DNA of 64,000 bases from positions 23,290-87,289 of the forward strand of contig CALJIF010000055.1 in NCBI GenBank assembly GCA_937974275.1. The letters are read 5' to 3'. The stretch comes from an uncultured Flavobacteriales bacterium. Lineage in GTDB: Bacteria > Bacteroidota > Bacteroidia > Palsa-965. Below, in pieces: positions 1-64,000 of this stretch. Under the pieces are notes generated by a model. The model was not told the DNA's origin. It worked only from the letters and a program-made list of their open reading frames with translations, and made no database searches. Numbering within the stretch: position 1 is the stretch's first letter; every line of letters begins with the position of its first letter. Position numbers and translations under genes: made by a program.

Positions 1-2
1 AT

Positions 3-2288
3 GCAGGATCAGGTGAAGCGTACGGACAATCTGCAAGTGGCGGTAACGCGTATTTTTTGGGCAATGGTATGTTGAAGAGTACGGATAATGGTGCAACATG
101 GCAACCATTAGCAGCTACCACAACCAATACACCACAATCTTTCGATTCATTTTGGGACATGAACTGGAATGTAGCGTTGGATAAAAATGACACGATCAAC
201 GATATAGTTTATGCTGCGTGTTTGGGCGGCATTTACAAATCAGTTAACGGTGGAACTAATTGGACTGTTGTGCGAGGCGGCAGTACATCTGCATATTCAT
301 ATTTCACTGATGTAGCTGTTGCGGATTCAGGCATCGTGTATGCTACGTTAAGTTCTGATGGTCCTCAGCGCGGCATCTGGAGAAGTAATGATCAGGGCTC
401 ATCGTGGACGAAAATTTCTACTTCTCTATTCGGTGATTCTTTATGCAATCGTGTGGTGATGGGAATTAATCCAAGCAATAACAATGAAATTTATTTTCTC
501 GGCAACACAGAAGGTTTGGGAATGCCCGACACCAACTTTAACGGAGACGTAGAATACAATGTGCTGTGGAGATACACCTACATCAACGGTAATGGATCCG
601 GCAGCGGTGGGCAGTGGGAAGACTTGAGCATGAATTTGCCAACCGGACAACAACAAGGAATTTTCAGTGACTTCAATGCACAAGGTTCGTATGATTTAGT
701 TGTTGCTGTTAAACCCGATGATCCGAATACAGTTTTCATCGGTGGAACGAACACATACCGCAACACGAATCGTTTCAACGATACCACATCAACAACGTAC
801 ATAGGTGGTTATGAACCGTACACTAATTTTCCGTTTATCGGAAGTTATACCAATCATCATCCTGATCAGCACGCATTTGCCTTCTCACCGTCCAATCCTA
901 ATGTATTCTTCAATGCCAATGATGGCGGCATTTTTAAGACCACCAATTGCATGGCACAAAGTGTTTCATGGCAATCGCTGAACAATGGTTACCTCACTAC
1001 ACAGTATTACACTGTCGCCTTAGATCACGGAACACCCAACAGTGATATTATCGTTGGCGGTTTACAAGATAATGGCACCTGGTGGACGAATACTGCAAGT
1101 GCAACTGCACCATGGTCGCATGTTCGTGGTGGTGATGGATCGTATTGCGCGATAGAAGACGGAGCAGGCATGTACTACTTCTCCATTCAAAATGGAAAAA
1201 TGAATAAAGCGCAAGTGGATAACAACGGAAATGTAACCGGTTATCGACGAATCGATCCGATTGGAGCAGAAGATTATTTATTCATCAATCCATTTACATT
1301 GGATCCGAACAATCAAAACATCATGTACATGGCGGGAGGAAAATATTTGTGGAGAAACGATAATCTTGCCGGTATTCCGCTCGACAATCAATGGGACTCT
1401 ATCAGCACCAATTGGGTGCGTTGGAATGATTCCGTGCCAACCGCAAATTCCAGAATCACTGCTGTGCACGCGTGCAAAACGCCGGCCAACCGTGTATTCT
1501 ACGGCACTGACAAGAAGCGTATATATCGTGTTGACAATGCCAATGTCGGAACACCAACTCCAATTGATGTCACGCCAACCGCATTCCCAAGCACGGGTTA
1601 TATCAGCTGTATTACTACTAATCCGAATAACGGCAATGAAGTGATCGTGGCATTTTCCAACTACAGCATTTACAGCATCTGGAGAAGTCCGGATGGTGGT
1701 ACCACTTGGAATAAAGCAGGGGGTAATCTGGAGCAATTTGCAACGGGTTCCGGCAATGGTCCTTCCGTTCGTTGGGTGAGTGTATTACCTGTTTCGGATG
1801 GTACAATTTACCTTGCTGCAACCAGTACAGGTTTATACGCAACGGATACACTTAACGACATCAACACCGTTTGGGTGCGTCAGGGTGAAACTACTATTGG
1901 GGCTGTAGTATGCGATATGATTGATACGCGTATTTCCGATGGTCGCGTTGTTGTAGGTACGCATGCGAACGGCGTGTATAGCGCAACAATTACAAGTGTC
2001 AATGATATCGTCACGGTAAATGATTTTGAACAAATAAATAATCAGTTGCTTGCTTACCCGGTGCCTTTTGCGGATGATTTCACTGTAGAGATTCCAATGG
2101 AAAATAATGGCAATGCGCTCGTTGAAATATTTAACCTGAACGGACAAAGCGTTTATTCGCAGCAGCTTGTTGCAACGGGCGCATCAATGATTACCCACAA
2201 GGTTAATTCCATCACTGCGCCCGGAACATATATTGTTCGTGTCACTCAGAATGGGAAAGCCCGACATGCCAAAGTGATTAGACGTTAA
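3..2288 (+). CDS. BNR/Asp-box repeat beta-propeller protein (sortilin/GH74-like) with T9SS type A C-terminal sorting domain; 5' end truncated by window edge
   Basis: The frame is open to the window start. Repeated S-x-D-x-G-x-T-W Asp-box motifs (STDNGATWQ, SVNGGTNWT, SNDQGSSWT, SPDGGTTWN). The C-terminal ~80 aa (…EIFNLNGQSVYSQQL…GTYIVRVTQNGKARHAKVIRR) resembles the Por secretion tail. Confidence 0.7.
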   Translation, partial: AGSGEAYGQSASGGNAYFLGNGMLKSTDNGATWQPLAATTTNTPQSFDSFWDMNWNVALDKNDTINDIVYAACLGGIYKSVNGGTNWTVVRGGSTSAYSYFTDVAVADSGIVYATLSSDGPQRGIWRSNDQGSSWTKISTSLFGDSLCNRVVMGINPSNNNEIYFLGNTEGLGMPDTNFNGDVEYNVLWRYTYINGNGSGSGGQWEDLSMNLPTGQQQGIFSDFNAQGSYDLVVAVKPDDPNTVFIGGTNTYRNTNRFNDTTSTTYIGGYEPYTNFPFIGSYTNHHPDQHAFAFSPSNPNVFFNANDGGIFKTTNCMAQSVSWQSLNNGYLTTQYYTVALDHGTPNSDIIVGGLQDNGTWWTNTASATAPWSHVRGGDGSYCAIEDGAGMYYFSIQNGKMNKAQVDNNGNVTGYRRIDPIGAEDYLFINPFTLDPNNQNIMYMAGGKYLWRNDNLAGIPLDNQWDSISTNWVRWNDSVPTANSRITAVHACKTPANRVFYGTDKKRIYRVDNANVGTPTPIDVTPTAFPSTGYISCITTNPNNGNEVIVAFSNYSIYSIWRSPDGGTTWNKAGGNLEQFATGSGNGPSVRWVSVLPVSDGTIYLAATSTGLYATDTLNDINTVWVRQGETTIGAVVCDMIDTRISDGRVVVGTHANGVYSATITSVNDIVTVNDFEQINNQLLAYPVPFADDFTVEIPMENNGNALVEIFNLNGQSVYSQQLVATGASMITHKVNSITAPGTYIVRVTQNGKARHAKVIRR

Positions 2289-2342
2289 TAGTTTTTGAAA
2301 ACTGAACGCAAAACATGCATCCATACCATGTAGTTTTGCATC

Positions 2343-2918
2343 ATGTCAATTCCGGACGACGTTATTAATTACGTCATTTTACCATTACTGATTTTTATTG
2401 CACGCATGAGTGATGTGACACTCGCCACGCTTCGCAATATTTTTATCTCGAAAGGTTTTCGCAAGATTGTACCGTTTATCGGTTTTTTCGAAGTGTTGAT
2501 ATGGTTGATCGCCATGAAGCAGGTGATGAATCATGTGGATAATGTTTTCTCCTATTTGGCATGGGCATCGGGCTTTGCAATGGGCACTTACGTCGGTATG
2601 CGCATCGAAGAACGTCTGGCATTAGGAACACAGGTAATCCGAATCATTGCCAGCAGCAGTATCAACAATCAGAATCTTATTGATGCATTAAGTGCAAAAG
2701 GTTATGGTATTACGATACTCGACGGACAAGGTGCAAAAGGTCCGGTAAAGTTGATTTTTACGGTGGTAGCGAGAAAAAATGTTTTGGATGTAATTGCCAC
2801 TATTGAAGCTGTTCAACCTAATGCATTTTACAGTATAGAAGATGTGCGCAATGCAGAACATGGTGTATTCAAACCCGGAACACGTCGTTTATCAATCCGA
2901 AAAATGTTTTTTAAGTAA
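2343..2918 (+). CDS. UPF0316/DUF2179-type small membrane protein
   Basis: 191-aa ORF with N-terminal TM helices and a conserved C-terminal soluble domain typical of the UPF0316 family. A TAgtTTTG -7-like motif lies at 2331-2338, so the true start may be the internal Met (MSDVTL, ~2406). Confidence 0.5.
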   Translation: MSIPDDVINYVILPLLIFIARMSDVTLATLRNIFISKGFRKIVPFIGFFEVLIWLIAMKQVMNHVDNVFSYLAWASGFAMGTYVGMRIEERLALGTQVIRIIASSSINNQNLIDALSAKGYGITILDGQGAKGPVKLIFTVVARKNVLDVIATIEAVQPNAFYSIEDVRNAEHGVFKPGTRRLSIRKMFFK

Positions 2919-3008
2919 CAAATCAAAAACTGACTACAATCAGTTTAAGAGTTGACCATCGGCATATTCCAAAATCACGTTCAGGTCTTTCTTTGAAGAA
3001 AAAAAGAT

Positions 3009-3416
3009 ATGAGCAAAATTGGAATTTGGATGGATCATTACACTGCCCATTGCATCATCGGAGATAAGGGAATTGTGGCTACCATCAAGAATCAACACGA
3101 GAGCCAACCGCGTTATGAAGGTGAAGGTTCCAATGAAACGCAAGTGGCTCAATCACGTTTCGGGAATAACGAATACAAAACGAATCAAATCGAAAAAAAT
3201 ACGCTGAAAAGCTATTTTCAAAGTGTTGCTGACTTCGCAAAAGACTATCAACACATTTTGATATTCGGGCCAACAACAGCAAAAAAGGAATTCTTTAATG
3301 TTGTAATGGATGACTCCCGCTTCGATGGCAAAACACTGCACATGGAAAATTCTGACAAGCTCACCGACAACCAAATGGTAGCGTTTGTTCGAGAGTTTTA
3401 TTCAGATGTAAAGTAA
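3009..3416 (+). CDS. hypothetical cytoplasmic protein (135 aa)
   Basis: Clean ORF with no TM segment or signal peptide. No family recognised from the sequence. Confidence 0.45.
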   Translation: MSKIGIWMDHYTAHCIIGDKGIVATIKNQHESQPRYEGEGSNETQVAQSRFGNNEYKTNQIEKNTLKSYFQSVADFAKDYQHILIFGPTTAKKEFFNVVMDDSRFDGKTLHMENSDKLTDNQMVAFVREFYSDVK

Positions 3417-3509
3417 GTACGACCACCATGAATTGAATGCGTCAATTCAATTCTACTTGACTTTACCGAGCATTGGGCATATATTCGTTGTTGTATTTGT
3501 AGTTACAGT

Positions 3510-3675
3510 TTAAGCACTGTTCCACACTAATGACGCTAAGGAAATTATAACCTCAATAGATCTATAGTCCAATTCAGACAATCACTTCACACGATATTAA
3601 ATTCGATTTCCGGTGAATTAGTGATTACAATCTTGTTAGTGTATCAAATTCGACATACACGTTAACAGTGCTTAA
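3510..3675. repeat. perfect 12-bp inverted repeat (TTAAGCACTGTT / AACAGTGCTTAA) flanking ~142 bp of AT-rich intergenic DNA
   Basis: Arms at 3510-3521 and 3664-3675, in the 330-bp gap upstream of scoA. Confidence 0.6.
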
Positions 3676-3745
3676 TCCATTTTTTTACGCGTTGAACGGG
3701 CGAAAACAGCTATCTTTAGGACCTATTTCCAACAGAAAATAACCT

Positions 3746-4456
3746 ATGAATAAAGTAGTATCCGGAGCCGATGAGGCCGTGCGTGATATTGAAAACGGAG
3801 CCACCCTCATGCTGGGTGGTTTCGGGCTTTGCGGCATCCCCGAAAACTGCATTGAAGCGCTTGTACGCAAAGGCGTTAGCGGGCTAACGTGCATTTCTAA
3901 CAATGCCGGCGTAGATGATTTTGGCATTGGCCTTATGCTGAAAACACGTCAGGTAAAAAAAATGATTTCCTCTTATGTCGGTGAAAATGCGGAGTTTGAA
4001 AGCCAGTTGCTGAGTGGTGAACTTGAAGTTGACCTTGTGCCACAAGGCACGTTAGCCACACGCTGCATGGCTGCAAAATACGGCATGCCCGCTGTATGGG
4101 TCAAAGCCGGCTTCGGTACCGAAGTAGCAGAAGGCAAAGAATCACGTCGCTTTGCATTTCAGGGAGAAGAAGGTCACTACCTGTTGGAAACCGCCTTCAA
4201 TGCTGACTTCTCGATAGTGAAAGCTTGGAAAGGCGATCGTTTCGGAAATCTTGTATTCCGTAAAACCGCTCGCAACTTTAACGATCCGATGGCAGGTGCT
4301 GCAAAAATTACTATTGCTGAAGTAGAAGAACTTGTAGAACCCGGCGAAATTGATCCCGATCACATTCATATTCCCGGCATTTTTGTGCAGCGAATTTTCA
4401 AAGGCAACAATTACGAGAAACGCATTGAACAACGAACTGTTCGTAAGCGCGGATAA
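3746..4456 (+). CDS. scoA: 3-oxoacid CoA-transferase subunit A
   Basis: Strong similarity to ScoA/AtoD (N-terminal SGADEAVRDI..GATLMLGGFGLCGIPE, CoA-transferase family I alpha). Confidence 0.9.
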   Translation: MNKVVSGADEAVRDIENGATLMLGGFGLCGIPENCIEALVRKGVSGLTCISNNAGVDDFGIGLMLKTRQVKKMISSYVGENAEFESQLLSGELEVDLVPQGTLATRCMAAKYGMPAVWVKAGFGTEVAEGKESRRFAFQGEEGHYLLETAFNADFSIVKAWKGDRFGNLVFRKTARNFNDPMAGAAKITIAEVEELVEPGEIDPDHIHIPGIFVQRIFKGNNYEKRIEQRTVRKRG

Positions 4457-4479
4457 TAAACCATTATTCAAAGCAGACT

Positions 4480-5139
4480 ATGTTAGATAAAAACGGTATC
4501 GCAAAACGTATTGCACAAGAGCTGCGCGATGGTTATTACGTAAACCTCGGCATTGGTATCCCTACGCTGGTGGCCAACTACATTCCCGCAGGCGTCAACG
4601 TAATCTTACAATCAGAAAACGGCATGCTGGGCATGGGACCGTTTCCTTTCGAAGGTGATGAAGATCCCGACCTGATAAACGCAGGCAAGCAAACCATAAC
4701 GGAAATTCCCGGCACAGCATACTTCGACTCTGCACTAAGCTTTGGTATGATCCGCGCAGGTAAAGTTGACCTTACGATATTGGGAGCAATGGAAGTAAGT
4801 GAGGAAGGCGACATTGCTAACTGGAAAATTCCGAACAAAATGGTGAAAGGCATGGGTGGTGCAATGGATCTTGTTGCTGCAGCCAAAAACATTATTGTAG
4901 CCATGCAACACGTTAACAAGGCCGGAGAATCGAAGCTGCTGCCTAAGTGTTCGTTGCCGCTGACAGGCGTAGGCTGCGTAAAGAAAATTGTAACTGAACT
5001 TGCCGTACTTGAAGTTGTAAAAGGCAAGGGCTTTGTTCTTCTTGAGCGCGCTCCCGGCATTTCGGTAGAGCAAATAAAAAACGCGACTGCCGGTCGCCTA
5101 ATCATTGAAGGAGATATTCCTGAAATGCAACTTAATTAA
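4480..5139 (+). CDS. scoB: 3-oxoacid CoA-transferase subunit B
   Basis: ScoB/AtoA-like sequence (IAKRIAQEL.DG.YVNLGIGIPT…SENG), lying immediately downstream of subunit A. Confidence 0.9.
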   Translation: MLDKNGIAKRIAQELRDGYYVNLGIGIPTLVANYIPAGVNVILQSENGMLGMGPFPFEGDEDPDLINAGKQTITEIPGTAYFDSALSFGMIRAGKVDLTILGAMEVSEEGDIANWKIPNKMVKGMGGAMDLVAAAKNIIVAMQHVNKAGESKLLPKCSLPLTGVGCVKKIVTELAVLEVVKGKGFVLLERAPGISVEQIKNATAGRLIIEGDIPEMQLN

Positions 5140-5156
5140 GCCGAAACAAACATTAA

Positions 5157-7046
5157 ATGTGGAGTAAGCTACGCACCCTGCCATTGCTGCCGGCTGCACT
5201 GGCTCTAGCTGCAGTGATTTACATTGTGGTGCGGGCATGGACGATTCCGTTTACTTGGGATGAGTCGTTCTCTTGGCTCCTGTATGTACGAAGCGACGAC
5301 TGGTGGCCTGAGGTGAATTCAGAGATGTCAGCTAATAATCACTTGCTGAATACTTGGCTGATGAAGTTTAGTATTAGCAGCAGTGAGTTTTACTTGCGAA
5401 TACCAAATATTCTTGCGGGCATTGTTTATTTAGTTTTCGCCCTGTGTTTTTCGCGCCGCGAAGAAAATCCACTCAGGCAAGTGGCCGTTTTTCTTTTGCT
5501 GGCAGGGCATCCCTATTTATTGGAATTTTTTTCCATTGCACGCGGATACGGATTAGGTAACGGAATAATGCTGGCCGGTTTTTGGATGCTCTGGCGCTGG
5601 TGTCGGGATAACCACCTTCGAGATGCATTTTGGGGCCTTTCCATGCTTGCATTGGCTGCGTTTGCAAATCTTACGCTTATTTATGTTTTATTTGGTGCAA
5701 CAGCTGCTGTACTGTTGCGTTTGACTGCAGTTGCATCGCGTCTGCAGTGGGAGGCTAAGTTTGTGCGCATGCAGTTGGTCAGTTTTCCTGCTCTGGTTGT
5801 TGTGTTGCTCCTTGTCCCCTATTCCATGAAACTAAAGGAAGCTGGCGCTCTATTTTTTGGAGCACGTGGAAGCTGGTTTCAGATAACATGGCGTTCGTTG
5901 ATTGACCGGATGCTTTATGAGATAACGTTTCCTGCATTTTTGAAAGATTGCGGCGCAGCATTTTTTCTTATTGCGGCGATCATAGGCATTATCACAGCTG
6001 TTGTACTTCTTCTTAAGCAATGGCGTAAAGCGCTCAATGCAGATCAGTCGTTTCTAATTGTACTCAGCGGTGCCGCTGCACTTTCGGTATTCGGTCCCTT
6101 GCTGCAAAGTGCAGTATTGGGTACAAATCTCTTAACTGAACGTACAGCATTGTTTTACGTACCACTGCTCATGTTGTTGTTTGTGCAGCTGTTTCGATTA
6201 GTTAAAAACAAACCGAAAATTGCATGGGCAATTTATCTGCCCTTACCTCCTGCTCTTGCTTTATTTCCCTTCGTCCTTAATCTTTCTTATCAACGCGACT
6301 GGCCATATGAACGCACGATGAATGAAATTGCTGCCGAAATAAATGCATTGGCGAAAAAAGAAATGATTGTGGCAGGTATTGAAATGCAATTTTTTCCTAA
6401 TCTGAATTACCTCCGGAGCACAGACAGGATTTCGCAAAACGCAGGAATTCATGAAATAAAGAGTCCTTTGACACCTTACCAGTGGTTACTTATTTATTCT
6501 CGTGATAAGAACAAATATCCGGGTTACCGACTCTATAAAACGCTAAATGAGGGAAAGGTTTTACTCATGCAGAATAAATCGTTCAATTCAGTGTCCGATT
6601 GGGCCTTGATTGAAGAGAACTTTGATCGGCCAACCTACAAACAAGCAGTGGTAAATATTTCAGGGACACCCCACGGCACGAGCAATGTGTTATTTGGCGG
6701 TGCCGGAGAAGTATATCCTTACACAAAAAAGTTTGCCATTCCGGATTCGCTCGATGACAAATACTTGCATATTTCCACTCATCTGGATGCATATCGGGCG
6801 CAGTCGCATTTTGGCGCATCAATTCTGTATTACATCAAAAGAAAAAATATTGAACATATTGCGATGACTGAATTTAATTTGCTCAATCATTTACCGGGCA
6901 AGAATGCATGGAAGCATATATACACCAGAAATTTGCTGGACATGCCTGTTTGTTCAGGAGATACCCTTGTAGCTATGTTTTTTGTACGCTCAAGGGATCG
7001 ACTTTACTTCGACAATTTACGCGTAAGTGCGGGTGTAGCACAGTAG
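5157..7046 (+). CDS. GT-C fold glycosyltransferase, ArnT/PMT (GT39/GT83)-like polytopic membrane protein
   Basis: 629 aa with about 10 or more TM helices. An acidic D-E motif sits in the first extracytoplasmic loop (TWDESFSW) as in ArnT/PMT. Only 18 bp downstream of scoB. Confidence 0.55.
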   Translation: MWSKLRTLPLLPAALALAAVIYIVVRAWTIPFTWDESFSWLLYVRSDDWWPEVNSEMSANNHLLNTWLMKFSISSSEFYLRIPNILAGIVYLVFALCFSRREENPLRQVAVFLLLAGHPYLLEFFSIARGYGLGNGIMLAGFWMLWRWCRDNHLRDAFWGLSMLALAAFANLTLIYVLFGATAAVLLRLTAVASRLQWEAKFVRMQLVSFPALVVVLLLVPYSMKLKEAGALFFGARGSWFQITWRSLIDRMLYEITFPAFLKDCGAAFFLIAAIIGIITAVVLLLKQWRKALNADQSFLIVLSGAAALSVFGPLLQSAVLGTNLLTERTALFYVPLLMLLFVQLFRLVKNKPKIAWAIYLPLPPALALFPFVLNLSYQRDWPYERTMNEIAAEINALAKKEMIVAGIEMQFFPNLNYLRSTDRISQNAGIHEIKSPLTPYQWLLIYSRDKNKYPGYRLYKTLNEGKVLLMQNKSFNSVSDWALIEENFDRPTYKQAVVNISGTPHGTSNVLFGGAGEVYPYTKKFAIPDSLDDKYLHISTHLDAYRAQSHFGASILYYIKRKNIEHIAMTEFNLLNHLPGKNAWKHIYTRNLLDMPVCSGDTLVAMFFVRSRDRLYFDNLRVSAGVAQ

Positions 7047-7112
7047 CTATACGGGAGTAGGTTTTTAAGGAAAAACCGCCGAAAACTCCTATCTTTCGAC
7101 ACCAATTTCCAA

Positions 7113-7841
7113 ATGAATACACCGAAAAAACTCAGTATCGTTATTCCTGCGTATAACGAGGCCGCCACTATTCATCTGATTCTCAACAAGGTGATTGCTG
7201 TTGAACTTATCCAGAACATGACCAAGGAGATTGTCATAGTAAATGATTGCTCTAAGGACGATACTCAGGCTGTGGTGGAAAAATACATAGCTGATCATGT
7301 CGGGCATGACATCCGATTATTTAATCAACCCTATAATCAGGGAAAAGGCGCTGCGTTGCATAAAGGCATTGAAATTGCCTCCGGCGATTATATCATAATT
7401 CAAGATGCTGACCTGGAATACGATCCGGCAGAATACAATATTCTCCTCAAACCCATTGTAGACGGTTTTGCCGATGTGGTTTTTGGTTCGCGGTTCATGG
7501 GAGGGCGTCCGCATCGTATTCTCTTCTTCTGGCACACCATAGGCAACAAGTTTCTTACTTTCCTTTCAAACATGTTTACCAATCTGAACCTTACGGATAT
7601 GGAAACATGCTATAAGCTGTTCGACTCAAAAATGATCAAATCGCTCAAACTTCGTGAAAAGAGGTTTGGATTTGAGCCTGAAGTAACAGCACGCATTTCG
7701 CGCATACCCAACGTGCGTATATATGAGGTTGGTATTTCGTACTATGGCCGTACGTATGAAGAAGGTAAGAAAATAGGCTGGAAAGATGGATTCCGGGCGA
7801 TATTCTGCATTCTCAAGTATAATATCTGGGCACGCAAGTGA
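7113..7841 (+). CDS. GT2 polyprenyl-phosphate sugar synthase (ArnC/GtrB/DPM1-like)
   Basis: [10 protein letters not shown]…[10 protein letters not shown]…[12 protein letters not shown]…VVFGSRF, with a C-terminal amphipathic/TM tail. Classic GT2 UndP-sugar synthase. Confidence 0.85.
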
Positions 7842-10177
7842 GAGCTTATTACCATCGTGTGTTTACCGATAAAGGACTGCTTCTTGTAATCGGAGTTGGT
7901 CTGTTACTTACTTTTTTTTATTTCGGCCCGTTGGTTACGCATCCGAGCTCTCGCTACTTTGGAGCAGGTGGTGACGGTATGCAGATTTACTACCAGACCT
8001 ATTACCACGTGAAATATGATACCGCGTGGTGGCATCAACACAGTATGAATTACCCCGATGGCGAGAATATTTTCTTCACGGGAGCCCTGCCAATGTATAC
8101 GAATATCATGAAGATTTTCGGATCCGGCGCTGCTGAAGCATCGATCGGTTTACTCAATCTACTCATGATATTTTCGCCGTTGTTTGGAGCAATTTTCTTG
8201 TACGCACTTTTCAAGCATTGGAAGTTGCCCTGGTGGTATGCCGCATTATGTGGTGTAGGTATTATGTTTTGTTCGCCTCAACTCGACCGCATGTTGGGAC
8301 ATTATTCTCTTGCTATAAGCTTTATTATTCCGGCACTGATTTATTCGTTAGCTAGATTTTACGATTATCCGAGCATCAGATTGAGTTTGCTCATGGGCCT
8401 GCTCATCTTCTTTGCTGCAGCGACACATTTATACATGCTGGTGTTTTGTCTTGCGGCATGCGGCTTGTATTGGTTTGTTTTATTTATCACACGCGACCGA
8501 GGGTTTAGCCGAGTGAAATTTGTGGCGTTGCATTTCTCGCTTCAAGTTGTAATTCCGGTTGTGCTGACTCAGGTAATTCTCCAACTCACAGATCACGAAA
8601 CTGATCGAACGTCTATTCCATGGGGCTTCGAGGTGTTTACTTCGAATTGGAGCAGTGTATTTTATCCTTATTGGCGCGTTTACGAAAAATATGTATCCGG
8701 CTGGTTTTTTCCTGAGAGCGGCAGCTATGAAGGAGCAGCATACGTTGGCCTTGCAGCAATATTTGGATTGTTGGTAATCGTGGTAATACAATTAATTCGA
8801 CTGATACGCCGGCGATTTGATTTGATCTTGAGAATTTCGGATAAAAAAGTACTTAATATACTTGTTTTGACAGCACTCCTTTTATTGTTTCTTTCATTCG
8901 GTTGGCCGTTTCTGTTAAAAGACGACGGTAGTTGGATCAAGTATGCCGGACCGCTCAGGCAGTTCAGGGCATTAGGACGATTCGCGTGGATGTTTTTTTA
9001 CGTAGTAAATATTCTTGTTGTATATAGGCTTTGGAAATTAGTGGAGCATCGTACGAATTATTCCGGCAAAGCGTTGCGTTGGTTGGTGTCCATTATGGTA
9101 CCGGCATTGTTATTTTTCGACACCTGGGGCTCAGCATCACATCTTCAAGAACGATTAAATAATGAAATTGTGGAGTTGAGTGATACACAAAATATTCTTC
9201 CTCAAAACGCCTGGCTTCGAAAAATCAAGGTGAGTGATTATCAAGCCATACTTCCGCTGCCATATTATCATAACGGCAGCGAGGGACCACAGCTTATGCC
9301 GGCGAACCACGCCATAATTAATATCACTTATATTATTTCCCTTAAAACCGGTTTACCCATGCTTTCCATGCTTTCCGGGCGCAGTTCACTTTCGAAAGCC
9401 GCCGAGCACATTGCGATGGTTAAAGATCCAGTAAAACCACTTAGCTTGCTTGCACGCTTGCCCGATCAACGACCTTTTTTGGTGATTGCGCGTAAAGATG
9501 ACCTCAATACAAACGAAGCAGAGATACTTGACCTTTCCGAGTTGTTGTTTGAAACTCCGGATTACACTGTACATCGTTTGCAGCCTTCAAAAATGCAGGA
9601 GCGTGTTGCGCAACAATATTACAAACACCTTTTAGCCTTTGAAGCACAAAAAACTTGGCCCGTATGGCCGTATCTAAGTACAGATTCGGTTGTAAATTTC
9701 TCTTGTCGTGATTTTGAAGAAGTGCAAAATTATGGGCCACCTTTTCGCGGGAAAAAGTCAATGAAAGTAAATGGTGGACGTTTCGTTTATAATGTACTTT
9801 ACGATGCCAAAGTAGCCGGTGCAATTCCCGGAAATTACAGCATTACGTTCTGGTTAGCGAATTTCGACCAAGATTTAATTGCACGATCCTACGTAGAAGT
9901 GGCAAGCTACACCGGAGACCAATTAGATACCGTGGTGTATGGGAATATGTTTGAATCTTGCGTGGCAATTTCAGGGCACTGGTCGCTGGAAGAAAGAATC
10001 ATTAACATCAAACATCCCGAACAGCGTATCAAAGTAACGCTTTTCAATTTCGATATACCCGAGAAATCACCCATATACATCGATGAATTACTCATCAAAC
10101 CTGTAAACACACAGCTGTTTGATGTGCAGAAGGATTCTATTCAACACAATAACCGCACCTATTACCGCAAGCCGTGA
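7838..10177 (+). CDS. large polytopic membrane protein, YfhO/GT-C-like with a C-terminal periplasmic domain
   Basis: 779 aa. The N-terminal ~430 aa are multi-TM with a [11 protein letters not shown] motif reminiscent of YfhO, and the C-terminal ~340 aa are soluble. The start overlaps the upstream GT2 gene by 4 nt (ATGA coupling). Confidence 0.5.
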
Positions 10178-10905
10178 CCGACATCAGTTTTGTATTGCCT
10201 TCATATAAAGGAGCTGCACAATTGGAGCAATCGCTGCCGTTATTGCAACAGTGGCTGAATAGCTTAGGGAAAACATGGGAAATTATTGTTGTTGATGATG
10301 GCTCGGAAGATGGCGGTGCTACAGAGGATGTTGTAAAGCGTGCAGGTTGCAAATTCATCGGTCTTCCGAAAAATATGGGCAAAGGAGGAGCTGTGCGAGC
10401 CGGTATGCGCGAAGCAAAAGGAATTTTACGATTGTTTACAGATTCCGATGTGCCCTTTGACGAAGCCTCGATGGAACGTTTTATACAATATCTTGAAGAG
10501 AAGCAATTTCACATTGTTATCGGAGACCGCACGCTGGAGACATCGCGTTACTTCACCGAAATTTCAGGAGCACGTAAACTGGGAAGTGGTATTTTCACCT
10601 TCTTCGTAGGTCGATTTGTTACTACCGGTCTGCACGATACACAGTGCGGCCTGAAAGGCTTTCGTGCAGAAATTGCGGATGATCTTTTTGGTGTTTCACG
10701 CTTAAACAGCTTTGCGTTTGATGTGGAACTACTTTACATTGCACTCAAACGCAACTACGATATCAAACGCCTTCCCGTTGTATTTAAGAGTAGTCACGAT
10801 GAATCGAGCGTGAGTTTGCTTAAACACGCTCCGGGGATGCTGGTTGATTTATTCCGTATTAAATGGAATCACCTTACGGGAAAGTATAACAAACGAACTA
10901 CCTGA
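10174..10905 (+). CDS. GT2 glycosyltransferase (dolichyl/undecaprenyl-phosphate beta-glycosyltransferase-like)
   Basis: SFVLPSYKGA…IIVVDDGSEDG…FTDSDVPFD…DTQCGLKGF. 4-nt overlap with the upstream gene. Confidence 0.85.
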   Translation: MTDISFVLPSYKGAAQLEQSLPLLQQWLNSLGKTWEIIVVDDGSEDGGATEDVVKRAGCKFIGLPKNMGKGGAVRAGMREAKGILRLFTDSDVPFDEASMERFIQYLEEKQFHIVIGDRTLETSRYFTEISGARKLGSGIFTFFVGRFVTTGLHDTQCGLKGFRAEIADDLFGVSRLNSFAFDVELLYIALKRNYDIKRLPVVFKSSHDESSVSLLKHAPGMLVDLFRIKWNHLTGKYNKRTT

Positions 10906-10910
10906 TACTG

Positions 10911-11606
10911 ATGAATAGAGATCTTACCAATGCCATACGCTATGTAATGGATGAATGGATTCCGCCGGTAGTGCGTGACAGCCGCTGGTTTATGTATCCG
11001 TTTTTCTGGCTTGCGTATCGTGGACGCAACATTAGCGAAGTGATGGATTTTAAAAGTCGTGTTTACAGCTTCACTCCGGAAGATTATGACCGCTTTTACA
11101 ATAATCTCAATACCATTTCACGCAACCGTATTACCGATATCAATAAGCCGAGCTTGGCCTTTATTCTGGATAACATTGATCCTTCAGCCGAATCGCTGAT
11201 TGATGTTGGATCCGGGAATGGTTATTTATTGCGTACTATTCGCGAACGTCATCCGAATCTCCAACTCACAGCTTTCGATATCAAAGACAAGGACGACTCA
11301 ACCGAGTACACTTACGTTAAAGGCAATATCGAACAAATGCCTTTCCCCGATAAATCGTTTGATGTTGTAACCTGCAGCCATACGGTAGAGCATTTGCTCA
11401 AGCTGGAGCAATGTATGAAAGAGCTTGTGCGCATTGCCCGTAAGCAAGTGTTCATAGTTACGCCCTGTCAGCGTTACTACTATTATACACTGGATGAGCA
11501 CGTAAATTTTTTTCCGTTCAAAGAAAAATTAACTTCTGCAATTCCACTCACCAAATACGAGTGCCATAAACTTAATGGCGATTGGGTATATCTTGGCAAG
11601 CCGTAA
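10911..11606 (+). CDS. class I SAM-dependent methyltransferase
   Basis: Motif I DVGSGNGYLL and motif post-I/II FDVVTCSHTVEHL, within the glycosyltransferase operon. Confidence 0.8.
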   Translation: MNRDLTNAIRYVMDEWIPPVVRDSRWFMYPFFWLAYRGRNISEVMDFKSRVYSFTPEDYDRFYNNLNTISRNRITDINKPSLAFILDNIDPSAESLIDVGSGNGYLLRTIRERHPNLQLTAFDIKDKDDSTEYTYVKGNIEQMPFPDKSFDVVTCSHTVEHLLKLEQCMKELVRIARKQVFIVTPCQRYYYYTLDEHVNFFPFKEKLTSAIPLTKYECHKLNGDWVYLGKP

Positions 11607-11618
11607 GCTTCATTACAA

Positions 11619-13208
11619 ATGAAACTCCGCATACCCCGAAAAGCGCAATACAATATTGCCGAGATAGTTTTTTTCGGCGTAATGCTGTTTGTTGTTGCGA
11701 TTCCAATCACCTCCGGGAATTGGTTTGTTACCGAGGACGGTGCTTCGCACAGTTACAATGCAGGTGTATTGTACAATTTACTTTCGGGTAATGATGATTT
11801 TCTGGGGCAGTATTACAAGATCAACACAGTGCCTTCGCCAAACTGGCTGGGGCACTTGCTGCTGGCCTACACAGGGCATTGGTTTGGAGTGGCAGCCGGA
11901 GCCAAAATTCTGCATCTCACCTATATCGTAGGTTTTGCCCTGGCATTCCGGCAACTCATGTTTACGGTTTCGCCGCAGCCGCGTTTAATGAGTTACCTGG
12001 TCTTTCCTCTAATTTATAATGAGGTTTTCCTTTTTGGTTTTTACAACTATTGTCTGGGCATGGTATTCATGCTGGTTGTAATGAACAGCTGGCTTAGGTT
12101 TGTGACAAACCCTTCGTGGTGGCGCGCGTGGTGGCTTTTAATTGCATTAACGCTGCTTTGGTTTTCGCATCAGCTTACTTGGGCATTTGCCGGGCTGTTT
12201 GTTTTTTGCCATCTGCTTTATCTTCTTATTACTCAAAAGCAGTTTTTTTCAGTATTAAAAAAAGGAATAGTTGCACTAGCGATTTCTTTACCGTCGCTTA
12301 TTTGTCTGTTTATTTACATGGCAAACGGAGGAGGAGGTTCGGGAATGCACTTTGTTACATTATCAAAAAGATGGAGTGATTTTTCAGATGGTTCTTTTTT
12401 TCGGATTTATTTTGGTCAGGAGGATGCACTGGGGATATGCTTTCTGTTGCTGTTAGCTGCGCTGGCTGTTGCAGGTGCTGTTCGCCATTACCTATTACGG
12501 AGAAGTTACGTTACGGACTTATCAAATCAAAAACTATTCTGGCTGATAATCTTTGTATTGTCTTTTCTGATCATGTTGTTTATGCCCGAAGCGATTGGTA
12601 ACGGCGGGGTGATCGGCATACGAGTAGTATGGATTGCTATAGTTTTTCTGATGATACTGGTAGCTCAATTTCGTTTGTCATCGCGTTTGGGGGCTGCCGC
12701 GGGTGCAGTTTCGGTATTACTTGGGGTGCTGCATATCGCTTATTTCAAACCTTCTTTATTGGATTACAACCTTGATGCACATGCGGCACGTGATGCCGGG
12801 AAATATATCCGGGATAAATCTACAGTACTTGTGTTGCCATTTACTTACAAATGGTTGCACCTGCACATTGGTCAATATGCCATTGCAGGACGCGAAGTGG
12901 TTTTGCTTGATAATTACGAAGCACAGCACAACTACTTTCCGATTGAATGGAATTACGAAAAACTGCCTCACAATTATCAGCTTGCATCATTAAGCTGGCC
13001 TGCGGTAACTTGTGCCTGGCGCTGGCCGGAAATGAAAAACAAACCCGCGAAGCAGGCAGATTACATTATGATTGTTGGCGATTTGAATAATGAAGGTACC
13101 GGCGATCCCGTTTGCCGCACAAAAATTTCCTGCGCAATGGATTCACTCGATTACAGGGCAATATTTAAGCGGAACGAAATTACGCTGTATGAGTATATGC
13201 CCGATTAG
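11619..13208 (+). CDS. polytopic membrane protein, paralog A (uncharacterised; possible GT-C-like)
   Basis: 529 aa with about 11 TM helices followed by a ~130-aa C-terminal soluble domain. Has an N-terminal DGASHSYNAGVLY motif. Clear paralog of the next gene. Confidence 0.6.
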   Translation: MKLRIPRKAQYNIAEIVFFGVMLFVVAIPITSGNWFVTEDGASHSYNAGVLYNLLSGNDDFLGQYYKINTVPSPNWLGHLLLAYTGHWFGVAAGAKILHLTYIVGFALAFRQLMFTVSPQPRLMSYLVFPLIYNEVFLFGFYNYCLGMVFMLVVMNSWLRFVTNPSWWRAWWLLIALTLLWFSHQLTWAFAGLFVFCHLLYLLITQKQFFSVLKKGIVALAISLPSLICLFIYMANGGGGSGMHFVTLSKRWSDFSDGSFFRIYFGQEDALGICFLLLLAALAVAGAVRHYLLRRSYVTDLSNQKLFWLIIFVLSFLIMLFMPEAIGNGGVIGIRVVWIAIVFLMILVAQFRLSSRLGAAAGAVSVLLGVLHIAYFKPSLLDYNLDAHAARDAGKYIRDKSTVLVLPFTYKWLHLHIGQYAIAGREVVLLDNYEAQHNYFPIEWNYEKLPHNYQLASLSWPAVTCAWRWPEMKNKPAKQADYIMIVGDLNNEGTGDPVCRTKISCAMDSLDYRAIFKRNEITLYEYMPD

Positions 13209-13307
13209 CCGTTAAACACGTCCAAACTTTGATTTTCCCTCTCATGAGTACAAGTTTAACGTAAGTATTTAATAAGAGTATCTGGTGATACTTAATTTAT
13301 CACACAC

Positions 13308-14906
13308 ATGTCTATATTCATACCCGAAAAATTGTTACGTTCAGACAGATTCAGAAACCGGATCGAAGTTATTTTCTTTTGCGGAGTAACTTTATTCCTA
13401 CTCAATCCGCTCTCTGCTTCAAAATGGTTTCTTACACTCGATGGGGCGGCGCACAGCTACAATGCGAGTGTGTTGTATAAACTTGTGTTTGGCAATGATG
13501 ATTTTTTAAATCAGTTTTTTTCAGTGAACACATTGCCTTCCCCAAATTGGACCGGGCATATACTACTAGCTTTTTTCAATGAATGGTTTGGAATTGCATT
13601 GGCAGCTAAAATTGTTCATTTGCTTTATGGGGTCGGACTTGTATTTGCTTTCCGTTGGTTGATGTTTGTAGTTTCTCCTTATCCGCGAATAATGAGTTAC
13701 CTGATTTTTCCAATCGTGCTGACTTTAGTTTTCCAGCTGGGGTTCTACAATTTTTGCTTTGGAGTGGTTTTTATGTTACTGGGAATAACTGCCTGGCTTA
13801 AGTATTCTCCTAGTACCCGGTGGCCCAATGTATTACTACTTCTAGTATTGTTTACTGCGGGTTGGTTTTCGCATCAGCTTTCTTGGTTGTTTACAGGACT
13901 TTTTGTGTTTATTTCTCTTACAGTTAAGATGATTGGTCAACGCAACCTCAGACAATTATTACAGCCTTTGATGATCGCGGTTTTCAGCTTTTCACCTTCA
14001 CTTATTTTTTTTACAATTTACACATTGGGGAAATCCGCATCTACCGGGTTTAAATTCGATCCGATAGCAACTAGGTTGGATTTCTTTTTCAGTATGCATT
14101 CGGCACATATACTAACACAATCCGTAAAGCCACTGTACGAATTACTAGCGGTAATTATTTTGGCGGTAATTGTAATTGGTGTAATAAATACGTACATATT
14201 AAGCAAGAACGCAAATAGGGAAGCGAGATCGTTGACTTTGCTTCTGGCAATATTTACTGCATTGTGTTTTGGTGCCGTTTTACTCTTTCCAGAAGAAGCA
14301 GGTGGTGGCGGAATTTTTGGTGTACGAGTAGAGTGGATTACTTGGATTTTTTTGCTGGTGATTGTTGCCAGATTGCGATATCCAAAGCAGTGGCTGTATT
14401 CCTTCGCTGTAGTCGCCGTATTTATTACGCTTAGCAAAAATCTCCTGATAAAGGACCAAGCCGAACATTTGAATAACAATGTGCATGCTATTACTGAAGC
14501 AGGCAATTACATCCGCGAAAGGAGCACTATTGTTGTTTACTCCTTTTCGGATGAAGTACTTGATTTTCATTCAGGTGAGTATGCCATTGCGGGACGAGAT
14601 GTTGCACTGCTTAATAATTATGAAACCGCACAGGAATATTTTCCGTTAAAAAATAACGACTCCCAATTCCCCTATCGTTTTACCCTTGCTTCATATGATC
14701 CGCAGGAATTGCATTGCTTGAATGGATGGAAAACGGAAAAAAGTAAACCTACCCGACAAATAGATTATGTAATGTTTGTAGGTAACATCAACAACAATAA
14801 AGACACCTTGTGTACGCACAAATTAATGTCAGCAATGGACTCGCTCAATTATGAGGTCGTTTATAGGAAAAGACATGTTGTTCTCTACGAACATCAGCCC
14901 GAATAA
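13308..14906 (+). CDS. polytopic membrane protein, paralog B (uncharacterised; possible GT-C-like)
   Basis: 532 aa, alignable with paralog A along the full length (DGAAHSYNASVLY, SPNWTGH, MSYLIFP…). The C-terminal motif AMDSLNYEVVYRKRHVVLYE matches AMDSLDYRAIFKRNEITLYE in paralog A. Confidence 0.6.
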   Translation: MSIFIPEKLLRSDRFRNRIEVIFFCGVTLFLLNPLSASKWFLTLDGAAHSYNASVLYKLVFGNDDFLNQFFSVNTLPSPNWTGHILLAFFNEWFGIALAAKIVHLLYGVGLVFAFRWLMFVVSPYPRIMSYLIFPIVLTLVFQLGFYNFCFGVVFMLLGITAWLKYSPSTRWPNVLLLLVLFTAGWFSHQLSWLFTGLFVFISLTVKMIGQRNLRQLLQPLMIAVFSFSPSLIFFTIYTLGKSASTGFKFDPIATRLDFFFSMHSAHILTQSVKPLYELLAVIILAVIVIGVINTYILSKNANREARSLTLLLAIFTALCFGAVLLFPEEAGGGGIFGVRVEWITWIFLLVIVARLRYPKQWLYSFAVVAVFITLSKNLLIKDQAEHLNNNVHAITEAGNYIRERSTIVVYSFSDEVLDFHSGEYAIAGRDVALLNNYETAQEYFPLKNNDSQFPYRFTLASYDPQELHCLNGWKTEKSKPTRQIDYVMFVGNINNNKDTLCTHKLMSAMDSLNYEVVYRKRHVVLYEHQPE

Positions 14907-15004
14907 ATAGCTCGTGTGAACAGCAACTATCTGCATCCGTGGCTTAAATAGCAACAACAGGTTGAAATTGCTTTCTACTGCGATACAAGTCGATCAGCAT
15001 ATAC

Positions 15005-15634
15005 CTAATGCGGAACAATAATCTCGTTCGACTTAACCAGGCAGCCGGGAAGATTCCATTTTAACTTAAACTTTGAATAATCGACTACTGTTCCCGCACA
15101 ATTCAATCGTTGTTGCATTGCGTTCTTCTTAACAATATAAGCTTCGCCGTTCCAGATGACATTTAAAATCTTGTTAACGGCATTGGATTGCATAACAGAA
15201 GTATCAGTAGCGAGTCGCAAACCAATTTGATTGTTCAGCTCATCCATTACAGAACCTAACGAATCGGGTCGGGCGCCATCTTCCATTCGTCCTTTTTTAA
15301 ATTGGTGGTAATTTCCTTTCTCATGCGCAATTCCCAAGTTCTTCGCTGCATCCTGTCGTATTGACGTACCCAGTAAATACATCCAGTAAATGTGTCGGAA
15401 AGCGTCTAACTGTCCGCCGTTACTATCGTATAACACACCTTTTCGTTCCAACGAATCGCAAACAACGCGAGTACGTTCTGCACACCGTTTCGCTTTACCT
15501 GCTAAAAACGGATGAGCCATCACCCAACGTCTTTCGTATTTAGAAAGTTGTTTCAGTTTCACCTGATGTTGCGCAACACAGTTTGTGCTAACTAACGTCA
15601 GTACAAGAACAACGATGTATTGAATACCATTCAT
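15005..15634 (-). CDS. secreted hypothetical protein
   Basis: Start chosen at the internal Met that gives a signal peptide (MNGIQYIVVLVLTLVSTNCVAQ). The longer ORF to 15805 would overlap alkB. Confidence 0.5.
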   Translation of the reverse strand: MNGIQYIVVLVLTLVSTNCVAQHQVKLKQLSKYERRWVMAHPFLAGKAKRCAERTRVVCDSLERKGVLYDSNGGQLDAFRHIYWMYLLGTSIRQDAAKNLGIAHEKGNYHQFKKGRMEDGARPDSLGSVMDELNNQIGLRLATDTSVMQSNAVNKILNVIWNGEAYIVKKNAMQQRLNCAGTVVDYSKFKLKWNLPGCLVKSNEIIVPH

Positions 15635-15717
15635 ACGCAAGTCGAAGGTTAATTCGCGGAAAACAAAACCGTCTTCGAATCTGTTTACTTTGCGAATACT
15701 GCATGTGAAGTTACCAA

Positions 15718-16302
15718 ATGCATAAGATATCCGGTCAACATGAATTTGTCGAGTTTCGCGAACTTTTTTTCTCTCCGGAAAAAGCTGATGATTATTTGCA
15801 ATCATTAGTTCAAGAAGTGCATTGGCAGGAGCAACACATCACACTTTTCGGCAAGCAAGTTATGCAACCTCGTCTTACGGCTTGGTATGCCGATGTCGGA
15901 CTTTCATACACATACAGCAAAACTACCTTTCACCCGATGAAGTGGATTCCGATATTGGAAGAATTAAAAAACGTTGTAAGCACAACGATTAATACTCCTT
16001 TCAACAGCGTCCTCTGTAACTTATATCGCAACGGCAGCGACAGTATGGGTTGGCACAGCGATGATGAAAAAGAACTGGGATTAGATCCGATCATCGCATC
16101 TTTAAGTTTCGGTGCTGAACGTAAATTTTCGTTGCGCCATAAACAAACGCGATTAACTGAATCGTTGATACTTTCTCATGGATCTTTACTTATCATGAAG
16201 CCGGGTTGTCAATCGGTTTATCAGCATGCAGTGCCCAAAACGGGCAAATTGTGCGGACCGCGCGTTAACCTGACATTCCGCCAAATACACCCGGCGCAGT
16301 AA
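15718..16302 (+). CDS. alkB: alpha-ketoglutarate-dependent dioxygenase AlkB (DNA/RNA alkylation repair)
   Basis: 2OG-Fe(II) oxygenase signature (WHSDDE…RVNLTFRQI, HxD…H). Confidence 0.8.
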   Translation: MHKISGQHEFVEFRELFFSPEKADDYLQSLVQEVHWQEQHITLFGKQVMQPRLTAWYADVGLSYTYSKTTFHPMKWIPILEELKNVVSTTINTPFNSVLCNLYRNGSDSMGWHSDDEKELGLDPIIASLSFGAERKFSLRHKQTRLTESLILSHGSLLIMKPGCQSVYQHAVPKTGKLCGPRVNLTFRQIHPAQ

Positions 16303-16408
16303 CCATTTATCGTTTAAAATGCTCCAATTAACTAAATGCAATACCAATTGGTATGCGAGAAACGTTATATGGCATAGAATTAGCATAAGTAGCATAAAAC
16401 GTAGCACT

Positions 16409-16639
16409 ATGGATACGATGTCAACAGAAATGGCGTACGAACGGGTACAGAAAGCGATTGGTTCCAGCATTAATTTGTTGCAACTGGCTTCCGCCGAACG
16501 AATGATCAATTTGTTCCGAAATATGCATTCGCGCCCCGATTTGATCGAAAAACTGAACTATCAGTATTTGCTCAAAGCGTCAGAACTTCATTTTGAAGAA
16601 TGGAACAAAAACGAAGAAAATAACGCCAACGCAGCCTAA
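16409..16639 (+). CDS. small hypothetical helical protein (76 aa)
   Basis: ORF followed by a strong intrinsic terminator. The start is ambiguous (MDTMSTEMAYE) and no similarity was recognised. Confidence 0.3.
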   Translation: MDTMSTEMAYERVQKAIGSSINLLQLASAERMINLFRNMHSRPDLIEKLNYQYLLKASELHFEEWNKNEENNANAA

Positions 16640-16660
16640 ACCGGCTGATAAAGTATGCAA

Positions 16661-16686
16661 CGGCAGTCGAAAGGCTGCCGTTTTTT
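16661..16686 (+). terminator. intrinsic terminator
   Basis: Hairpin CGGCAGTC-gaaa-GGCTGCCG followed by TTTTTT. Confidence 0.7.
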
Positions 16687-16702
16687 GTTGGTTGCCCACT
16701 AA

Positions 16703-18397
<1,695 letters not shown>

Positions 18398-18431
18398 TTC
18401 ATCCAAATAGAGCGCAGAATTAACTAACTTA

Positions 18432-18458
18432 AGGGCATGAAAAATGCCCTTTTCTTTT
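18432..18458 (+). terminator. intrinsic terminator-like hairpin overlapping the M1 peptidase start codon
   Basis: AGGGCAT-gaaaa-ATGCCCT followed by TTTCTTTT. The ATG at 18437 lies inside the 5' arm. Confidence 0.55.
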
Positions 18459-20866
18459 GCAGTCTTTTTATCGTTGCGTTCTTACACGCGCAGCAGCAAC
18501 GTCCTGTTTGCCACCATCGTCATGCACCCTATACCCATCACAACACACAACCGGCAGCTACCAACGAACGTAGCGACACGTTGAATGTATTGCACTACAT
18601 GATTCATCTGAACATGACCGATTTCACGACGAACACTATCGCCGGTTACACCGATGTTCAGTTGACTCCGTTAATGAATAATATCACTACGGTTTCGCTT
18701 GATTTGCTGGAACTCACCGTTGATTCGGTCACACTGAATCAGCAAAGCATCAATTACAGCTATAACGACACACTGATCATCGCATCATTGCCCAACGCAA
18801 TCAATGTGTCTGACACCATTCAATTGCGTGTGTACTATCACGGCAATCCTCAAACCGATGCTTCCGGATGGGGCGGATTTTATTATTCCAGCGGCTATGC
18901 TTTTAATCTTGGAGTTGGATTTGATGCCAATCCGCACAACTACGGTCGTGTGTGGTTTCCATGCTTCGACAATTTTGTTGAACGTAGCAAGTACACGTTT
19001 CATATTGGCACAAACAATAACCGAATTGCATATTGCAATGGAACATTAACATCGGATACTACAGATGCCAACAGTGTTCGGTGGAGAACATGGTACATGA
19101 ATGAAGAAATTCCAACGTATCTCGCATCAGTTGCTGTGGCTCCCTACACACAAGTCAACTGGACACACAACGGTGTTAACGGTCCAATTCCTATTGTATT
19201 AACTGCATTGCCTGCCGATACCACCGGAATGAAAAATTCTTTCGTGCATTTGCCGGATGCGATCGATGCGTTTGAAGCACGCTATTACCAACACATGTGG
19301 AATCGTGTAGGATTTTGTTTGGTGCCTTTCAGCAGCGGAGCAATGGAACACGCCACAAACATTGCTTATCCGCGTTTAGCAGCAAACGGTTCGTTGACAT
19401 ATGAAACATTAATGGCGCACGAACTATCGCACCATTGGTTCGGTGATTTGGCTACGTGCAGAACGGCAGAAGATATGTGGCTGAACGAAGGTTGGGCATC
19501 CTATTCGGAATATTTGTTTCTCGAATGGGTGTATGGCATTAACAATTATCGCGCAGGAATTTTAGCCAATCATGATGATGTTGTTCACTTTGCTCACTTG
19601 CGCGAAAACGGATTCCGTGCAGTTTCCGGAGTTCCACACAATTATACCTATGGCGATCATGTGTATTTGAAAGGCGCAGATGTAGCGCATACGTTACGCG
19701 GCTATATGGGCGATTCGCTGTTCTTCGCAGGATTACGTTATCATTTATCGCAAAGTGAATACAAAGATGTGAGTAGTGCGGACTTCCGTGATAACTTAAT
19801 TACGGCAACGGGCTTAACTTATCTGAACGATTTTTTCAACGATTGGGTTTTTAACGGAGGTTTTCCGCAATTCTCAACAGATTCCGTAACTGCATTGCCG
19901 GTGGGAAATTCGTTTGACGTTACTGTTTATGTAAAACAAAAGTTGCGTGGAGCTCCAAACTATTTTACGAACGTACCACTCGATTTCACGTTCTTCAGCG
20001 CGAATGGAGACACCATCAATGAACGACGATTTGTTAGTGGCCCTCTGGCAACATTCACCACTTCCCTACCCTTTCAACCTGTTTATACTGCCGTTGATTT
20101 CAATGAAAAAATATCCGATGCAATCAGCGATGAACATCGAGTAATCGGAGCAACCGGTCAGTTTGTGTATACACATGCACGATGCACATTAACAGTAAAC
20201 AACATCAGTGATACGGCATTGGTGCGAATAGAACATAACTGGGTTGCACCGGATACGATTAAAAATAACGTTAACAATTTTAGAATTTCATCCGAACGTT
20301 ATTGGAATATTGACGGCGTATTACCAACCACATTTTATGCAAAAGCACGATTATATTACGATGGAAGAACCACAAGCACAGCAGGCCCTTCCCAATGGTT
20401 AGATCACGATTTGATGCCGGTTAATCAAGATTCAATCATTTTGTTGTATCGCAGAAATGCTGCTGATGATTGGCGCGAATGGCCTTATTACACCAAGACT
20501 CGTATTGGTTCCGCGACAACTTCTAAGTATGGATATGTAGAAGTTGATTCACTTGCTTTAGGGCAATACACTTTCGCCTGCGGGGTTTCATCTGTAGTTG
20601 GATTACAAGAAGAATCATTAGTTGATAACGGATTTGTGATTTATCCGAATCCGGCAAATGAACAAGTTGTAATTACAAATTCAGATCCTGCAGTCCGGAC
20701 CGAAACAGTGGAAATACTGGATGCTCTTGGACTATTGGTTCTTTCTGCACAAGTTAATGCAAGCACTTCAGTAATTTCAGTTGCTGCTCTTCCGACAGGT
20801 ATGTACTTTGTCCGTATCACCACGAATCAAGGTGTGGAACTGAAAAAGTTGAATATTGTCCGTTAA
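18437..20866 (+). CDS. M1 family zinc aminopeptidase with T9SS C-terminal sorting domain
   Basis: GAMEH exopeptidase motif, HELSHHWFG…(18 aa)…WLNEGWA zinc-binding motif and a signal peptide. The C-terminal tail (…YPNPANEQVVI…MYFVRITTNQGVELKKLNIVR) resembles a T9SS CTD. Confidence 0.85.
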   Translation: MKNALFFCSLFIVAFLHAQQQRPVCHHRHAPYTHHNTQPAATNERSDTLNVLHYMIHLNMTDFTTNTIAGYTDVQLTPLMNNITTVSLDLLELTVDSVTLNQQSINYSYNDTLIIASLPNAINVSDTIQLRVYYHGNPQTDASGWGGFYYSSGYAFNLGVGFDANPHNYGRVWFPCFDNFVERSKYTFHIGTNNNRIAYCNGTLTSDTTDANSVRWRTWYMNEEIPTYLASVAVAPYTQVNWTHNGVNGPIPIVLTALPADTTGMKNSFVHLPDAIDAFEARYYQHMWNRVGFCLVPFSSGAMEHATNIAYPRLAANGSLTYETLMAHELSHHWFGDLATCRTAEDMWLNEGWASYSEYLFLEWVYGINNYRAGILANHDDVVHFAHLRENGFRAVSGVPHNYTYGDHVYLKGADVAHTLRGYMGDSLFFAGLRYHLSQSEYKDVSSADFRDNLITATGLTYLNDFFNDWVFNGGFPQFSTDSVTALPVGNSFDVTVYVKQKLRGAPNYFTNVPLDFTFFSANGDTINERRFVSGPLATFTTSLPFQPVYTAVDFNEKISDAISDEHRVIGATGQFVYTHARCTLTVNNISDTALVRIEHNWVAPDTIKNNVNNFRISSERYWNIDGVLPTTFYAKARLYYDGRTTSTAGPSQWLDHDLMPVNQDSIILLYRRNAADDWREWPYYTKTRIGSATTSKYGYVEVDSLALGQYTFACGVSSVVGLQEESLVDNGFVIYPNPANEQVVITNSDPAVRTETVEILDALGLLVLSAQVNASTSVISVAALPTGMYFVRITTNQGVELKKLNIVR

Positions 20867-20933
20867 ACAAAACAATTGTTAGTCCATATTCAACACTTAT
20901 CCAGCTCTATCCGGCAAATAAAAAGTATCCGTG

Positions 20934-20959
20934 AAAGCGCATGTTTCATGCGCTTTTTT
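20934..20959 (+). terminator. intrinsic terminator
   Basis: AAAGCGCATG-ttt-CATGCGCTTT followed by TTTTTT, downstream of the M1 peptidase gene. Confidence 0.7.
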
Positions 20960-20964
20960 CACAC

Positions 20965-20972
20965 TACATTTG
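20965..20972 (+). promoter_or_regulatory. -7 element TAcaTTTG upstream of the A2M gene
   Basis: Exact TAnnTTTG, 26 bp upstream of the ATG at 20998 and just downstream of the preceding terminator. Confidence 0.4.
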
Positions 20973-20997
20973 ATCCATAACAAGCCACAAACAACCT

Positions 20998-23900
20998 ATG
21001 TCTAAGCGACTTCTTCTCTTCTTTGCCGGCGCGGTTACCTTAACCATGCTGATTGTGCCGTTTATTGCCTCCGACAGCAAATCGGCTCCGGCGGCAACAA
21101 AAATTAATCCTGCTTTTGGTGCGTATGTTTCTGCATACACCTCGGGTATGATTTCCAACGAATCAAAAATTCGAGTTCGATTATCGGAAGATTACACCGG
21201 AGAAATTCAGTACGATAAGCCAACCGCTGATTCCTATTTCGACTTTTCTCCTTCCATCGAAGGCGAAACATTCTGGATCGATGCCCGCACGTTGGAATTC
21301 CGTCCTTCAAAACGCTTGCCTTCCGACCAAGCCTATACGGCGAAGTTTAAGTTATCGAAGCTGATTTCCGACTTACCTGCCGACCTGGAGGTGATGGAAT
21401 TTAATTTCCGCACACTTAAACAAGGCGTAGTAGTTCAAATTGAAGGAACCAAGACAATTGACAAAAAAACATTGCGCTGGCAACAATTGAAAGGTACGTT
21501 GCACACCAATGATGCTGCGGATGACAAAGAAGCTGAAAAGACATTTACTGCCACACAAAATGGAAAAAAGTTACCGGTGCGCTGGACCCATGAATCCAAC
21601 CACACAACACGCTATTTTGTTGTTGACAGTATTGCACGCACCGATGTTGCGGGTGAAATTGTGTTGAACTGGGATGCAAAAGCAATTGGTGGAAGCCAAA
21701 CCGGATCAGTGAAGCAAGCTATTCCTTCCCTTAAAGATTTTAAAGTAACCGGAGTGCGACTGGAGCAAGGTGAACAACAATGTATCATCATTCAGTTTTC
21801 TGATCCATTGGATGAAAAACAAAGTGTAGACGGATTAATCACCCTAAACGGAGATATCGTTCCAATGCGATATACCATCCAGGACAATGATATCAAAGCT
21901 TATCCGTCCGACCATCTTAGCGGTGATTACACGCTGCGTGTCAATAAAGGCATCAAGAACATTTTGAAAACTAAAATGCCTGCAGGATTTTCTACAGGTG
22001 TGAAGTTCGAAGATCTCAAACCGGGAATTCGGTTGGTTGGAACAGGCGTCATTTTGCCCAATACAGATCGCGGTATGTTATTCCCGTTCCAGGCAGTTGG
22101 TTTAAATGCGGTTGATGTACGGATCATCAAAATTTACGAGAACAATATTCCTCAATTCTTGCAAGTGAGTTCGTTGGACGGTTCAAGCGAATTATATCGT
22201 GTCGGTAAAAAAATCATCAAGAAAAAAATAGATTTAAATGTTTCCAACAAAGCAGAACTCAGCAGTTGGGGCACGTACTCGTTAGATCTTTCCGAATTAG
22301 TTAAAACTGAACCCGGAGCTATATACCGCGTTACTTTAAGTTTCAAGCAAGCCTATTCAACGTACGACTGTCCGAAAGATTCCAGCGAAACACCGGTTGC
22401 CATAGAGGAAAATGTAGAAGAGGAAGAAGATCCGGATGGCTACGGTTATTACAGCGATTATTCCGACGACTCGTATTATTGGTGGGATGGTGATCGTGAT
22501 GATCCTTGCGATCCATCCTATTATTACGGAAGAAGTATCAGTAAAAATTTCCTGGCTTCCGACTTAGGATTATTAGCGAAGAAAGGAAATGATGGAGGTA
22601 TGCTCCTAGCTGTAAATCAACTTCAAACTACAACACCAATTGCAGGTGCTCAGTTAGAAATTTACGATTTCCAACATCAACTCATCACAAAATCTGTTTC
22701 CGATGCAGAAGGTTTGGCGAAAGTAAACGTAGGTAAGAAAAAACCGTTTTTATTAATTGCTAAACACGGAACACAACGTGGTTATTTGAAACTGGATGAT
22801 GGCACTTCGCTTTCCTTAGGTGCATTCGATGTTGCCGGCGCAACCGTACAGAAAGGATTGAAAGGATTTATTTACGGAGAACGCGGTGTATGGCGTCCGG
22901 GAGATACATTGTTCCTTGGTTTTATATTGGAGGACAAACAAAAAACCTTACCTGCCACACATCCTGTTACGATGGAATTATATAATCCACGTGGTCAGTT
23001 GGTAGAAAAAATGATTAAAGCGCAAGGTGTAAACGGATTTTATTCGTTTGCGCCTGTAACGGATGCTGAAGCACCAACAGGACGCTGGATTGCAAAAGTT
23101 AAAGTAGGTGGCGCAGTATTTACAAAAGATCTGAAAGTGGAATCCATTATGCCGAACCGCTTAAAGATCATGTTTGAAGTGGGTAAAAACGGCTTAGTTT
23201 CTGCAGCCGATCAAACGAAGTTGACATTACAATCACAGTGGTTACATGGCGCAAAGGCGCGCAATTTGAAGGCTGATGTTAGAGTGAGTTTAGCACAAAC
23301 TACCACAACATTTAAAGGTCATGACAAATTTCAATTTGACGATCCTGCATCCAGCTTCTACAGCGAAGAACAAACCGTATTCGACGGACGATTAGATGAA
23401 AATGGTGTTGCTCAATTTGAAGCCGGTGTGGATGTGAAACAAGCTCCCGGTATGTTAAAAGCTGCATTCAACACACGTGTATTTGAAGAAGGCGGTGCAT
23501 TTAGCGTCGATCGTTTCACGGTAAATTATTCACCGTACAAAAATTACGTAGGTGTGCTTGTGCCGGAAGGAAATTTGTGGGGTGGCATGTTGGAAACAGG
23601 AAAAGATCATCAGATCATCGTCGGTTCAGTGGACGAATACGGCAATAAAACTTCTCGCAGCAACTTACAAGTTAAAGTGTACAAGCTCGACTGGCGTTGG
23701 TGGTGGAGTTCCTCTTACGAAAGTTTGGCGCACTATGTATCGGGGAATTATTACTCGCCTGTATTGGAACAAACCATCAGCACAACAAATGGTCGCGGAT
23801 CATTTAAACTTAAAGTTGAGAACGAAAATTGGGGACGTTATTTAATTCGCGTTACCGATATGGAAAGTGGACACTCTTGCGGTTCCATAAGCTATTTCGA

Positions 23901-26586
23901 CTGGCCGTATTGGGATGGCGCAGGAACAAAAAATCCGGATGCTGCAAGTATTCTGCAATTCACCACAGATAAAACAACGTACAAGCCGGGCGAATCTATT
24001 CAACTTTCAATTCCGTCTCCGGGTCAAGGCCGTGCTTTGATTAGTGTTGAAAGCGGATCACGCATTATCAATTCGTATTGGGTAGAAACACAAACCAAAG
24101 GCACCTTCACACACGCCATTCCTGTTACATCAGAGATGGCACCGAATGTATATGTGAACGTGACGTTGATTCAGCCACACGGTCAGGTAAAGAATGATGC
24201 GCCAATCCGCTTGTTCGGCGTGGTTCCTGTTATTGTAGATGATCCTGCAAGTCACCTTGCACCACAAGTTCAAACTGCATCGGTTTGGAAACCGGAAGAA
24301 CAAGCATCAGTAACGGTAAGTGAAAAAGACGGTAAAGCGATGACATACACTCTTGCCATTGTTGATGAAGGTTTGCTGGATCTCACTCGCTTTAAAACAC
24401 CTGATCCGCACGGTCATTTTTATGCGCGTGAAGCATTGGGTGTAAAAACGTGGGATATGTATGATATGGTGATGGGAGCATATGGTGCCGAAATGAGTAA
24501 AGTACTTGGTATTGGCGGTGACGGCGATGATGGAAACAAAGGCGGACAAAAAGCAAATCGCTTTAAACCGATGGTGAAATTCATGGGGCCGTTTGAATTG
24601 AAAAAAGGAAGCAAACAAACGCACAACTTTATGATGCCGCAGTATGTCGGATCGGTTCGTGTGATGGTCATTGCCGGTCAAGATTTTGCATATGGACACG
24701 TAGACAAAGCTGTGCCTGTGCGTAAGCCGTTGATGTTGTTAGGCACACTGCCACGCGTAGTTGGTCCGGGAGAAACGGTGGACTTACCTGTAAACGTTTT
24801 TGCAATGGAAGCTAAAGTGAAAAACGTACACGTGCAGGTAACCACTAACAACATGTTTACGGTTGAAGGTGGTAATTCTCAAACATTGCAGTTCAATGAA
24901 GTTGGTGACCAAGTGGTGACATTCCGATTGAATGTTTCAAAAGCAGTTGGGTTGGGCAAAGTAAAAATTACCGCAAGCGGTGCAGGTGAAAAAGCGGAGC
25001 ACAGCATAGAGATTGATGTGCGGCACCCCAACGTTGAAGTTTCCGATGCGTATGAAGCAACATTGGAACCGGGCAAATCGTGGGAAATGGATTACACGCC
25101 ATTCGGTTTAACAGGTACGAATTCCGCTCAATTGGAATTCAGCACTGTTCCTCCGTTGAATTTAGGTCAACGTTTGGAATATCTGATTGGTTATCCGCAC
25201 GGATGTTTGGAGCAAACCACGTCGGCTGCATTCCCTCAATTATTCTTGCCTGATCTGGTGAAAATGAGCGAGAACAAAAAGAAGAAAGTTGAATTCAACA
25301 TTCGTGCAGCGATATCACGTTTGCAACGTTTCCAAACTTCTTCGGGTGCGTTTGGTTACTGGCCGGGCGATCAGTATCCTTCCGAATGGGGCAGTAACTA
25401 TGCCGGACATTTCTTACTCGAAGCAGAAGCAAAAGGCTATCATGTTTCTTCGAACGTGTTGGAGAACTGGAAAAAATTCCAACGTGAACGCGCATTAAAT
25501 TACACTCCTCGTTACGATCGTTATTATTACTACAACGACGATTTGATGCAGGCGTATCGTTTATACACACTTGCTCTCGCTAAAGCGCCTGAGGTTGGTG
25601 CGATGAATCGTCTGAAAGAGCAAGATAATTTAAGTACTGCAGCGCGCTGGCGATTAGCTGCGGCGTATCAATTAGCAGGTCAGCCGGAAGTTGCTGCACA
25701 AATGGTGAAAGGTTTGTCAACAGAAATCAAACCTTACAACGAGTTCTCCGGAACATTCGGCAGCTCCGATCGTGACCTTGCCATGATCTTAGAAACGATG
25801 AGTTTAATGGGTGGTTCATATAAAGTTCAGGCTGCAGTTGTTGCGAAGAAAATTTCTGAAACATTGAATCGCAAGAATTATTACATGAATACACAAGCTA
25901 CGGCGTATAGTTTATTGTCCTTGTGTAAATTCTCCGGTGGTGATAAAACATCGAAAGGATTCAGTTGCGATTTCGCCATTAACGGGAAAAAGAATTCCAT
26001 GAAGGAGTCTTTACCGATGGCATCAACGGATATTGAAATTGTAGGAACGAGCCGTGGTAAAGTAAGTGTGAAAAATACCGGCAGTAATGTCTTGTTCGTT
26101 CGTTTGGTATTAAACGGAATCCCCGATGTAGGTAACGAAACTGCCGCAAACAATTTCATGAACATGACGGTGGATTATTCGACGATAACCGGAAAACCAT
26201 TAGATCCGACGCAGATTGTACAGGGAACAGATTTTGTGGCAACAGTAACTGTTACTAATCCGGGAATGCGAGGAGAATATCGTGAAATGGCATTAACACA
26301 AGTATTCCCGTCAGGTTGGGAAATTCGCAACGAAAACATGGAAGCTACTGTTGGCGCTAATGTGAAAGGCAGTACCTACGATTTCCGCGATACCCGTGAT
26401 GATCGTGTTCATACATACTTCTATATTGCACCGAACAAAAGCAAAACATTCAAGGTGTATCTGAACGCAACTTACACCGGTAAGTTTTATTTGCCGGGTC
26501 CATTCTGCGAAGCTATGTACGACAATTCCGTCAATGCCCGTAAAGAAGGTCAATGGGTGCAAGTTGTGCCTGATGTTGTAAATTAA
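20998..26586 (+). CDS. bacterial alpha-2-macroglobulin family protein (thioester-containing protease trap)
   Basis: 1862 aa with a signal peptide and a CxEQ thioester motif (GYPHGCLEQTTSAAFP). The multi-domain MG architecture is typical of YfhM/A2M. Confidence 0.9.
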   Translation: MSKRLLLFFAGAVTLTMLIVPFIASDSKSAPAATKINPAFGAYVSAYTSGMISNESKIRVRLSEDYTGEIQYDKPTADSYFDFSPSIEGETFWIDARTLEFRPSKRLPSDQAYTAKFKLSKLISDLPADLEVMEFNFRTLKQGVVVQIEGTKTIDKKTLRWQQLKGTLHTNDAADDKEAEKTFTATQNGKKLPVRWTHESNHTTRYFVVDSIARTDVAGEIVLNWDAKAIGGSQTGSVKQAIPSLKDFKVTGVRLEQGEQQCIIIQFSDPLDEKQSVDGLITLNGDIVPMRYTIQDNDIKAYPSDHLSGDYTLRVNKGIKNILKTKMPAGFSTGVKFEDLKPGIRLVGTGVILPNTDRGMLFPFQAVGLNAVDVRIIKIYENNIPQFLQVSSLDGSSELYRVGKKIIKKKIDLNVSNKAELSSWGTYSLDLSELVKTEPGAIYRVTLSFKQAYSTYDCPKDSSETPVAIEENVEEEEDPDGYGYYSDYSDDSYYWWDGDRDDPCDPSYYYGRSISKNFLASDLGLLAKKGNDGGMLLAVNQLQTTTPIAGAQLEIYDFQHQLITKSVSDAEGLAKVNVGKKKPFLLIAKHGTQRGYLKLDDGTSLSLGAFDVAGATVQKGLKGFIYGERGVWRPGDTLFLGFILEDKQKTLPATHPVTMELYNPRGQLVEKMIKAQGVNGFYSFAPVTDAEAPTGRWIAKVKVGGAVFTKDLKVESIMPNRLKIMFEVGKNGLVSAADQTKLTLQSQWLHGAKARNLKADVRVSLAQTTTTFKGHDKFQFDDPASSFYSEEQTVFDGRLDENGVAQFEAGVDVKQAPGMLKAAFNTRVFEEGGAFSVDRFTVNYSPYKNYVGVLVPEGNLWGGMLETGKDHQIIVGSVDEYGNKTSRSNLQVKVYKLDWRWWWSSSYESLAHYVSGNYYSPVLEQTISTTNGRGSFKLKVENENWGRYLIRVTDMESGHSCGSISYFDWPYWDGAGTKNPDAASILQFTTDKTTYKPGESIQLSIPSPGQGRALISVESGSRIINSYWVETQTKGTFTHAIPVTSEMAPNVYVNVTLIQPHGQVKNDAPIRLFGVVPVIVDDPASHLAPQVQTASVWKPEEQASVTVSEKDGKAMTYTLAIVDEGLLDLTRFKTPDPHGHFYAREALGVKTWDMYDMVMGAYGAEMSKVLGIGGDGDDGNKGGQKANRFKPMVKFMGPFELKKGSKQTHNFMMPQYVGSVRVMVIAGQDFAYGHVDKAVPVRKPLMLLGTLPRVVGPGETVDLPVNVFAMEAKVKNVHVQVTTNNMFTVEGGNSQTLQFNEVGDQVVTFRLNVSKAVGLGKVKITASGAGEKAEHSIEIDVRHPNVEVSDAYEATLEPGKSWEMDYTPFGLTGTNSAQLEFSTVPPLNLGQRLEYLIGYPHGCLEQTTSAAFPQLFLPDLVKMSENKKKKVEFNIRAAISRLQRFQTSSGAFGYWPGDQYPSEWGSNYAGHFLLEAEAKGYHVSSNVLENWKKFQRERALNYTPRYDRYYYYNDDLMQAYRLYTLALAKAPEVGAMNRLKEQDNLSTAARWRLAAAYQLAGQPEVAAQMVKGLSTEIKPYNEFSGTFGSSDRDLAMILETMSLMGGSYKVQAAVVAKKISETLNRKNYYMNTQATAYSLLSLCKFSGGDKTSKGFSCDFAINGKKNSMKESLPMASTDIEIVGTSRGKVSVKNTGSNVLFVRLVLNGIPDVGNETAANNFMNMTVDYSTITGKPLDPTQIVQGTDFVATVTVTNPGMRGEYREMALTQVFPSGWEIRNENMEATVGANVKGSTYDFRDTRDDRVHTYFYIAPNKSKTFKVYLNATYTGKFYLPGPFCEAMYDNSVNARKEGQWVQVVPDVVN

Positions 26587-26604
26587 CAACCACCGGAACA
26601 AGTC

Positions 26605-26637
26605 GCGGGCAGATCTTATGATCTGCCCGCTTTTTTT
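26605..26637 (+). terminator. intrinsic terminator
   Basis: GCGGGCAGATC-ttatg-GATCTGCCCGC followed by TTTTTTT, after the A2M gene. Confidence 0.8.
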
Positions 26638-26685
26638 GCTTAAATTCTGATAAACAGTCATTTATGTCATATCCGTTCAGTTGTT

Positions 26686-26693
26686 TATATTTG
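26686..26693 (+). promoter_or_regulatory. -7 element TAtaTTTG
   Basis: Exact TAnnTTTG upstream of the 26746 gene. Confidence 0.35.
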
Positions 26694-26745
26694 TTTAGCA
26701 GCGTTGGGCACAATAATTGCAACGTTGATGCGTAACCACACCTCC

Positions 26746-27513
26746 ATGAAAAAAAATTACCTCTTCAGTGTTTTGTTTTTGCTGCTCATTGCAGGCGCAT
26801 TGCAAGCTCAGTTTGGTTTGCCGATGGGCTTCAACGTCAAAGAGTTTAAGAAAAACGAAGAAACGGCATTGTGGATTCTGATGTACGATACGGTTACGAT
26901 GAAAGTGCGCAACTACGACCGCATTCCTGCGGATAAAGAAGTTATTGCTGTTCAGGACAAATCGGGCTGGAAAGTAGTGGCTGCGGAATTAACAGCTGAA
27001 GGTTACCGCAATGCAACATACTATGCGGTTGACAACAAATATACTGTTACTGCGATGAAGCGAAAGCCGGATACAACGGCACTTGTGGCGGTCTCACGCG
27101 CTATGTTTCAGGCGAATGAAAACTTAAAAAAACTGAACATCAAAGTTTCCAATTGGAAAAAAGCGGTAAAGATTAACGTCGATCAAACCATTCACGTTTT
27201 TGCATTTTGTGATGGAGATGCGAACGGTACAATTTGGTATGGCCCTGAATGCATTTGGTATTTTACCGCTGACGGCAAAAATTTATCCGCAAGTAAAATC
27301 GTGAACAAGGCTCCGATGATGGCAGGTAAAGCAGGCAACGTTTTGAATGTGAATTGCCCGACAGATAAGATGCCTACGCTGGGTTTGATTTGGTTGGCAC
27401 ACCGTTTTAAGACAAACTACGCCACGGTTAATGTGGAATACAAAACCGGAACCAGCACATACTTATTCAATAAAGATCAAGGAATTTATTCCTGGGAACA
27501 CATGGCTAAATAA
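26746..27513 (+). CDS. secreted hypothetical protein (255 aa)
   Basis: Start at MKKNYLFSVLFLLLIAGALQAQ (signal peptide). Preceded by a TAtaTTTG motif. Confidence 0.55.
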   Translation: MKKNYLFSVLFLLLIAGALQAQFGLPMGFNVKEFKKNEETALWILMYDTVTMKVRNYDRIPADKEVIAVQDKSGWKVVAAELTAEGYRNATYYAVDNKYTVTAMKRKPDTTALVAVSRAMFQANENLKKLNIKVSNWKKAVKINVDQTIHVFAFCDGDANGTIWYGPECIWYFTADGKNLSASKIVNKAPMMAGKAGNVLNVNCPTDKMPTLGLIWLAHRFKTNYATVNVEYKTGTSTYLFNKDQGIYSWEHMAK

Positions 27514-28476
27514 TCAGCACAACTGCTCGATTATTTTCTCTACGCTTATTCCTTCCGCTTCTGCTTTGTAATTGCGCACGATTCGATGACGCAAAATCGG
27601 CTTTACAACAGCACGAACATCTTCCATATCAGGAGAATACTTTCCGCTTACAACGGCATGACATTTAGCACCAAGAATTAAGTATTGAGATGCACGCGGA
27701 CCAGCTCCCCAAGCAACATACTTGTTCACTTCAGGATCTGCGTTGGGTGTATTCGGACGTGTTTTAGCAACAATGCGCACCGCGTATTCCATAACATTAT
27801 CAGGAACCGGAACACGACGAACGAGATCTTGCAAATACATGATTTCATCTGTGCTCAACACCTTATTCACGGTAACATTGCGCTCAGAGGTTGTGTTCTT
27901 CACCACTTGTAATTCTTCCTCAAACGTCGGATAATCGAGCGATACGTTAAACATGAAGCGGTCGAGTTGAGCTTCAGGTAAAGCGTATGTTCCCTCCTGC
28001 TCAATCGGGTTTTGAGTAGCCAAGACGAAAAACGGTTGATCTAATTTATAACGCTTCCCTGCAGCCGTAACCGCGCGTTCCTGCATCGCTTCTAAAAGTG
28101 CCGATTGTGTTTTCGGAGGCGTACGGTTAATCTCATCGGCGAGAATGATATTGGCGAACAAAGGTCCTTTAATAAACTTAAACTGTCTTGTTTCATCCAA
28201 TATTTCAGTGCCGATAATATCAGATGGCATAAGATCGGGCGTAAACTGAATACGGTTATAGCTCAATCCTAACGATTGAGCAACAGTATTTACCAATAAT
28301 GTTTTAGCCAAACCGGGAACGCCAACCAGCAAACAATGACCGTTACTGAATATGGAAATCAAGACGTCTTTTACCACATCTTCCTGCCCGACAATAATCT
28401 TGCGAATTTCTGTATTAAGCAGATTATACTTCTCGCGGAAATAATTTACCGCTTCAACATCATTCTTAAACTGCAT
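27514..28476 (-). CDS. MoxR-family AAA+ ATPase
   Basis: Walker A GVPGLAKT and Walker B IILADEINR. The MoxR-like core is 320 aa. Confidence 0.9.
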   Translation of the reverse strand: MQFKNDVEAVNYFREKYNLLNTEIRKIIVGQEDVVKDVLISIFSNGHCLLVGVPGLAKTLLVNTVAQSLGLSYNRIQFTPDLMPSDIIGTEILDETRQFKFIKGPLFANIILADEINRTPPKTQSALLEAMQERAVTAAGKRYKLDQPFFVLATQNPIEQEGTYALPEAQLDRFMFNVSLDYPTFEEELQVVKNTTSERNVTVNKVLSTDEIMYLQDLVRRVPVPDNVMEYAVRIVAKTRPNTPNADPEVNKYVAWGAGPRASQYLILGAKCHAVVSGKYSPDMEDVRAVVKPILRHRIVRNYKAEAEGISVEKIIEQLC

Positions 28477-28494
28477 GTGGCAAAAATTAAATTC

Positions 28495-29871
28495 TTACTT
28501 CAGGTAATTCAGCCAAGGATATTTGAACTGATAATGCCTGTGATCCTCGGATATACGAATATACGTATTCGGTAATTTCTTCTTCACCCATTCATTGATG
28601 GCTTTTTCCTGCTTTGCCTGCAATGCCATATCCTGAATTAACTGGTAATCATCTTTCAAATTCGCTTTATGGGGCTCGGAACGTGATTTCAAGTATAACA
28701 CACGATAAGCTTGTTTTCCATCACGCGTAGCCATGGCATGAGGTGCAGAATAGCTTCCCGGCTTCATCTGGCTCACCAATACCGGAAACTCCGGATTCGG
28801 ATCCAAATCACCTAACATGTTTACTTCAATTTTTGTAGTGCCGGTATATGGATTGATAATCAAACCGCACGAATACTTGGAATCCGCGTCATCAGAAAAC
28901 TTCGCTGCAGCTTCACAAAAAGTCATTGAGTCAAGACGAACGAACTTCATAATTGAATCGAGTCGCACTTTGGCCAACTTTACATCTTCTGTTGTTACCG
29001 GAACTTCATATAAAATGTGTCGAATATCGACCTCTTCGCCCCTTCGTGCCAATAATTGTACAAAGTGAAAACCGTATTCCGTTTCGAAAACTTCCGATAT
29101 TTCATTTTCCTTCATGCTAAAGCATACGGCATCAAACGCCGGCACAAACGTTCCGCGACGTATGTTTTCGTATTTACCGCAATTGAACTGAGATCCGGGA
29201 TCTTTTGAATAGGTAGAAGCTGCAACACAGAAGTCTAATTTTCCGGTGACCACACGCTGACGAATACTTTCCAGTTCCATGCGCGCATATTCCTTCAATT
29301 CGGGGTTGATTGTCGGTTTAATCACAATTTGTCCAACCTCAACCTCCGCATTAATAAAAGGCAAACTATCTGCGGGAATAGAAGCGTAATATGCTTTAAT
29401 ATCAGCAGGAGTAACCGTGATATTCTGTGTAATCTGTCCTTCCATTTTTTGAATCATGATGAGTTCTTTAACACGATCATGTAATTCAAAACGGAATGCA
29501 TCGGTTGTTTTACCGTAGAACTCTTCGAACTTTTTTTGCGATCCGAATTGCATGATGAAATAACGCAAGCGACGATCAATCTCCCCGTTAATCTCTGCCT
29601 CAGACACCGTGATACTATCCTTTACAGCCTGAGCCAACATGAGTTTCTTCACCAACAGCGATTCAAGGATGACTCCGCGAAGCGAATCGTTTAACGGCAA
29701 ACCTTGTTCTTCATAATCCGCGTAAGCATTTTGAATATCAGATTCCTTAATGGTCTGATTTCCTACAACGGCAACAACACGATCCACCATTACAGGTTGA
29801 TCCTGAGCAGAAGCATCCGTGAAAGTCAACACCCACAAGGCGCTGAAGAGTAGCAATAAGTTAACCCGCAT
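28495..29871 (-). CDS. SurA-like periplasmic chaperone / PpiC-type peptidyl-prolyl isomerase
   Basis: Start set at MRVNLLLLFSALWVLTFTDASAQ (signal peptide). Has an N-terminal SurA chaperone region and PpiC-type rotamase domains (…YGFHFVQLL…). Confidence 0.75.
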   Translation of the reverse strand: MRVNLLLLFSALWVLTFTDASAQDQPVMVDRVVAVVGNQTIKESDIQNAYADYEEQGLPLNDSLRGVILESLLVKKLMLAQAVKDSITVSEAEINGEIDRRLRYFIMQFGSQKKFEEFYGKTTDAFRFELHDRVKELIMIQKMEGQITQNITVTPADIKAYYASIPADSLPFINAEVEVGQIVIKPTINPELKEYARMELESIRQRVVTGKLDFCVAASTYSKDPGSQFNCGKYENIRRGTFVPAFDAVCFSMKENEISEVFETEYGFHFVQLLARRGEEVDIRHILYEVPVTTEDVKLAKVRLDSIMKFVRLDSMTFCEAAAKFSDDADSKYSCGLIINPYTGTTKIEVNMLGDLDPNPEFPVLVSQMKPGSYSAPHAMATRDGKQAYRVLYLKSRSEPHKANLKDDYQLIQDMALQAKQEKAINEWVKKKLPNTYIRISEDHRHYQFKYPWLNYLK

Positions 29872-30745
29872 TGATCTTAATTTCTTTTTTATTAATAGCG
29901 TCATTATAAATATCATTCCGCATACGGTCGATAAGATCGCGTTTGCGTTGATTGATGATAATGCTGCGAATATTTTCCTTTTCAAATCCTATAGGACTTT
30001 TGCTGTCCCGAATCATAAAACCTCGAATATCCACGAAGTACAAATGCGTCGTATCGGAAACTTCTACATATCGGTTATTCTGCAGAAACAATTCCTTGTT
30101 ATAGGTTGGAATCGGCACTTCCTTCAACAAATCATCAAACAACAACCAGGACTGATCATCCAGAAAGTAGTTCGCTGCGAATTGCATACAATATCCTTCC
30201 AGTTCTTTTTTATCCTGAGGTTTTGTTGAACGTATCCAGTTTTTCAATTTGGCGACATTGGGTGCTTTTTTATCCACCTTAACGTATACAACCTTGATGA
30301 TGTTGTTCTTCAACGTGAAATCATCCGGATGTTCGTTGTAGTACTTCTCAATTTCAGTTTCACTCACGATGGTATCCAATTGCTGCTGCACCAGCTTCTG
30401 TTCATAGTTGTAAATGATCAGACTGTTGCGGTATTTACGTAATTGCTCCTCTACATTTTTTTCATCAGTACCCAAATTTTGTTCTGCCTGATGAACCAAC
30501 AACATTTCACGCACCCAACTGTTAATGTATGTCTGCGCAAAACGAGCGCTATCGTCTTTGGACATATCTTCAGTCATGGCCGACTTCAGATCGGATTCGT
30601 ACAGCTTGTAATTATAAACTTCCGCTAATACTTTTCCGCCCGTTTCATTTTGTTTGTTCTCTGTTCTATCGCATGAATAACACACAACTAACAGTACAGA
30701 GACGAACAAAAACAGAATACGTTGCCGCATGAGCAGAAAGTACAA
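29861..30745 (-). CDS. SurA N-terminal domain-like periplasmic protein (signal peptide)
   Basis: 294-aa ORF between two PPIase genes with a hydrophobic N-terminus (MRQRILFLFVSVLLVV). There is no rotamase motif, which suggests the chaperone domain only. Confidence 0.5.
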   Translation of the reverse strand: MYFLLMRQRILFLFVSVLLVVCYSCDRTENKQNETGGKVLAEVYNYKLYESDLKSAMTEDMSKDDSARFAQTYINSWVREMLLVHQAEQNLGTDEKNVEEQLRKYRNSLIIYNYEQKLVQQQLDTIVSETEIEKYYNEHPDDFTLKNNIIKVVYVKVDKKAPNVAKLKNWIRSTKPQDKKELEGYCMQFAANYFLDDQSWLLFDDLLKEVPIPTYNKELFLQNNRYVEVSDTTHLYFVDIRGFMIRDSKSPIGFEKENIRSIIINQRKRDLIDRMRNDIYNDAINKKEIKINAG

Positions 30746-30750
30746 GACTA

Positions 30751-32943
30751 CTATTTTACAAGCTTCAGAACATCACGATTAACTTGAACAGGATATTTCG
30801 CTTTTAACGATTCAACCCACTCACGCTCCAAACGATTTTGATAATCTGTTGTGATGACACCACGAGCTTCCTGAAGCGTTTTCGGCTTAGGCTGCTGAAC
30901 TTCGTACGTATGCACAAATGTTACTCGATTATCTTTCATTTGATCCGCTGATGTGCCTGCCTTCCAGTTGCCGTCAACAGCAGCATTTTCGCCCTTTGTC
31001 CACAACTTACGTTCAGCTTGTACATTTAACTGAGAGTCTTTATTTACCTCAGCCAAAATCTCCTTTTCAGTTTTGCCTTTGCTGATCATCTTGCGAACCA
31101 TTTTCGCAGTCTTGGCATCTTTACAAGAATACACAACAGCATCGGCACGCTCCGGCCACAAATAATTGTTCTTATTCCCTTCATAGAAAGTCCGAAGTCC
31201 TACCGTATCTTTTACTGCTTTCGACCACACACGCTGATCCATTAAGTCGAACAACAAAATTCCATCACGATATTCCTGCATCAGATATCCGAATTCTGCA
31301 TACTTCTTTTCCAATTTGCTATCCTCCAAAGTAATGCACATCTCGTTAACGTATGCCGTGTATGAATCATCCACCAGTTTCTTAAGCTCTGTTTTGGCAC
31401 GACGCACCTGCTGAGATTCCATCCACACCGCAAAGTCCATCTGCGTGTAGTTTTTACCACCCAGCGTAAACAACACTTTGTTCATTCCCTTCGCTTTTTC
31501 AGCAGCAACCCACTTGCCCATAAAAATTGTGCTGTCCACAACTTTGTACATCTCAGCTTTTACTTTAGGGTATTCTACAAAAGCATTTTCCTTTTTCACT
31601 GCTTCTATCAATGCTGTTTTGCCTTGCTGTCCGCGTTGATCACGATTACAACGTGCTTTAATATCATTCTTGGATTGTTCGAAAGTGGGCACCATTCTGC
31701 GATCCAATCGCTTCACGATGTGCCATCCCCAATCCGTTTTAACCGGCTCGGAATAATCACCGTTGTTTTGTAAACCAAAAGCTGCCTTTTCAAATGGAGC
31801 AGGCATTTTGTACAAACCAAACCATGGCATTTCACCTCCTTTTGCAGCTGATGGTTTGTCATCGGAAAACTGACGCGCCAATGTTGCGAAGTCTTCTCCT
31901 GCCTTAACCTTACCGTAAATTTCATCAATCTTATTTTTTGCATTGATGGAATCCTGAGTTGCCATTCCCATTGGAGCTTTAACCATGATGTGCGCCACCA
32001 AAACTTCTCCTTGCGCAGGACGACGATCATGTACATACACCAAGTGATATCCGTAACGCGTGCGTGCAGGACCGCCGATTTTACCGACCGGAGTATTATA
32101 GCACAACGTTTCGAACTGATACACCATAGAGAAAGCTGTAAAATATCCTAAATCACCACGATTCTGACGTGCAGACTCATCTTCAGACGCCATAAATGCC
32201 ACATCATCAAACGGCGCAGGTTTGCCACGATACTTGCGCTCCAATTGTTTCAACGGATTCACCAAATTATACACGCGCAAAGTATCAGAAGGCGAAGATT
32301 CTTTTGAGATTTTATATTTCGCCTTAAGCTTTGCTTCATAGTCGGCAATTTGCTTGGATACCGGCTTTCCTGCCAGCAAACCTTGAATGATATTGATTTT
32401 AGTGTAGGCGATATCCGTGTCTTTCGGAAGCGAATTTTCATCCAAACGAATCAGGATATGACTCGCACGAATATCTTCTTTCATACGATTGTATGCCTCG
32501 AGATATAAACTGTCATTCACCTTCTTGTCTGTCAAATATGGTTGCGCCACCTGACGGCGATAGCCAGCCAATTCATTCTTAAAAGCTGCAGAAGTATCCA
32601 TTTTCAGATCCTGAGCCTCTTTCACTTTCATCTTAAACGTCGTGAAGAGATCGAGATAGTTATTTAAAGCAGTAGTATCACCTGCCTGATCCTTGTTATT
32701 CTTTTTGTACACGTACATGAACTCACCCAAAGTAACCTTGGTGTCTCCAATAGTCATTAAGACCAAATTGGCCGTATCAACTCCGGCAACTTTAGGTTGC
32801 GGGCTTCCGGGAGCCGGCATCTGTTTCTGAGGAGCAGCCTTTTGCGAAGTAGTTTGTGTGGGTCTGGAGGTGTCTTTCTGCTGAGCAAATCCGTAAGTGC
32901 ACCCAACAGCGGCAACAACAAGAGCTAAAATCGACTTTTTCAT
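30751..32943 (-). CDS. large PpiC-type peptidyl-prolyl cis-trans isomerase (SurA/PpiD-like)
   Basis: Start at MKKSILALVVAAVGCTYGFAQQ. PpiC rotamase segments (SHILIRL…, GYHLVYVHDRR…) sit between long chaperone-like regions. Confidence 0.75.
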   Translation of the reverse strand: MKKSILALVVAAVGCTYGFAQQKDTSRPTQTTSQKAAPQKQMPAPGSPQPKVAGVDTANLVLMTIGDTKVTLGEFMYVYKKNNKDQAGDTTALNNYLDLFTTFKMKVKEAQDLKMDTSAAFKNELAGYRRQVAQPYLTDKKVNDSLYLEAYNRMKEDIRASHILIRLDENSLPKDTDIAYTKINIIQGLLAGKPVSKQIADYEAKLKAKYKISKESSPSDTLRVYNLVNPLKQLERKYRGKPAPFDDVAFMASEDESARQNRGDLGYFTAFSMVYQFETLCYNTPVGKIGGPARTRYGYHLVYVHDRRPAQGEVLVAHIMVKAPMGMATQDSINAKNKIDEIYGKVKAGEDFATLARQFSDDKPSAAKGGEMPWFGLYKMPAPFEKAAFGLQNNGDYSEPVKTDWGWHIVKRLDRRMVPTFEQSKNDIKARCNRDQRGQQGKTALIEAVKKENAFVEYPKVKAEMYKVVDSTIFMGKWVAAEKAKGMNKVLFTLGGKNYTQMDFAVWMESQQVRRAKTELKKLVDDSYTAYVNEMCITLEDSKLEKKYAEFGYLMQEYRDGILLFDLMDQRVWSKAVKDTVGLRTFYEGNKNNYLWPERADAVVYSCKDAKTAKMVRKMISKGKTEKEILAEVNKDSQLNVQAERKLWTKGENAAVDGNWKAGTSADQMKDNRVTFVHTYEVQQPKPKTLQEARGVITTDYQNRLEREWVESLKAKYPVQVNRDVLKLVK

Positions 32944-33034
32944 AAATATGTACTGAGATTTTTTGAGAAGAGCAAAAGTACTGATTATGAGAGAAACAGC
33001 CAACCATTAAAGTGGGCTAATCCAAACGAATTTA

Positions 33035-33042
33035 TACCTTTG
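33035..33042 (+). promoter_or_regulatory. -7 element TAccTTTG in a divergent intergenic region
   Basis: 31 bp upstream of the lipoprotein ATG at 33073. The PPIase operon diverges on the minus strand. Confidence 0.4.
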
Positions 33043-33072
33043 CGCCGTTCTTAGATAAACCCTTATACCACT

Positions 33073-33933
33073 ATGAGATTTACGACATTAACCTTAGCAG
33101 CAGCTTTTGCCTTTGCGGCATGTAGTAACGACAAGCCGGAAAACAATGATACCGATACACTCAAAGGCGATTCGACCGGTGTAACCGTGGAAGTAGACAA
33201 CGAAGGAAGCAAGACCACGTTGCCATCTCCTTTGCGCGTTGCCATGATGTTTCAGCGCAGCGGACTGAAATTTATTCCGGGCATCACCTTCGGATCTGAC
33301 AAGGCGATTAACTTCTCAACGAAATTTCAGAAAGCCCGCATTATGGGTGTGTACAGTTCGGATTTAGCTTACACGGTCCTTAATAAGCAGTCGAATGAGT
33401 CGCAGAAGCTTTTGAAAACTATCCGCGAAGTTGCAGGACAAATAGATTTGGGAAAAGTATTTGACCAAACCAACTTGTATGACCGTTTCAACGCGAATTT
33501 GGACAATACCGACTCGTTGGGAGGAATTATCGGCGATATTCAATATCAAACCGATTTACAGTTGCAAGCAGGTGGGCAAACAGAGATGTATGGCATCATT
33601 TTTTCAGGAGCTTGGGTGGAAGCCATGTATATCGGAGCTCAGGTGTATAAAAAAGAAGGCAATGACAACGTGGTACTGGCATTGTTAGAGCAAATGGCGG
33701 TTCTGAAGAGCATTTTGGAAGAATTGAATTCATACAATACACAAGACGCGGATTTAAAAGCATGGATTGCTGAATTATCGGCTCTTCAAACTATAGTGGA
33801 TGCAATGCCTTCTATCAAGAAGTTGAATGAAAATCCGGATTTGGAATTTAAAGATGTGAAGCCTACTTCAGAAGAGATGGCTCCTGTGATTCAGAAAATT
33901 GAAGAATTACGAGCAGCAATTGTGAAAGGATAA
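33073..33933 (+). CDS. hypothetical lipoprotein (286 aa)
   Basis: Lipobox AFAAC|S directly after the N-terminal hydrophobic segment. A TAccTTTG element lies 31 bp upstream. Confidence 0.55.
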   Translation: MRFTTLTLAAAFAFAACSNDKPENNDTDTLKGDSTGVTVEVDNEGSKTTLPSPLRVAMMFQRSGLKFIPGITFGSDKAINFSTKFQKARIMGVYSSDLAYTVLNKQSNESQKLLKTIREVAGQIDLGKVFDQTNLYDRFNANLDNTDSLGGIIGDIQYQTDLQLQAGGQTEMYGIIFSGAWVEAMYIGAQVYKKEGNDNVVLALLEQMAVLKSILEELNSYNTQDADLKAWIAELSALQTIVDAMPSIKKLNENPDLEFKDVKPTSEEMAPVIQKIEELRAAIVKG

Positions 33934-33951
33934 TTAAAAAACTAAAGCCCT

Positions 33952-34419
33952 ATGAAAAGATTTGCATTTATCCTGATTCCATGTGCCGTTGTAGTAATGG
34001 CCTTGACTACTGCAGCCGTTCAGCAAGCTGAAATTTGCGATACCAAAGCACTTAAAGAAGCTGCAAAAAACAAACTGAGCCCTTATAACTACGATAGCGG
34101 AAAAGTAACCAAGCTGACTTACAAGAATAAGCCACAGTTAAAAGAGATTGAAGTTCCGGTCTTCATCGGAGAAAAATATCGTATGGTATTTAACATGAGT
34201 GGAATTACGCGTGGGGTTGTGGTGACTGTCTTTAACAAAGACAAGGAAGCTAAAAATCGCAAAGCGTTATGGTCATCTAAAGACGCGAAAGCTGAAGGTG
34301 GATTATACAGCTTCGAACCGGAAGGCGGCAAGTTCAAATTTTATGTGGACTACGAAATTCCGGCGGTACAAGACTCTGCTAAAGCTGAATGTGCAGTTTT
34401 CATGCTGGGATACAAGTAA
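33952..34419 (+). CDS. secreted hypothetical protein (155 aa)
   Basis: Signal peptide, followed by an intrinsic terminator. Confidence 0.5.
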   Translation: MKRFAFILIPCAVVVMALTTAAVQQAEICDTKALKEAAKNKLSPYNYDSGKVTKLTYKNKPQLKEIEVPVFIGEKYRMVFNMSGITRGVVVTVFNKDKEAKNRKALWSSKDAKAEGGLYSFEPEGGKFKFYVDYEIPAVQDSAKAECAVFMLGYK

Positions 34420-34438
34420 CCCATTTTGCGAATGTTTT

Positions 34439-34466
34439 AAAGGCTTGCTTCGGCAGGCCTTTTTTA
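34439..34466 (+). terminator. intrinsic terminator
   Basis: AAAGGCTTGC-ttcg-GCAGGCCTTT (one G-U pair) followed by TTTTTT. Confidence 0.6.
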
Positions 34467-34718
34467 TGCTCTATTGTTAATAAGTGAAGAAGCTCGTACA
34501 AGAGTCGGCTATTAACAATTTCAACTCGACATTTGCGCCACGATATTTCGCAACCATCAAGGACTGCAGCGCTAATTCGCTCCGGTTATCAACAGGCACA
34601 GAACCACTTTTCGTAACAACATTTAACAAAAGGGTGTAGATAACTACGAAACCACCTCCTGAAGTGCTGTGATGCATAAATCTATTTTTGATCGCATCAA
34701 CCTACCAACAGAAGCATT

Positions 34719-35039
34719 ATGCTATACGGAGCACTCGAAATGTCAACAGGAGTTAAGATTATCGCAGTTAATGGCGAACGTGTCATTAACGGTAATCATG
34801 GCTATCACGATGCCGAAATTGAAAAGTGGGTCCAATTTAAATTTACCGAGGTTTCCGAACCTTTGGCTCAGGTGTGGACAGGTATTCCATTCCAATTTAT
34901 TTCTCGCCTGGAAGAATTAAACGAGGGGCGTCCGGTGCGAAATTACGCGCTGAGACAACTTGCCGAAACCATTCTGGAACATAATCCGGAATTTGATCCT
35001 GCTACCGACTATCTCTACATCTGTGGAGATCCCGAATAA
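34719..35039 (+). CDS. hypothetical protein (106 aa)
   Basis: ORF ending 25 bp before a bidirectional terminator. The start is uncertain. Confidence 0.35.
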   Translation: MLYGALEMSTGVKIIAVNGERVINGNHGYHDAEIEKWVQFKFTEVSEPLAQVWTGIPFQFISRLEELNEGRPVRNYALRQLAETILEHNPEFDPATDYLYICGDPE

Positions 35040-35062
35040 GAATGTGTTGATTTAGTTGTTTG

Positions 35063-35100
35063 TTTCAAAAGACCCTGACTGAACGGGGTCTTTTATTTTT
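35063..35100. terminator. bidirectional intrinsic terminator shared by convergent genes
   Basis: AAAAGACCC-tgactgaacg-GGGTCTTTT, with T-runs on both strands (…tgtttc AAAA on the left, TTTTATTTTT on the right). Confidence 0.7.
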
Positions 35101-35800
35101 GGTGCTTGGATTCACCACCCATCAATGCATACTGAATCAGGTTGGCACCCATACGTAACGCTTTCAGTCGTGCATCGGGCGAATCATTATGAACTTCAGG
35201 ACTTTCCCATCCATCGCCCAAATCACATTCGAAATCGTAAAAACAAACTAAACGTCCTTGCCACACCAGTCCAAATCCTTGAGGTGGTTTTTTGTCGTGC
35301 TCGTGTACTTTCGGTAAACCATTCGGGAAGTCGTATTTCTGGTGATATATTTTGTGTGAGAATGGCAGTTCAATAAAATCCAGCTCGGGAAATACCTTCT
35401 TCATTTGCGGACGGATAAATTTATCCATGCCGTAGTTATCACTGATGTGAAGAAATCCTCCACCAATTAAATAATTGCGCAGGTTGGTAGCTTCCTGATT
35501 ACTTAAAATAATATTACCGTGTCCGGTTAAATGAATAAACGGATAGTTAAATAATTCGCTACTGCCAACTTCGACTATAGCCTGCTCCGGATTGATTTTT
35601 GTTCCTAAATTTTCATTACAAAACTTAATCAAGTTGGGGAGTGATGTTTCGAGATTGGAATACCAGTCGCCACCACCGTTGTATTTAACCAGTCCCAGTT
35701 GACAGCTGTATGGCGGAGCAGGAGAGCGAAATCCGACCAATAGCAGTCCCACTAACAAGATGGTGATGGCATGTAGCTTATGTTTTGTTGGAATAATCAT
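35093..35800 (-). CDS. DUF4159-like secreted protein
   Basis: Signal peptide plus GGGDWY…FIHLTGHGN…GGFLHISDNYGMD. Memory-based match to DUF4159. The start abuts the stop of the upstream sensor gene. Confidence 0.5.
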   Translation of the reverse strand: MIIPTKHKLHAITILLVGLLLVGFRSPAPPYSCQLGLVKYNGGGDWYSNLETSLPNLIKFCNENLGTKINPEQAIVEVGSSELFNYPFIHLTGHGNIILSNQEATNLRNYLIGGGFLHISDNYGMDKFIRPQMKKVFPELDFIELPFSHKIYHQKYDFPNGLPKVHEHDKKPPQGFGLVWQGRLVCFYDFECDLGDGWESPEVHNDSPDARLKALRMGANLIQYALMGGESKHQK

Positions 35801-38800
35801 TTAAGAAATTTTTATACCAATTATACAAATATCGTCGGTTTGAGGTGCATTCTTTTGCCATTCACGCAATCGACGTAACAGTTCCTCTTTCTGCTCAGCC
35901 AAAGGCAAATGATGAATATCCAGCAAAATTTCCCGGAAAACACGCTGAGACATTTTTCGATCGGAATCTCCACCAAATTGATCCGCGTAACCATCGGAGA
36001 ACATATACAACACATCACCGCTCTGCAAATCACTTTCCTGATTGGTAAACGGACGGAATTTATTATCGAAATAGCTTCCGATAGAGAATCGGTTTCCTTT
36101 GGATTGTATCAGCATTCCGTCCCGAACTACGTACAACGGATTGATAGCACCCGCAAATTGAACAACGTTTGCCCCATCCTCGAAAACGCATAAGGCTACG
36201 TCCATTCCGTCGCGCAATTCACCTGCTCCTTTGTACTGATTTAACGTATGTTGAATGCCAATATTTAAATAATCCAAAATTGCCGCAGGTCGAATTAAAC
36301 CACGTTCATGAATGGCCTGATTTAATAAGTTGTGCCCCATCAAACTCAATAAAGAACCCGGCACTCCATGTCCTGTTGAATCGACAACAGCGAGATAAGT
36401 GTATTTATCACGACGTTCCACCCAGTAAAAATCACCACTCAATACATCTTTAGGTTGGTATAATACAAAGATGTCGCCAAAGCGTTCCTGAAGATATTCT
36501 TCCGGTGGTAGAATTGCATTTTGAATTCTACGTGCGTATAAAATTGAAGATTGAATATCTTCATTCTTCTGTTCAATGATGTTCAGATAGTTGATTTGCG
36601 CCACAGCAGCAGCCATTGCATCAGCTACTTCTCGAACCATATCTACCATTTCATCGGTAATTCCATTAACAATGCCGCTACCGAAATTAATCGAACCTAA
36701 CAACTTATTCTGGGAGAACAACGGCATAACCAGATATGAGTTAATACCGACTGAAATATTCTCTTCATCGGACATTGACTTAACAGCTTTACCGGTTAAA
36801 TTACCTTCAATAACGTAGTTGTTTTTTAACAAAGCGGGTAAGCTCCCAAATGCATCATACGGTACTTCATGCGTTGAACTATTGTATTGTGCATCCTTCA
36901 ATACAAATTGTATACGAATGGTTTTTGTGTTTTCATCAAGTAAAGCCAACGAAGCTCTTTTTAAATCCGGCAAACGTTGCACTAATGCCCCCAGCACATT
37001 GGTAGCAATTTCCTGAATGGTGTGCGAATGCAATAATTGTTGCTTCGCCATATTCAGGGTTTCCAATCGCACAGAATATGCGTTCAACTGCATTTGGAAT
37101 CGTTTCTTTTCCGTGGTGTCCGTAAATATTTCAATCTGTTTTAAAATACCGCCTCGCTCATCAACGATAGGTGTGTTACTTACGTCAATCCAAATTTCGT
37201 GACCGTCTTTATGATAAACTAAAAACTCTTCATGGAAACCTTCAGCACTACTCGATAAGTTACGCACCTTACGAATCGCATCTCTATCCGTGCGTTCACC
37301 TGCCATAACATCGCCGGGAAGTCGACCTTTTACTTCCTGTAATTCGAATCCGGTGATTCGCGTAAATCCTTCGTTGACCCATTCAATTAGTCCATCGGGG
37401 TCGCATATCAAAACGCCATTAATAGTTTCTGAAGCAACAAGCGATAACTTCTCTAACTCGGCTTCATAATTCTTTTTCTCGGTAATATCTCGCGCAATTG
37501 CTTGAAACCCTGAAATACCGCCGGGTTTTGAATCATCCAATAAAAGGCGCACTGTTTGTCCTATCCAAATCTTCTGCCCTTCTGCCCCAATCATGACAAA
37601 CTCCAAGTACGTATTCACCTGTTTACGTTCAAACTGCTTCTGGTAATGTCCGATTACTTCCTTCTTCCAATCGGGATGAATAATTTCAGAAAAATGTATC
37701 CCGATTAAATCCTTCATTTTGTAACCGGAAATCTTTGTTGCCACCTCATTCAAAAAAGTAAAACGTCCTTTATAATCAGTGGTATAAATGATATCAGTTG
37801 CCGCTTCAACAATGTGTTGGTAACGCGCTTCTATTTCATAACGATCCGTAACATCCTGGCCAATACCAACTTTAATACCTTCAATAATTTCTGTATCCAC
37901 CCACTGAATGTATTTTTTAGTTCCATCTCTGGCGGTAATAGTAGCGACGTAGGTTGGAGATGTTGTAGTTGTTTGTAATATTTTATCCAACATCCGCTTG
38001 TTCTCTTCATCGTCTTTAGTGCGAATTTTCCACCAACCATCTCCCAATAATTCATCTTCACGATAACCCAATATCTTTCGAAAACTGCGACTGGCAAAAA
38101 TGATCTTCCCCGCTTTGTCAGCTGCGATAATCAAACTTTGAGAATTGTTTATGGTACTGTCCGCAAAAATCAAACGGTTGAACATGTTCGATCGAGTGCT
38201 GACACTTAAAAACGCAATTACCAGATCAACTAATACCCCCAGCAACAACAAATACTTGTTATAAGCAGTATTGGATGTGGCTAATATCATGAGCGCAAAC
38301 GTCAACAACAATACAAGTGCAGAAAAAACAACTGCAGATTTATTGTTGTCCAAAATAAATCCGGCTCCGCTTAAGACAACCATCAGCGTAATCACAAATA
38401 CCGGATCAAGATTATTGATATGACATAAATAAAACGTGTGCAATACAATTGCTCCATAGCCCAAATGCGCTATGATTCGGACGATTTTATTCAACGATGA
38501 ATTTGAGTAGGACAGAACACCGATTACAATCATGACTGCTCCAATCGAAATTTGAATTGGGTGTTGATAGTCAATGTGATCAGCAAAAATGGAACAGATC
38601 AAACCTGATAGCGGATAAACAGCTCCTCCCAGCATCAGCATTACACGCCCTACAGTTCTTTGATAATTGTAATAGGTAATGTGCTCGCGGATAAAATCGG
38701 CACGCATACGCTGGTAGTAAAAGAGCAGGAATACGGATACTATTCCGACAACGACAATTACAATCAGGAAAAACCACCAAGTGGACCAGAACGGAGGCTG

Positions 38801-41017
38801 AATAGTAAAACGATACTCAATTGGATTACTGATAATTTTATGCGTATTGAGCGCCCGCACCTGCAATACATAATCTCCCGATGGCAAATTCGTTAATGCA
38901 ATGAGCGCGCTACTCCCGATGGACAGCCAATTAGTGTCGCGTCCTACTAAACGGTACTGATATTCGAGTTCAACACCTGCACCGAATTCAATACCGGTAA
39001 CTTTAAACGTAAGGTTGTTTTTATTCCAAGGTAACTTTAAGTTGAGCGGTAGTCCGGATTTGGATAGTGAATCAGCATAGTCACTCCAATTGGTCTCCGC
39101 GTTGTTTAATGTAATCGCTTTGAATTGAACGTTGGGCACAATGGCAAATCGTGCGCTTTTTGCGGGATGATAAATAATAACACCATCAGAACTTCCTATC
39201 CAAACCACGCCTTCCGTATCAATGAAAAGTGCGCCGGGTGAAAAATTTGACGTGCCAATTCCATCTTTATAATAAAAGTGACGGATGTACTGTGTATCAT
39301 TCGCAAGTGTGATTTCATCTAAGCCTAAAACAGTAAGCACATAAAAACCTTTTGCCCCATTTCTCGCAACGCCTTCTGTGTAGTTACTCCCTAATCCTTC
39401 TGATTTGTCAATCAGCTGTCCCTTATGATTGACTCTATTGTACCTCCATAAACCTCGGCTTTTTGTAGAGAAATAAATAAACTTTTCATCGCCATCTACA
39501 TCATAAATTGGCTCAAGTGGAAATCCTTTTTTGGTAATGGTATGCGGACGCACAGCGTTTCCATTCTCCATTTTGAGCAGCCCCTTGTCAGTACCAAGCC
39601 AGATCGTGCCTTCATTATCTTCATATAACGACCAAATCGGATTGCGTTGTAAAATATTTCCCGTGTTTACCTGTTCAATTTTATTGTTGTTGAATCGGAA
39701 TAAACCGTTGCTGACTGTACCTATCCATACAGATCCATCGTTGGTGTACAGCAAACTGATTATTTCACCTAATTCGGTTTCAGGTCCCGGCTGATGAACT
39801 TTTACTTTATCGTCTCGTATTTCAACAAGCGAACCATCCATGGCGCCGGCATAGATCGTGGAACCGTTCGCGCATATCGAGCTCATTCGAGGATAAGCGA
39901 TACCTTCTTTTTCACCATACACTTTTAAATCGACACCGTCATACATGACAACACCTCGTAATGTTGCCATCCAAATATTGCCGGATGCATCTTGTGTTAC
40001 GGAACGCACATCGTTACTCGGCAAACCATCCTGAACCGTAAGTTTTGTAAAAGCATCACCGTAATACATGATAAGCCCCGCATTGAAGCTTCCCATCCAG
40101 ATATCGCCTCTATTATCAGATGAAATGGTGAGAATCACATCATCAAACAATCCATTGTGTTTACCAAAATGTTTGAAGACACCATTCGTATAACTTAAAA
40201 CACCTTCACCCCATGTGCCAAACCACACAGTGCCGGACAAATCACGATGAGCACAAGTGATGTAATTTACTTTTGCATATTCCGGAAGTTGAAGTTGTGT
40301 AATCAAATTACCGTCGAAACTATAGATACCATCACCTGAAGTACCAATTAAAATTTCACCGCCGTCAAGCTCTACTAATCCCCGGATACGGGCAGCAGCA
40401 AGTTTGTCTTGTTCCGGAAATGTACGATTCGTGAACTTATTCAAAGAATAGTCTATTTGGAACAAGCCGTTGCGATCGGTTCCCAGCCATAACCTGTTTT
40501 TAGAATCGAGCAGCATAGTGCGCACTGCAAGATTGTCCGCAGGAGTACCCGTATTTACTTTAACAACGGTATTACCAACAATTTTATATAATCCATTATC
40601 GGTTGCCAGCAAGATCATCTTGGATGCTGTTGCAAACGAATACACTTTTGTAAAACGATTTGTGCCTTGTTGAATTAACGGCTTAAACACCCCTCCGGTA
40701 TACAACGCTACGCCTTTGTCCGTGGCAAAGTATAATCCTTCAGGGGCTTCTGTAATTGCTGTAACTTCATTACCGGGCAAGCCGGATGACATATCGAATA
40801 CATCAAACTCCTTTCCATCAAAACGACACAAACCACCCTCAGTGCCGATCCAAACAAATCCTGACTTATCCTGATAAATACTCAACACCTGAGAGTGCGG
40901 TAATCCGGTGCTTACGTTGTATTGAAGAAAATTATATTGCTGTGCAAAAACGGGACAGACAACACTAAGAAGTGCTATCACAACTGCATAAAGAATCGCC
41001 CGATTTCGTAATATCAT
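35801..41017 (-). CDS. multi-sensor signalling protein: periplasmic two-component-regulator propeller (Reg_prop) + Y_Y_Y domain, multi-TM block, PAS/GAF domains, C-terminal PP2C/SpoIIE serine phosphatase
   Basis: 1738 aa. Signal peptide, then repeated ~45-aa propeller blades, a Y_Y_Y segment ending at WWFFLIVIVVVGIV, 6-7 further TM helices, three PAS-like blocks, and a PP2C motif set (DFYWV…VVDSTGHGV…DD(I)C). Confidence 0.85.
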   Translation of the reverse strand: MILRNRAILYAVVIALLSVVCPVFAQQYNFLQYNVSTGLPHSQVLSIYQDKSGFVWIGTEGGLCRFDGKEFDVFDMSSGLPGNEVTAITEAPEGLYFATDKGVALYTGGVFKPLIQQGTNRFTKVYSFATASKMILLATDNGLYKIVGNTVVKVNTGTPADNLAVRTMLLDSKNRLWLGTDRNGLFQIDYSLNKFTNRTFPEQDKLAAARIRGLVELDGGEILIGTSGDGIYSFDGNLITQLQLPEYAKVNYITCAHRDLSGTVWFGTWGEGVLSYTNGVFKHFGKHNGLFDDVILTISSDNRGDIWMGSFNAGLIMYYGDAFTKLTVQDGLPSNDVRSVTQDASGNIWMATLRGVVMYDGVDLKVYGEKEGIAYPRMSSICANGSTIYAGAMDGSLVEIRDDKVKVHQPGPETELGEIISLLYTNDGSVWIGTVSNGLFRFNNNKIEQVNTGNILQRNPIWSLYEDNEGTIWLGTDKGLLKMENGNAVRPHTITKKGFPLEPIYDVDGDEKFIYFSTKSRGLWRYNRVNHKGQLIDKSEGLGSNYTEGVARNGAKGFYVLTVLGLDEITLANDTQYIRHFYYKDGIGTSNFSPGALFIDTEGVVWIGSSDGVIIYHPAKSARFAIVPNVQFKAITLNNAETNWSDYADSLSKSGLPLNLKLPWNKNNLTFKVTGIEFGAGVELEYQYRLVGRDTNWLSIGSSALIALTNLPSGDYVLQVRALNTHKIISNPIEYRFTIQPPFWSTWWFFLIVIVVVGIVSVFLLFYYQRMRADFIREHITYYNYQRTVGRVMLMLGGAVYPLSGLICSIFADHIDYQHPIQISIGAVMIVIGVLSYSNSSLNKIVRIIAHLGYGAIVLHTFYLCHINNLDPVFVITLMVVLSGAGFILDNNKSAVVFSALVLLLTFALMILATSNTAYNKYLLLLGVLVDLVIAFLSVSTRSNMFNRLIFADSTINNSQSLIIAADKAGKIIFASRSFRKILGYREDELLGDGWWKIRTKDDEENKRMLDKILQTTTTSPTYVATITARDGTKKYIQWVDTEIIEGIKVGIGQDVTDRYEIEARYQHIVEAATDIIYTTDYKGRFTFLNEVATKISGYKMKDLIGIHFSEIIHPDWKKEVIGHYQKQFERKQVNTYLEFVMIGAEGQKIWIGQTVRLLLDDSKPGGISGFQAIARDITEKKNYEAELEKLSLVASETINGVLICDPDGLIEWVNEGFTRITGFELQEVKGRLPGDVMAGERTDRDAIRKVRNLSSSAEGFHEEFLVYHKDGHEIWIDVSNTPIVDERGGILKQIEIFTDTTEKKRFQMQLNAYSVRLETLNMAKQQLLHSHTIQEIATNVLGALVQRLPDLKRASLALLDENTKTIRIQFVLKDAQYNSSTHEVPYDAFGSLPALLKNNYVIEGNLTGKAVKSMSDEENISVGINSYLVMPLFSQNKLLGSINFGSGIVNGITDEMVDMVREVADAMAAAVAQINYLNIIEQKNEDIQSSILYARRIQNAILPPEEYLQERFGDIFVLYQPKDVLSGDFYWVERRDKYTYLAVVDSTGHGVPGSLLSLMGHNLLNQAIHERGLIRPAAILDYLNIGIQHTLNQYKGAGELRDGMDVALCVFEDGANVVQFAGAINPLYVVRDGMLIQSKGNRFSIGSYFDNKFRPFTNQESDLQSGDVLYMFSDGYADQFGGDSDRKMSQRVFREILLDIHHLPLAEQKEELLRRLREWQKNAPQTDDICIIGIKIS

Positions 41018-41074
41018 GGTAACCTCTAAAGATAACTATTCCGATTTAGCTGTAACACTCGTTAAGCCGCAAGT

Positions 41075-41659
41075 TTATTTCAGCCATCGGCGGGCACCGA
41101 AATACGCCAACACCACAAATGCTAAACCCACGAGTCCGTAAATAAGAATTTGCTTCCGTTCAGGTCGTTCATTGTAATGTGTGGTGCGATCCTTAGCTTG
41201 CTCAGGAACTACTTCCAACGCAGGTAAATCATGTTGTAAATCATTCAATTGATCAGCGTACGTCATCCCGATTACTTCATTCATATGATCTACTTCACCT
41301 GCTGTAGGTTTGCGTCGGGAATGACTGCACAACTCTACCATTGGCACGCCGTATGATTCATACTTGCCGTATATAATCCACTCCTCACCATCGGCAAAAC
41401 TCATCTGGCAATCCGTTTCACAATCGGCTTTTAATGGTGTTTCGGCAAATAATTTTCCCTTATGCAAACTACGGACAACCATAGTTACTTCACTCATGCC
41501 TTTGTAACACGGGCCGACACTTTTAACGGTCCCAACGAATATCACATCATAAGTTGCGTACACTAAACTGTCCGGTTTAGAAATAGGCGGACAATTACAA
41601 GCTAAAATCTTGTCATAGGACATCACCAATAACAACAGAACAACTACAAGATGTCGCAT
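41075..41659 (-). CDS. TIMP/NTR-like domain protein with C-terminal TM anchor
   Basis: The signal peptide is followed directly by Cys-x-Cys (…KILA|CNCPPISKPDSLVYATYDVIFVGTVKSV). A later block EEWIIYGKYESYGVPMVELC resembles TIMP EYLIAGKAEGDGKMHITLC. A hydrophobic C-terminal helix is present. Confidence 0.45.
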   Translation of the reverse strand: MRHLVVVLLLLVMSYDKILACNCPPISKPDSLVYATYDVIFVGTVKSVGPCYKGMSEVTMVVRSLHKGKLFAETPLKADCETDCQMSFADGEEWIIYGKYESYGVPMVELCSHSRRKPTAGEVDHMNEVIGMTYADQLNDLQHDLPALEVVPEQAKDRTTHYNERPERKQILIYGLVGLAFVVLAYFGARRWLK

Positions 41660-41662
41660 CTT

Positions 41663-43168
41663 CTAAAAATTGTATTCGTTCAGGAAATTATCGGCAGCGG
41701 CTAAGTCAGGATACATTTCACGATCCTGCTCGTAAAAAGTTACTTTACTTCTAAAATCACGATGTACCTGCATAATGCGTTCGGAAGAATGCAATTTTTC
41801 TCGTTCTATTCGTAAATCCAAAGCCTGAGCCGCATTCAATAATTCAATTGCCAATACCTGACGAACATTATCCACAACACGCGCGCATTTTGTCGCTGCA
41901 TTTGCGCCCATACTTACATGATCTTCTTGTCCATTGGAAGACACAATAGAATCAACAGATGCCGGCGTGCACAGCTGTTTGTTTTGACTCACGATAGAAG
42001 CAGCAGTGTATTGAGGAATCATGAATCCTGAATTCAAGCCGGCTTGTTTAACCAACATGGGAGGAAGATTTCGCTTACCGGAAATAAGCAAATAGGTTCT
42101 ACGTTCCGAGATATTTGCTAACTCGGATAAAGCGATGGCCAGAAAATCTAACACCAACGCAAGCGGTTGCCCGTGAAAATTACCTCCCGATAAAATATCG
42201 CCATGATGAGGGAATACAGTTGGATTGTCGGTCACCGAATTAATTTCTGTCATAACGACGCGTTCCACATATCCGATAGCATCACGTGTTGCTCCATGCA
42301 CTTGCGGAATACAACGGAATGAATACGGATCCTGAACATCGTGTTTCATATTTGCCGGTTTTCCGGCAATTGCACTTCCGTCTAACCAGTCTAAAATATT
42401 GGAAGCAACTTCTATCTGACCGGCATGAGGACGAATGTCATGCAGTCGGGGATCGAAAGGTTCAGTTAATCCATCGAACGCGTCGAGGGACATCGCTGCT
42501 ATTCCATCTGCCGCACGAGTAAGTTGTTTGGCTCGGATCAAACAGTAAACAGACCATGCACTCATGAACTGCGTTCCGTTCAGAATGGCCAGACCTTCTT
42601 TGGCTTTCAATTTTATAGGAGTCAATCCGCACTCCTGCATTACTTCTGACGCAGGACGAATGCTGCCGTAGTAATTCACTTCTCCTTTCCCGATTAGTGG
42701 CAACGCCAGATGAGCTAACGGCGCTAAATCGCCCGAAGCACCTAACGAACCTTGCTCATACACAACAGGAAAAATGTGATTGTTGTATAAATCGACAAGC
42801 AATTGCACTGTTTCCGGTTGCACACCCGAATTGCCATGTACAAGACCCTGAAGTTTCAATAACATCATCAGTCGGACTACCTCAACAGGAACAGGTTTTC
42901 CGGTTCCACAAGCATGCGACATGATAAGATTTTCCTGCAACTGTGTTAACTCATGATCTGAAACACGTGTGTTCTTTAAATCACCAAATCCCGTATTAAC
43001 ACCGTAAATCGGACGTTCAGCAGCAGCGATAATTTCCAATAAGCGCTGATGACCAAATGCTACAGACTCCTTGGCACGATCCGATAACTGCAACTGGTGT
43101 GTATTCTGACGTAGTTGATTCAGTACATCAATCGTCACGGGTTGAGTGGGACAAATTTCGTAGATCAT
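41663..43168 (-). CDS. hutH: histidine ammonia-lyase
   Basis: Active-site MIO-forming ASG triad in [16 protein letters not shown], with full-length aromatic amino acid lyase similarity. Confidence 0.9.
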
Positions 43169-44556
43169 TTCAAGGTTTCAATTAGTTGGGAGAGATTCAG
43201 GAGTAATTGTTCGCCGGTAGATAAATTCTTAACCGCGATTACATTTTTAGCACGTTCATCCGCACCAAGCATAGCTACAAAAGGAATTGATCGTGCATCA
43301 GCATATTTAAATTGTTTTGCCATTTTCACCGGATCCGGATAAACTTCTGATGCCACGCCTGCATCCCGCAGTTGTTTTACCAAACGGACAGCATGCGCTT
43401 CATCTTCTCCGCCAAAATTTGCAATCAGAATACGTGTGCCTTCTTTTTGCATCACATCCTCCGGATAACCAACTTCATTCAACACATCAAAAATGCGATC
43501 GATACCGAATGAAATTCCCACACCCGACATTCCTTTCAATCCGAACACTCCGGTTAAATCGTCATAACGCCCGCCACCACAAATAGAACTGCTGAGTGTT
43601 CCTGCCAACGCTTTTACTTCGAAAATTGCTCCGGTATAATAATTTAATCCGCGAGCTAAAGTAATATCCAGCTCCACTTGTGCCGTTTGAAGACCTAACG
43701 AATTGACAGTATTAAAAACAAAGTTCAATTCTTCAATGCCTTTCTCTCCGATGGCATTTCCTTTCAACATATCACCAATCAAATTTAACTTCGCCTCCAT
43801 ATTGCCCGAAAAATTGAGCAACGGTTGAAGTTTTTCAACGGCAACTTCAGATACACCACGTTCACGAAGTTCTTTATTAACGCCATCAACACCAATTTTA
43901 TCGAGTTTATCAATGGCCATGGTAATTTCCATCATTCGTGAAGCTTCACCCAATACATCTGCAATCCCGGAAAGAATCTTACGGTTGTTGATTTTAATTA
44001 AAACCGGAACGCGAAAAGCATGAAAAACTTCATCGATCATTTGCACCAATTCCACTTCGTTGATCAATGAATCACTGCCAATCACATCTGCATCACATTG
44101 AAAAAACTCACGATAGCGTCCCTTCTGCGGGCGGTCAGCGCGCCAAACAGGTTGTATCTGATAACGACGAAACGGAAAAGTGATTTCACTCTGATGTTGC
44201 ACAACATAGCGTGCAAACGGAACGGTAAGATCGTAACGTAACGCACGCTCTGTTAAAATCGAGCTATTCGAGTTTTGTGCGAGTGAACGTTCGAAAGCTT
44301 CACGCATTTTTGCTTTTTTATCGTCGTTGGCTTCGTACGGACGTGAATTCAAAATCTTGAATAGCAACTGATCACCTTCTTCACCGTACTTCCCCGTTAG
44401 TGTTTCGATGTTTTCCATCGCCGGTGTTTCGATGGGCAAGAATCCGAATTTCTTGAACACCGAACGAATGGTGTCGAATATGTAATTGCGGCGCACCATT
44501 TGCTCCGGAGAAAAATCGCGTGTGCCGCTTGGTATTGAAGGTTTTTGAGATGCCAT
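43165..44556 (-). CDS. hisS: histidine--tRNA ligase
   Basis: Class II aaRS motifs, HisRS-specific regions and a C-terminal anticodon-binding domain. Its 3' end overlaps the hutH start by 4 nt. Confidence 0.9.
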
Positions 44557-44597
44557 AATTGATGCGAAAATACTAAACTAAAAGGGAGCAAATGTGA

Positions 44598-44632
44598 TAA
44601 AAGAAAAAAGCCCTGCACATGGACAGAGCTTT
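44598..44632 (-). terminator. intrinsic terminator (minus strand)
   Basis: Reverse-strand hairpin AGCTCTGTC-catg-tGCAGGGCT followed by TTTTTTCTTTTAT. Confidence 0.55.
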
Positions 44633-44659
44633 TGAACTATTAAGCGGAATTTACTGTGA

Positions 44660-45385
44660 TTAAGGCTTCTTAAATGCAGTTAATTCCGAATACGATTGCA
44701 ATTTATCGCCCTTATACGACTCTGTGCGAACAGTGCCTGCTTTAAACGACAACCAATCAATTGACTTTCTTGCCATACCCGGGATTTTCATTCCACCGAT
44801 CATCATTGAGAATTCAGTATCACACGAAATCTTGAAACACTCGAATGTTCCCGCACCCACAGTTTTATTCTCCTTCGCTTCCACTTTACGATTGGTCATT
44901 TTAATAATGCTGGTGCTGAACAATTGCCCGTCGGTATACATACTCATGGTCATAATTGCATCCGGCAATGTTTGACCCGCAACCATATCAGGCGAATATT
45001 CAATAATATTTCCTTCCAGTTTCACGGTAACGTCTTTCCCTTCTTGCTGTTTCTGTCCCGACTGGTTCATGAGGTCGCGCATATCCAGGTACAACTTGCC
45101 CTTATGACAACGATAATGCACCGTTCCTTTGCTTTGCTCTTTGCCTTTATCATCCAGAAACTGGCTTTCAATATCCGCAACAACCGTATCGCCGCTATTG
45201 TACACTTTCAGTACTTTAGAATTACTTACACCCTGTGGTTTTCCTTTGCCATCAAAGTGCGACATGGTCGTTGTAGTTCCGGTAACGAAATATTCCATCT
45301 CGTTACAAACCGAAGAACTTGTAAAAGCCCAACTAAGAGCAGCTACAGTAATAATTGCAGCAATAAATTTCAGGTTTGTTTTCAT
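44660..45385 (-). CDS. secreted hypothetical protein (241 aa)
   Basis: Signal peptide, followed on the minus strand by an intrinsic terminator. Confidence 0.5.
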   Translation of the reverse strand: MKTNLKFIAAIITVAALSWAFTSSSVCNEMEYFVTGTTTTMSHFDGKGKPQGVSNSKVLKVYNSGDTVVADIESQFLDDKGKEQSKGTVHYRCHKGKLYLDMRDLMNQSGQKQQEGKDVTVKLEGNIIEYSPDMVAGQTLPDAIMTMSMYTDGQLFSTSIIKMTNRKVEAKENKTVGAGTFECFKISCDTEFSMMIGGMKIPGMARKSIDWLSFKAGTVRTESYKGDKLQSYSELTAFKKP

Positions 45386-45396
45386 GGTGTTCAGTA

Positions 45397-47067
45397 TTAG
45401 GTAGTCAACTTTTTGTAACGGAAACGTTTCGGTTCTGTTTCACCCAGACGTTTCTTCTTATTCTCTTCATATTCTGAATATGAACCTTCGAAGAAATATA
45501 CAGACGCATTTCCTTCAAACGCGAGAATGTGTGTACAAACGCGATCCAGAAACCAACGATCGTGAGAAATGATTACGGCACAGCCGGCGAAGTTTTCCAA
45601 GGCTTCTTCCAATGCACGCATCGTATTCACGTCGATATCGTTGGTAGGTTCGTCCAGTAACAACACGTTTGCTCCGGAACGCAAGGTTAACGCCAAGTGC
45701 AAACGATTTCGCTCACCACCGGACAACACCTTTACTTTTTTACCCTGATCCTGTCCGTTGAAATTAAACTTTGAAACGTATGCACGTGAATTCAGTTTTG
45801 TACCCGCTAATTCTACGTATTCCGTTCCTCCGGTTATTGCTTCAAATACCGTGTGTTCCGGATTGATGTCAGCATGCGCCTGATCCACATAAGCCACTTT
45901 TACCGTTGGCCCTACTTTAAATTCGCCCTGATCCGGTTGTTCTTCGCCCATGATCAAACGGAACAATGTGGTTTTACCGGCACCATTCGGACCAATGATA
46001 CCGACGATTCCTGCAGGTGGCAATTTGAAATTTAAATTCTCATATAACACTTTATCACCGAAAGATTTCGATACACCTGCTGCTTCAATAACTTCATTAC
46101 CCAAACGTGGACCGTTAGGAATGAAAAGTTCCAATTTCTCCTCTTTCGACTTTACATCTTCGCTCAACATTTTTTCATAGTTGGCAAGACGCGCTTTGGA
46201 TTTAGACTGACGACCCTTCGGACCCTGACGCACCCACTCCAACTCGCGTTCCAATGTCTTACGACGTTTGCTCTCCGACTTTTCTTCCTGCTCTAATCGT
46301 TTCGACTTCTGATCCAACCATTCCGAGTAATTTCCTTTCCAAGGAATTCCTTCACCACGATCCAACTCCAAAATCCATCCCGCAACATTATCCAGGAAAT
46401 AACGGTCGTGCGTAACTGAAATGATCGTACCCGGATAATTCTGCAAATGATTTTCTAACCATTGCACCGATTCTGCATCGAGGTGGTTCGTAGGTTCGTC
46501 CAACAAGAGTATATCGGGCTGTTGCAATAACAAACGACATAATGCAACACGACGGCGCTCACCACCGGAACAAACAGCAATTGGCGTATCGCTGTCCGGA
46601 CACTGTAAGGCATCCATTGCTCTTTCCAGTTTGCTGTCGATGTTCCACGCATCCAATTGATCAATCTTTTCCTGTAAATGCGCCTGACGAGACAATAGCT
46701 TGTCATAGTCGGCATCCGGATCTGCAAACTTGTTATTCACTTCTTCGAATTCACGAAGAATATCCATGATCGGTTGCACACCTTCACGCACAATTTCGAT
46801 GACCGTTTTATTCTCGTCGAGTTTAGGCTCCTGTTCAAGAAAGCCAACACTATATCCCGGCGAAAAATGTATATCACCTAAATAATCTTTATCGACTCCT
46901 GCAATGATGCGGAGCAATGAAGATTTACCGGAACCGTTCAAACCGATTACACCGATTTTAGCACCGTAATAAAATGAGAGATAAATATCTTTTAATACTT
47001 GTTTCTGCGGAGGATGAATTTTTGAAACATTCACCATCGAGAAAATAATTTGTCTTCCTTCTGACAT
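45397..47067 (-). CDS. ettA: ABC-F ATPase, energy-dependent translational throttle EttA-like
   Basis: The N-terminus MSEGRQIIFSMVNVSKIHPPQKQVLKDIYLSF matches EttA (MAQFVYTMHRVGKVVPPKRHILKNISLSF). Two ABC cassettes. Confidence 0.85.
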   Translation of the reverse strand: MSEGRQIIFSMVNVSKIHPPQKQVLKDIYLSFYYGAKIGVIGLNGSGKSSLLRIIAGVDKDYLGDIHFSPGYSVGFLEQEPKLDENKTVIEIVREGVQPIMDILREFEEVNNKFADPDADYDKLLSRQAHLQEKIDQLDAWNIDSKLERAMDALQCPDSDTPIAVCSGGERRRVALCRLLLQQPDILLLDEPTNHLDAESVQWLENHLQNYPGTIISVTHDRYFLDNVAGWILELDRGEGIPWKGNYSEWLDQKSKRLEQEEKSESKRRKTLERELEWVRQGPKGRQSKSKARLANYEKMLSEDVKSKEEKLELFIPNGPRLGNEVIEAAGVSKSFGDKVLYENLNFKLPPAGIVGIIGPNGAGKTTLFRLIMGEEQPDQGEFKVGPTVKVAYVDQAHADINPEHTVFEAITGGTEYVELAGTKLNSRAYVSKFNFNGQDQGKKVKVLSGGERNRLHLALTLRSGANVLLLDEPTNDIDVNTMRALEEALENFAGCAVIISHDRWFLDRVCTHILAFEGNASVYFFEGSYSEYEENKKKRLGETEPKRFRYKKLTT

Positions 47068-47145
47068 GATTTTTCCGATAAAGTTAAAGAGGTGCAAATA
47101 TCGACAAAATCAGCCATTCACGGCAAACAACCGAAATTACATTTA

Positions 47146-47829
47146 TCATTTTCCGGGAAACTTCAACGGATGCTTTTCATTATACAAGCGCACATAATAA
47201 AACATCATCTCCTTGCGCTTGCGTTTTTTCAGTGCGTTAAACTCTGCTAACAAAACAGGATCTCCTTGAATTAAATACTGCACATTGTTGACATTCGCAT
47301 CATAAATCCGACCGGTTTTGGTATCCAAAAAATACTGCTGCAAAGTCTGAACGGGAGTGCCCATTGCAGGTCCGCCCATTCCTGCCGGTCCTGTAGTCAT
47401 GTAAGTTGTAACATACGCCGTAAACTGCGCGATATTTCCCATCAGCATAATTCTACTGAAATCGTTGTTACATGAAACATATACTGCGCGATTTTCGCAA
47501 AACCCCCAGGCGCGTAACGGATTCATTTCAATGACAACACTGCCCGTATCCTTGTAGCGAAGCGTTTTGGATGTCATTTGTGTTTTAATGAAATCAATAG
47601 CATTTGTATCTCCAACACCTACAATTTTGGAGCGCGGCACAGGTGTGTTGGTTCGAAATTGCTCGTAGGTTAAATAAATCCCATCCTTTAAGGGAAACGT
47701 TGATGAATAGACAATGGAATCCGTTTGTGCTTTAGCACTATCTGTAGCGAACAAAATACCCGCAGCAAACGTTAAGGAAAATACCCAATGAGCATTTAGA
47801 ATTGAATTGAATTGTTGATCTTTAAGCAT
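47146..47829 (-). CDS. secreted hypothetical protein
   Basis: ORF with a candidate signal peptide (…HWVFSLTFAAGILFATDSAKAQ). The start is uncertain because the longer ORF would overlap the divergent S8 gene. Confidence 0.4.
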   Translation of the reverse strand: MLKDQQFNSILNAHWVFSLTFAAGILFATDSAKAQTDSIVYSSTFPLKDGIYLTYEQFRTNTPVPRSKIVGVGDTNAIDFIKTQMTSKTLRYKDTGSVVIEMNPLRAWGFCENRAVYVSCNNDFSRIMLMGNIAQFTAYVTTYMTTGPAGMGGPAMGTPVQTLQQYFLDTKTGRIYDANVNNVQYLIQGDPVLLAEFNALKKRKRKEMMFYYVRLYNEKHPLKFPGK

Positions 47830-47848
47830 GGCAATAAAACGGGCTACT

Positions 47849-49966
47849 ATGAAACGCATATTGATACTCCTTTCCATTGTTTTCTATTTCTCAAATCTTT
47901 CAGCACAAACTCCGTGCAAAGTTCCGATTTCTTTATTGTTAAAAGCGCAACAATTTGCACCGGGACAATTCATGGGTATTTTAGTTGAAGGAGAACCAAC
48001 TGCAATTGCCGCCACTGTAAAGAACTATGGAGGATTTGTTGCGTACAATACCGGTGCTATTTGCAGCGTTCAACTTCCTGCCGGAGCTGTACAGGCATTT
48101 TGCGCAGAGCCTGTGGTTAAGCGTGTCAATCCGGACATTAACAACCGCGTATTGAACGACACGATGAAAACACAAACGCGCGTGATGGAGGTTCGCAACG
48201 GATTATCGCCGTTAACGCAAGGATATTCGGGACAAGGAATTATCATGGGCATTATTGATTCGGGAATTGATTTTAATCATCCCGACTTTAAAGATTCTAC
48301 AGGACGAACACGCATTTTAAAAATTTGGGATCAGCGGGATGCAACAGGCCCTGCGCCGGGTCCATGGAATTACGGAACGCAATGGGACAGTGCACAAATT
48401 AACGCAACAACCTGCGCACACAACGACTTGCAGTATTGGGGACACGGCACACAAATCAGCGGCATTGCAGGAGGTAACGGACGTTCTGTATCGATGTTAG
48501 ATATGAGTGGTGTGGCACCTGACGTTGAATTTATGGTGGTGGCACTGGATTTTGTCGGGACGAACAGTCCTGTGGCCGTTGCAGATGCAGCAGCATGGAT
48601 TTACGCACAATCACAGGCATTAGGAAGGCCGTGTGTAATTAATGCCAGCGTTGGCGACTATTACGGTTCTCACGATGGTCAGGATTTGCAAGCGTTAATG
48701 ATTGACAGCTTATTAAACACAACAGGTCGCGTGATGGTCGGAGCCGCAGGAAATGCGGGAGATTTACCCATTCATCTTTCTTACAATTTAACGGCTGACA
48801 CCAACTTCACCTGGTTTACTTCCAATGGAACCGTTTACTTGCAACTGTGGGCTAACCTCAACAATTTCAGTGGTGCGCAAATGGCTATTGGTGCAACGCG
48901 TTCATCATCATGGACTAACGTTAACAGAACAGGTTTTACCAATATTGCCAACAACTTAAACGTGCTCAGTGCCGACACCCTGTATAACACTAACGGCGAT
49001 CGTATTGCCATAATTCAACGTATTGCAACAACACAAGGCGGCACATACAGCATGGAGTATTTGATTACGCCCGATTCTGCAGGGTTGCATTGGAGTTTGG
49101 AACTTACGGGAACAGGAGGATTTCATCTGTGGAGTTTTAATATGGTAAATAGCAATCTTCCGTCGGTCAATCAATATCCGCGAATTGTAGATTATAAACT
49201 TCCCGATTACACGCATAACATTGTGAGTAGCTTTCAATGTTCCGATAAGGTTGTTACTGTTGGAAATTATGTCAATCGTACAGCATGGCCGAATTACAAT
49301 AACGGATGGAGTTACGATACAACAGTAACTGCGGGCGATATTATGTATAACAGCAGTCGCGGACCAACTCGCGATGGTCGCGTGAAGCCTGAAATTACGG
49401 CACCCGGAGCCAACTCATTTACGTGTGGAGTGATCAGTATGATGCCCGGAATTATTGCAGGAGCGCCTCAGGATGTAACACCGGGTGGCTATCACGTTCG
49501 CGGTGGAGGAACATCTGCTTCGTCGCCTGTAGTAGCGGGTGCTGCAGCATTATGGTTAGAACGTTTTCCGAATTCTAGTTGGACAGATTTTAAAACAGCG
49601 CTCATCAATTGTGCACATACAGATGGCTTCACCGGCAACACACTTCCCGATAACACTTGGGGATACGGAAAAACAGACGCCTTTGCGCTAATGACCAATT
49701 GTGCGCTAACGGTTGATAATAATGAGTCTGACGGAGATGTAACTATTCCTGCATATCCGAATCCGATTGTTGCCGGAAATACCTTACGGTTGAATGGGGT
49801 TGAACCTGCGAAAACAATTTGGATTTACAACGCAGCAGGGCAATTAATTATTAATGCGGTTAATAGTTCAAATGCGCCTGTTGAAATAAACACCACAGGC
49901 TGGGCACCGGGATTATATTTAATCAGAACTTCATCCGGAGGAACAGCACGCATCATCGTACAATAA
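47849..49966 (+). CDS. S8 subtilisin-like serine protease with T9SS C-terminal sorting domain
   Basis: Asp (IGIIDSGID), His (GHGTQISG) and Ser (GTSASSPVVAG) catalytic motifs, with a signal peptide at MKRILILLSIVFYFSNLSAQ. The C-terminal tail (…AYPNPIVAGNTLRL…GLYLIRTSSGGTARIIVQ) resembles a T9SS CTD. Confidence 0.85.
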   Translation: MKRILILLSIVFYFSNLSAQTPCKVPISLLLKAQQFAPGQFMGILVEGEPTAIAATVKNYGGFVAYNTGAICSVQLPAGAVQAFCAEPVVKRVNPDINNRVLNDTMKTQTRVMEVRNGLSPLTQGYSGQGIIMGIIDSGIDFNHPDFKDSTGRTRILKIWDQRDATGPAPGPWNYGTQWDSAQINATTCAHNDLQYWGHGTQISGIAGGNGRSVSMLDMSGVAPDVEFMVVALDFVGTNSPVAVADAAAWIYAQSQALGRPCVINASVGDYYGSHDGQDLQALMIDSLLNTTGRVMVGAAGNAGDLPIHLSYNLTADTNFTWFTSNGTVYLQLWANLNNFSGAQMAIGATRSSSWTNVNRTGFTNIANNLNVLSADTLYNTNGDRIAIIQRIATTQGGTYSMEYLITPDSAGLHWSLELTGTGGFHLWSFNMVNSNLPSVNQYPRIVDYKLPDYTHNIVSSFQCSDKVVTVGNYVNRTAWPNYNNGWSYDTTVTAGDIMYNSSRGPTRDGRVKPEITAPGANSFTCGVISMMPGIIAGAPQDVTPGGYHVRGGGTSASSPVVAGAAALWLERFPNSSWTDFKTALINCAHTDGFTGNTLPDNTWGYGKTDAFALMTNCALTVDNNESDGDVTIPAYPNPIVAGNTLRLNGVEPAKTIWIYNAAGQLIINAVNSSNAPVEINTTGWAPGLYLIRTSSGGTARIIVQ

Positions 49967-49983
49967 GTATGTAACTTCGCGCC

Positions 49984-50241
49984 ATGAAAAATTGGGTCAA
50001 GTGGTTAGGAATTGCAGCAGTTGCAATTGGGTGTTGTGTGTCCATAATGGCTTTTCTTCCCGGATACTTCGGTTTGCTGGCGTTAATGTTAATGATACCG
50101 GGATTTATCGTATCCACCGCATACATTATGATTAGTGCACGCGCAGAAATTGAACACCGTATTAACCCGGGCTATGTTGGCTTGGCGTTATCGTCCTTGC
50201 CTTTGTTGCTGATCATTTACTTTACGTTTTTTCGCGGATAA
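49984..50241 (+). CDS. small membrane protein (85 aa, 3 TM)
   Basis: A hydrophobic ORF overlapping the start of the UbiA gene by 1 nt (TAATG). Confidence 0.4.
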   Translation: MKNWVKWLGIAAVAIGCCVSIMAFLPGYFGLLALMLMIPGFIVSTAYIMISARAEIEHRINPGYVGLALSSLPLLLIIYFTFFRG

Positions 50242-51101
50242 TGAGCAGCATCAAATCCTATTTCTCGCTCGTAACGTTTAGTCATACCATTTTCGCGATG
50301 CCCTTTGCCGTGATTGGATTTTTTCTCGCTGTAACACGCACCGATGCAACATTATCGTGGAAGCTTCTCGGACTTGTTGTGTTGTGTATGATTTTCGCTC
50401 GCAACGCCTCAATGGGTTTTAATCGTTACGCCGATCGCGAAATTGACACTAAAAATGAACGAACACAAAATCGCGAAATTCCTGCAGGAACAATAAAACC
50501 ACAACAAGCACTGTGGTTTGTAATACTCAACTGTATTGCATTTTGCACGACAACCTATTTTATCAATACGATTTGTTTTTACCTATCTCCTGTCGCATTG
50601 TTGGTTGTTTTAGGATACAGCTTAACGAAACGTTTTACGGCGCTGTGCCATTTTGTTCTTGGTGTTGGTTTAGCTCTTGCCCCAATTGGCGCATGGTTAG
50701 CGGTTACCGGCTATTTCGATTGGCTTCCGTTATTATTCTCGTTTGCCGTGTTGTTTTGGGTTAGCGGATTTGATATGATATATGCCTTGCAGGACGAAGA
50801 GTTTGATCAGAAACAAGGACTGAACTCTATTCCTGTTTTGTTAGGCAAAAAGGGAGCGCTGCGTTTATCCGAACTCTTACATCTCATAAGTGCCGGATTT
50901 ATTTGGACAGCATGGTATACAGGAAATTTCAACTGGCTCTACGTGATCGGTGCAGCTCTATTCAGCGGATTATTGATCTATCAACATTCGTTGGTAAAGC
51001 CCAACGATTTGAGTAAAGTGAATCGCGCATTTTTCACAACCAATGGTATTGCAAGCGTTGTATTTGCTGTTTGCGTATTAGGCGATCTATTTATTTTGTG
51101 A
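50241..51101 (+). CDS. UbiA-family aromatic prenyltransferase
   Basis: Polytopic protein with Asp-rich motifs NRYADREID and DMIYALQDEEFD, typical of UbiA/MenA/CyoE-type prenyltransferases. Confidence 0.8.
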   Translation: MSSIKSYFSLVTFSHTIFAMPFAVIGFFLAVTRTDATLSWKLLGLVVLCMIFARNASMGFNRYADREIDTKNERTQNREIPAGTIKPQQALWFVILNCIAFCTTTYFINTICFYLSPVALLVVLGYSLTKRFTALCHFVLGVGLALAPIGAWLAVTGYFDWLPLLFSFAVLFWVSGFDMIYALQDEEFDQKQGLNSIPVLLGKKGALRLSELLHLISAGFIWTAWYTGNFNWLYVIGAALFSGLLIYQHSLVKPNDLSKVNRAFFTTNGIASVVFAVCVLGDLFIL

Positions 51102-51189
51102 ACTTCCTGAACGCTTTATCTAATTCGATTTTGCCGATAGATGTACTGTTTTCATCTCGCAAAATATTGATTTCATCGAATTCCTGCAA

Positions 51190-51197
51190 TATATTTG
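51190..51197 (+). promoter_or_regulatory. -7 element TAtaTTTG upstream of the SprB-like gene
   Basis: Exact TAnnTTTG, ~140 bp upstream of the start at 51334. Confidence 0.3.
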
Positions 51198-51333
51198 GGT
51201 CCCTTACTTGACCCAATGCACTTTAGTAATTCAGGTAATCATTCCCCGATTACCGGCAGTTTCGATGAGTATAACTCACATCTGGTTTTAACAGGTGCAT
51301 GGGAAGCGTATTTTCTCAAAACCCAATTTTCCC

Positions 51334-54300
51334 ATGAAAATTTTAAAACTTGTGTTGAGCATGTTCTGCCTGATGTGGGCAGCAACATCAAAAGGTCAAT
51401 CACCAACTTTTCGCTACAGCTATAACGTAGGGCTGTTCGATATTTCCGGAGGAATGGTGCAAACACCAACCGGAGGATTTACGGTTGCCGGTTTAAACAA
51501 CAGCATTGGTCCGTATTACGGCAATGTATTTAACATGAATGCGCAAGGTGCTATTCAGTGGTCGAATGCTTATACGGCGGGCTTCGCGAGTTCATTTAAT
51601 GACATTAAAAATGTAAGCACAGGAGGTTACATTGTTACGGGTCAATCGACGAGTTCAGGCGGTGGAGCAATATTACTGCGCCTTGATGCTGCCGGAAATA
51701 TCATTTGGGGATTTCGTTACCAATGTCCCGATTTCAATAGTTCGCGAACTTCCAATGAATACGGCAACGCTGTAATTGAAACCAGTGATGGAGGATTCGT
51801 TGTTGGCGGTGGTGTAGATTACTTCTGGGACGGAGTAAGTGGTAATACCGTTGATACTGCTTCTGCAATGGGTTTCAAAGTTAATAGCGCAGGCGTTTTG
51901 CAATGGAGTCGTGTTTGGACAATTTCTACCGCAAATCCTGATGAACATTATATCAATGACGTAGTTGAAACTGCCGATGGATATATTTTCGTTGGCCAAT
52001 CTTCTGAAGGAAGCGGAACGCTGAGCAGTAATGGTGATTATCCATCCAATGCACTCGTTGTTAAAACAGACAAAATCACAGGAAACCTCACCTATATACG
52101 AAGATGGGGAGCAGGTAATACTACTTCACAAGGCATCAGCTGTGCTACAACACTTTCAACAGGAAATGTTCTTTTAGGAGGATTTGATGATACTCACACA
52201 TTTGTAATATCCATATCAGGTACAGGTAGTGGAACGCCTTCTGTTATTTTCAACAGACGCATAAATGGTTCCATTTCTAACATTCATTTAATTACTGAGG
52301 TGATGGAAAATTCCGACGGTAATTATTCAATGTTAGGTACATGGATAAACATTAATCTTTTCCCTCCGGCTCAGAACTATTACACAGTGCTTGGCAAGAT
52401 TAATAGCACAACAACCAATTGGATGTTCGGTAGAGCTTATCAAACCATCAACGGTTTGGGTGGCATCTTGCCGGAAGGTGGATTAGCGAGCGATCAGGGA
52501 TATTATATGTCTTATACTGATCAACAATTTTCCGGCTTCAACTACAATGTTATTCGTACCGACGCAACAGGTCAAGTAGCGGCAACGCCGAGTGGATGTC
52601 CGGGCATTGCTTGGACACCGGGATTAAATACTATTGGAGTAACGTTCACTACTCCTACAAACGCTGTGTTTACACCATTTACCGGTTCTGCTGCAACCTT
52701 TGCTATTACGGCACAAACGGTTACGCCGGTGCAACATTGCTTAAATGTTCCTTCAGTTTTATCTGCCACTGCGACATCTACTAATGTCAACTGTTTCGGA
52801 CAATGCACAGGAACAGCCACCGCAACACCAAGCGGCGGAACACCGGGTTATACGTATTCCTGGGCACCAAGCGGAGGTAATGCCGCAACAGCAACCGGAT
52901 TATGTGCGGGAACTTACACTTGTACAATAACAGATGCAGCATCAGCAACAACAACAGTAAGTGTAAACATAACGCAACCTGCGTCTGCGGTATCGGCATC
53001 TATTCCAACGTCTACAAACGTGGCATGTAATGGTGGTTGTACGGGTTCTGCAACGGCTGCAGGAGCGGGTGGAACTCCGGGATATACCTACTCATGGGCA
53101 CCTAGCGGTGGTAATGCGGCGACAGCTTCTGCTCTTTGTGCAGGCGGTTATACCGTAACCGTTACTGATGCTAACGGTTGTACAACCACGCAAAGCATTA
53201 CAATTACCCAACCTCCAGCATTGTCAGGTAGCGCTACTTCTACTCCATCGGGGTGTGCTGCCACTACGGGCACAGCTACGGCTACACCAACCGGTGGCGT
53301 AGGTCCGTACACATACAATTGGTTACCTTCCGGTGGCACAGCTGCAACTGCAACCAACCTGGGACCGGGCTCTTACACATGTGTAATTACTGATGCAAAT
53401 GGTTGTACGTTTAATGCGATTACAACAGTTTCAACAACCAGTGGTCCTTCCGCTTCGCTGCAGAGTCAAAACGATGTTGATTGTAACGGCAATACGAACG
53501 GCAGTGCAACAGTTAACGTTACCGGTGGAAACCCGGGCTATACCTATTCGTGGGCACCTAGCGGAGGTAATGCAGCCACAGCGAGTGGCCTTGGAGCCGG
53601 AACCTACACGTGTACCATCACCGACCAATCGGGGTGTGTTACATCGCAAATTGTAACGATCACGCAACCAACTCCACTTGCAGCGTTGGGCAATAGTGCA
53701 TCCTCCGGTTGTACGAATACAGGTAGTGCATCCGTTACACCATCAGGAGGAAGTCCATCGTACTCCTATCTGTGGTCAACAGGCGGTACTAATTCATCAA
53801 TTTCTAATGTCGGTCCCGGAAACTACACCTGCGTTGTAACAGATGCCAACGGTTGCACAACCACGGCCAGCGTTACTGTAACCTTAGGTACACCGATAAC
53901 GGTTACCACAAGCGCCAGCTCCTCGACAATTTGTGATAACACAACGGCAACGCTCACGGCATCAGGTGCTACAACTTATACCTGGCAACCGGGAAATTTA
54001 ACCGGATCATCAATTACTATAAATCCATCCACAACTACCACGTACACGGTAATTGGAGTTACCGGCACAAATTGCGCTGACACTACAACTCAATTGATTA
54101 CGGTAAACCCTGCTCCGGGCTTAACGGTTGGTTCATTACCTACTACCATCTGTCAGGGAGATAGCGCTATCATTGGGGTAAGCGGCGCCGCAACATATTT
54201 ATGGCAACCGGGCAATCTTACTGATTCCGTGTTGGTGGTTTATCCGAATACGACAACTACTTACACTGTCATAGGAACAAATACCGCGGGATGTTCAGAT

Positions 54301-55698
54301 ACCACAACTGTAACCGTTACAGTTACAGGCCCACCAAATGTCACGGCTTCAGCGAGTACCACTACTACATGCGTTGGAAATCCTGTTACTCTGACAGCTT
54401 CAGGCGCATCAACGTACACTTGGAATCCGGGCAACCTGAGTGGTTCATCCATTTCCGTAACTCCAAGTTCAACCACAACGTACACGGTTGTTGGCGCGAA
54501 CGGATCCTGTTCGGATACGACTACAATCACCATCAACGTTGCACCGGGACCTGTTGTTAATATTACATCATCAAATGCATCTGTTTGTCCGGGCACATCC
54601 GTACAACTAACTGCGTCCGGTGCTGTAAGTTATGTTTGGTCAAGCGGGGGAACAACTGCGACTGAAACGGTAACACCTGCAACATCTCAAACGTATACAG
54701 TTACCGGCACGGATGCCAATGGTTGCACAGGTACAGCAACATTTTCGGTAACGGTGTTTCCTGCGCCTCAAGTAAATATTACAGGAAACAATTTGGTTTG
54801 CACAGGAAATTCAACAACACTTACGGCAACCGGTGCAACAAATTATGTTTGGAGTAATTCATCTGTTTCAACCTCTATTACTGTTACACCGACAACCACA
54901 ACTTCGTATTCGGTAATCGGAACAGATGCTAACGGATGCGTGGATACGGCAACTGTTACTGTTAGTACAACTGCACCACCTGTAGCCAATATTACAGGAG
55001 ACACCAGCATCTGTGCAGGTTCTTCAACTATTCTTACGGCAACAGGTGGAGGAACATATTCATGGAATACCGGCGGAACAAGTTCTTTGGAAACAGTTTC
55101 ACCAACCGCAACAACAACATATACAGTTGTCGTTTCAAATGGCGCTTGTACAGATACAGCAACTATTACAGTAAACGTATTGACAGGACCAACCGCTAAT
55201 GCAGGTTCCGATGTTACGATAAGCCTTGGCAACTCAACCACACTAAGCGGCACAGGAGGCGGAACATATTCCTGGAGTCCGAGCACAGGACTTAACAACA
55301 CCATAATGGCCAATCCGACAGCTTCACCAACAGTAACAACAACGTATACTTTAGTTGTTACCGATGCTAATGGATGTACTTCTATTGATTCAGTAACTGT
55401 TTTTGTGACATTGGAATGCGGGGAGTTGTTTGTACCGAATATCTTCTCTCCAAATGCTGATGGTCACAATGATGAATTCAAAGTTTACTATTCACCGTAC
55501 TGTTTTGCAACTTACCAGTTGATCATATTTGATCGATGGGGACAAGCGGTATTCGAATCCGTAACTCCGGGAGAAGCCTGGGACGGAACATTCAAAGGCA
55601 AGGAACTTAATTCGGCGGTATTTGCGTATATCTTAAAAGCAACGCTGATTAACGGAGAAGAAGTGGAGAAACACGGTAACGTAACATTGGTTAAATAA
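51334..55698 (+). CDS. SprB-repeat cell-surface adhesin with T9SS type B (gliding-motility) C-terminal domain
   Basis: Start at MKILKLVLSMFCLMWAATSKGQ. About five SprB-type repeats (C.G.CTG.ATA…GGTPGYTYSWAPSGGNAATA…G.YTCTITD.NGC), then about 8 Ig-like ~70-aa repeats. The CTD is LFVPNIFSPNADGHNDEFKVY…. Confidence 0.85.
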   Translation: MKILKLVLSMFCLMWAATSKGQSPTFRYSYNVGLFDISGGMVQTPTGGFTVAGLNNSIGPYYGNVFNMNAQGAIQWSNAYTAGFASSFNDIKNVSTGGYIVTGQSTSSGGGAILLRLDAAGNIIWGFRYQCPDFNSSRTSNEYGNAVIETSDGGFVVGGGVDYFWDGVSGNTVDTASAMGFKVNSAGVLQWSRVWTISTANPDEHYINDVVETADGYIFVGQSSEGSGTLSSNGDYPSNALVVKTDKITGNLTYIRRWGAGNTTSQGISCATTLSTGNVLLGGFDDTHTFVISISGTGSGTPSVIFNRRINGSISNIHLITEVMENSDGNYSMLGTWININLFPPAQNYYTVLGKINSTTTNWMFGRAYQTINGLGGILPEGGLASDQGYYMSYTDQQFSGFNYNVIRTDATGQVAATPSGCPGIAWTPGLNTIGVTFTTPTNAVFTPFTGSAATFAITAQTVTPVQHCLNVPSVLSATATSTNVNCFGQCTGTATATPSGGTPGYTYSWAPSGGNAATATGLCAGTYTCTITDAASATTTVSVNITQPASAVSASIPTSTNVACNGGCTGSATAAGAGGTPGYTYSWAPSGGNAATASALCAGGYTVTVTDANGCTTTQSITITQPPALSGSATSTPSGCAATTGTATATPTGGVGPYTYNWLPSGGTAATATNLGPGSYTCVITDANGCTFNAITTVSTTSGPSASLQSQNDVDCNGNTNGSATVNVTGGNPGYTYSWAPSGGNAATASGLGAGTYTCTITDQSGCVTSQIVTITQPTPLAALGNSASSGCTNTGSASVTPSGGSPSYSYLWSTGGTNSSISNVGPGNYTCVVTDANGCTTTASVTVTLGTPITVTTSASSSTICDNTTATLTASGATTYTWQPGNLTGSSITINPSTTTTYTVIGVTGTNCADTTTQLITVNPAPGLTVGSLPTTICQGDSAIIGVSGAATYLWQPGNLTDSVLVVYPNTTTTYTVIGTNTAGCSDTTTVTVTVTGPPNVTASASTTTTCVGNPVTLTASGASTYTWNPGNLSGSSISVTPSSTTTYTVVGANGSCSDTTTITINVAPGPVVNITSSNASVCPGTSVQLTASGAVSYVWSSGGTTATETVTPATSQTYTVTGTDANGCTGTATFSVTVFPAPQVNITGNNLVCTGNSTTLTATGATNYVWSNSSVSTSITVTPTTTTSYSVIGTDANGCVDTATVTVSTTAPPVANITGDTSICAGSSTILTATGGGTYSWNTGGTSSLETVSPTATTTYTVVVSNGACTDTATITVNVLTGPTANAGSDVTISLGNSTTLSGTGGGTYSWSPSTGLNNTIMANPTASPTVTTTYTLVVTDANGCTSIDSVTVFVTLECGELFVPNIFSPNADGHNDEFKVYYSPYCFATYQLIIFDRWGQAVFESVTPGEAWDGTFKGKELNSAVFAYILKATLINGEEVEKHGNVTLVK
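52780..53900 (+). repeat. tandem ~230-bp coding repeats (SprB-type repeat units) inside the adhesin gene
   Basis: Near-identical DNA segments tgggcacc(a/t)agcgg(a/t)ggtaatgc(c/g)gc(a/g)acagc at 52861, 53095 and 53551. The protein repeat unit is ~77 aa. Confidence 0.7.
53900..55330 (+). repeat. tandem ~200-bp coding repeats (Ig-like T..TYTW.PGN.. units) inside the adhesin gene
   Basis: About eight ~65-70-aa units sharing the TTYTWQPGNLTGSSITV.P..TTTYTV.G.. pattern. They have diverged at the DNA level. Confidence 0.6.
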
Positions 55699-55716
55699 TT
55701 AAACACTCTACCGATC

Positions 55717-56757
55717 ATGAAAAACTTAAAATATATAATCATCGTTGTTGCTGTGCATGCTATCACCATTGCAAAGACACAAGACATTCACCATTCCATG
55801 TTCAATGAAACTCCTGTTCTATTAAATCCATCACGAGCAGGTGTTCCATTTGAAACACGTGTCATCATGAATTATAAAAGCCAATGGGCATCTGTCGCAA
55901 CGCCATACAAAACGTTTGCTTTCAGTGGAGATATGGCCATGTTGAAAAAGAAAAACAAAAAATCATATCTGGGTGTTGGTCTAAACTTTTTCAATGACAA
56001 GGCCGGTGATGTGGGATTACACACTACACAAGCAAATTTATCCGTGGCCGGAATTCTTGCTCCTAACGACTATAACAGAATTTCAGCGGGTATCATGACA
56101 GGATTTGTTCAGCGTGGTGTGGGCGGTGGACAACAACAATGGGGCGAACAGTACATTGCGGGAACCTATGTACCGGCTGCTGCCAGCGGAGAACCCGGCG
56201 CATTGCAAAACCACACATTTCTTGACTTAGGTTTTGGAATGAACTGGTATTACGGCAAAGGGGAAAAATACATGACCGCGAATGATGGTGTTAAAATCAA
56301 TTTAGGTGCAGCAGTCTTTCATCCTCATCGACCTCAGTATTCATACTATCAATCGGGTGATGAGCGCTTGCACATGAAAGTTGTCGTGCACGGTTGGTCT
56401 TCAATTGGAACAGGCAATAGCAACTTGTGTATAGAACCTTCCTTCTTGTATTTACGTCAAGGGCCGTTGTCGGAGTTTACGCCGGGGGTTAATTTTAAAT
56501 ACATTGTATCGGAAGGATCCAAATATACAGGACGTAAAAAAGCATCGGCGTTCTCGTTAGGCGGATACCTGCGTGCGAAAGACGCGATTATTGCTACATC
56601 CATGTTTGAGTTCCAGAATTACGCTTGCGGGTTCAGCTACGACATCAATGTTTCCCGATTGAAAACTGTGAGTCAGTTACGCGGTGGTTTTGAAGTGTTT
56701 GTGCGTTTTGTATTGCCAAATCCATTTGGTGGGGCGGGAAGCAAATCAATGATATAA
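55717..56757 (+). CDS. type IX secretion system membrane protein PorP/SprF family
   Basis: Signal peptide and the N-terminal motif QDIHHSMFNETPVLLNPSRAG (PorP/SprF consensus QDxxFSQY…P..LNPA..G). Lies immediately after the type B CTD cargo gene. Confidence 0.8.
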   Translation: MKNLKYIIIVVAVHAITIAKTQDIHHSMFNETPVLLNPSRAGVPFETRVIMNYKSQWASVATPYKTFAFSGDMAMLKKKNKKSYLGVGLNFFNDKAGDVGLHTTQANLSVAGILAPNDYNRISAGIMTGFVQRGVGGGQQQWGEQYIAGTYVPAAASGEPGALQNHTFLDLGFGMNWYYGKGEKYMTANDGVKINLGAAVFHPHRPQYSYYQSGDERLHMKVVVHGWSSIGTGNSNLCIEPSFLYLRQGPLSEFTPGVNFKYIVSEGSKYTGRKKASAFSLGGYLRAKDAIIATSMFEFQNYACGFSYDINVSRLKTVSQLRGGFEVFVRFVLPNPFGGAGSKSMI

Positions 56758-56764
56758 GGAACTT

Positions 56765-58318
56765 GTGATGATGGGGAAGATTTTTCGTGCGACAATACTT
56801 CTGTTTGTTTTTGTTACTCGCTTATCAGGGCAAGAAGATTCTGTGAAGATCAGTATTTACAATTTGGGCAATCAAGTGAATTCTGAATTCAACGAATATT
56901 CTCCTGTCATTGCTGCAGATGGCAGTTTGATGTTGTTTGCCTCGCGAAAGCCATTTACAGAGAAAGAAAGAAAGAAAAACAAACAAAGCATGGAGATGAT
57001 CTACATGTCCACGTATAATACTTCAACGAAGTCTTGGCGTGAACCTGCAGTTGCTCCTGCACCCATCAATGCACCCGGAAGAAACAATGTCGTATTGGGA
57101 TTATCCAATGACGGGCAACGCATGATGATCTATCGCGACGATGAATCGGGCAACGGAAACATTTGGGAAAGTCGCTTGGAAGGGGTTACCTGGAGCGAAC
57201 CTGTTGCGTTGCCTGAGCCGGTTAACTCGGCATATCACGAATCTTCCGCTTCTCTAGCGCCTGATGGCAAAACCTTGTACTTCTGCAGTAACAGGCCGGG
57301 CGGTCTTGGTGGAAGAGACATCTGGATCAGCACGATGAATGCGGAAGGGAAATGGTCGGAGCCTATCAATGCAGGACCTTCTATAAACACGCCTGAAGAT
57401 GAAGAAGGTGTTTTTATGCATCCCGACGGAACAACGTTATATTTCAGTTCCAAAGGGCGCGGTGGACAAGGCGGCTACGATGTGTATCAATCGCACCGTG
57501 TGAAAGGCATGTGGACAACTGCTGAAAATTTGGGTAACATTATCAACACCAAAGGTGACGATATCTTTTTTCAATTGCGCGCAGACGGCACGAAAGCATA
57601 TTACAGTTCATCCGGTCATGGTTCGGGTAAAGGCGAAAAAGATATTTACGAAGTAGTTTTTACTCCTATTGAAAAGAAAAAAGAAACAGGACCACGACTG
57701 ACGTTATTAAAAGGAATATTGCTGGATTCGGCCAGCCGCAAGCCGATTGGAGGCAGAATAGATATTTACGATAACGAAAAAAACGAGTTGATTACCTCTG
57801 TCATGGCGAATAGCGCAACAGGTAATTTCCTCGTGTCGTTACCGGCAGGAAAAAATTATAATATTACAGCAACCAGCGCAGGCTATTTGTTTCACTCCGA
57901 AAACTTCAATATTCCCGACACAGCGCGATATCAAGAAGTATATAAAGAAATTGAACTTCAGAAATTAGAAGTAGGCAGCAAGGTAATTCTGAATAATATA
58001 TTCTTCGATTACAATAAAGCCACATTGCGACCTGAATCCTTTACGGAACTCAACAACTTATTGCAACTGCTTCGTCAGAATCCAAGTATGTCGATTGAAA
58101 TTTCCGGGCATACGGATAATCGTGGTACTGCAGAATACAACAAACGATTATCTGAAGCACGCGCAAAAGCAGTAGTTGATTATCTCATCGGACAAGGAAT
58201 TTCTGCTACGCGATTACGATATGCCGGTTATGGGTTTGATCAACCCATTGCACCAAATACCACAGAAGCGAACATGCAATTAAATCGCAGAGTGGAATTT
58301 AAAATATTAAGCAAGTAA
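56765..58318 (+). CDS. OmpA-family protein with TolB-like beta-propeller repeats
   Basis: Repeated (D/G)G…(L/A)YF.S.R…GG.D(I/V)(W/Y) blades and a C-terminal OmpA domain (…ISGHTDNRGTAEYNKRLSEARAKAV…NRRVEF). Confidence 0.85.
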   Translation: MMMGKIFRATILLFVFVTRLSGQEDSVKISIYNLGNQVNSEFNEYSPVIAADGSLMLFASRKPFTEKERKKNKQSMEMIYMSTYNTSTKSWREPAVAPAPINAPGRNNVVLGLSNDGQRMMIYRDDESGNGNIWESRLEGVTWSEPVALPEPVNSAYHESSASLAPDGKTLYFCSNRPGGLGGRDIWISTMNAEGKWSEPINAGPSINTPEDEEGVFMHPDGTTLYFSSKGRGGQGGYDVYQSHRVKGMWTTAENLGNIINTKGDDIFFQLRADGTKAYYSSSGHGSGKGEKDIYEVVFTPIEKKKETGPRLTLLKGILLDSASRKPIGGRIDIYDNEKNELITSVMANSATGNFLVSLPAGKNYNITATSAGYLFHSENFNIPDTARYQEVYKEIELQKLEVGSKVILNNIFFDYNKATLRPESFTELNNLLQLLRQNPSMSIEISGHTDNRGTAEYNKRLSEARAKAVVDYLIGQGISATRLRYAGYGFDQPIAPNTTEANMQLNRRVEFKILSK

Positions 58319-58321
58319 TAC

Positions 58322-59083
58322 CTACTCTACTTCCTTCTGCGCCTTCTTCTTTTCTGCTTTCTTACGCATACGCATGTTCAACAATTCCACCAGGAAGGCG
58401 AATGCCATGGAACTGTACACGTATTGTTTCGGAACTTCTACGTGGAATGATTCCATTACGAGTAAGATACCGATCATTAACAAGAATGCTAACGCTAACA
58501 TTTTTACTGTCGGATTCCGATTGATGAACTCGCTCACCGATTCGCTAAAAATGAGCATGATTACCATAGAGATAATCACCGCTGCAATCATGATAACCAC
58601 TTCATTCACGATACCTACAGCGGTAAGAATTGAATCGAACGAGAAAACGATATCAATAAATACAATCTGCATCACGATATTCATGATGGTTGGATATTTC
58701 CCTTTCTTTTCCTCCGGTGTATCATCTGCACCTTCCATCTTGTGGTGAATTTCAGAAGTCGTTTTTACCAACAGAAATATTCCTCCTGCTAACAAGATGA
58801 TATCACGTCCACTGAAATGAAAATCGAAAAACTCGATCAGCGGTTCTTTCAAACCAATAATCCACGTGATTGCAAACAACAACGCAACACGCATCAATAA
58901 CGCCAGAACGAGTCCTGTAAAACGAGCTTTCTTCTGTTCCTTTTTATGTTCCAGACGGGAAGCAATGATGGAAATGAAGATGATATTATCAATACCCAAT
59001 ACAATTTCTAAAACGGCCAAAGTCAATAAACTAATTAGTCCGTCAAGGGTAAAAAGGTGGTGAAATTGAGCTGCGAAATCCAT
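58322..59083 (-). CDS. TerC family integral membrane protein
   Basis: GIDNIIFIS…SFDSILTAVG…VMESFHVEVP motifs. Confidence 0.85.
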   Translation of the reverse strand: MDFAAQFHHLFTLDGLISLLTLAVLEIVLGIDNIIFISIIASRLEHKKEQKKARFTGLVLALLMRVALLFAITWIIGLKEPLIEFFDFHFSGRDIILLAGGIFLLVKTTSEIHHKMEGADDTPEEKKGKYPTIMNIVMQIVFIDIVFSFDSILTAVGIVNEVVIMIAAVIISMVIMLIFSESVSEFINRNPTVKMLALAFLLMIGILLVMESFHVEVPKQYVYSSMAFAFLVELLNMRMRKKAEKKKAQKEVE

Positions 59084-59196
59084 AGTTAGTTTAATTTGGA
59101 TGCAAAGGTAATGAGTATTTAAATCATCCCATAAAAATTAAAGTCACTGAAATACAGCTACTTGCAAATTTATTTAGTACCTTGTGTTGCATAGTA

Positions 59197-59235
59197 GTAA
59201 CATATGCATATATCTTTGCGTCATAAGGTTAAATG
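59197..59235 (+). promoter_or_regulatory. ECF-sigma-type promoter module copy A (GTAAC-N17-CGTC), overlapping a TAtcTTTG element
   Basis: GTAACATatgcatataTCTTTGCGTCATAAGGTTAAA. The same module with the same spacing recurs at 61565 and 62214. Confidence 0.4.
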
Positions 59236-59483
59236 TAAAACCAAGTAAATATGATCACAACATCGCTATTACTGCTTCAATTAACCGCTGCATCTCCGCA
59301 CTTGGAACAGTCGCCTCAAAAACTTTGGTCGTGGACCGGCTCTGAGCGACAAGTTTCTGTCGTGGTGGATAACAACAGTGGGTTTCGTGTCATTGGAATT
59401 CAATTATCCGGTTCTCGTATGACCACTCACCAACTGGTAATCCAATCCGGTAATTATCACATCAGCATTAATACTTCTCAACT

Positions 59484-59825
59484 ATGAGTATAGAAAACAC
59501 TAAAGCGCAGATGCGCAAAGGCGTGCTGGAATTTTGCATCCTCTCCATTCTTGCAGACGGTGATGCCTATCCGACAGAAATTATTGAGCGCATGAAACAG
59601 GCACAGTTGGTAGTTGTGGAAGGTACGTTGTACCCACTGTTAACACGACTCAAGAACATGGGCTTACTGGCGTATCGCTGGGAAGAAAGTACAGGCGGTC
59701 CACCTCGTAAGTACTATCGTCTGACAGAAACTGGAACCGAGTTCCTTCGGGAATTAGAAAACACCTGGGACGAGCTTGTTCAGTCGGTGAATACGGTTAC
59801 TAAACGCACTAATTCTAACGCTTAA
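59484..59825 (+). CDS. PadR family transcriptional regulator
   Basis: Winged HTH (GVLEFCILSILADGDAYPTEIIERMK…EGTLYPLLTRLKNMGLL…RKYYRLTETG). Confidence 0.85.
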   Translation: MSIENTKAQMRKGVLEFCILSILADGDAYPTEIIERMKQAQLVVVEGTLYPLLTRLKNMGLLAYRWEESTGGPPRKYYRLTETGTEFLRELENTWDELVQSVNTVTKRTNSNA

Positions 59826-59835
59826 TCTCCACGTC

Positions 59836-61524
59836 ATGAAAAAGACATTAACAATAAATATTAGCGGCATCGTTTTTCATATTGATGAAGATGCTTTTGA
59901 TAAACTGAAATATTATCTGGAAGCGCTGCGTATGCGTTTTAACCAGGAAGAAGGCCGTGACGAAATCATGACCGATATTGAATCGCGCATTGCCGAATTA
60001 TTAACGCAACGTAATGGTACTTCCAAACAAGTGGTTACCATCAGCGATGTTGATCATGTCATCAGCGTTATGGGCGAACCGCAGGAAATGGGCGGAGATG
60101 CAACCACGGAGCAGACCAATCATAACCGCGATTATAATACTGCGGATAATCGCAAATCGCGACGCCGATTTTTCCGTGACCCGGATGATGCTGTAGTAGG
60201 CGGTGTTTGTTCCGGATTGGGCCACTATTTTGACGTTGATCCGCTTTGGATTCGTTTAGGATTTGTGCTGATCTTCTTCGCATTCGGAACCGGATTTCTG
60301 TTCTATTTATTATTGATGATCATTATTCCTAAGGCAGAAACCACCGCGGACAAACTGGAAATGCGCGGAGAAGCAGCTGACGTGAATAATATTCACCGAA
60401 CGATTAAAGAAGAATTTGAGTCGTTTGGTGACAGAATGAAAAACTTCGGAAAAGATGCGGATCAATTCGGGCGCGACTTTAAGGGTAATGTAAGAAGAAG
60501 CGGTACTACCGCAGAACGTATCCTCGCCAACATATTCGAAGTAATGGGACGATTATTAGCTTTCGGGTTAGTCTTCATTGGTATTGCTTTACTGATCGGA
60601 TTACTGACATCCACATTCACGATAAACGAATTTGGTCCTGTGGAATTGGGCGATGGCATTGAGAGTTTCTTCCCGAACTCTACAGTTTATCATCTGGCAG
60701 TTACCGCATTCTTACTCAGCTTCGGCATTCCTATTTTGATGATGATTTATTGGGGAATTAAAATGATTTTCAGAATAAAAAATCGTCAGCGATTTGTTGG
60801 GATTACAGCCTTGGCATTATGGGTTACGGGCTTAGTACTTGGAGGATATGTCATCGCGAAAACAGCTTCGGATTACAAAGAAGAATCACGAGTTAAAGAA
60901 ATAATAGCGCTGGATCAACCACATGGCGACACATTGATTGTTGATGTTCAAATTGATCCTGAAATGATGAACGATGACTACGACAGTAACTGGAATAAAC
61001 GTCATCGTCTGGAGCGCCGCTGGAAAGGTTTACATTTTAAGGACAATCAACCCTATTTCGGTTATCCAGGCTTGAAGATAGTTCCATCAAACAGCGACAG
61101 TTTTGAATTGGTCATTTACCAATATGCTCGTGGTGAAAATGAGCGTGTGGCATTGCAACGTTCCAAGGAAATCAAATATCAAGTGACGTCTCAGGATTCT
61201 CTGCTGTTGCTAAGTTCTTATTTCACCATCGGAAGCGAGAAAAAATGGCGCGGACAACGCGTGATTGCTGAATTACGTGTTCCGAAAAATAAAGTTATAC
61301 ATCTGAGACCAAATACATCTGAAGTGTTGGATGACGTGGACAACCTCACAAACACCTACGATGAAGACATGGCGGATCGTCGCTGGAAAATGACCGAACG
61401 TGGCCTGGCTTGTATCGATTGTGCAGGTCTGGAAGCACGCGAAGGAACACGAGCAGCAGATTATCCTGCTCCAATTCCTCCAATTCCTCCGGTTCCTCCA
61501 ATTGAACCCAACAAAGACCGTTAA
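59836..61524 (+). CDS. PspC domain-containing membrane protein
   Basis: PspC motif (VVGGVCSGLGHYFDVDPLWIRLGFVLIFF) plus additional TM helices and a C-terminal extracytoplasmic domain. Sits directly downstream of padR. Confidence 0.8.
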   Translation: MKKTLTINISGIVFHIDEDAFDKLKYYLEALRMRFNQEEGRDEIMTDIESRIAELLTQRNGTSKQVVTISDVDHVISVMGEPQEMGGDATTEQTNHNRDYNTADNRKSRRRFFRDPDDAVVGGVCSGLGHYFDVDPLWIRLGFVLIFFAFGTGFLFYLLLMIIIPKAETTADKLEMRGEAADVNNIHRTIKEEFESFGDRMKNFGKDADQFGRDFKGNVRRSGTTAERILANIFEVMGRLLAFGLVFIGIALLIGLLTSTFTINEFGPVELGDGIESFFPNSTVYHLAVTAFLLSFGIPILMMIYWGIKMIFRIKNRQRFVGITALALWVTGLVLGGYVIAKTASDYKEESRVKEIIALDQPHGDTLIVDVQIDPEMMNDDYDSNWNKRHRLERRWKGLHFKDNQPYFGYPGLKIVPSNSDSFELVIYQYARGENERVALQRSKEIKYQVTSQDSLLLLSSYFTIGSEKKWRGQRVIAELRVPKNKVIHLRPNTSEVLDDVDNLTNTYDEDMADRRWKMTERGLACIDCAGLEAREGTRAADYPAPIPPIPPVPPIEPNKDR

Positions 61525-61564
61525 TCCTTTTAAAATAAACTTCATCAAAAAGTAACGCAAGGTT

Positions 61565-61600
61565 GTAACATTATCATTCACCTTTGCGTCATAGGTAAAC
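61565..61600 (+). promoter_or_regulatory. ECF-sigma-type promoter module copy B (GTAAC-N17-CGTC)
   Basis: GTAACATtatcattcaCCTTTGCGTCATAGGTAAAC. A 12-nt core CTTTGCGTCATA is identical to copy A. Confidence 0.4.
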
Positions 61601-61644
61601 AGAGCTGCTATTACAGGTTAGGTTTAAGTTCTGTTTCGTGCGAT

Positions 61645-61679
61645 GAAACCCGGGATCGCAGCCCCGGGTTTCTTTTTTT
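61645..61679 (+). terminator. intrinsic terminator/attenuator hairpin
   Basis: GAAACCCGGG-atcgcagc-CCCGGGTTTC followed by TTTTTTT. It lies between an ECF-type promoter module and the cupin gene start. Confidence 0.7.
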
Positions 61680-61708
61680 GTGCATTTTTGAAAAAAGAAA
61701 AAATTGGC

Positions 61709-62176
61709 ATGAACGCACAAGATCTCATCAACCGCTTACAATTGTTACCGCATCCCGAAGGAGGATTTTATAAAGAAATTTACCGCTCGGAAACCGGTTG
61801 CAATTACGAAAGTCAGGACCGATCCGTTCTCACAGGCATTTATTTTTTATTGCGTCAAAATGAACACAGCAGATGGCACGTTGTTGATGCAGACGAAGTT
61901 TGGCATTATTACGATGGCGCTCCGCTCGAATTATTTATTGCTTCTCCGGACAGATTGATTTACAATAAAATAATTCTTGGACCGGTTACTGAAGGTTACG
62001 AAGCCTCCTATGTCATTCCCCGCAATTGGTATCAGGCTGCAAGAAGCGCCGGCGAATGGTCGCTATGCGGTTGCAATGTAGCACCCGCATTCAGTTTCGA
62101 TGGATTCCGATTTCTTACTACAGAAGAAGGTGATGCTTTTCGCCTGATTTCCGCGGAAGCCGGCTTGATGGTGTGA
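61709..62176 (+). CDS. cupin-fold protein (DUF985-like)
   Basis: Start at MNAQDLINRLQLLPHPEGGFYKE, which is the conserved DUF985 N-terminus (…L.PHPEGG(Y/F)(Y/F).E). The longer ORF from 61643 would run through a terminator hairpin. Confidence 0.6.
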   Translation: MNAQDLINRLQLLPHPEGGFYKEIYRSETGCNYESQDRSVLTGIYFLLRQNEHSRWHVVDADEVWHYYDGAPLELFIASPDRLIYNKIILGPVTEGYEASYVIPRNWYQAARSAGEWSLCGCNVAPAFSFDGFRFLTTEEGDAFRLISAEAGLMV

Positions 62177-62213
62177 GCCAATCGTTAAAATTTGAAAAAA
62201 ATAAAAATTCAGG

Positions 62214-62248
62214 GTAACATTTCACCAATTCTTGCGTCTTACACATAG
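62214..62248 (+). promoter_or_regulatory. ECF-sigma-type promoter module copy C (GTAAC-N16-CGTC), degenerate
   Basis: GTAACATttcaccaatTCTTGCGTCTTACACATAG, followed 5 nt later by a hairpin. Confidence 0.3.
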
Positions 62249-62317
62249 AAGCGCCTCCCGACAGGGTCAGGTCAGGTTAACGGGAGGTTCTGTTTCTTGC
62301 AATTGGTGTGCAGAACT

Positions 62318-62360
62318 GGGCTGATTCATCTCTACGAATCAGCCCTTTTCATTTTATTTT
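62318..62360 (+). terminator. intrinsic terminator
   Basis: GGGCTGATTC-atctctac-GAATCAGCCC followed by TTTTCATTTTATTTTT. Confidence 0.75.
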
Positions 62361-62443
62361 TCCGTAGGAATTTCATTTCCGGACGCTCGTATTTTTCAGA
62401 AAACCTGTATACTTGCATCCGTATCATTTCAAGCGCTACTATT

Positions 62444-62797
62444 ATGGCACATCACGAGCACGACTCTCACGGACACGACACTGAAGGTAACCGCCAATAT
62501 TATCCTCAGGGATGGCATCTTCCATTAGTCGGATTAGTTGTTATTGCGTTAGCATTCTCATTACTTGCAGGCTGGATTCTGAACATTTCCGGCTCCGACA
62601 AATGGGGTAAACACGACGATCACGCTGTTGTTCACGGACACGGTGATGCGCATGGACACGACAATCATGACGGACACGGACACAGTCAACCGGCCGAAGA
62701 GAAAAAAGCGGAAGGTCAACACACGGATTCAGTGGCTGTTAAACCTGCTGCTGACTCTGCTCATACCGACAGCGTTAAGACAGAAGAGAAGCACTAA
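62444..62797 (+). CDS. histidine-rich single-TM membrane protein (117 aa)
   Basis: Sequence is MAHHEHDSHGHD… then TM helix LPLVGLVVIALAFSLLAGWIL then …HAVVHGHGDAHGHDNHDGHGHS. Followed by an intrinsic terminator. Confidence 0.5.
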   Translation: MAHHEHDSHGHDTEGNRQYYPQGWHLPLVGLVVIALAFSLLAGWILNISGSDKWGKHDDHAVVHGHGDAHGHDNHDGHGHSQPAEEKKAEGQHTDSVAVKPAADSAHTDSVKTEEKH

Positions 62798-62813
62798 AGT
62801 TAACTCCATACGA

Positions 62814-62850
62814 AGAAAGCCATCCCGAAACGGATGGCTTTCTTTATTTA
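62814..62850 (+). terminator. intrinsic terminator
   Basis: GAAAGCCATCC-cgaaac-GGATGGCTTTC followed by TTTATTT, after the His-rich protein gene. Confidence 0.7.
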
Positions 62851-62920
62851 TAGCGTTTCCGTAAACGCGAAAGTGTTAAAATGCGTATTTTTAACCACTA
62901 TAGAATAACACACACAACTT

Positions 62921-64000
62921 ATGAGTAACGTGGCCGCAAAACCAACAGGAATCAGCAGTGAGAAGTGGGCTGAATTTCGTACTGCCGTTCTGAATGATTT
63001 TCGAATTGTGAACGAAAGTCGTGAAGCCAGTTTAACGGGCAGAAAAGAAGTGCTCACCGGCAAAGCGAAGTTTGGAATATTTGGTGATGGCAAAGAATTG
63101 GCGCAAGTGGCGATGGCGAAAGTTTTTCGCAATGGCGATTTTCGTTCCGGATATTATCGTGACCAAACTTTCATGTTCGCGACCGGTAATTTATCCATCC
63201 GTGAGTGGTTTGCCGGATTGTATGCGCACACTGATGTAGATGCAGAACCGTCTTCCGGTGGTCGTCAAATGAATGGTCACTTTTCAACACGCAGTTTAAA
63301 TCCGGACGGCAGTTGGAAAAATCTGATGGAAATGAAAAATTCTTCATCAGACATTTCCCCTACTGGTTCGCAAATGCCACGATTGGTTGGACTTGCACTC
63401 GCATCGAAGCATTATCGTCAAAATCCGCAATTACACGATTCACAGTTTTCCATTTTTTCTAATAAAGGAAATGAAATTGCATTTGGAACCATTGGTGATG
63501 CTTCTACATCTGAAGGATTATTCTGGGAATCCATGAATGCTGCTTCGGTAATGCAAATTCCGATGTTGGTATCTGTTTGGGATGATGGTTACGGGATTTC
63601 CGTTCCTAAAAAATATCAAACTACTAAAGAAAGTATTTCCGAGGCGCTTGCCGGCTTTCAACGTACGGCAGATAAGCCCGGATTCGTGATCTTCAAAACC
63701 AAAGGCTGGGATTATCCGCATTTGGTAGAGACTTACGAGAAAGCGGCAAAAGTTTGTCGCGACGAACACACTCCTGTTCTGGTGCATGTTGAAGAAGTCA
63801 ATCAACCGCAAGGTCACTCTACATCGGGTTCACACGAACGCTACAAAACCAAGGAGCGTTTGCAGTGGGAATTAGATTTTGACTGTGTCAAGAAATTCAA
63901 AGAATGGATTTTAGCCACTAAGTTGGCGACACCGGAAGAGGTAGATGAAATTGAAAAGCAAGCGAAAGAGACGGTTAAAACAGAACGTCGCGCAGCATGG
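62921..64000 (+). CDS. TPP-dependent 2-oxoacid dehydrogenase E1 component (alpha/beta-fused type); 3' end truncated by window edge
   Basis: Translated in-frame to the window end with no stop. TPP-binding region …IAFGTIGDASTSEGLFWESMNAA… and overall E1-alpha-like organisation. Confidence 0.7.
   Translation, partial: MSNVAAKPTGISSEKWAEFRTAVLNDFRIVNESREASLTGRKEVLTGKAKFGIFGDGKELAQVAMAKVFRNGDFRSGYYRDQTFMFATGNLSIREWFAGLYAHTDVDAEPSSGGRQMNGHFSTRSLNPDGSWKNLMEMKNSSSDISPTGSQMPRLVGLALASKHYRQNPQLHDSQFSIFSNKGNEIAFGTIGDASTSEGLFWESMNAASVMQIPMLVSVWDDGYGISVPKKYQTTKESISEALAGFQRTADKPGFVIFKTKGWDYPHLVETYEKAAKVCRDEHTPVLVHVEEVNQPQGHSTSGSHERYKTKERLQWELDFDCVKKFKEWILATKLATPEEVDEIEKQAKETVKTERRAAW

Follow-up and report, generated by a model that had tools for sequence, protein, structure and literature searches.

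We find that the window, the whole 64 kb stretch of DNA that was analysed, encodes two paralogous members, B and C, of a previously undescribed RNA family, and that each RNA gene is a self-contained unit of promoter, stem-loop, core, and terminator. Our favored explanation, which we consider likely, is that two of three copies of a GTAAC-N16/17-CGTC motif are the promoters of these small noncoding RNA genes, that the promoters are probably switched by an ECF sigma factor, and that the RNAs act in trans.

Three motif copies and two RNA units

The window has exactly three copies of GTAAC-N16/17-CGTC, always on the + strand and within 3 kb. The preliminary description had claimed this threefold occurrence, and a search of the whole window for GTAAC-N15-18-GCGTC bore it out, with matches at 59197, 61565, and 62214 (copies A, B, and C), all on the + strand; shuffled sequence gave a mean of 0.30 matches over 100 shuffles, 0/100 of which reached three. 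The spacers between GTAAC and CGTC (17, 17, and 16 nt in copies A, B, and C) and the identical 12-nt core common to copies A and B (CTTTGCGTCATA) are likewise as first described. Extending the motif to TAAC-N16/17-CGTCWTA gave three matches in the window versus 0.12 expected. Because B and C are paralogous units, the three copies do not represent three independent events, and we take the motif to be under selection because it is kept across lineages, not because of its count in the window. Patterns with few specified bases gave six unrelated chance matches in ~1 Mb.

Copies B and C and the sequences that follow them comprise these features:

61565..61593, + strand: promoter B, with GTAAC (-35), a 17 nt spacer, and CGTCATA (-10)
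61594..61681, + strand: small RNA B, ~85 nt, with 5' hairpin, core, and terminator; predicted 5' end
61709..62176, + strand: Cupin_5 (DUF985) gene, Pfam PF06172, without evidence of cis control by RNA B
62214..62241, + strand: promoter C, with GTAAC (-35), a 16 nt spacer, and CGTCTTA (-10)
62242..62360, + strand: small RNA C, predicted size ~115 nt, with two-helix 5' stem-loop, core, and terminator
62408..62415, + strand: -7 box TATACTTG, the His-rich gene's own promoter
62444..62797, + strand: ORF for a His-rich single-pass membrane protein with no Pfam match, a neighbor outside the RNA unit

As befits small RNA genes, B and C each have their own promoter and intrinsic terminator, are without a conserved ORF, and are better conserved than neighboring DNA; no start codon was apparent in the RNA sequences when they were read by eye. 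RNA B has a 5' hairpin (AAACAGAGCU/AGUUCUGUUU, loop CAGGUUAGGUUU), the core UUUCGUGCGA, and a fold z-score of -3.1. The 5' stem-loop of RNA C consists of helices P1 (AGAAGC/GUUUCU) and P2 (CCUCCCG/CGGGAGG, 62254-62287) and the loop GGGUCAGGUCAGGUU; its invariant core is UUCUGUUUCUUGCAAUUGGUGUGCAG and its fold z-score -4.1. Three terminator hairpins had been proposed for these units, two of which were recovered by the terminator scan, at 61645-61672 (RNA B, with a T7 U-run to 61679) and at 62318-62345 (RNA C, with a U-run). The third, at 62254-62287, was rejected as a terminator and is instead P2, the inner helix of the RNA C stem-loop. No terminator lies between the pspC stop codon and the RNA B unit, which begins 41 nt after it. 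RNA B probably also ends the operon transcript.

Conservation and genomic setting of the RNA family

None of the Rfam 15 covariance models matched anywhere in the window at gathering score, and at E <= 10 the interval 59000-62950 returned sub-threshold noise only (E >= 0.18). A covariance model for which four C-type RNAs, all from other lineages, were the sole input found RNA C at 62241-62357 (E ~1e-12 to 3e-14) and RNA B at 61589-61681 (E = 6e-9), with nothing else in the window and nothing in 45 unrelated control loci. The leader at copy A was also considered as a third family member and was rejected, as this region (59.2-59.5 kb) gave no covariance model match with filters off. Uncultured Bacteroidia of at least 10 lineages have the family, and its site is almost always just downstream of the padR/HAAS-PspC-Toastrack operon. 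PspC identity between these lineages and the window is only 45-54%. The RNA adjoins pspC in the window lineage and in L003, L007, L009, L011, L012, L018, L067, and L068; in L008 it comes after a cupin gene that is itself joined directly to pspC. The source of the window is an uncultured freshwater Bacteroidia bacterium, and all carriers so far are uncultured, which is a practical limit.

RNA B is identical (89/89) and RNA C nearly so (120-121/122) in L001 and L023, which belong to the window lineage, while in the same comparison identity is 79-90% for coding DNA and 72-81% for other intergenic DNA. Promoter B has just two differences from L001, and both lie in the spacer. Because the identity of both RNAs exceeds that of coding and intergenic DNA alike, the comparison indicates that the RNAs are under purifying selection.

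The secondary structure is conserved as well. Of the 28 pairs that make up P1, P2, and the terminator helix, 22 have compensatory changes; the alignment behind this count had been fitted to the model, a procedure that favors structure. Paired cells made up 95.4%, versus 76.4% in shuffles and ~50% in slid controls, and 0/500 shuffles reached the observed values for covariation and pairing. The MAFFT and RNAalifold consensus of the C-type RNAs was poor, with misaligned stems, and the model-guided alignment was used instead; in this alignment, the P3 hairpin was without covariation support. Sequence is conserved outside the helices, too: the loop of the 5' stem-loop carries two or three GGUYAGGU repeats throughout the family, the core UUUCGUGCAA, to which the C type adds UUGGUGUGCAG, is near-invariant, and the terminator loop has the conserved sequence UUUCGCAGC.

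These observations bear on the possibility that the three motif copies are an artefact of chance or duplication, with neither promoter nor RNA function. The paralogy of B and C does give two of the copies a shared ancestry, and patterns with few specified bases do arise by chance. However, conservation far above that of neighboring coding DNA, compensatory changes in the helices, the strict pairing of RNA with promoter, and the retention of promoter boxes in at least 10 lineages while spacers diverged, despite the distance of their PspC proteins from that of the window, make such an origin extremely improbable.

It had been proposed at the outset that the transcripts are either small RNAs or attenuated leaders. 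The comparative data uphold conserved, structured small RNAs and speak against leaders. As cis-acting leaders, similar to attenuators or riboswitches, the RNAs would govern how far transcription runs on into the cupin gene (B) and the His-rich gene (C). Only 29 nt separate the RNA B U-run from the cupin ATG, so that read-through would enter the cupin gene, and four lineages (window, L008, L009, and L065) have a small gene in the same place after RNA C, its His-rich character being shown for the window only. However, the genes downstream are not conserved for either type. What comes after a B-type RNA is the cupin gene in the window and L011, a convergent TonB receptor gene in L009, GrpB in L012, and a second small RNA in L007, L067, and L068. 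C-type RNAs are followed by a small putative His-rich gene, OmpA (L011), a convergent gene (L018), or, immediately downstream, a gene for an RRM protein (L003, L007, L067, and L068). The cupin gene, which in the window has a -7-like box (CATTTTTG, 61683-61690) ahead of it, comes directly after pspC with no RNA between in L008 and is located elsewhere in L009. The His-rich ortholog in L003 (9621-9896) has kept its own box, TATACTTG(T/C)ATCCG, with no RNA preceding it, and no conserved anti-terminator pairing emerged. We consider leaders very unlikely, and because downstream genes differ between lineages, B and C appear to be independent transcription units.

Promoter class and the padR-pspC operon

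The metagenome scan for the family used RNA motifs only, not the promoter. All true family members that it found nonetheless had a -35/-10 pair at a fixed distance, versus none of ~45 chance matches. Among 27 distinct RNA promoters, GTAAC is present in 26 and the remaining one (L042) has TTAAC-N17-CGTC; 22 have a spacer of 16 nt and 5 have one of 17 nt, and spacer sequence differs widely between lineages. All 27 have TA after CGTC(T/A), although these bases were outside the search pattern. B. subtilis ECF promoters have the consensus TGTAAC-N17-CGAC for sigma-X, TGAAAC-N16-CGTA for sigma-W, and TGAAAC-N16/17-CGTC for sigma-V. The RNA promoters are like these in their AAC in the -35, CGT in the -10, and spacer of 16-17 nt, but differ in that the -10 is extended to CGTC(T/A)TA. 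AAC at -35 together with CGT at -10 is a stated hallmark of ECF promoters (PMC8103513). The ECF architecture first read from the window is thus that of a conserved non-sigma-A promoter class, for which ECF dependence itself is our inference.

Sigma-A promoters of Bacteroidetes are built differently, with TTTG at -33 and a -7 consensus of TAnnTTTG (PMC7366714). The TAnnTTTG box is absent from all C-type RNA promoters across lineages and from the B-type RNA promoters other than those of the window lineage, in which copy B comes close to it (CACCTTTG). Only copy A combines TAnnTTTG with a -33 TTG, 21 nt upstream. This copy lies at the head of the padR-pspC operon, which has the following features:

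59177..59197, no strand assigned: degenerate palindrome copy GTACCTTG-tgttg-CATAGTAG, candidate PadR autoregulatory operator
59187..59218, + strand: sigma-A-type promoter of the smallORF-padR-pspC operon, with -33 TTG at 59187-59189 and a 21 nt spacer
59197..59225, + strand: motif copy A, GTAACATATGCATATATCTTTGCGTCATA, an ECF-like -35/-10 on top of the sigma-A promoter
59211-59218, + strand: -7 box TATCTTTG of the smallORF-padR-pspC promoter
59251..59487, + strand: 78-aa small ORF with a hydrophobic N terminus, its stop overlapping the padR ATG
59484..59825, + strand: PadR-family transcription regulator, Pfam PF03551, E = 7e-19
59836..61524, + strand: HAAS-PspC-LiaI/LiaF_TM-Toastrack membrane sensor, Pfam PF04024, PF22571, PF22744, and weak PF22564

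The earlier gene calls were correct, with PadR, PspC, and Cupin_5 found by Pfam scan and the His-rich membrane protein having no Pfam match. The small ORF differs from that of L001 at 15, 4, and 31 sites in the three codon positions, which is a coding pattern, and small ORFs occupy the equivalent place upstream of padR in L009 and L011. A stand-alone PadR wHTH protein here adjoins a membrane protein with PF04024, PF22571, and PF22744, although the HAAS match (PF22564) of the latter, at 20.5 bits, is under the 27-bit cut-off. This arrangement of PadR followed by HAAS-PspC-LiaI/LiaF_TM-Toastrack is exactly that of the HAAS-PadR dyad, in which a PadR-like wHTH is paired with HAAS, PspC/LiaF-TM/Toastrack proteins (Ravi et al. 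2024, PMC11237479). That study covers proteins only, whereas the small RNAs, the palindrome, and the ECF-like overlay described here are not in it.

Copy A had been taken as a simple third copy of the module, a view that does not hold up: it overlays both a PadR-type palindrome and a sigma-A promoter, and the sequence after it has no RNA of this family. Its -10 overlaps the perfect sigma-A -7 box TATCTTTG, which fits TAnnTTTG. TTG-N21-(T/C)ATATCTTTG is kept upstream of padR in every lineage in which this region was read, whereas the GTAAC/CGTC overlay is kept in the window lineage (L001 and L023), L008, and L018 and absent from L003, L007, L009, L011, L012, L013, L067, and L068. At padR-pspC, which had been proposed to be under an ECF promoter, the motif sits on top of a sigma-A-type promoter, with the overlay in 3 of ~11 lineages. 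Copy A thus looks to be composite, combining a sigma-A-type padR-operon promoter, a palindromic operator, and an ECF-like overlay, and its reading is ambiguous.

Alternatively, the motif might be bound at sigma-A promoters by a transcription factor, be it PadR or some other activator or repressor. A PadR regulator is encoded next door, TTTG directly precedes CGTC in copy A and in the window copy B and resembles a sigma-A -7 box, and an A/T-rich block (TTAAAATT) is conserved ~20-30 nt upstream of the C-type -35. On the other hand, the motif is without dyad symmetry, its boxes lie 16/17 nt apart and at a constant distance from the first RNA helix, as would be expected of a -35/-10 pair, and a TAnnTTTG box is missing from most RNA promoters. 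The natural candidate for a PadR operator is the palindrome GTACTATG-N5-CATAGTAC, which occurs once per locus and always upstream of padR, perfect or with 1 mismatch in 8 lineages and with 3 mismatches in the window. We rejected the motif as a PadR operator given the place of this palindrome, and we regard a factor site in general as unlikely.

Sigma factor, targets, and related systems

Because the RNA promoters are without a sigma-A -7 box and have the AAC/CGT architecture with a 16-17 nt spacer, an unlinked ECF sigma factor is the most likely candidate to switch on both RNAs. The motif, its conservation, the covarying RNA structure, and the synteny are observed here, whereas the sigma factor, the inducing signal, the transcription starts, and the RNA targets are inferred. 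The same factor might also boost the smallORF-padR-pspC operon in the window lineage, via the copy A overlay. The absence of an ECF sigma gene from the window, as originally noted, was borne out by search: phmmer with RpoE and SigW queries and Pfam scans of small ORFs found none there or in the family loci with DNA. ECF factors usually autoregulate, a copy of their motif preceding their own gene. In the P0011 locus of one relative, going by annotation only, an ECF sigma gene lies a few genes downstream of pspC. It adjoins a small called gene ahead of the RRM gene, in the place that the RNA has in related lineages; no sigma gene turned up in the relatives of this locus that were looked up. We also rejected a Cas12f-type system: such a system does not depend on promoter motifs, but here it is the motifs that are conserved, and of the genes read beside the RNAs none was noted as Cas12f-like.

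The RNAs would then work in trans, with their invariant single-stranded segments pairing with mRNAs or binding a protein. A search for conserved complementarity of at least 8 nt to neighboring mRNAs gave none, only self-matches and noise. The GGUYAGGU repeats, the conserved terminator loop, and the RRM gene adjoining in four lineages make it conceivable, if quite unlikely, that the RNAs titrate the RRM protein (protein capture rather than base-pairing) as the output arm of an envelope-stress circuit. This would be like the titration of CsrA by CsrB. To our knowledge, the host phylum has no known Hfq, and ProQ and CsrA are also lacking; if titration were true, it would provide a new RNA-protein regulatory pair in such a phylum.

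Envelope-stress small RNAs that depend on sigma-E (ECF) factors are known in several Gram-negative bacteria, among them MicA, RybB, and MicL in E. coli, MicV/VrrA in Vibrio, and FoxI/FoxJ in Fusobacterium. MicL begins where a protein-coding gene ends and uses the terminator of that gene, a setting that RNA B has relative to pspC; RNA B could be released from the operon transcript in the manner of 3'-UTR-type small RNAs. The sigma-E-dependent small RNAs MicA, RybB, and MicL are an established precedent (PMC8103513). RNAs B and C are like them in being short noncoding RNAs with their own ECF-type promoter (here predicted from sequence) and an intrinsic terminator, in or near envelope-stress genes, but they show no likeness in sequence or structure and are linked to PadR/HAAS-PspC, not rpoE. 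Within the Bacteroidetes, GibS offers a precedent as an intergenic small RNA with a non-canonical promoter (PMC7366714). RNAs B and C are unlike every Rfam family.

The small-RNA biology of Bacteroidota is still young, and two related small RNA genes offer a handle on stress-controlled RNA regulation in a little-studied phylum. Its genomes encode ~22 ECF sigma factors on average (PMC7826278), but hardly any ECF target motif is known: as of PMC7366714, B. fragilis had one, that of EcfO, and B. thetaiotaomicron had none. GTAAC-N16/17-CGTC(T/A)TA is a sharply defined non-sigma-A motif tied to a conserved, covarying RNA family and to the HAAS-PadR-PspC stress sensor, itself a recent proposal. Should its sigma factor be found, the motif would be a ready-made regulon probe and the system the first example in the phylum of an alternative sigma factor and small RNA logic like that of E. 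coli sigma-E.

Promoter motif and gene neighborhood

The window contains exactly three matches to GTAAC-N15-18-GCGTC, at 59197, 61565, and 62214 (copies A, B, and C), all on the + strand, compared with a mean of 0.30 in 100 dinucleotide-preserving shuffles, none of which had three. The same three sites were matched by TAAC-N16/17-CGTCWTA, for which 0.12 matches were expected. The preliminary description, made by a model from the sequence alone, had reported three copies with spacings of 17, 17, and 16 nt, which our scan and direct reading of the region bear out, together with the 12-mer common to copies A and B. Its statement that no ECF sigma gene lies within the window agrees with our search, which found no sigma factor gene there, and its gene calls (PadR, PspC, cupin, and a His-rich protein) were upheld by Pfam, the last without a family. 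The observation itself is confirmed. Its interpretation stands for putative ECF-type promoters driving small RNAs, but not for leaders or for copy A, which we read as composite.

Features of the region (window positions, + strand coordinates; families from Pfam)
58322-59083, divergent (- strand): TerC
59484-59825: PadR
59836-61524: HAAS-PspC-LiaI/LiaF_TM-Toastrack protein (PspC)
~61594-61681: RNA B, predicted small RNA after copy B
61709-62176: Cupin_5
~62242-62360: RNA C, predicted small RNA after copy C
62444-62797: His-rich membrane protein, no family in the Pfam scan
From 62921: E1 dehydrogenase

The sole close genome comes from Lake Mendota, a MAG labeled "Bacteroidia bacterium" (locus L001) with 86% DNA identity over 58320-64000. 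Compared with L001 and the metagenome contig L023, identity was 89/89 for RNA B, 120-121/122 for RNA C, 79-90% for coding sequences, and 72-81% for other intergenic DNA. Sequence changes lay within the spacer in two of two cases for promoter B and in two of three for promoter C. The next-nearest PspC homologues are only ~54% identical; their loci were fetched and read. Synteny was retained across them, running from TerC on the minus strand through PadR-PspC, at times with a small ORF ahead, to E1 dehydrogenase, and most of the fetched lineages carry one or two copies of the GTAAC/CGTC promoter-plus-RNA unit downstream of pspC.

The small membrane protein has a conserved N terminus and transmembrane segment (62444-62797 versus L003 9621-9896), but the tail differs, being rich in His in the window (HGHGDAHGHDNHDGHGH) and in Cys in L003 (CEKNGKCCAGENANEANC), which suggests metal binding with lineage-specific ligand chemistry.

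A family of structured RNAs downstream of pspC

The sequences after copies B and C have a loop motif (ACAGGKTMAGGT) and the string GTTCTGTTTCNTGC in common, and both fold more stably than shuffled controls (z-scores of -3.1 for RNA B and -4.1 for RNA C). Terminator-like hairpins with T-runs are present at 61645-61672 and 62318-62345, as had been proposed, but a third hairpin put forward as a terminator, at 62254-62287, is helix P2 of RNA C. Against Rfam 15, nothing matched at gathering scores, and a cutoff of E <= 10 brought up only noise.

Across lineages there are two main types, represented in the window by RNA B and RNA C. In C-type RNAs, the outer helix, P1, is GAACA/UGUUU, a loop contains GGUUAGGUCAGGU, the segment UUUCGUGCAAUUGGUGUGCAG is nearly invariant, and the terminator loop is usually UUUCGCAGC. 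Their inner helix P2 varies in sequence by lineage with complementarity retained (CCUCCCG/CGGGAGG, CCUCUCU/AGAGAGG, CUUUCUG/CAGAAGG, and CCUCCCA/UGGGAGG). The loop motif, UUUCGUGCAA, and the terminator loop recur in B-type RNAs. We built a covariance model from four C-type RNAs, all from lineages other than that of the window; it recovered every C-type RNA at E <= 1e-12 and window RNA B at 6e-9, and matched the more divergent B2 forms weakly. It found exactly two members in the window and none in the 45 unrelated loci used as controls. When sequences were aligned under this model, 95.4% of cells paired (versus 76.4% in shuffles and ~50% with slid partners) and both-sided changes occurred at 22 of 28 pairs, values attained by 0 of 500 shuffles. 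Fitting the alignment to the model biases these counts in favor of structure, but both the slid controls and the stems, which differ visibly in sequence, argue that the covariation signal is real. The alignment supports P1, P2, and the terminator, and gave no support for a small P3 hairpin.

The terminator loop (U/A)UCGCAGC is conserved in most B- and C-type RNAs while its stem covaries (window 61655-61662, AUCGCAGC; also L003, L007, L009, L011, L064, L067, and L068), the exception being window RNA C, which has a different terminator. A plain terminator would not usually show such conservation, which suggests a function for the loop. In L007, a short tandem repeat of GTTCGGAGTCGGGA (~three copies, ~8395-8440) lies directly 3' of the terminator of a B2-type RNA.

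Taken together, a conserved, covarying, and promoter-linked RNA family supports the proposal that copies B and C give rise to short, terminated small RNAs. The alternative, that these are attenuated leaders of the genes that follow, is not borne out, as those genes vary from lineage to lineage. After B-type RNAs come cupin, a convergent TonB receptor gene, GrpB, or a second small RNA; after C-type RNAs come a small gene at the His-rich position, a gene for an RRM protein, OmpA, or a convergent gene. Moreover, a conserved -7 box (TATACTTG, 62408-62415) belongs to the His-rich gene itself, and in L003 this box stands before the orthologue in the absence of any RNA upstream. We thus reject the leader reading. 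The one neighbor that stays constant is pspC, upstream of the RNAs. The B-type promoter, where present, usually starts 14-50 nt past the pspC stop codon with no terminator between them, and so RNA B probably also terminates the operon transcript, like small RNAs of the 3'-UTR type.

RNA promoters and the choice of sigma factor

A scan of JGI metagenomes with a pattern made of RNA motifs only (loop, core, and terminator loop) returned 53 loci, ~nine of them true family members. Each of these carries, 24-35 nt ahead of its loop motif, a -35/-10 pair of the form GTAAC-N16/17-CGTC (TTAAC-N17-CGTC in L042), and the pair is absent from all ~45 chance matches. Among the 27 distinct RNA promoters, 22 have a 16-nt spacer and 5 a 17-nt spacer, and the spacer sequences diverge widely. 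At positions outside the search pattern, TA follows CGTC(T/A) in 27/27 and T stands two bases before CGTC in 22/27. Across both strands of ~1 Mb of fetched DNA, [GT]TAAC-N16/17-CGTC occurs at 28 RNA promoters, at 5 sites upstream of padR (representing three lineages), and at only 6 other places.

The -7 box of Bacteroidetes sigma-A promoters, TAnnTTTG (PMC7366714), is absent from the RNA promoters, the motif has no dyad symmetry, and AAC at -35 with CGT at -10 is the hallmark of ECF promoters (PMC8103513). From these features, use of an ECF-type sigma factor is the best reading. No ECF sigma gene was found in the window or in the family-locus DNA that we read. In the annotation of locus P0011 (JGI 3300050046), pspC and the RRM gene are separated by a minus-strand insertion that encodes an ECF sigma factor (204 aa), a protein of 521 aa, and a PKD protein, the sigma gene being a few genes downstream of pspC. 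The start of this sigma gene is ~25 nt away from a small gene called on the + strand ahead of the RRM gene, at the place where related lineages have the C-type RNA; this placement makes its product a candidate for the cognate sigma factor. Closer relatives of the locus do not share the sigma gene.

A conserved A/T-rich block, (G)TTAAA(A)TT(C/T), precedes the GTAAC of C-type promoters by ~30 nt (~20 nt in L065) in the window (62184-62193), L003, L007, L008, L009, and L065, and may serve as an UP-like element or as a site for a regulator. In several lineages (L003, L007, L067, and L068), genes for an RRM-domain RNA-binding protein and a fatty-acid desaturase, each with its own -7 box, are inserted between the C-type RNA and the His-rich protein gene. 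Within the RRM coding sequence, GTAACATCAATGT(T/G)AACGAAGC(G/T)CGTC resembles the promoter motif with an 18-nt spacer; we consider it a false positive, conserved because it is coding.

In architecture, the promoter-RNA units resemble the sigma-E responses of E. coli, with their ECF-transcribed small RNAs MicA, RybB, and MicL (PMC8103513), as well as the systems of this kind known from Vibrio and Fusobacterium. RNAs B and C are not members of these groups by homology, since they have no Rfam match. Our literature search returned no paper joining Bacteroidota with ECF-dependent small RNAs. The RNA family is new, its regulatory kind is already known, and the carriers found are uncultured Bacteroidia only. 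No conserved complementarity of the RNAs to neighboring mRNAs was found. Protein capture would be a conceivable, albeit improbable, mode of action, given that GGUYAGGU recurs in the loops and that a gene for an RRM protein is often nearby.

The padR promoter

Eleven lineages have TTG-N21-(T/C)ATATCTTTG, a canonical -33/-7 promoter, upstream of padR. In at least eight of them, a palindrome, GTACTATG-N5-CATAGTAC, is centered on the -33 TTG, with perfect 8+8 forms at L003 5492, L011 5221, L012 3391, L013 5523, and L067 7518. As it occurs once per locus and solely upstream of padR, it is likely a PadR operator and the natural candidate for the site of PadR autoregulation. The window palindrome (59177-59197) is degenerate, with three mismatches, and degeneracy is seen precisely in the lineages with the overlay described next.

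Copy A had been presented as a plain third module. Instead, GTAAC ... CGTCATA is laid over the sigma-A-type padR promoter, and only in the window lineage, L008, and L018, which points to a composite promoter. The covariance model found no family RNA after copy A, which would instead drive a 78-aa ORF with a hydrophobic N terminus (59251-59487) between promoter A and padR. Its differences from L001 by codon position (15/4/31) and its stop codon, which overlaps the padR ATG, mark it as a genuine coding gene. L009 and L011 have small ORFs in the corresponding place, but these are too divergent for homology to be judged by eye. The PadR/HAAS-PspC-Toastrack pair of the window matches the envelope-stress signaling dyad proposed by Ravi et al. 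(PMC11237479), and this sensor operon seems to have been added to the regulon of the RNAs in the three lineages with the overlay.
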